From positions 1 through 28,679 of the IMG/VR virus record IMGVR_UViG_3300016476_000374: a DNA stretch of 28,679 nt; one strand, given 5' to 3'. The notes beneath the pieces are model-generated. The model saw nothing but the letters and a program-made list of their open reading frames with translations, was not told the DNA's origin and made no database searches. A program made the position numbers and the translations under genes. Shown one piece after another: positions 1-28,679 of the stretch. Position 1 is the stretch's first letter. Each line of letters opens with the position of its first letter. This DNA is from a virus (Duplodnaviria; Caudoviricetes).

Positions 1-70
1 TTTCAAAAAAGTTTTTGATTGCGGTAGTTTGTAATACTACTGGAAGTTTTTTGTAGATTTTATTAGCCAT
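1..70 (-). CDS. 5' end of a gene running off the window (MANKIYKKLPVVLQTTAIKNFFE...), probably the next baseplate/structural protein
   Basis: ATG at 70-68, open to the edge, AAGGTG SD-like sequence upstream, directly after the gp6-like stop. Function inferred from position only. Confidence 0.6.
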   Translation of the reverse strand, partial: MANKIYKKLPVVLQTTAIKNFFE

Positions 71-84
71 CTAATGTTACACCT

Positions 85-3000
85 TTAACGATCAGCTCTT
101 AATACTTGTGAACTTATTCTTTCTACAATTTCAATATCTGCTACTGTTGCTGTACTTGCGAATAGTTCGTTTGGTTCTGCTTTTACTGAGAACATGTCAC
201 CGAATGTTCCTGAAGTGTTACGTGGTAGAATAACAATACTACCAATTGCACTGCCTAAACGCTGGTGAATGTATGAACTTAGTTCTGTAAAGTAAAAAGT
301 TTCTCCAAATTCCCAATTCTCTACTTCGAAGTAATTATTTATCGCTGTAATTATCTGGGATTTTAATTCATTGTCACTTATATTATTACTTAACTTAACT
401 ACTCTAAATTTTGCTTGATATTGGCTATCTGCATAAGGGCCAAATAGCAACTTAAACTTTGCGCTTCTAAATACTAGTGTGTCACTTGCACTCTTATATT
501 CATTAAGCCCTTCGAACTCATTAGCTAGTTCAAAGCTAGTTGGTTCGACTGGGAAATTAGACACACCTGGTTGCTTTAAATAAGTTTTAACTTCATTATA
601 ATATGCGTTTGTTAATACAACCATTTCTACAACGTTACTGATACTTGGATCAATACGTACATCTTTAGGTGCTACATGCTTCCAACGGATAACTGAATCT
701 TGTTGTAGTGGTAGCGAAATATCTTGTGTTGGGCCGCGACCTGTTCTAACAAAGAAGTCGTTAGTTTCGACTAAACTTACAATGTTAAGATTAGTGCTGT
801 TTGGAGTGTTTAAGTATACCTTATTTTCTGCCTCAGCATATACCTTTAGACCCGCTGCCTTACCTTGATCATTTTCTACAATAGATGCTGTTTCGAGATC
901 TTTTGCAAACAGCCAGTCGAGGATAGATACATCATATGATTTTGCATAGCTTTCGCTAGAAATAAAGTTTGACGAAATATCAAATCGAATTTCATTCTCT
1001 TTTCTAAAGTCTGCAATTACACCTTGTGTTGGTCTGTCATATGTGTATCCGTCAAAGTCTGTATAATACTCAAACACTTGAATGTTTGTGTCATACACAT
1101 ACTCTTTAAATTGTAGGGGGCGATCTGGTACCATATCGCTGTCAGTGTCAACTGGAGCCACAATCACTTTACGTGGATCAGTGTAGCCGTCGTTGTATTT
1201 GTAAACGTCAGCAACTTCCCAAGTAATTTCGCGATCTAAGCGATCTTTGTTCTGAATGTAGTCAATAATAATTTTATCTTTGCTCAATGCACTAGTTCTA
1301 TCAAACGAATAATGATACTGATTAAACTGTAACTTGGTGTATACAAGATTACCTGTTTGTGCTGTTACGTTAGCATTAGCAAGTAATAGTCTACCTTCTG
1401 TAGCGGTGTCAACTCCATCTAATCCTGTTGTGCCATAACTATAGCAGTTAGCATTACCGCTAAAGATTAACTGTGACGACCCATCATCAGAGAATGCTCT
1501 GTATGTAATATTGCCTGTAACTGGATCAATAATATTTCCGCCAAATGTTGTATTGTTAAACGGAATAACAATTGTGCTTGGAATTTTATTAATCTGCCCT
1601 GAATTGTTTGCAATTGTTACAAAGGTTGCTTGTGATTCTAACGCACCAGTATCAAACCATGTTGGTAGCAATACTGTTGCTTCACTAACGTATTGATTAC
1701 CTGTTGCAGTATCTACAGTATCAGGAACACTGCCCTTTGGCTTAAACATACCAAAGTTACTTTTCCAATACACGTTTACATCGTACCACTTAGTGTCTCT
1801 GGTCTTAAGAACAATTCCTGGGCTGTATGTTCTAGGAATATACGTTGTACCGGTATCAGTGTTTCTCCAGCGGAAATCGTTTGAACCAACTTTATGCCAC
1901 TCGAAGGTTTCAGTACTAACAGGTTTTGAGTTAATTGTAGTAAATGTGATTGTATCTTTTGAAGAACGATTGTTGTTATCTAGCACCTTAACATTTTTAA
2001 TGTTATAGAACTTTAAATCGTTTTTACTTTGAACCACATAATTTTGGCCGCGAGCAGTAACATTGTACTTGTAGCTAAATGTATCTACTGGATAATATTC
2101 CATTAAAATTAACCAGCTAGAATCTAGTCCTTGCCCGCTAGTGTCTCTTGCATAAGATACTGCAAACGACCCGGTTCTGTCTAAATCTTTATTTGGAATA
2201 ACGTACCAAGCATCTGAATATAAGTCATAGCCTAAACCAAATGTTCTGCGGTTATTAATTTCATTTTGAATATCGCTTGCTTCAGCAACTGTGAATAGTT
2301 TTCTCATGGAAACAATTACTTCAGTTGCAAGCCAGCCGCGCTCAACTTCTTCGCTAAGTGTCCAAGGGCCAACGCTGGTTACTAGTCCGCTTGATAACGC
2401 ACCATTGTTTACAACGCTAATTACACGAACCCATTTATATTCAGATAAATCGTTTGAATTAACAAATTTGATTAGCGAATTTTCTTTAAACATTTTAGTA
2501 CTGTCGTTAATGTTTAACATAACAACTTGTGTACCTGAACTAAATGTTTCTGTCATGTAGCCGGTTGAGCCAATTGCATCAGCTGGGAGTGGTTCCCAGC
2601 GAATATTTAGGTTGCTAACAGTAAACTTGTTTTCTTGGAATTCGGTCCAAGTATTACGCATTCCGTAATAAACAAAGTTGTTTAGCTTCTGTGATTTTAG
2701 CACTTCAGGTAGAATACTAACAACAACCTCTCTTGAAGTAGTATTGTCATTAATAATAATTGACTGTGACACATTGCTGTGCTCGACGTACAGAATCGCA
2801 TCCTTAGCAAATGTATCTAAACTTTGGTAAGTGCCAGTAGGGTCGTTAATGTCAATATATCTACTATGTCCAGCATGTGTTCTATTAAGTGCCTTGAGCT
2901 TTAAAATGTTATTACTCTGGCTTAGTGGGAACACGTTGTAGTCTTGAGCAGATACCATGCGGTTTTGAGTATAGAATACCTGTGGTGCTCTGCGCTTAAT

Positions 3001-4248
3001 GGCAGCAAGGCTTTCTGGCGGTAAACTGTTGTTTACACGATACTCAAGTCTAAATGTTAATGTTAGGGCCTGGCTTTGATTTCTCTTATCAACGTAAGGG
3101 ATTGTAACAGAGATATTTCTAGCATTGTCTGGCTGAATAATATAGCGGGTGGGATCACTAGTTCTGTACCAAAGCCTAAACAGACCGTATGGAACGTTAC
3201 CAAAGTTACCGTCAGAGAACTTTAATTTAATGCCAGTGTTATCGATGTTTTCGATAGCGTATAAGTTCTTTGTATTTTTAGAAACACTGTTATAGTTCAA
3301 AGTTTGACCAACAGTGTTTGGAACTTTTTCCCACTTGTTAATAACAAGGCCTGCACTGTTAATTTCTTGCAGGTATACATCAATTTCGTTAATGTTTGAA
3401 ACAGATAAAATTTCTTCGCGGCTTTGTACTGCGGCAGTATAATCTAGATCTTTAAAATCTAGCAAGCCTTGCTTAAACATAACAAAGAAGCCTGTGTTCT
3501 TGCTCGATAAGCCTAAGCTGTCGTTTCTGTAAATAATGTTAAACAGATCTGTTGGATCAGGATGTCTTTCAAAGAAATATCCGTTGTCAATAAAATCAGG
3601 GTTAATAACATTGAATGGCTTGGTTGTGCCTTCAAGTGTTAAATTAAAATTATAAGCAACTGGTGCAGTAACAGGAGTATTTAACTGGTATAGTTCTGTT
3701 GGAATATTGCCAAGTGTACCAGACTTAACAGGTGCTGTGAATCTATTAGCTGTACTCATAGCTGAGTTAAGCACTGTAATAAACTGCTCGTAGCTTAGTG
3801 GATTGTTAGAGTCATCCCAGAATACGTTAACGTTGTTTAAATCGTTGCCTTGACTATCAACAACTGACTCTGTTGTTCTAACACTAGTAATCTTCATTAG
3901 ACCGCTTGCTGGCACGTTACGTTTTGGATTGTAACCTAGCATACGTGCTAGTTTAAATACGCTGTCGCGACGTTCAGCAGTTTCTAAAAAGTTTTCGCGG
4001 CTGTTTAAGTCCATGCGGAAAGCAAGTGACTGTGAGAGGTAAGCGAGCATTTCAATGATAGCAATAAATTCACTGCTCTCAATATAGTCATTGAAATTTT
4101 CTGGATAGTTGGTGCGAACGTAGTCGACTAGTGCTGTTCGGACAGTATCAAAGTCATATGCTTGAAAGTTTACCTGGCTGTAGGCTTTATATGCTACGGT
4201 CCAATCTTCAGCAGCGAACAAATTATTTTGTCTATTAACTATTGCCAT
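85..4248 (-). CDS. Baseplate wedge protein, T4 gp6-like (enlarged, 1387 aa)
   Basis: N-terminal DFDTVRTALVDYVR..FNDYIESSEFIAIIEMLAY, FLETAERRDSVFKLARMLGY, LKFSDGNFG and IKRRAPQVFYTQNRMVSAQDY are gp6/baseplate-J motifs; follows a gp25-like gene. Confidence 0.88.
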   Translation of the reverse strand: MAIVNRQNNLFAAEDWTVAYKAYSQVNFQAYDFDTVRTALVDYVRTNYPENFNDYIESSEFIAIIEMLAYLSQSLAFRMDLNSRENFLETAERRDSVFKLARMLGYNPKRNVPASGLMKITSVRTTESVVDSQGNDLNNVNVFWDDSNNPLSYEQFITVLNSAMSTANRFTAPVKSGTLGNIPTELYQLNTPVTAPVAYNFNLTLEGTTKPFNVINPDFIDNGYFFERHPDPTDLFNIIYRNDSLGLSSKNTGFFVMFKQGLLDFKDLDYTAAVQSREEILSVSNINEIDVYLQEINSAGLVINKWEKVPNTVGQTLNYNSVSKNTKNLYAIENIDNTGIKLKFSDGNFGNVPYGLFRLWYRTSDPTRYIIQPDNARNISVTIPYVDKRNQSQALTLTFRLEYRVNNSLPPESLAAIKRRAPQVFYTQNRMVSAQDYNVFPLSQSNNILKLKALNRTHAGHSRYIDINDPTGTYQSLDTFAKDAILYVEHSNVSQSIIINDNTTSREVVVSILPEVLKSQKLNNFVYYGMRNTWTEFQENKFTVSNLNIRWEPLPADAIGSTGYMTETFSSGTQVVMLNINDSTKMFKENSLIKFVNSNDLSEYKWVRVISVVNNGALSSGLVTSVGPWTLSEEVERGWLATEVIVSMRKLFTVAEASDIQNEINNRRTFGLGYDLYSDAWYVIPNKDLDRTGSFAVSYARDTSGQGLDSSWLILMEYYPVDTFSYKYNVTARGQNYVVQSKNDLKFYNIKNVKVLDNNNRSSKDTITFTTINSKPVSTETFEWHKVGSNDFRWRNTDTGTTYIPRTYSPGIVLKTRDTKWYDVNVYWKSNFGMFKPKGSVPDTVDTATGNQYVSEATVLLPTWFDTGALESQATFVTIANNSGQINKIPSTIVIPFNNTTFGGNIIDPVTGNITYRAFSDDGSSQLIFSGNANCYSYGTTGLDGVDTATEGRLLLANANVTAQTGNLVYTKLQFNQYHYSFDRTSALSKDKIIIDYIQNKDRLDREITWEVADVYKYNDGYTDPRKVIVAPVDTDSDMVPDRPLQFKEYVYDTNIQVFEYYTDFDGYTYDRPTQGVIADFRKENEIRFDISSNFISSESYAKSYDVSILDWLFAKDLETASIVENDQGKAAGLKVYAEAENKVYLNTPNSTNLNIVSLVETNDFFVRTGRGPTQDISLPLQQDSVIRWKHVAPKDVRIDPSISNVVEMVVLTNAYYNEVKTYLKQPGVSNFPVEPTSFELANEFEGLNEYKSASDTLVFRSAKFKLLFGPYADSQYQAKFRVVKLSNNISDNELKSQIITAINNYFEVENWEFGETFYFTELSSYIHQRLGSAIGSIVILPRNTSGTFGDMFSVKAEPNELFASTATVADIEIVERISSQVLRADR

Positions 4249-4622
4249 TACTCAATACCTTCATTAATTTGCTTTTCGAAAATTAGATATAAACTTTCAA
4301 CATTGTTAAAGGGCAAATATCTCAACTCAACATCAGCTGATATAGCATGGTCGGAAATATATACCGTTGTTTTAACATGCTCAACTCTGCTGTCTTTTTC
4401 TACAATTCGTTTAATATCATCGGTAACAACATCAATCAGTGTGCTGTCGTTTGGGTCCATAATCATGTCCCAAATAATACTACCAAAGTTGGGACGCATA
4501 AGGCGCTCACCCTTTTTAGTGTAAAATTCATTAAGCAAGTCGCGCTTAATCAGCTCTTGATCGGTAAGCGTAAATGGGGCTTTTACCCTATCTAACGTGC
4601 TGAATCCTTTAAATGTTGCCAT
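4248..4622 (-). CDS. Baseplate wedge subunit, gp25/GPW family
   Basis: LIKRDLLNEFYTKKGERLMRPNFGS and DSRV motifs; ATG at 4622 (MATFKG) preferred to the track's 4637 start; TAATG overlap with gp6. Confidence 0.9.
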   Translation of the reverse strand: MATFKGFSTLDRVKAPFTLTDQELIKRDLLNEFYTKKGERLMRPNFGSIIWDMIMDPNDSTLIDVVTDDIKRIVEKDSRVEHVKTTVYISDHAISADVELRYLPFNNVESLYLIFEKQINEGIE

Positions 4623-4627
4623 AACAA

Positions 4628-4635
4628 TATTTATC
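4628..4635 (-). promoter_or_regulatory. T4-type late promoter GATAAATA for gp25-gp6
   Basis: One mismatch to the T4 late consensus TATAAATA; the same octamer lies before five structural transcription units in this window. Confidence 0.7.
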
Positions 4636-4677
4636 AAAAAAATTAAATATAGTTTTAATTACCTATCAAAATAAGCC

Positions 4678-4706
4678 TTGACAAATGTCGTAAAATTTGC
4701 TATAGT
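4678..4706 (+). promoter_or_regulatory. sigma70-type (early) promoter
   Basis: TTGACA-17 bp-TATAGT with extended -10 TG, about 25-30 nt before the next ORF. Confidence 0.8.
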
Positions 4707-4735
4707 TGTACATCGTTGCAATTTAAGGTATGCAC

Positions 4736-5185
4736 ATGTTTGTAAAGATTCCAGAAAACGGATACTGGTTCAAGAAGGAAGGTATTCGCAAGATTGAAGA
4801 GCGTTATGGCGCCAAGTACATGGGCTATTGGGCTACCAAAAACAGTCGCGGAGGCTGGAATGAGAGCCCGGTTGATGTTTTTTACGTACCGGATCCAGAT
4901 ACCGGTAAAGGTCATACGCATTATTTTGGTATGTTTATCCGTGATGAATCGGTGTATATCACAGAAGCTAGTACCGCGTTTAGTGACCCAATCTCAGGTA
5001 TCCCCACAGACGACGGTGAAGTTATTGTAAGCCGCTATCGACACGACTATGTTACCAAGGATGGTCGTATGATTGATGGTGGTCGAGACTATGTTCGTGC
5101 AAGTATGCACCCAACTGTTATAGTCACTGTTGACGGTGATCAATTTGTAATCACGGAAAGGGAAAACGTTGAAGAAGGTATCTAA
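4736..5185 (+). CDS. Hypothetical phage protein
   Basis: ORF after a sigma70 promoter; C-terminal SRYRHDYV..IDGGRDYVR resembles a motif of small phage proteins. ATG at 4736 follows AAGGT; 4730 is an alternative start. Confidence 0.75.
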   Translation: MFVKIPENGYWFKKEGIRKIEERYGAKYMGYWATKNSRGGWNESPVDVFYVPDPDTGKGHTHYFGMFIRDESVYITEASTAFSDPISGIPTDDGEVIVSRYRHDYVTKDGRMIDGGRDYVRASMHPTVIVTVDGDQFVITERENVEEGI

Positions 5186-5354
5186 GGAGCAAGCACTAAA
5201 GGCAGCAGCATTTGTTGCAGTTTTTGGAATCACAGGCATTGTTGCATTTGCAGCAGCAAAGGCCTATAAGTCGATCAAGGACATTGGTAACTTTGATGGC
5301 GATCTAAGCAATGATGTTGGACTATCATCTATGATGGGGCGGCGTGATGAATGA
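5169..5354 (+). CDS. Small putative membrane protein
   Basis: 61 aa, TTG start, one hydrophobic segment AAAFVAVFGITGIVAFAAA flanked by lysines; overlaps both neighbours. Confidence 0.6.
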   Translation: MKKVSKEQALKAAAFVAVFGITGIVAFAAAKAYKSIKDIGNFDGDLSNDVGLSSMMGRRDE

Positions 5355-5817
5355 AGAAGAAAAAGCCAAGCGTGAAGCAGCACTAACCAAGCTAGCTGAG
5401 CTTGGACAGGAAATGGAGCGTGGTCGTAAACTCTACGAACACGACAATGACACTTGGTGGAACGCTCTTACCGAGAAGGAACGTGAAGATGCGTTCTATG
5501 CTGTGTGTAAGCGTATCCATAAAGGTGATATTGAGCTAAATGGCAGCTACCGGTATGTGCTGTATGATGTGTTTGGGTTCGATCCTGGCATGTATGGTGC
5601 TGGCATGGATTGCGGGTATATGGCAATTCACAATGCTATTGCAGAGGGCGAAGAATTACAGCGTATGCACCAAGTTGATAGGTTTGAAGTAATCGACGAA
5701 GATGGTCGAGCATATGCACGTGGTGCAGGACAGGTTAATCGTCTTAAGTTTGAAATTCAAGACGATGGCTGTACTCTAAAAGTATTTGTCAACGGCAAAA
5801 ATCCGCTTGACATTTAA
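5344..5817 (+). CDS. Hypothetical protein
   Basis: 157-aa ORF overlapping the upstream stop (ATG at 5347 is an alternative start); no recognised motif. Confidence 0.7.
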   Translation: MMNEEEKAKREAALTKLAELGQEMERGRKLYEHDNDTWWNALTEKEREDAFYAVCKRIHKGDIELNGSYRYVLYDVFGFDPGMYGAGMDCGYMAIHNAIAEGEELQRMHQVDRFEVIDEDGRAYARGAGQVNRLKFEIQDDGCTLKVFVNGKNPLDI

Positions 5818-5835
5818 AGCGTAGAATAGTATAGT
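5807..5835 (+). promoter_or_regulatory. sigma70-type (early) promoter
   Basis: TTGACA-17 bp-TATAGT, same hexamers as the promoter at 4678. Confidence 0.8.
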
Positions 5836-5897
5836 AAGGTTGTAGTTAGTTAATAGCTACATTTTTGTTCAACTTAACAACGAGAGTGATCTCAAAC

Positions 5898-6149
5898 ATG
5901 AAGAAAATTGCACAGAAGTTTGATGAAATTTGTGCTAAGGCTGAAGCGTTCAATAAGGAAAATAAGACCGATCGCTTCTTTAAGATTTACGAGCAGCGTA
6001 AGCGTTTCGTAACTATGGGGCTGTATGATAGCGTAACAAAGAAGTACGCAATGTTTGATACAGTTAATCTTACCGGTAACTTCCGGTATGATAACCATAC
6101 TGTGCCACAAGAGCTGTACGACATGGAACGACTTGTTAAGACAGCTTAA
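5898..6149 (+). CDS. Hypothetical protein (83 aa)
   Basis: ATG at 5898 after GAGAG, downstream of its own promoter and followed by a terminator. Confidence 0.7.
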   Translation: MKKIAQKFDEICAKAEAFNKENKTDRFFKIYEQRKRFVTMGLYDSVTKKYAMFDTVNLTGNFRYDNHTVPQELYDMERLVKTA

Positions 6150-6169
6150 TTAAGTTCGGCAATTGAACT

Positions 6170-6199
6170 AAATGGCAGCAGAAATGCTGCCATTTTTTT
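6170..6199 (+). terminator. Intrinsic terminator between convergent genes, possibly bidirectional
   Basis: AAATGGCAGCA-GAAA-TGCTGCCATTT 11-bp stem running into a T tract. Confidence 0.88.
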
Positions 6200-8972
6200 A
6201 TCCATTTGGTCCGGAATAATATTGTGTAGGACCGTTATAATTAGCAGCGTTAAATTCCTCTCGGCGAGCCTTAATTAAATCAGCCATCTGGCGTGGACTT
6301 AGTTCACCGTCAGCAGTTCCGGGTGGAGGTGCAATATCTAAGTTATCAGGCGACTGGAATACCTGTCCTTGGAAGTAACGTCGATCATTAAAGTCTTGGC
6401 GATAAACTAACTGATCCGTTGGTGTTGGTAAATTACTACCAGCTTGTGGGCCTAAACTCCACTGCATCATTAGACGTGGAATCTCATTGTATTTGCCTTC
6501 ATTCAACGCTTGTACAATGTTACTATTTTTAAAGTTTTCTTCACCGATATCTTTTGCAAAAAATGCGAGTGCTTGAGTTTGATTATCTGTTAGCGGAACA
6601 TTAATTGAATTCTTAATGGTATTGTAGGTCTTAGATAATTCGCTCTGCAATGCTAACGAACTCGCTACAGGTCCTACGCCGCCACTAAAGTCAACTAATG
6701 TATTACCTAGCGAGTCCTTATATATAAGACTGCCAGCATCGTTAACAACATCAATTCCCATTTCTTTTAACTTATTAACAGCATCTAGCCCATCTTTAGC
6801 TTGAGCCATTACATTGTTAATATTATTTTTAAGATCTTGAATTGCAGGAACGTTTAAATCAATTGGGAGGCCAAACTTATCTAAGCTAAATTGCTTTAAC
6901 TGTGCTTCTAGTTCTTTTAACTGCTTAATTGATCCTAACACTTTTTGTTGTAGTGCGTTAACTGTAGGGAAACGAATTGGCGGGATCATTGCTTTAATAG
7001 ACGCAACAAATGCGCTCAATCCTAATACTTCGTCAATTTTCTTTTCTAGTGCAGCACCAAAATTGTTAATTGCATTTTGAATGTCTGCGTAGGTAGGAAT
7101 CGCGTTTTTAAGTTTGTTAATTTCAGCATTTGCTTTAGCAGCACTATCATTTAGTGCTTTAGCAGCAGCACCGGTTGTTTTACTAGCTTGTGCTTGAGCA
7201 TTCGCTACTGCCGCTCTTGCTTTATTAGCTGTAGCTGACTGTGAAGGTGAATTAGCCGCATTAGAAACTTTATTACCATTTGTGTCAACATACCCATCAC
7301 CAGCTTTTGAACCTGATGGGGTTTGAGCGTCATCAGGCTTACCGTCTTGTGTACTAGCTGCTGGCGGCAGGTCTTTAGTAACTGCTTCATCTGCACCTTT
7401 GGCGGTTGGATCTTCTTTGCCAGGGTCAGCACCTTGAGCATGGCCTGCATAAGGCTCAGCAGTAATTAAATTAGTAACAATGCTTTTAATAGTATCTTGC
7501 TTGCCTTTTCGTTTACCAGCATTTTTAACTGCATTCTTACCTTCTAGGGCTGCGTCAAGATCAAACTCAGGCGCAGCAGCGGGTTGATCTTTGTGATCGT
7601 TAAGACCAATTGGTCCGGGACTTACTGCTGGCATAGCGGGGGCAGTGTATCCTGGTCCGCTGTTTAAATTAATCCTAGGCGCTAATAACCCAATTGGTGC
7701 AGCAGAAGTTAGTCCAATTCCGGATGCTGATTGCAGTGAAATACCACTCGCTGTAGCAGTTTGCTTGATAGGTCCCATCGCAGCTAATATATCAATACCA
7801 AGCGGGCCACTTGCTGTAGCAGCAAGTCTGCCACCTGAGCTTATATCAATATCGCCGCCTGCGGCTGTTACACCAAAGTTAAGTGCTGCAAATTGCTGGA
7901 TATCAGAAGCAGCATCTAATCTAATTGCGCCGCCCGTGCCAAGTGGTGGCCCGCCTGCAACTTTAGCTGGGTTAGGGCCTAGGTACTGATCACCTACGTT
8001 ATCGCCAGCAGCTCGCATGTTAATATCATTACCTGCTTCAATATTAACGTTCTTATCAGCACGTAGGTTCAAGTTACCTTTAGCACGAATATTCATCGAG
8101 CCTTCAGCATAGAAATTCATATTTCCTAATGGATCAATTTCAAACCAGCCTTTACCTGATTTATTAATCATGTAAATGGATCCAGTTGTATCATCTAGCA
8201 TTAGCTGTGTACCTCCAGCAGTACGTAGACGTATCATTCTACTGCCAGGGTTGTCATCCATAATAAACTGGTGACCACCAATACGGTGTGTATTAATTTC
8301 TGTGCTAGTAGCACTACTGCCTGGTTTTAATGGACCGGGCGTAAGAATACCAAAAACTTGGCTAGGTGCTTCTCGTCTCGAACTAGCTGAACCTGCGCCC
8401 CTAATTGGATCGTTAATTAAACCTTGCTTAACGATGCCTTCAGCAAGATATGGCGCAATTGGTCTAACAGCATCGTTGTGGGTTGTCTTTTCTTCTTTTT
8501 TGTTTTTTTCTGCTACAGGAACCTGCATACTTGGATCACCGTAGCTCTTGCCGGATGCCATCCCAGGAACCATGTAATTAAACTTATCTGGGAACACACA
8601 TCCTACAATAAATGGGTTCTTTGTATCGCCATCGCCAAATGCAACAAGAACCATGTTGCCAATATCTGGCGGTACCATCCACATGCCGTAGCTTTTTTGT
8701 GTTTCTTCGTACTTCTCAACATTTTTGCCAACAGCAAGTGCAGGTGTAGAACCGGCGAATGGGCTAGTCCAAGTACATTCTAGCAAACCGTTGTTAGTAG
8801 ACGCATCCTTAGCTAGGCTACTAATAAACACTAGAATTTTACCTGTACGAGTATAATCATCAGTTTGACGAACAACACCTTGATAAATCCCGTGTAAAGG
8901 GTTACCTTCTTTTTGTTGCTCTTGTACTGGATTTTTACTAGTACTAGATAATGAATTCATTTTAACTGTCAT
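6198..8972 (-). CDS. Baseplate central spike, gp5/VgrG-like, with C-terminal lysozyme-like domain
   Basis: N-terminal OB-fold motif (YGMWMVPPDIGNMVLVAF..NPFIVGC), GHQFIMDD/IRLRTAGGTQLMLDD and beta-helix repeats, then INVPLTDNQTQALAFFAKDIGEENFKNS resembling GH24 lysozyme. Confidence 0.85.
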   Translation of the reverse strand: MTVKMNSLSSTSKNPVQEQQKEGNPLHGIYQGVVRQTDDYTRTGKILVFISSLAKDASTNNGLLECTWTSPFAGSTPALAVGKNVEKYEETQKSYGMWMVPPDIGNMVLVAFGDGDTKNPFIVGCVFPDKFNYMVPGMASGKSYGDPSMQVPVAEKNKKEEKTTHNDAVRPIAPYLAEGIVKQGLINDPIRGAGSASSRREAPSQVFGILTPGPLKPGSSATSTEINTHRIGGHQFIMDDNPGSRMIRLRTAGGTQLMLDDTTGSIYMINKSGKGWFEIDPLGNMNFYAEGSMNIRAKGNLNLRADKNVNIEAGNDINMRAAGDNVGDQYLGPNPAKVAGGPPLGTGGAIRLDAASDIQQFAALNFGVTAAGGDIDISSGGRLAATASGPLGIDILAAMGPIKQTATASGISLQSASGIGLTSAAPIGLLAPRINLNSGPGYTAPAMPAVSPGPIGLNDHKDQPAAAPEFDLDAALEGKNAVKNAGKRKGKQDTIKSIVTNLITAEPYAGHAQGADPGKEDPTAKGADEAVTKDLPPAASTQDGKPDDAQTPSGSKAGDGYVDTNGNKVSNAANSPSQSATANKARAAVANAQAQASKTTGAAAKALNDSAAKANAEINKLKNAIPTYADIQNAINNFGAALEKKIDEVLGLSAFVASIKAMIPPIRFPTVNALQQKVLGSIKQLKELEAQLKQFSLDKFGLPIDLNVPAIQDLKNNINNVMAQAKDGLDAVNKLKEMGIDVVNDAGSLIYKDSLGNTLVDFSGGVGPVASSLALQSELSKTYNTIKNSINVPLTDNQTQALAFFAKDIGEENFKNSNIVQALNEGKYNEIPRLMMQWSLGPQAGSNLPTPTDQLVYRQDFNDRRYFQGQVFQSPDNLDIAPPPGTADGELSPRQMADLIKARREEFNAANYNGPTQYYSGPNG

Positions 8973-8978
8973 GTTGTG

Positions 8979-11900
8979 TTAGCCTCCGCCCTCTTTAAAG
9001 AAAATTGTACTGTTAGTGCCTCTACCAAGTACTTGATTTCCAGGAGTGTTTAATGCTCTAGTTCTATAACTTGCGTCTGTCCCAGGGCCGTATGCAGCGG
9101 GATTATATGCTGTAAAGTTAGTCCACCCAACGTTCTGGTATCTAGATAGATTGGTTAAAATGTTGTTAGTTGCCCTTGCAATCTGTTGAGGATTAGGATC
9201 AGTAAAGTTACGACTTGCACCTGTTGCTCGAGTACCGGTAACTGCTTGGAATTGGTTCCTAGCATATAGTTGCCCTTCAATACTTGTGCCTGCACCGCCA
9301 AAGTTACTTCTAGCTCTGTTTAAGATAACACTAGCAACAGCAGCATCTTCTTGGTCGCCGCCGCCTGACTCACCGATTGTTGCTCTAACAACTAATTCAA
9401 ACTCGCGATCGGTTACGCTACGACCTAAGTATCTTTCAACTGCGGCTTTTGCTTCTCGACTCTTAGCATTACCAAATTGTAGCGGACCTAAATCTTCAGG
9501 TCTTACTGGGGTAACAGTATCATTACCTCCAGCGCCGCCATCACCTGGCGGTATCGCTGTGCGCCCGGTTGCTGCAATAAAGTCGTTGAGCACATCATCA
9601 GTTACACCCAAGTCATCCCAGTTTGGCGGCGCCTCACCTGGTGGCACTCTTCTAACCCATTGCAGAGGAACCGAGATTTCTTTCGTTGCTTTTATTTCTG
9701 TAGTGAATATGCCGTTATTAAATCTGTTCTTCCATTCAATTGGTAAGAACAGACCGCTGAATACTCCGCTGGTTCTACCATCACTCCAATAGCCTGTATT
9801 CTCGTCTTCATCGTTAATATTATAATCATATCTACTAGGCGAGCCAATTGTTAATAAGAAATAATATTTTCCGCCCGGTGGTGGATTGGTAGTAAAATCT
9901 CTGCTAGGTTTGTTTTTCTCAAACGGACCAGTATTTGATCTTGTAAGCCAGTATGGGTCGCCTCTTAGGGTAAGTTCAATATTTAATAAAAAGTTTGTTG
10001 ACTTTCTTGCTCGGTAGACATACCCCATAAGAACACTTGCAGGGCCGTCACTAGTAATACCTGATAACGGGCTTGCTAAACTTTTTGTAACAGGAGTAGC
10101 AGGACCAACATTAACTGGTGCTTTACCGTCAAGCATTACTAATCCAGCTGATTCAATTTCCTGAGTACTTAGGTTGCCACCTGGTTGTACTAAATCGTCT
10201 GAATATAAGAAACCGCTAACTTCAGGTGCGTAGCTTCCGTTATTTTGCACATTAATTTGTGTAGCGGTTCCAGGAACCGCATCAGGGTCGGCGCTTTCGC
10301 TAACACCAATGTTTCGTAAGGTTCTATTTACAGTAGCACCATCTAAACTCTGTGCTAGGGCAATAGCTGTTCTACCGCTAGCATCATTTACGGCCGCATT
10401 GATTTGCTCAACTGACCTACCTAAACTTTGTGCTAAGCCATTCATGTCAGATGCCAAGCCTTTAATTTGTTTAAACACATCTACTAGCGAACTAAGGTCA
10501 GAAGTTTTTTTAGCAGCTTCTAGCTTATCACCTAATGTCATATCTTTAGTTCTAGGCTCACTGTTTGTTAGTGCAGTTGAGTTTGTAACAGAGAAGTCGC
10601 CTGCCATACCGCCTTTTGGTGGCATTAGCAATGTAAGAGCATTATCGTAATTGATGTCTAAATTAATAATTTGATCGTTAAGGCCTGTGAAAATATAAAA
10701 ATACGATTTACTTAAGAAACCGTTGTTATATAAATCTTGTAGACGTTTTGTTGCAAGTGCAGTAAGAGGGATTTCTTTATCACTACCGTCTAGTGTAGAC
10801 TTTTCCTTTAAGTAATCAAACTCTGTAGTTGTTAATGCAACATCACTTCTAGCATCCTTAACAATGTATGGAGTATAAGTGTATTTTTTAGCGTACATAT
10901 TACGCTTCTTATCCCACTTAATATTTTCTACTTGACAATAGATGTCGTACCATTGAATAAACGTTTGGTCATTTCTAACTTTATTGTTACCAGGATCGTT
11001 AACGTCTTCTTTTCTAGAAACTTTAGCCTGAAACTCTTTATTTTGTAAAAGGATTGATCCAATAACTTGGAAAATAGTATCGCCTTCCTTAACCGCTAGT
11101 GTTGCCTTATCAATTATTCTTTCAGGTGAGGAACCAGCACTTGCGGCGCCGTCGGCTTGTTGCTGTTGTTGGCTTGCAGTCTGTGCAACATCAACATTAT
11201 ATCTTGGCTGCGTTCTAGTTTCAACTTTTTCAGAATTTCCTGCATGAGGAATAGTTTCATCTTTGATGTAGTCTTGTGCAGTAGCACCAATTGAATCAAT
11301 TGCGCCAGAACCCTTTAATAGCGGATCAAGATTAAATGCTACCTCATCAGGTATGTACTCTGTTGACATACTTGTCAGTGAAGTGTTAAACTGTGTTTCT
11401 AACGATTTCACCATTTCTGTTATTGTTGCGCCGGTCAATGTATACCCTTGCGGCAACTTATAAATTGTATCAGCATACCCTGTGGTGTTTGCGATAGCTA
11501 CTTCAAATTCATACTGACTGCCGGTGTTATCAACTTTTACTTTAATACTTAAAGGTTTTAGCACATAGGTAAACACTTCGGTTATTTGTGTAGGCTCGCC
11601 GCCGTTGTCAACATCATCGATATCCGAGTCGTAACCAAGAAATGTTATGTCTAAGTACATATCAAAGTCAGTCGATGTTAACTTATCGTCGCTAGCACCT
11701 AGATACTTTCTTGCCCATTGTATTTGGTCAATAAACGTAGCAGCACCAGGTTGAATGATAGTAAACGTTCCTTTTGTAGTAGGCGAGTCTGCCTTAACAC
11801 TACTTGGATCCATGTATCCTGTTAATTCAAGATTGTCAATTTGATTAGCTGTAACACCTGTTTGTGCTAAAACTACAATTCGTTTATCTGTCGGTGCAGC

Positions 11901-12230
11901 ACTGCTAGCCGAAGAATTCGGTGTGTCTGATCTAGCACCTGTACCACTATTTGCTAAATTTGGATCAAGTGGGCTACCTGAAGGAACATTTCCACTCGAT
12001 AAAGATCTGATTGCTTGCTCCGGAGATACACCAGCAGCAACAGCAGCTTGTACTCTAGGATCATTTGGAGAGATTGCAGCAGACGAACTGCCAGTAGGGG
12101 TTGTACCTACAGTTTCTGGCTTCATGTATAATTTTAGATTATACGCAGGATTGTCGTATTGGTCTAAAATATTACCATACATTGCACCTAAGTAAGGGTC
12201 ATAAATTTTTGGTGATTTAATTTTTGCCAT
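8979..12230 (-). CDS. Putative baseplate hub protein with C-terminal SleB/Hydrolase_2 cell-wall hydrolase domain
   Basis: Sits between gp53-like and gp5-like genes; IELTLRGDPYWL hub-like motif; C-terminal VVRATIGES..AAVASVILNRA..QF matches the SleB family pattern. Confidence 0.7.
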   Translation of the reverse strand: MAKIKSPKIYDPYLGAMYGNILDQYDNPAYNLKLYMKPETVGTTPTGSSSAAISPNDPRVQAAVAAGVSPEQAIRSLSSGNVPSGSPLDPNLANSGTGARSDTPNSSASSAAPTDKRIVVLAQTGVTANQIDNLELTGYMDPSSVKADSPTTKGTFTIIQPGAATFIDQIQWARKYLGASDDKLTSTDFDMYLDITFLGYDSDIDDVDNGGEPTQITEVFTYVLKPLSIKVKVDNTGSQYEFEVAIANTTGYADTIYKLPQGYTLTGATITEMVKSLETQFNTSLTSMSTEYIPDEVAFNLDPLLKGSGAIDSIGATAQDYIKDETIPHAGNSEKVETRTQPRYNVDVAQTASQQQQQADGAASAGSSPERIIDKATLAVKEGDTIFQVIGSILLQNKEFQAKVSRKEDVNDPGNNKVRNDQTFIQWYDIYCQVENIKWDKKRNMYAKKYTYTPYIVKDARSDVALTTTEFDYLKEKSTLDGSDKEIPLTALATKRLQDLYNNGFLSKSYFYIFTGLNDQIINLDINYDNALTLLMPPKGGMAGDFSVTNSTALTNSEPRTKDMTLGDKLEAAKKTSDLSSLVDVFKQIKGLASDMNGLAQSLGRSVEQINAAVNDASGRTAIALAQSLDGATVNRTLRNIGVSESADPDAVPGTATQINVQNNGSYAPEVSGFLYSDDLVQPGGNLSTQEIESAGLVMLDGKAPVNVGPATPVTKSLASPLSGITSDGPASVLMGYVYRARKSTNFLLNIELTLRGDPYWLTRSNTGPFEKNKPSRDFTTNPPPGGKYYFLLTIGSPSRYDYNINDEDENTGYWSDGRTSGVFSGLFLPIEWKNRFNNGIFTTEIKATKEISVPLQWVRRVPPGEAPPNWDDLGVTDDVLNDFIAATGRTAIPPGDGGAGGNDTVTPVRPEDLGPLQFGNAKSREAKAAVERYLGRSVTDREFELVVRATIGESGGGDQEDAAVASVILNRARSNFGGAGTSIEGQLYARNQFQAVTGTRATGASRNFTDPNPQQIARATNNILTNLSRYQNVGWTNFTAYNPAAYGPGTDASYRTRALNTPGNQVLGRGTNSTIFFKEGGG

Positions 12231-12541
12231 TATCTATTGCCCGATACAATACTAACACTATCAGCACTTGGTAAGAAGATCCTAACACCTTCTTTGAAGT
12301 CTCTGATAGGATCTTTTAACAAGTCAGGATTTCTAAGTGTAAACACCCACCATAGTCTTGTGCTGCCATAAAGATCATATGCTAATAGATCAGGACGTTC
12401 TGCATATTTTGCAGAGATAATGTACGCTTCATCATTTTCCGTTGGGCGCAGCGAAGGTAGGTTATTAATGTCCAAAAAGGTATCATCAATAAATCCTGCA
12501 AACTTTAAAAAGCTATCTTTTCTATAATTTAAAGTAGGCAT
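12230..12541 (-). CDS. Baseplate wedge protein, gp53/LysM-like
   Basis: ERPDLLAYDLYGSTRLWWVFTLRN motif. Confidence 0.85.
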   Translation of the reverse strand: MPTLNYRKDSFLKFAGFIDDTFLDINNLPSLRPTENDEAYIISAKYAERPDLLAYDLYGSTRLWWVFTLRNPDLLKDPIRDFKEGVRIFLPSADSVSIVSGNR

Positions 12542-13443
12542 TAGATAAATCCATCCTTATACGACGCACCACTAGTAACAGCTTCTACGCTGAACTTTCT
12601 GCGTAGTTTGTGTGGAGTGTATTGTGGTTTCAAGTTAATCATAATGTTAGTCAACGTTGGAACATATGTAACAGTGTCGTTAACTTGTACCGGTACGTAG
12701 TCTACGTTGTCAGGTAACTGCATACTCCAGTTAGTAACAACTACTGGAACTTTGTTAAATCCGTGATCGCCTAAGTATTCAAATACTAGAACTGGTGGCG
12801 GTGTACCAGCAGTACCTTTAGCAACAGCATCGTCACCAAAGTATGCTTTAGTACAAATTTTTAGGAATGTCATAATAGCTAGTAGATATCTAGCTTCGTA
12901 AATGTTATTTGCAGAAAAGTCTGCGGTAATAGGAATGTCTGGTGGTCTGCTACTAATAAATGTATTAATTGGATAGTTCATACCCTGCATTAATGCTTCA
13001 TTGTAATCAGCACTGCCGCTTAAAAAGATAGTTGGCGTATATTGCCAAACAATACCGTTTGATTCTTCCAGTGGCTGTAACAAGTGGTTAGCTGCTACAC
13101 CTAATTTACTATAGAATCGTTCGCGACCGCCATCTTTTGGACGTAATCTTGCACGCCAATCATATGCTTTACCTAATTTACCAGCATCATCAGTTTGCAC
13201 TTCAATTGCACCAATTTGTTCTGTTGATGCAAGTAGCTGCTTTTCAACTCTTTCTCTTACTGCTTCTCTAAAAGCATTATCGGTAAAATCTGGAGTTCCG
13301 CCGCCAAATCCGGGTAGAAGATTGTCGATCAGCTGGCCGGCTGCCCCTTTTAAAATGGGGTTCTTAATTTTATTAAGTGCGCCACCTGCGGCATTATTGA
13401 TCTTTGAAACTAATGCTCTTTGTGCTGCTGGTAAAAACGGCAT
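12541..13443 (-). CDS. Tail tube initiator/baseplate protein, gp48/gp54-like
   Basis: GTPPPVLVFEYLG..FNKVPVVVTNWSMQLPDNVDY pattern of tube-fold initiator proteins; first gene of the baseplate operon; AGGAG SD. Confidence 0.65.
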   Translation of the reverse strand: MPFLPAAQRALVSKINNAAGGALNKIKNPILKGAAGQLIDNLLPGFGGGTPDFTDNAFREAVRERVEKQLLASTEQIGAIEVQTDDAGKLGKAYDWRARLRPKDGGRERFYSKLGVAANHLLQPLEESNGIVWQYTPTIFLSGSADYNEALMQGMNYPINTFISSRPPDIPITADFSANNIYEARYLLAIMTFLKICTKAYFGDDAVAKGTAGTPPPVLVFEYLGDHGFNKVPVVVTNWSMQLPDNVDYVPVQVNDTVTYVPTLTNIMINLKPQYTPHKLRRKFSVEAVTSGASYKDGFI

Positions 13444-13464
13444 ACCAATCTCCTATTATATCAA

Positions 13465-13472
13465 TATTTATC
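13465..13472 (-). promoter_or_regulatory. Late promoter GATAAATA for the baseplate operon
   Basis: Octamer about 20 nt upstream of the ATG at 13443. Confidence 0.7.
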
Positions 13473-13522
13473 ACTGGAGTTAAAGTATGTTTTAATTTTT
13501 CAATATTCTGGGCGTTTTTTCA

Positions 13523-13550
13523 TTGACATAGATAAGTTATATAGTATACT
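13523..13550 (+). promoter_or_regulatory. sigma70-type promoter for gp55-gp47-gp46
   Basis: TTGACA-16 bp-TATACT, followed by AGGAG SD and ATG 13575. Confidence 0.7.
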
Positions 13551-13574
13551 AGTAGCAATACCATAGGAGTTTGC

Positions 13575-14450
13575 ATGACTACAAAAAAGGTTAATTACCT
13601 GAACAATAAGGATATCCTTAAGGAAATCCACAAGAGCAAAATGAGCTATTGCTACATTGAAGATGACCGTTACGACATGTACGATATCATTGTTGAAAAC
13701 GTTAGCAAGATCAATAAGAAGACTCTCAAGGAAGCAAAAGAGAACAAAGCGAACAGACTACAGTCTGAAGCATATGCAAGCGCAATGTTAGCGCATGATT
13801 CAAAAGATTATCGCAATAAGCCTAAGCAAAAGGACTTTGCAGTTGATCCTACATCAATTGATGACGAAGATGTAGTATTCCGTGTAATGACTTACGAGCA
13901 TATTCCAGAAGAAGAAGGTCGTAAGAAGAATCCAAAGAATGAAGCTGAAGAAAAGAGTCGTGTAAACTTCCCTCCTTACAAGCACTATGCATATCAGAAT
14001 GGTGAACTAAAAGAAGTTGCTCGCAGTCATTGGCGCGGCAGCATCAGCAATGGCGAGTTCTGCGTCGACCACGGTAAGATCACTAACAAGCTAGGCACAA
14101 TGTTCCTAAAGCTGGTTGAACGTTACAGCCATAGAAGCAACTGGCGTGGTTATACCTACATTGACGAAATGCGTGGTCAGGCACTGGTACAGCTAAGTCA
14201 GGTAGGTCTACAGTTCAACGAAGCAAAGAGTGATAACCCATTTGCATATTACACTGCCGCAGTTAACAACAGCTTTACTCGAGTACTTAACTTAGAAAAG
14301 CGCAATCAAGTTATCCGCGACGATATTCTTATTGAGCATGGTCACTTGCCTAGCTTTGGTCGTCAGATGGCTCACGAAGAAGCAATTAGAGCACTGCGAG
14401 AAAGTGCAGAGGCTGAAAAGCCATCCTATGAGGAGTATGACGAGCAATGA
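13575..14450 (+). CDS. Late transcription sigma factor, T4 gp55-like
   Basis: NYLNNKDIL at the N-terminus and RYSHRSNWRGYTYIDEM..FNEAKSDNPFAYYT..NSFTRVLNLEK core; adjacent to gp47/gp46. Confidence 0.85.
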   Translation: MTTKKVNYLNNKDILKEIHKSKMSYCYIEDDRYDMYDIIVENVSKINKKTLKEAKENKANRLQSEAYASAMLAHDSKDYRNKPKQKDFAVDPTSIDDEDVVFRVMTYEHIPEEEGRKKNPKNEAEEKSRVNFPPYKHYAYQNGELKEVARSHWRGSISNGEFCVDHGKITNKLGTMFLKLVERYSHRSNWRGYTYIDEMRGQALVQLSQVGLQFNEAKSDNPFAYYTAAVNNSFTRVLNLEKRNQVIRDDILIEHGHLPSFGRQMAHEEAIRALRESAEAEKPSYEEYDEQ

Positions 14451-15463
14451 GTCAGCTGTTTAAGACAGCGGCTTGCTTTACAGATATCCACTACGGTTTA
14501 AAGCAAAACAGCCGCATTCATCTAGACGACTGTCACCGGTTCATTGACTGGTTTATTGCAGAGGCTAAGGCACGTGGGGCAGAGACTTGTATCTTCTTAG
14601 GTGACTGGAGTCACCATCGTGCTAGTGTAAACGTTGCTACAATGAACGCTAGCATTAAGGATCTTAAGAAGTTAAACGACAACTTTGAAAAGGTCTATTT
14701 TATTACTGGTAACCACGACTTGTACTACAAGGACAAGCGTGAGCTTAACAGTGTTGAGTATGCTCGCGACTTACCTAACTTTGTAATGGTAGACGATCAC
14801 TACGTCAAGGATAATGTTGCTATTATTCCGTGGTTGGTAGCAGACGAGTGGAAGCAAGTACAAAAGATGAAAGTCAAGTACTTGTTTGGTCACTTAGAGC
14901 TGCCATACTTTAAGATGAACGCAATGGTTGAAATGCCTGACCATGGTGGACTTAAGGCAGAGCATTTAACCGGGCCTGAATATGTGTTTAGCGGACACTT
15001 TCACAAGCGTCAGTACAAAAACAACATCCACTATATTGGTAATGCTTTCCCACATAACTATGCAGACGTTGATGACAATGAACGTGGTGCTATGTTCTTA
15101 ACTTGGGGCGAAGAACCGGTATATGTAAACTGGCCTGATTGTCCAAAGTTCAAAGTAGTTACACTAACTGAACTTATTGATAATCATGAAAAAATACTTG
15201 ACAAATATACTCATGCTCGTGTAAAATTAAACATCAGTATCAGTTATGAAGAAGCAAACTTTATTCGAGAAAAATTTGCAGAACAGTACGGTGTGCGTGA
15301 ACTGCAACTAATTCCAGTTAAGGAAGAAGAACAAGAATTCCAAGGCGGCGAAATTAAGTTTGAAAGTGTTGACCAAATTGTTATTCAACAGTTGAACACA
15401 ATTGAGTCCAACACAATTGACAAACAAATTCTAATTGATATCTACAACGGGTTAGACCATTAA
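14447..15463 (+). CDS. Recombination endonuclease subunit gp47 (Mre11/SbcD-like)
   Basis: Metallophosphoesterase motifs DIHYG, LGD, GNHD, GHLE, SGHFH. Confidence 0.93.
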   Translation: MSQLFKTAACFTDIHYGLKQNSRIHLDDCHRFIDWFIAEAKARGAETCIFLGDWSHHRASVNVATMNASIKDLKKLNDNFEKVYFITGNHDLYYKDKRELNSVEYARDLPNFVMVDDHYVKDNVAIIPWLVADEWKQVQKMKVKYLFGHLELPYFKMNAMVEMPDHGGLKAEHLTGPEYVFSGHFHKRQYKNNIHYIGNAFPHNYADVDDNERGAMFLTWGEEPVYVNWPDCPKFKVVTLTELIDNHEKILDKYTHARVKLNISISYEEANFIREKFAEQYGVRELQLIPVKEEEQEFQGGEIKFESVDQIVIQQLNTIESNTIDKQILIDIYNGLDH

Positions 15464-17244
15464 TGTTAAAAATTAAAAATGTAAGTGCTCGAAACTTTAT
15501 GAGTATCGGCGCACAAACACAAGCAGTAAATTTTGATAATTGCAACCTCACTCTTGTACTAGGTCATAACTTAGATCTAGGCGGTGATGGTTCTCGTAAT
15601 GGTACAGGTAAGACCACAATCATTAATGCTCTAAGCTATGCACTATATGGTGAAGCCCTTACTAATATCCGTAAAGATAATCTAATTAACAAGACCAACG
15701 GCAAAGGCATGATTGTTACTGTTGACTTCGAACTCAACGGTAAAGAATATCGTATTGAACGTGGTCGTAAGCCTAACATTCTGCGTCTTATTGTAGACGG
15801 TAATGATACTGGCGACTCTTCAAACGAAGACGATGACGCACAGGGTGATAGCAGAGAAACACAAAAAGAAATTGAAAAGATTGTGGGCTTCCCACATGAA
15901 ATGTTCAAACACATTATTGCACTAAACACTTACACTGAACCGTTTCTTGCGATGAAGAGCGGTGAACAGCGTAACATGATTGAGCAACTACTAGGCATTA
16001 CTGAGCTAAGTCAAAAAGCTGATTTGCTTAAAGAACTAGTTAAAGTTACCAAGGACTCAATTAAGGAAGAAGAAATTCGCATTGCAGCAGTTAAAGCTAG
16101 CAACGAAAGAATTGAAAAGAATATCACAGAGATTGAAAGTCGTAGCCGTGCTTGGGATAAGACTAAGTCTGACAAGCTAGCCGACATGGTTGTTACACTT
16201 GAAACTCTTAATGAAATTGATATTGAAAAAGAAATTGCTAACCATAAGCACAACCAAAGTGTTAAGGAACAGACTGACGCTAAGACAGTTTTAGACAACG
16301 AAAAAGATCGTGCAGAAACTAGTTTTAATCGCAGTGTTAAGAAACTTGATGAACTAAAAAGTAACTTGCAAAAAGCACAAGAAGGTGTATGCCCGTCTTG
16401 TGGGCAAGGTACTGCACATCTTACTACACACGAAGAATACACAGCAGAACTTGTTGAAAAGATTGCTGAAGAACAAGCGTATCACGATGATCTAGAAGTT
16501 CGTATCCAAGAGTTAACTCTAGCACTAAATGAGTTTAACAATATTGCTAAGGAAGCAGATACGTTCTATAGCACATTAGAAAGTGCGCTAGAGCATAAAC
16601 ACAACCTCGACACTCTTGCAACACAATATGCAGAAAAGCTAGAAGAAAAGAATCCGTATGTTGAACAGATTGAGCAACTACGTGAAACTGGCCTTGAGGA
16701 CATTAGTTGGGATCGTATCAACGAACTAACTGCACTTAAGGATCACCAAGAGTTCTTGCATAAGCTACTTACTAGCAAGGATAGCTTTATTCGTAAGCGT
16801 ATCATTGACCAGAACATCAGTTATCTAAATCATCGTCTTGCATATTATCTAGATAAGATTGGCTTGCCTCATGATGTTAAATTTAACAGCGACCTCTCAG
16901 TAGAAATCACTGAGTATGGACGCGAACTAGATTTCGATAACTTGAGTCGCGGTGAACGCAATCGACTTATCCTAAGCCTAAGCTGGGCGTTCCGCGATAT
17001 CTACGAAAGCCTCAACCATCCAATGAACTTGATGTGTATTGACGAGCTTATTGACAGCGGTATGGATACTATGGGCGTTGAAAATGCACTGGCTATCCTA
17101 AAGAAGATGAATCGTGAGCAGAACAAGAATATCTTCCTTATCAGTCACAAAGAAGAACTAGTTGGTCGTGTTAACAATGTGCTAACAGTTATCAAGGAAG
17201 GTGGCTTTACTAGCTACAACACTGATACCGAATATGTTAATTGA
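15463..17244 (+). CDS. Recombination ATPase gp46 (Rad50/SbcC-like)
   Basis: Walker A NGTGKTT, coiled coil with CPSC zinc hook, signature LSRGE, Walker B MCIDE, H-loop LISH. Confidence 0.95.
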   Translation: MLKIKNVSARNFMSIGAQTQAVNFDNCNLTLVLGHNLDLGGDGSRNGTGKTTIINALSYALYGEALTNIRKDNLINKTNGKGMIVTVDFELNGKEYRIERGRKPNILRLIVDGNDTGDSSNEDDDAQGDSRETQKEIEKIVGFPHEMFKHIIALNTYTEPFLAMKSGEQRNMIEQLLGITELSQKADLLKELVKVTKDSIKEEEIRIAAVKASNERIEKNITEIESRSRAWDKTKSDKLADMVVTLETLNEIDIEKEIANHKHNQSVKEQTDAKTVLDNEKDRAETSFNRSVKKLDELKSNLQKAQEGVCPSCGQGTAHLTTHEEYTAELVEKIAEEQAYHDDLEVRIQELTLALNEFNNIAKEADTFYSTLESALEHKHNLDTLATQYAEKLEEKNPYVEQIEQLRETGLEDISWDRINELTALKDHQEFLHKLLTSKDSFIRKRIIDQNISYLNHRLAYYLDKIGLPHDVKFNSDLSVEITEYGRELDFDNLSRGERNRLILSLSWAFRDIYESLNHPMNLMCIDELIDSGMDTMGVENALAILKKMNREQNKNIFLISHKEELVGRVNNVLTVIKEGGFTSYNTDTEYVN

Positions 17245-18010
17245 CATACATCTAGGTCGCAATGCTGAGTATAAGTTAACTTATGAACTGTTTGACAACA
17301 GAGTTGCAGAACGTATTTGGCAGAGGTTTCAGACTAACACATTTGAGATGATTAGTCGTACGCAGTTTTACAACTTTGGTGAAACTGTCGAGTCAGTACA
17401 GCAGCAACTAGATGATTCTGTAAAGAGAATTAAAGAATTATTGCCCGGTAAATTTAATGATGCTGACGACTTAAATTTGTTGCATGTTAACTTTCCGGAT
17501 CTTGTAGAGAATACTACAGGGGAATTACGTCAAGTATTGAGTATGTTTAACTATCATCTTCATCATTTAGAAGATATATCTCGATACCAAAACAAAAGAT
17601 TTTTATTTTCTCATCAAGATCCAGGTGAGCCGCTAGAGGATAGTGATTATAAATTGTTTAGTCCCACAAGACTCAAGCATCATTTATACATGAACTACCC
17701 TCATGTAGGAAAACATATTATGGAACTGTTTTTTGATCAAGACCACAATATTCCTAGCAGTCATATTGTTCCAACTAGTTTGCTTAAGAATGATTGTGTT
17801 GCATGGTTTGCTAACGATCAATATACAGATCCAACAACTATTGTAAAGAAAGTAAAAAGATGGCTAATACCATTAGCTAGCAAATTACCATTTTCAATTG
17901 ATGATCCTAGATTAGCAATTGGACATATAGCATTAGGTAAACTTACAAGTGAACCTGATCTAAACAAAATAGCAAGCAATTGCTATATTCACAGCGTAGA
18001 AGCACGGTAA
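17234..18010 (+). CDS. Hypothetical protein (about 258 aa)
   Basis: Long ORF; ATG at 17234 overlapping the gp46 end is preferred to GTG 17201; no recognised family. Confidence 0.7.
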   Translation: MLIDIHLGRNAEYKLTYELFDNRVAERIWQRFQTNTFEMISRTQFYNFGETVESVQQQLDDSVKRIKELLPGKFNDADDLNLLHVNFPDLVENTTGELRQVLSMFNYHLHHLEDISRYQNKRFLFSHQDPGEPLEDSDYKLFSPTRLKHHLYMNYPHVGKHIMELFFDQDHNIPSSHIVPTSLLKNDCVAWFANDQYTDPTTIVKKVKRWLIPLASKLPFSIDDPRLAIGHIALGKLTSEPDLNKIASNCYIHSVEAR

Positions 18011-18055
18011 GTCAAAATACAGTTAAGTTTAATTACTCAGTATTTAAATATACTG

Positions 18056-18478
18056 ATGAATTGGACATATAAAGGTCAAACTGTAAACGAATTACCGGAA
18101 GGTACAGAAGCGTTTGTTTACTTGATTACTAACTTAACCGACAACAGAAAATATGTAGGTAAAAAGTTAGCCAAGTTTAAAAAAACTCGTCCTCCATTAA
18201 AGGGCAAGAAAAACAAACGCAGAAGTACAGTAGAAAGTGATTGGCGAGATTATTGGGGCAGTAACGATCATCTTAAAGAAGATGTAGAACGTTTAGGCGC
18301 TGATAACTTTACTAGGGAAATACTTTATTTTTGTCCTAGCAGAGGTGTAGCCAGTTATTTGGAAGCAAGAGAGCAATTTGAGCGTAGAGTACTCGAAACA
18401 GATGAATACTATAACGGTATTATCAATGTTAGAGTAGGGGGTTCAAGAATCTTGCGAGAAGCGTTGAAAGACTTATAA
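18056..18478 (+). CDS. Short single-domain GIY-YIG family nuclease
   Basis: AFVYLITN..RKYVGKK (GIY/YIG), DYWGS, FTREIL, LEAREQ (putative catalytic Glu), YYNG; no C-terminal DNA-binding domain. Confidence 0.82.
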   Translation: MNWTYKGQTVNELPEGTEAFVYLITNLTDNRKYVGKKLAKFKKTRPPLKGKKNKRRSTVESDWRDYWGSNDHLKEDVERLGADNFTREILYFCPSRGVASYLEAREQFERRVLETDEYYNGIINVRVGGSRILREALKDL

Positions 18479-18489
18479 CTACATATACA

Positions 18490-18565
18490 ACACACATGGC
18501 TTACATGGCTAATTTTATAGTCTAATCTGGCAATTTAAAACACACAATCTGGCACACACATAGGC
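18490..18565 (+). repeat. Five short degenerate direct repeats ending in TGGC/AGGC
   Basis: ACACACATGGC, TACATGGC, TAATCTGGC, ACACACAATCTGGC, ACACACATAGGC. Confidence 0.65.
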
Positions 18566-18900
18566 GCTGCACCGCCCTGCCGAGGACTATATCGGTTTCC
18601 TTGAGGCTCCTTTGCGACTAGCTAAGGCGTCAGATCTGGAATGCAGCCGGCAAGATGCAAACAACGTTATGGCATTGAAAGAATGTAGGCTCTGAGAAAA
18701 AGCAACCTACAAGTTGGTATAATCAAACTCCACTAGATTATACTGGCTTCCGAGCGAATACAAGTGACGGTAGTGTATGGGGAGAGAAGGCGCTCTGCTT
18801 CCTAACAGCACCCGGGTTGGAGATGGCGAAGCTCATCGTGATGACGCTTTTCTTTTTTATTCACCCTGCAAAGGGTGAATTATGACTCCACTATCGTGAT
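18516..18900 (+). ncRNA. Candidate structured non-coding RNA of unknown family
   Basis: No ORF; 57 of 100 bases GC in 18561-18660; stems 18566-71/18642-47, 18580-83/18592-95, 18684-89/18706-11, 18711-24/18736-49 (three G-U pairs), 18859-67/18872-80 (GCAA tetraloop). Ends uncertain. Confidence 0.6.
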
Positions 18901-18930
18901 AACTTCTTAATAATTAAATCATTAAAAAAA

Positions 18931-18999
18931 TATCTTACAAATGAATGAACTGAGTGTAACGAAGTGAATGAATGCAGTAAGATAAGACACGAAGTGTCT
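18931..18999 (+). other. Two hairpins with ssDNA-type features (tandem G.A pairs, GNA triloops)
   Basis: TATCTTAC/GTAAGATA closing a stem with three GA/GA steps and a GTA loop; AGACAC-GAA-GTGTCT. Confidence 0.65.
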
Positions 19000-19018
19000 G
19001 TTATAGTAGACTAAGTGA

Positions 19019-19252
19019 TTACATCCATTCCGTAGGTGTTTGCCCTGACTTAAGTTTATTGTAGTCATTTAGGACTTTAACTGCCATTTCTCTTTCTGAA
19101 TGGCTCATATGCCAGACTTCACTCCATGAGAAAGCCCCGTTACTGTATATAACGAGTTCTGTTAGGTTTTTCTGAAGTTCTGATGCTCCCTTTTTCAGTG
19201 ACCCCAAGTATGCAACGATGTCTTGGGGTTCAGCTGATGCTAGGAAGCTGTG
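19019..19252 (-). CDS. gp51-like segment, probably the -1 frameshift extension of the gp26-like gene
   Basis: FSWSEVWHMSHSEREM resembles gp51/tail-chaperone T-segments; frame open from the slippery site to the stop; the only start is an SD-less TTG at 19207. Confidence 0.65.
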   Translation of the reverse strand, partial: HSFLASAEPQDIVAYLGSLKKGASELQKNLTELVIYSNGAFSWSEVWHMSHSEREMAVKVLNDYNKLKSGQTPTEWM

Positions 19253-20091
19253 AAAAAATTTACTGGGTCAAAGCCAACCTCCTGCTCGAATGTTCCGTGT
19301 TCATCACATTCTAACTGGACTTTCTTATTGACGCCAATCTTACTGATCTTTTCGATAGTCTTTTCGATTTCTTTACCAATGCTGGCTTCGCAGTTTTCTA
19401 GGAACTCACGGATCTGAGCAGGATCAGTTACTACGAAATCGTCACCTTCTTCATTGTTACCGCGGATACTTGCAACAGCATCTACAGTAAGGTCAAAGTT
19501 AACACTAGCCATACGTACAAAGCTATTGTTAAATGCTTTTAGCTGTTCCATTTCATCTTCAATGGAAGCTAGACTTTGTAAGCTACGAGTGCTTTGGAAG
19601 TTAGCAATACCTGCTTTAATAGTGCTTTCGTAGCTGAATGGTTTAACTTCGATAGCCAAACCTGAAGCAGTTTCAAACGAATACGATTCTTCTAGTGTGT
19701 TCATTGTTTCTAGTGCGCCCTCGACACTAGCGATGCCAGTGCATTCTTCACCGCATGTAGGACACTTGCCTTTTACTTCAATATCGTCGCCGTAAGTAGC
19801 ACCTTGAATAGCTACTAGTAGTGTGTCGATATCGCTGCTTAACATTCTTCTAGGCTTGCGTACTGCCGGTACACAGCTTTTGATAATTTGTGAAACTGCT
19901 TCACCGTTTAGTAGTGCGTCAGGATTTTTAAGAATTGCTTCATCCTTTGCGGTGAGCGCAAATACAGCAACTTCACGTGACTCACTAAGTTCGACGATAT
20001 CGTCGGTATAAAATTTACCGCCACTAGGAAGTTTAGTGTACAGTTTTGGTGCTCTGAAATAACCACTTAAAGGATTATTTGTCTTTGGCAT
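19240..20091 (-). CDS. Baseplate hub assembly protein, T4 gp26-like
   Basis: KLPSGGKFY, LTAKDEAILKNPDALLNG, DIDTLLVAIQGATYG, CPTCG and C-terminal CDEH..NFF; AGGAG SD. Confidence 0.82.
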   Translation of the reverse strand: MPKTNNPLSGYFRAPKLYTKLPSGGKFYTDDIVELSESREVAVFALTAKDEAILKNPDALLNGEAVSQIIKSCVPAVRKPRRMLSSDIDTLLVAIQGATYGDDIEVKGKCPTCGEECTGIASVEGALETMNTLEESYSFETASGLAIEVKPFSYESTIKAGIANFQSTRSLQSLASIEDEMEQLKAFNNSFVRMASVNFDLTVDAVASIRGNNEEGDDFVVTDPAQIREFLENCEASIGKEIEKTIEKISKIGVNKKVQLECDEHGTFEQEVGFDPVNFFTAS

Positions 20092-20115
20092 ATTAAAACT
20101 CCTGTTAATCGAGTA

Positions 20116-20123
20116 GATAAATA
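20116..20123 (+). promoter_or_regulatory. Late promoter GATAAATA for the tape measure gene
   Basis: Octamer in the intergenic gap, oriented toward ATG 20191. Confidence 0.6.
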
Positions 20124-20150
20124 TAATTAGGATAGATATCCGCTACTTGT

Positions 20151-20158
20151 TATTTATC
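20151..20158 (-). promoter_or_regulatory. Late promoter GATAAATA for the gp26-like gene
   Basis: TATTTATC on the plus strand, oriented toward ATG 20091. Confidence 0.6.
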
Positions 20159-20190
20159 GCCAAAAAAACTGTATATAATGGAAATTTTGA

Positions 20191-23100
20191 ATGCCGCATA
20201 AAATTACCCTTGTTGACAAAGACGGGAATCAATCGGAAGTAACACTTCCTGATTTCGCTTTGGATAAGACACAAGAGCAAATGCTTAAAAATCTTCAAAG
20301 TTTAGTTAAGGCTAATCCTAAAGCACAGAAAGCATATGAAGATCTTATTGATGCAACTAAGGATGCAGTAAAAGCAACAGAAAGTGCGGATAAGAATCAA
20401 AAGAAGTCAGCGGAAGAAATAAGGCTAGCTGTAGAAACAGCAGGCACCAAACAAATGTCTGCTCTTAGACAGTTTAGAACAAACTTCTCAGACCGTGTCG
20501 GTCGAGACATGAGAGATACATTCACCGCCGGCGGCAATATTTTAACAGCCGCCATTAAAACTGCAACTATTGGATTAGCAGCCGGTGCTGGGTTACTATA
20601 CAAAACATTTATGGATACCAGCGATGCGTTTAGACAATTAGCGCAGTCCGGTTTAGGCGGCGCAGGTGCAAGCGGTACAGAAGCGCAAGATGCTGTAGCT
20701 AACCTTACACGATTAGGATTAAGTGCTAGTGAAGCTGCTAGTATGTTAACCAGTTTTGGTAGAGCAAGTGCAGTTTTAGGTAAAGCCAACTTTTCAAAGT
20801 TTGTTTCGGGTATCGCATCATCTAGTACATTTGCTGCTGACCTAGGTTTAACGTTAGAAGAAGCAGCAGAGTTTGCTGCTGAAGAAATTGATATTCGTCA
20901 ACGTGCAATCGCAGGACAAATTCAGCTAAACGAATTCAATAGAATTTCCGTTATGGAAGCTATTGAAGAAACACAACGTTTTGCAGGTGTTATGGGACGT
21001 TCGATGAAGGATATTAATGCTTCAAAGAAATCCTTCATCGAAGATAACTCTAACATCAGCGGATTAATGCTACGTTTAGGCAGAGCTGATGCTGAACGTG
21101 TTACAGCACAAATTAACAGATTTACTGGTGCTGCCGCAGCTATTGGCGGCGATTATGAACGATTAATGCAAGGCTTACTAAACGCCGCTGCTAAACAAGT
21201 TCCTATGCAAGACGCTAACTTGCAAGCAATTGCTACTACTGGTACCGCCGGTATGAATCTTGTTAGCATTGTAGAAAGAATGAGCAGAGATCTCAATGCC
21301 GGCGACTTTAGTAGAGTTAATGAATATGTAAATGAAATTACAAATACTACTGTTTCTGGTGGTAGACAGTTTAACGCTTTACTACGTACACTTGCTGACG
21401 GCGGCAACGAACTAGCTAAAATGATTTTAAACGCTGCTGCTAGTGGTGATCAAGGCAGACAAAAACTAGCAGAAGCACTCAGTGCTACTGCAAGAACTGT
21501 AAACGACCCTATGGTTACTGCGGCTGCAAATTTCCAAAACAGCATTGGTCAAGTAACAGGTGCATTTACTACAATAAGAAATACAGTGCTAGGACAGTTT
21601 GCAGGTCCTTTAAATCAATTAATTACACAGTTAACAAATACTGGGTTAGATTTAGACAAATTAAGTGCTGCTGATAAAGAAGACCTAGAGAACAGAGTTA
21701 AAGCAGTTAGAGAACGTGCCGATTTAACCGAAGATCAAAAGCAAGTTGAAATTCAAAATATTTACAATTCAAAACGCACCCGAACATTTATGGTTGCACT
21801 CAATGACGGGTTAGCAAAAGTAGCTGACTCGTTTATGAAAAAGTTCTTCCCTAACTTAAACAAAGCTGGTGACGGCGTAGGTGGATTTGTTAACATGGTT
21901 ATTGAAACCACAGATAAAATCTTTACAAACATTGCAGCATTTATTGATGGACTTGAGGGTGATACTTTTGCAGAAAAACTAAAAAGTGCTGCTATTGAAA
22001 TGGTAAAGTTTGGCATTGAAATGCTATGGGCAGCTATTAAGGTTACAGCAGTAGCATTCTTTACAAGTGCAGCAGGGTGGGCTACACTGTTAACATTAAT
22101 GGGTACTGCAATGATTGCTTCTCTGGCTAAATCAGCATTTGTTTCATTAATAACAACAGGTATTAGTACATTAATGGGCCGTGCAGGTACTACCGCAGCT
22201 AGTTCAGTAAGTTCAGCTGGCAACACACTAGCCGCAGTAATTCGTAGAGTAGCAGGACAAATTCAAGCAGCAGCAGCCGGACTAGGAGCAGGCGGTCCAT
22301 TAGGAGGCGGCGGACCCATGGGAGGCGGCCGTGGCGGCCGAGGCGGAAGATTTGGTAGGTTTATGCGAGGCATGGGTGGCAAACTTAGCGTAGCTGGCAT
22401 GGCCACTGGACTACTTGGTGGTTTTGCTGCAAACGAACTAGAAGATCGCGGTTACACTAAAACTGCCGCTGGTGTAGACACCCTTACTAATGTAGCAGGT
22501 ATGGCTGGTACTGGTGCTATGATTGGTAGTGTTATACCAGGCGTAGGTACTGCCGTTGGCGCAGCAGTTGGCGGCGCAGCCGGCTTAGGTATGAGTTTAT
22601 ATCAAAACTGGGACACATGGTTTGGTAGTCCTGAAGCTGAAAAAGCTGTTGCAGATAAAGGTCAAGAAGCAATTGAAGGCATGGATGCTGCTGGCATGGC
22701 AGCAATGGCAATGGATCCTAATCATATTAAAGCAGTAAGCCTTGCTTTAAAAGATTTTAATGCAATTTCAGTTGCAAATATTACTGCCGGACTGAACGAA
22801 TTTAATCCTGTATTAACATCATTATTTGAAGTTATACAATCTCTAAAAGTACAGTTTGTTGAAATTGTTAATAATAAGCTAGGTACATTTTTAACTATTA
22901 TTACAGGTCTTAACACACAAGGTGCTATATTACCTACTACAATTGAATATCTAGATGCACTTTCTGCTAAGATAACTGAATTCCCTGTAGATCCAATCGT
23001 AAAATTATCTACAGCATTTAATGCTCTTACATCTGCATTAAAAGATTTTGGTGAGCTAACTACAGATACACGTTTTGGAAGAATGTGGGATGCATTTACT

Positions 23101-23436
23101 GGTAAAGAAGATCAAACAGAAAGCGTTATTAAAGTATTAAACAACTTTGCATCATCTGTTGACTCTGAAAAATTATTAAAAGCTGCACAAGCAACTCAAG
23201 CATACAATGCAGCAATGCAAGGTATGTTAGCTACTCCAGTTGAAACAGAACGTTCAAGTCCTGCTCCGACAACTACAAGAACAGGCGAAAATGCAAGAAC
23301 ACCGGCAGTTACTCCCCAGCAAGTAAATCCATATAGTGAAATGGAAAGATTGTTACGAATGATTGAAAGCTATGCTAGCGAAAGCACTACTGCACTAAGA
23401 AAAATCAGAGACAACACAACCAAAATGGCTGAATAA
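20191..23436 (+). CDS. Putative tape measure protein
   Basis: 1081 aa, Ala/Gly-rich helical character, hydrophobic segments, glycine zipper GAMIGSVIPGVGTAVGAAVGG; adjacent to the gp26/gp51-like chaperone. Confidence 0.72.
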   Translation: MPHKITLVDKDGNQSEVTLPDFALDKTQEQMLKNLQSLVKANPKAQKAYEDLIDATKDAVKATESADKNQKKSAEEIRLAVETAGTKQMSALRQFRTNFSDRVGRDMRDTFTAGGNILTAAIKTATIGLAAGAGLLYKTFMDTSDAFRQLAQSGLGGAGASGTEAQDAVANLTRLGLSASEAASMLTSFGRASAVLGKANFSKFVSGIASSSTFAADLGLTLEEAAEFAAEEIDIRQRAIAGQIQLNEFNRISVMEAIEETQRFAGVMGRSMKDINASKKSFIEDNSNISGLMLRLGRADAERVTAQINRFTGAAAAIGGDYERLMQGLLNAAAKQVPMQDANLQAIATTGTAGMNLVSIVERMSRDLNAGDFSRVNEYVNEITNTTVSGGRQFNALLRTLADGGNELAKMILNAAASGDQGRQKLAEALSATARTVNDPMVTAAANFQNSIGQVTGAFTTIRNTVLGQFAGPLNQLITQLTNTGLDLDKLSAADKEDLENRVKAVRERADLTEDQKQVEIQNIYNSKRTRTFMVALNDGLAKVADSFMKKFFPNLNKAGDGVGGFVNMVIETTDKIFTNIAAFIDGLEGDTFAEKLKSAAIEMVKFGIEMLWAAIKVTAVAFFTSAAGWATLLTLMGTAMIASLAKSAFVSLITTGISTLMGRAGTTAASSVSSAGNTLAAVIRRVAGQIQAAAAGLGAGGPLGGGGPMGGGRGGRGGRFGRFMRGMGGKLSVAGMATGLLGGFAANELEDRGYTKTAAGVDTLTNVAGMAGTGAMIGSVIPGVGTAVGAAVGGAAGLGMSLYQNWDTWFGSPEAEKAVADKGQEAIEGMDAAGMAAMAMDPNHIKAVSLALKDFNAISVANITAGLNEFNPVLTSLFEVIQSLKVQFVEIVNNKLGTFLTIITGLNTQGAILPTTIEYLDALSAKITEFPVDPIVKLSTAFNALTSALKDFGELTTDTRFGRMWDAFTGKEDQTESVIKVLNNFASSVDSEKLLKAAQATQAYNAAMQGMLATPVETERSSPAPTTTRTGENARTPAVTPQQVNPYSEMERLLRMIESYASESTTALRKIRDNTTKMAE

Positions 23437-23460
23437 TTAACTTTTGAATGCTAAGTAAAA

Positions 23461-23468
23461 GATAAATA
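23461..23468 (+). promoter_or_regulatory. Late promoter GATAAATA for the portal gene
   Basis: Octamer about 25 nt upstream of the start. Confidence 0.7.
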
Positions 23469-23492
23469 GTTAATTATTAAAAGAGAGTGTCC

Positions 23493-25220
23493 ATGAGCTG
23501 GAGAAAACATTTTACACCTGTAGATAATACCGGACTGCCGTTAAACGTGCAGCCTAAAACTGGCGGCGGTAGCCACTACGGTATGAGTGCTACTAGCAGA
23601 TATAGCAGTTGGCTCCCAGAAGTTTACGCAGGTTCTCCAAATCGTTTAATGCGTTACATTCAGTATGATCAAATGGATCAGGACTTAGAAATTAACGCTG
23701 CTCTAGATACTATTGCTGAATTTGGTACCCAAGAAGATGAAGGTACAGGCCTTCCAGTTCAAATTGAATATAACGGCACACCTAGCGATACAGAACAAAA
23801 GATTCTGTTAAAGACTCTAACACAGTGGTGTAATCTAAATCAGCTACAAAAACGTGCTTTCCGTATTTTCCGCAGCACTGTAAAGTATGGCGATCAGTTC
23901 TTTGTTCGCGACCCAGAAACATTTGAATTATACTGGGTTGATCCAGCTAACATTGAAAAAGTAATTGTCAATGAAAGCGAAGGCAAAAAGATTGAAGCAT
24001 ACTTCATTAAGAATCTAGATCCAAACATGCAAGAACTTGCTGCTACTAGTGCAGCAGCATTACATGCTCGTCCTTACGGAAGCGGACAAGGATTGACTGG
24101 TGTAATGAGCAGTGTTGCTACTAGTACCAGTAACTATCTAACCGGTGCTATTAGCGGTGTTGATCAAGGTTCTCCTATTGATGCAAAGCATGTTGTTCAT
24201 ATCAGCTTAACAGAAGGTATGGATCAGGCATGGCCATTTGGTGTAAGCATTCTAGAACCTATTTTCAAAGTATTCAAGCAAAAAGAACTACTAGAAGATA
24301 GTATTATCATTTATCGCGTACACCGTGCGCCAGAACGCCGTGTATTCTTTATTGACGTAGGTAACATGCCTCCACATCGCGCTAGACAATATCTAGAGCA
24401 AGTAAAGTATGAAGTACAGCAAAAGCGTGTACCTAATAAAAACGGCAAAGGCGGCAGCGTAGGCGATGCTGCATACAATCCAATGAGTATGCTAGAAGAC
24501 TACTTCTTTGCTCAAACAGCAGATGGCCGTGGTTCAAAGGTTGATACACTACCAGGCGGCGAAAACCTAGGTCAGATTGACGACTTACGTTACTTTAACA
24601 ATAAACTACTACGTGGTTTACGTATTCCATCTAGTTATTTGCCTAGCGGTCCAGAAGATGGCTCTGCAATGTATAACGACGGCAAAGTAGGTATTGCATA
24701 CATTCAAGAATATCGCTTTGCTCGCTATGTAGAACGTTTACAAAAGCAGATCCAAGAAGACTTAGATTTTGAATTTAAGCTATTCCTCAAGCATCGCGGT
24801 ATTGAAATTGACCCTAGCGAGTTTTCCGTTAAGTTTACTCCGCCGATGAACTTCAGCAGTTATAGAGAACTACAACTTGATGCTGAACGTGCTTCATTGT
24901 TCTCACAAGTACAAGGTATTCCATATCTTTCAAATCAGTTTAAACTTAAGAAGTATCTTGGTCTAACTGAAGACGAAATGAAGGAAAACGAAGCACTATG
25001 GCGTGCTGAAAATAATTATGAAAAGTTTGTTGACAATTCTCAGGAACTTAATCTTAAGAACATGGGAATTAGACCAGAACCAGAATCTATGGTAAATACT
25101 GATGTAGAACCAGATTTGAGTAATGTAGAAATTCCGGATACAGGCGAAGCAGCACCTGAAGCAGGTGGTGTAACACCTCCCGGAGGTCCAGTTACTCCTC
25201 CCGGTGGAGCAGCACAATGA
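23493..25220 (+). CDS. Portal vertex protein, T4 gp20-like
   Basis: LLEDSIIIYRVHRAPERRVFFIDVGNMP, MLEDYFF, VDTLPGGENLGQIDD signatures; ATG 23493 (GTG 23487 alternative). Confidence 0.96.
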   Translation: MSWRKHFTPVDNTGLPLNVQPKTGGGSHYGMSATSRYSSWLPEVYAGSPNRLMRYIQYDQMDQDLEINAALDTIAEFGTQEDEGTGLPVQIEYNGTPSDTEQKILLKTLTQWCNLNQLQKRAFRIFRSTVKYGDQFFVRDPETFELYWVDPANIEKVIVNESEGKKIEAYFIKNLDPNMQELAATSAAALHARPYGSGQGLTGVMSSVATSTSNYLTGAISGVDQGSPIDAKHVVHISLTEGMDQAWPFGVSILEPIFKVFKQKELLEDSIIIYRVHRAPERRVFFIDVGNMPPHRARQYLEQVKYEVQQKRVPNKNGKGGSVGDAAYNPMSMLEDYFFAQTADGRGSKVDTLPGGENLGQIDDLRYFNNKLLRGLRIPSSYLPSGPEDGSAMYNDGKVGIAYIQEYRFARYVERLQKQIQEDLDFEFKLFLKHRGIEIDPSEFSVKFTPPMNFSSYRELQLDAERASLFSQVQGIPYLSNQFKLKKYLGLTEDEMKENEALWRAENNYEKFVDNSQELNLKNMGIRPEPESMVNTDVEPDLSNVEIPDTGEAAPEAGGVTPPGGPVTPPGGAAQ

Positions 25221-25417
25221 GATTAGACGAATTTTATAGCCCTGAAGATGATGCTTGGCAGCGCCGCAATAAAGGTGATACTCGCAAGCCAAAACTTACT
25301 TTAGAGCAACTAAACAAACTTAGAAAAGTTAGAGAAATTAAACGTGCTGAAGAAATTGAGCATAATAAGTTTGTACGAGTAATGTACGCTACACCTACAC
25401 AAGAAGCAGGCTTGTAA
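25217..25417 (+). CDS. Small head-module protein
   Basis: 66 aa, ATGA overlap with the portal stop; position matches T4 gp67/68 prohead core genes but no homology recognised. Confidence 0.7.
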   Translation: MRLDEFYSPEDDAWQRRNKGDTRKPKLTLEQLNKLRKVREIKRAEEIEHNKFVRVMYATPTQEAGL

Positions 25418-25468
25418 ACATAAAACAGTATTAAATTACGACAGTCACTGCACTAAATACCTGTTATA

Positions 25469-25508
25469 ACTCAAAAAGACACATTTTGAGTCAAAAAGAC
25501 ACCTTTTT
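25469..25508 (+). repeat. Tandem 17-bp direct repeat with 20-bp period, each unit self-complementary
   Basis: TCAAAAAGACACATTTT (25471-87) and TCAAAAAGACACCTTTT (25491-507). Confidence 0.8.
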
Positions 25509-25529
25509 TACATATAAAACTCCACACAG

Positions 25530-25537
25530 TTATAAGT
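25530..25537 (+). promoter_or_regulatory. Possible late promoter TATAAGTA for the head operon (ACTAAATA at 25452-59 is a second candidate)
   Basis: One mismatch to TATAAATA, followed by a hairpin (25548-73) and AGGAGG SD. Confidence 0.5.
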
Positions 25538-25601
25538 ACTAATGTAAGCAGATAATGGTACTACCGTATCTGCGAGTTAAAAATGACTTTAGGAGGCCAC
25601 A

Positions 25602-26426
25602 ATGTCAGAATCACGTGCTAAACTAGAACAGATTCTAGAACTCCTTCTTTCTGAGCAAAACGAGAAAGCCGAAGACATGCTACATGAATATGTAGTTGCT
25701 AAAGCCCGCGCTGAATATGAGCGTGTTCTTGATGAGTCAGAAGAAGGCGAAGACGAAGACAGCGAAGATGAAGAAGCTGTTGAAGAAACTATTGATCAAA
25801 GCAATGACTTTGAAAATGATATCCTTGCTGACGAAGACGAGATCGATGCTGATGAAGCAGGTCTAAGCGAAGAAGGCGAAGAAGACGAAGAAGACGAAGC
25901 AGGCGAAGATGAAGCTGGTGAAGATGAAGCTGGTGAAGACGAAGCTGGCGAAATGGCCGGCGAAGAAGAAGGCGACGAAGACCTAGAAGATAAAGTTGAC
26001 GACCTAGAAGCCGAACTAGAAGACCTACGTGCAGAATTCGAAAAGCTAATGGCTGGCGAAGAAGGCGAAGATGAACATGGTGACATGGGCATGGACGACG
26101 CTGAAATGGCAGACATGGAAGCTGGCGATGAAGACATGATGGATTCAGTTGAATACGACCTAGACGAAGAAGTTGATGAAGACAGCGAAGTTGTTGAAGA
26201 AGCTACAAAGCTACAAGACAAGGTTGCTGCTCCTAAGGCTCCAGTAGTTGATGCTTCAAACCAAACATCACCAGTAGCCAAGCACAAGGCAGGTTGGGAA
26301 ACCGGCGCTCCTGTAAAGGCTAAGGATGGTAGCGAAGGCAACAAAGGCGCTAACAACGCAAAAGATCACACACCTACAAGCAACATTGGCATTAAGCCAG
26401 CCAAGGTAAACGTACCTAAGGCATAA
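25602..26426 (+). CDS. Highly acidic putative prohead core protein
   Basis: Asp/Glu-rich 274 aa with basic C-terminus, strong AGGAGG SD, between portal and protease. Confidence 0.7.
   Translation: MSESRAKLEQILELLLSEQNEKAEDMLHEYVVAKARAEYERVLDESEEGEDEDSEDEEAVEETIDQSNDFENDILADEDEIDADEAGLSEEGEEDEEDEAGEDEAGEDEAGEDEAGEMAGEEEGDEDLEDKVDDLEAELEDLRAEFEKLMAGEEGEDEHGDMGMDDAEMADMEAGDEDMMDSVEYDLDEEVDEDSEVVEEATKLQDKVAAPKAPVVDASNQTSPVAKHKAGWETGAPVKAKDGSEGNKGANNAKDHTPTSNIGIKPAKVNVPKA
25890..25949 (+). repeat. 15-bp in-frame tandem repeat, four copies (EDEAG)
   Basis: GAAGAYGAAGCWGGY four times. Confidence 0.9.
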
Positions 26427-26444
26427 TTGTAGGAGTAGCTAACA

Positions 26445-27071
26445 ATGGCACGCAAACTTTACGAATACATGGCCGCAGACCACGCTGGTCTAAAGCTAAT
26501 GGAATCCGAAGATGGTAAAGACCTGTTTATGGCAGGTCTTTTCATCCAGGGTGACGTACAGAACCAAAACGGTCGTGTATATCCAAAGACTGAAATCCAG
26601 CGTGCTGTTGAAAGCGTAAGAAATAGATTAAGCAAGGGCGAAACTGTGTTGGGCGAATTAGACCATCCAGAAGAGCTCCAAATCAATCTAGACCGTGTAA
26701 GTCATATCATTACTGATATGCACTGTGACGGGTCAAACGGTATGGGTAAATTAAAAATCATAGATACCCCTATGGGAAATATTGCGAGAGCTTTATTAAA
26801 GGCAGGAGCAAAACTGGGCGTTAGTAGTCGTGGTAGTGGTAATGTTAATGAATCAGGTCGTGTATCTGACTTTGACATTGTTACTGTTGACATTGTGGCC
26901 CAGCCCAGTGCGCCAGATGCATATCCAAAGACAATCTATGAAAGTTTATTCAACATGAGAGGCGGCGAAGCTATTCACAGAGTAGCGTATGCTGTCACAC
27001 ACGATAAAAGTGCAGAAAAGCATTTGATGAAAGCTATCACTGGCTTAATTCAAGAACTTAAACTAAGGTAA
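26445..27071 (+). CDS. Prohead protease, T4 gp21-like
   Basis: NQNGRVYP, GELDHP, LGVSSRGSG, DIVAQPSAPDAY motifs. Confidence 0.95.
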   Translation: MARKLYEYMAADHAGLKLMESEDGKDLFMAGLFIQGDVQNQNGRVYPKTEIQRAVESVRNRLSKGETVLGELDHPEELQINLDRVSHIITDMHCDGSNGMGKLKIIDTPMGNIARALLKAGAKLGVSSRGSGNVNESGRVSDFDIVTVDIVAQPSAPDAYPKTIYESLFNMRGGEAIHRVAYAVTHDKSAEKHLMKAITGLIQELKLR

Positions 27072-27086
27072 AGTAGGAGACCTACT

Positions 27087-28202
27087 ATGGCAGTGACATT
27101 TAACGAACTACTTGAAGGTGCTGGGCTATCGGAAGAAGCTCGTTCAACCATTCAAGAAGCCTGGGAGTCACGCCTTGCCGAAGCTAGAGAAGAACTAACA
27201 GCAGAACTTCGTGAAGAATTTGCACAGCGTTACGAGCATGACAAGAGTCAGATCGTTGAAGCTGTTGACAACTTCATCACATCAAAGGTTGAAGCTGAAG
27301 TTGCAGAACTAGCAGAGGACAAGAAGGCGCTCGCAGAAGAACGAGTTAAGTATCGCAAGGCCGTACGTGAACACGCAAAACTACTTGACAGCTTTGTAAC
27401 CAAGATGGTTGCTAAAGAAGTTAAGGAATTACGTGCAGACCGTAGTCGTGTAGCTGAACATGTTGCAAAGCTAGACAGCTTTGTTACAGAACAGCTAGCA
27501 GAAGAACTCAAAGAGTTCCACGAAGACAAGAAAGCACTTGTTGAGCAGAAGGTCAAAATGGTACGCGAAGGCAAGCGTCAGCTTGTTGAAGCAAAGAAAG
27601 ACTTCATTCGTAAGGCTGCTGACACAGTCGAGAAAACAATTAATAAGGTTATCAGCGAAGAAGTCAAAACATTCCGTGATGACATCACAGCGGCTCGCGA
27701 GAACGATTTTGGACGTAGAATTTTTGAAGCATTTGCAAGTGAATTTGGTGCAAGCCACTTAAACGAAGCAAAGGAAATCAAGAAAGTTCAAAAGCAGTTA
27801 GCTGAAGTGGAAAAGAAACTTGCTGAATCTGTTGCACAGATTGCTGCCCGCGAGGAAGCAGTTAAGTTAACAGAAAGCAAACTACGTATTGCTGAGGACA
27901 AGTATGCTCGTAAAGAGAAACTAGAATCACTAATGCGCCCACTAGGCAAAGAGAAGAAAGAAATTATGCAGGACTTACTTGAGTCTGTAAAGACAGAGAA
28001 GCTAGAAGAAACCTTTAATAAGTATCTTCCAAGCGTACTTGACGGTGAAACACCAAGAGTAAGAAAAGCATTAAACGAATCAGTAGTTACTAAGGAACAT
28101 ACTGGTGACAAGAAGGCAACTGTTGTTTCAGCAGAAGCCGATGACAACGCGGATGTCGTTGAATTAGAACAAATCCGCAAACTAGCCGGACTTTCAAAAT
28201 AA
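27087..28202 (+). CDS. Prohead scaffolding protein, T4 gp22-like
   Basis: Glu/Lys/Ala-rich coiled-coil protein between protease and major capsid; AGGAG SD. Confidence 0.85.
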   Translation: MAVTFNELLEGAGLSEEARSTIQEAWESRLAEAREELTAELREEFAQRYEHDKSQIVEAVDNFITSKVEAEVAELAEDKKALAEERVKYRKAVREHAKLLDSFVTKMVAKEVKELRADRSRVAEHVAKLDSFVTEQLAEELKEFHEDKKALVEQKVKMVREGKRQLVEAKKDFIRKAADTVEKTINKVISEEVKTFRDDITAARENDFGRRIFEAFASEFGASHLNEAKEIKKVQKQLAEVEKKLAESVAQIAAREEAVKLTESKLRIAEDKYARKEKLESLMRPLGKEKKEIMQDLLESVKTEKLEETFNKYLPSVLDGETPRVRKALNESVVTKEHTGDKKATVVSAEADDNADVVELEQIRKLAGLSK

Positions 28203-28215
28203 TAGGAGTTAAGAG

Positions 28216-28679
28216 ATGGCAAATTTATTTGAAAGCAACTGGTCAGCTACTAAGGAAGCACTATTAGAAGGCTTAAGCGGTAATCGCAAGCAGTCTTTAA
28301 ATGTGGTCCTCGAAAATACTAAAAAATATTTGTCAGAGGCCGCAACAGCAGGTGCAACCGGAGCTGGTTCAGTAGCAACATTAAACAAGGTAATGTTACC
28401 TTTAATTCGTCGTGTAATGCCAAGCGTTATTGCGAACGAACTAGTTGGCGTTCAGCCAATGACTGGCCCAGTAGGCCAGATCCACACTCTTCGCGTTCGT
28501 TACGCTGAGACAGGTGGTGGTGCAACAGCTGGTGATGAGGCTCTAAGCCCATTCTTACTAGCTTCAACTTATGCAGGTTCACCTGATGCTACAGCAGCAG
28601 CAGAAGGTACACCAGGTCGTAAGATGAGCATCCAGATCCTCAAGGAAACAGTAGAAGCTAAGACAAGACGTCTAAGCGC
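28216..28679 (+). CDS. Major capsid protein, T4 gp23-like (5' part; absent from the ORF track)
   Basis: My translation: MANLFESNW...LPLIRRVMPSVIANELVGVQPMTGPVGQIHTLRVRY...MSIQILKETVEAKTRRLS; AGGAG SD. Confidence 0.96.
   Translation, partial: MANLFESNWSATKEALLEGLSGNRKQSLNVVLENTKKYLSEAATAGATGAGSVATLNKVMLPLIRRVMPSVIANELVGVQPMTGPVGQIHTLRVRYAETGGGATAGDEALSPFLLASTYAGSPDATAAAEGTPGRKMSIQILKETVEAKTRRLS

Follow-up and report, generated by a model that had tools for sequence, protein, structure and literature searches.

A pseudoknotted element with twin boxes in Rak2-like jumbo phages and chromosomal islands, and its possible role as an RNA-primed replication origin

The sequence analysed here (the window) is a stretch of 28,679 nucleotides making up an 8%-complete virus record, and at about positions 18560-19000 it holds an element that, by comparison with its relatives, is real, conserved and largely undescribed. 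The element is evidently conserved in more than 100 uncultured giant-phage sequences, and homology searches place the same family inside integrated bacterial islands of 6-14 kb. We propose, at a probability of roughly 0.45, that it may be a cis-acting, RNA-primed replication origin of the jumbo phage, resembling ColE1 RNA II and pirated by satellites. If this is true, a replication origin would be named for a large jumbo-phage clade, a function would be assigned to an orphan Rfam motif, and the replication of satellites lacking replication genes, a gap noted for some VEIMEs in the accessible text of PMC9618062, would be explained. Mechanism aside, a 350-nt pseudoknotted element with co-varying twin boxes, found both in lytic-type jumbo phages and in chromosomal islands, is unusual.

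The window encodes baseplate, portal, protease and capsid proteins, a gp55-like late sigma factor and gp47/gp46, and its hub protein has its nearest cultured relatives in Phosso, Atu_ph07, PA5oct and RaK2; the host of the element is, to judge from these genes, a Rak2/PA5oct-like jumbo phage. The element occupies the gap between the gene for a 140-aa SegE-like GIY-YIG protein and the convergent hub gene (Table 1). A TAAATA box ahead of the nuclease gene is likely a late promoter serving both that gene and the element: copies also precede structural genes (at 13465, 20118, 20151, 23463 and 25454), and a similar motif, ATAAATA, has been described in the related phage CBB (accessible text of PMC5259590). 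The hexamer shows no enrichment across the window (20 observed against 34 expected), and 23 of 95 loci have it no more than 60 nt from where the nuclease gene starts; a promoter scan of the window, MotA boxes being outside its scope, found the late-type box alone. Transcription of the element by read-through from the upstream sigma-gp47-gp46 operon is possible as well.

Table 1. Coordinates of the element and its immediate upstream setting in the window
Feature	Position	Strand	Remarks
TAAATA box	18045..18050	+	candidate late promoter, nuclease gene and element
SegE-like GIY-YIG gene	18056..18478	+	PF19835, E 3.5e-33; customary upstream neighbour
Variable A/C-rich spacer with repeated short GGC(A) units	18479..18560	+	
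5' domain: closing helix 18566-71/18642-47 and inner helices	18566..18647	+	replaced in some relatives by a different 5' domain
Helix P4, equivalent to Methylobacterium-1 P1	18654..18676	+	
Helix P5, near-invariant loop with UG(A/U)GA (T-loop-like, 18693-97)	18685..18710	+	4/5 pairs compensatory (26 relatives)
Helix P6, the 14-bp stem of the original prediction	18712..18748	+	10/13 pairs compensatory (26 relatives); loop 18728-32 is the pseudoknot 5' strand
Junction helices P7-P9, including a G-rich strand	18751..18811	+	12 close relatives
Pseudoknot 3' strand, partner 18728-32	18818..18822	+	5/5 pairs compensatory, 97.7% paired (26 relatives)
Box 1, TCGTGAT	18836..18842	+	identical to box 2
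Hairpin P11, GCAA loop, between the boxes	18859..18880	+	4/9 pairs compensatory (26 relatives)
Box 2, TCGTGAT	18894..18900	+	closes the RNA-type domain
A+T-rich stretch	18901..18930	+	candidate unwinding element
DNA-type hairpin: stem 18931-38/18977-84 enclosing a purine-rich tandem-GA zipper, GTA apex	18931..18984	+	
Perfect hairpin, C(GAA)G mini-loop	18985..18999	+	

The structure is accepted because of covariation among relatives and not from folding energy. In an alignment of 12 close relatives 92.2% of cells are paired and 23 of 82 pairs have changed on both sides, a level reached by 0 of 500 shuffles; among 26 wider relatives the figures are 88.0% paired and 25 of 41 pairs compensatory, again with 0 of 500 shuffles reaching them, so that the stems are conserved with compensatory changes in both alignments. 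Slid controls for the 12-relative alignment reach 37-42% paired, a generous comparison given that the structure was derived from these same sequences. Related sequences can beat shuffles without having any structure, yet the slid controls stay near 40% and individual helices show several types of compensatory pair. By energy, the plus strand of 18516-18900 folds no better than chance (z -0.59, with 26 of 100 shuffles as good), the minus strand giving z +1.69 in the same test. The plus-strand reading of the original prediction is borne out all the same, with frequent one-sided changes to G-U and better folding of the plus than of the minus strand in 18 of 25 relatives.

That prediction, made from the letters alone, had described a multi-stem RNA of some 350-400 nt at 18516-18900 with a GNRA loop and two T-loop-like motifs. 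Its parts are present in the sequence: the 14-bp stem 18711-24/18736-49 with three G-U pairs, the 9-bp stem 18859-80 capped by GCAA, the GCTGCA/TGCAGC helix closing a domain at 18566-71/18642-47 (compensatory changes at 3 of its 6 pairs among the 12 close relatives), and the loops UUGAAAG at 18675-81 and CUGAGAA at 18692-98. A multi-stem fold of roughly 350 nt stands, and its boundaries have to be moved, as no conserved structure can be aligned at 18516-18560 and the 3' end reaches beyond 18900 to about 19000. A reading as two T-loops in the manner of RNase P or T-box RNAs is not supported, since the first motif, UUGAAAG, is retained in only 11 of 115 unique relatives and Rfam gives no match; the second, nearly invariant as UG(A/U)GA, was not seen to be closed by any fixed Watson-Crick pair of the T-loop consensus and can be called T-loop-like. 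Likewise GCAA is present in the window, but a GNRA loop occurs in just 61 of the 115 unique relatives. The window has no match in Rfam at the cut-off or at a meaningful E-value. A distinct RNA transcribed from the element is proposed; contigs from four RNA runs cover parts of it and those from two probable DNA runs look alike, and with strand and level unreadable they give no evidence of expression.

Within the core, the junction bases and the CCG following P4, P5 and P6 are invariant in the 26 wider relatives, and P9, invariant in the 12 close relatives, is unsupported by covariation there. The pseudoknot withstands cross-pair controls: an element's own two strands form a run of at least six Watson-Crick pairs in 71 of 115 phage copies, against 93 of 600 cross pairs, and in all 10 island copies, where the pseudoknot is thus retained throughout, against 12 of 82 cross pairs. 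Ahead of the RNA, three to five repeats of the short GGC(A)-containing units separate it from the nuclease stop in the window and in L055, L060 and L224, and have an iteron-like or primase-site-like look.

A pair of identical boxes flanks P11. Of 162 type A loci (the core type of the window), 159 were long enough and 154 could be anchored, giving 115 unique phage elements, and 110 of these carry an identical 7-mer at both box positions, compared with 508 of 10,658 cross pairs with different boxes (4.8%) that share a 7-mer. Two of the 110, L134 and L184, are counted through a neighbouring 7-mer; their true boxes differ at one base, an A/T difference inside the box that the origin model does not tolerate. 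The boxes fall into 27 7-mer classes, a few of them one box in shifted register, and take more than 20 sequences overall. No co-varying complement of the box was found inside the element, where Watson-Crick complements occur in 11 of 110 (5.2% for foreign boxes) and, G-U allowed, in 57 of 110 (46.8% for foreign boxes). RNAalifold's long-range pairing of 18764-75 with box 2 was rejected, because in the wider subclass box 2 varies and that strand does not. Given identical boxes with no partner in the RNA, the simplest partner would be the opposite DNA strand, or a protein. At the position following the box, box 1 has G against A in box 2 in 78 of 107 elements and never the reverse, and three island copies show, by eye, the same G-for-A inside the box; because box 1 carries G there in 97 of 107, the asymmetry may reflect a plain conserved G.

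Beyond box 2 the sequence changes character. Mean A+T over the first 50 nt from box 2 is 0.70-0.75, against 0.48-0.62 upstream (77 loci), a modest rise given a genome background of about 0.61-0.65. The stem 18931-38/18977-84 has compensatory changes in L055 and L060 and a DNA fold z of -3.2; its tandem G-A pairing was read off the sequence and was not predicted by the folding program. In 77 tails the loops are C(GAA)G (29), C(TTC)G (16), C(TTTA)G (16) and C(GTA)G (11). C(GNA)G, read on one strand or the other, predominates; the apices of the zippers are mostly GNA and non-GNRA GNNA, in a count that took in whole loci and so includes some background. Mini-hairpins of the GNA and GNNA kind are stable in DNA, weaker in RNA, and found at the G4 and ssiA priming sites (accessible text of PMC13037366), and we read the tail as a probable single-stranded DNA structure. 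The tails of two island copies, L392 and L396, contain a CCGAAGG hairpin identical to the mini-hairpin that the same text reports for the ssiA priming signal.

Among phages, a scan for the type A loop gave at least 119 viral loci among the matches listed, and we estimate about 490 stretches. Collected by nuclease instead, 80 loci were obtained, 64 of them with at least 450 nt downstream, and 60 of these 64 carry a type A (33) or a type B (27) core. Type B cores (L015, L016, L035, L038 and others) substitute the P4-P9 region and retain the twin-box domain and hairpin tail, and 5' domains are mixed between the types; because model R1 barely detects type B (L016, E 0.008), homology of the two rests on the common twin-box domain, partly by eye. 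The element is present in one copy each in G001, G003 and G004. In 50 unique loci collected by RNA, with at least 900 nt upstream, the nuclease is directly adjacent in 38, further off in 3 and undetected in 9, and nuclease homologs stand without the element in L046, L049 and Melnitz (71% identical); the nuclease is dispensable to the element, a usual neighbour and no obligate partner. By eye, nuclease-less loci place the element after a sigma-70-like promoter (L174), after a late box and a small basic ORF (L128, L155), or after a resolvase-like ORF (L116). One phage fragment with nuclease, element and hub extension (L328) was binned in a bacterial MAG.

The models found no homolog in the cultured relatives PA5oct, Phosso, Atu_ph07, RaK2 and Melnitz. 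The long syntenic gaps of Phosso (L100 7235-8250) and PA5oct (L099 6525-7900) adjoin RNase HI and Holliday-junction resolvase genes, the RNase HI gene adjoining the Phosso gap, and by eye both gaps contain hairpins with GA-zipper or GAA motifs; R1, R2 and the island HMM gave no match in either, and a blastn search of the window's own gap against 50,697 phage records returned chance matches only. A near-consensus sigma-70 promoter precedes the PA5oct gap. The four ncRNAs of PA5oct were rejected as homologs, being located elsewhere according to the accessible text of PMC7318152.

Copies in cellular genomes were sought with an 18-mer, which gave about 120 matches, mostly chance (about 139 expected by arithmetic). 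The closing stem was present in 12 of the 120, of which 10 were studied in context and two (L375 and L384) left out; one further locus was found independently with RF01712, making 11. Five of these are flanked by att repeats, in L388, L389, L392, L393 and L400, at spacings of 6.2, 10.3, 11.3, 9.1 and 13.6 kb; detected tRNA genes correspond to three of the repeats and the pntB end to a fourth, and the fifth is tRNA-like by eye. Four other loci are short or cut by contig ends, the repeat in L390 does not flank the element, and L393 touches a contig end yet is complete. The att-flanked islands carry a tyrosine integrase together with a serine resolvase or a second tyrosine recombinase. No Rep, primase or helicase family was found among 75 ORFs searched with Pfam and 42 with PHROGs (the ORFs of L400 were inspected by eye only); most island ORFs belong to no family, and an unrecognised Rep is possible. 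Two of the hosts have no metagenome-assembled label in their record titles, and one cellular genome has three copies.

Several parts of the phage element recur in the island copies. Exact twin boxes of at least 7 nt are present in L390, L392, L393 and L396 and near-identical ones in other copies; the hairpin tail is visible in all nine copies whose contig reaches far enough; and the phage-late box, TATAAATA or ATAAATA, lies 134-205 nt upstream in 6 of 10 copies and is found in L400 too. Homology between the phage and island forms is chained, because R1 reaches the islands and R2 reaches six phage loci: R1 matches L388 at 50.9 bits, a score inflated by the 18-mer used to find that locus, and R2, a model of the island 3' halves with the 18-mer left out, matches L064, a phage locus, at E 4e-8 and, among the 23 sources, a further five phage loci at E<=0.01, the window not being matched. 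A sequence-only HMM of the island 3' halves matched L064 only, missing the window and all 80 of 80 loci collected by RNA. Three islands share an ORF of about 220-250 aa (L392 12227-12982, L393 9086-9829, L400 7284-7934) that has no Pfam or PHROG family and a similar aromatic-rich N-terminal stretch, and that might encode a regulator or a hidden replication factor. A carbonic anhydrase and a UmuD-like fragment are among the island cargo (L388 13017-13763; L390 14541-14882).

Small mobile elements of comparable design have been described. VEIMEs are small integrative elements with a tyrosine integrase, some also with a serine recombinase and some without known replication genes, like the islands, and the word 'noncoding' is absent from their main text (PMC9618062); PICMIs are marine phage satellites that we liken to the islands (PMC10803314). 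Unlike either, the islands appear to have a structured element and a late promoter in common with a jumbo phage, and their mobilisation is a proposal of ours.

Among known RNA families, Rfam gave no match at the cut-off for the window, 20 relative loci or five cultured-phage loci, and Polynucleobacter-1 (RF01718, cut-off 37 bits) matched neither the window nor five phage records. A likeness was found to Methylobacterium-1 (RF01712; Weinberg et al. 2010, PMC2864571), in whose accessible description three helices followed by CCG are equivalent to P4-P5-P6 and their invariant CCG, and one seed row carries the loop GGCUCUG...GCAACC, similar to that of the element. Against the 40-bit cut-off of this family L345 (49.9) and G031 (49.0) pass and L329 (35.3) and L395 (36.4) fall short; because two island copies exceed the cut-off, Methylobacterium-1 can be taken as a central fragment of the element family. 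Of 151 genomes from one genus RF01712 matches 2, and of 151 from a family it matches 0, the copy known in that family being missed as well; nor does it match the window at E<=10 or five further phage records. Methylobacterium-1 is about 103 nt long, with no function found in the accessible text of PMC2864571, whereas the element measures about 350 nt plus its tail, and the pseudoknot partner, twin boxes and DNA hairpins fall outside the model. The window element would be a distant and much longer relative of this orphan motif, and is no member of it by score. The literature searched holds no description of the element and none linking its phage and island forms; the motif strings are absent from the readable tables of PMC10690425, whose alignment archives were unreadable and may catalogue short fragments.

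Were the element an origin, its plus strand would be transcribed and the folded transcript would expose box 1, which would pair with the template DNA strand under box 2 as the polymerase passes and seed a persistent RNA-DNA hybrid into the A+T-rich stretch. The displaced strand would then form the GNA-loop and tandem-GA hairpins and load a helicase or primase, or the RNA 3' end would itself prime. Islands would excise upon infection and transcribe their own copy from the phage-late promoter, the helper would replicate them, and the island resolvase would resolve the multimers. The proposed likeness is to ColE1 RNA II, a folded transcript that pairs with its template in a persistent hybrid, the displaced strand loading helicase or primase, and that requires an RNA stretch pairing with the template strand (accessible text of PMC4412123 and PMC5043065). 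ColE1 RNA II uses an rG/dC stretch on a plasmid, whereas the seed here would be the variable 7-mer twin box, in a phage and island setting; the twin boxes fit a downstream pairing segment of that type, but are not G-rich and admit other readings. A blastn search of 18560-19000 against 72,556 plasmids gave two 32-nt chance matches.

The twin boxes, the A+T stretch, DNA hairpins on the non-template strand, the single copy and Rep-less islands with resolvases all fit an origin. T4 oriF and oriG offer a second likeness in their promoter, transcript, A+T-rich downstream element and position near transcriptional divergence, active T4 origins lying near gene-strand switches (accessible text of PMC3016281). 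In the window, G002 and G003 some 5 kb separate the element from the main divergence of gene strands, and in G001 it also lies close to a strand switch; because these relatives share synteny, the positions amount to little more than a single observation. According to the same text, T4 R-loop formation is independent of specific sequence, and oriF and oriG have middle promoters that are shut off late, a late promoter having been raised for oriC; here a 350-nt conserved fold and twin boxes are under selection, and the late type of the promoter, found for 6 of 10 cellular copies as well as for the window, counts against an origin. So do the shortness of a 7-bp hybrid, the lack of a model-detected homolog in the five cultured relatives, the finding of an RNase HI family gene in none of five phage records, and a synonymous-site skew that peaks at the element in one of six tests only (G001 T-A).

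A late promoter would suit a packaging signal coupled to transcription: by binding the DNA it came from, the late transcript would flag that DNA for cutting or loading by terminase, and islands would have copied the signal in order to be packaged. T4 terminase contacts the late sigma factor gp55, and extracts deficient in gp55 package concatemers about 100-fold worse (accessible text of PMC3012670); twin boxes and DNA hairpins suit any action in cis on the element's own DNA, and among L001-L080 contig ends concentrate at the element, the 600 nt downstream of the nuclease holding one in 21 of 80 loci and the upstream side in 2 of 80. These ends are scattered and do not mark a single position, however, and are better explained by strong conservation between strains; in G001-G003 a distance of 50-72 kb separates the terminase gene from the element, and islands without Rep would still need a means of replication, which leaves packaging an unlikely account. 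We regard as quite improbable an RNA acting in trans as a scaffold or sponge, with a dimeric protein bound to its twin boxes; in islands such an RNA would be a phage-triggered defence decoy. The elaborate pseudoknotted fold and near-invariant loop, the Mrr-type or HNH nuclease genes of some islands and a late promoter suited to infection-triggered expression all speak for it, but boxes that take over 20 sequences even among close relatives, island copies that retain a resolvase and a DNA-type tail superfluous for a pure decoy, and RNA-library contig coverage no different from that of probable DNA runs speak against it.

The compact conserved core, with its pseudoknot and invariant junction bases, would also suit a ribozyme or an element for processing, one that cleaves itself or matures the transcript of the late operon; yet no Rfam ribozyme or intron matches, the element interrupts no gene, and the twin boxes and DNA tail would be left unexplained. 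One low-depth contig joint omits 18500-18652, with unknown letters between, and a second contig check found none; we hold this account to be very improbable. HEARO and OMEGA are nuclease-RNA systems with obligate linkage, and the core found downstream of nearly every nuclease could be taken for the guide or partner RNA of the GIY-YIG protein in a ribonucleoprotein of that kind. That linkage is not kept here: the nuclease is undetected upstream in the nine phage loci mentioned and in the island ORFs scanned, its homologs occur without the element, and no hypervariable guide was seen, so that such a partnership is scarcely credible. Taking the origin reading together with the islands and the Rfam motif, Rak2-like jumbo phages would begin replication at a self-addressing RNA, which uses a freely variable 7-nt box to capture the template strand at the locus that encodes it, and an undescribed class of Rep-less satellites would have pirated this RNA-plus-hairpin origin under a phage late promoter, to be replicated by the helper's replisome, with Methylobacterium-1 as its core; as a whole, this joint reading is doubtful.

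Several observations concern the neighbouring genes. The 269-aa ORF between gp46 and the nuclease (17201-18010) has no Pfam or PHROG family, and the label 'NAD synthetase' that PHROG 447 gives to the family of the GIY-YIG protein conflicts with its Pfam match to SegE_GIY-YIG. On the minus strand, a slippery T-run shortly before the hub stop is followed by a conserved short ORF (19019-19262) that extends the hub gene in the -1 frame, likely by a programmed frameshift yielding short and long assembly chaperones, as in the G/GT frameshift of lambda.
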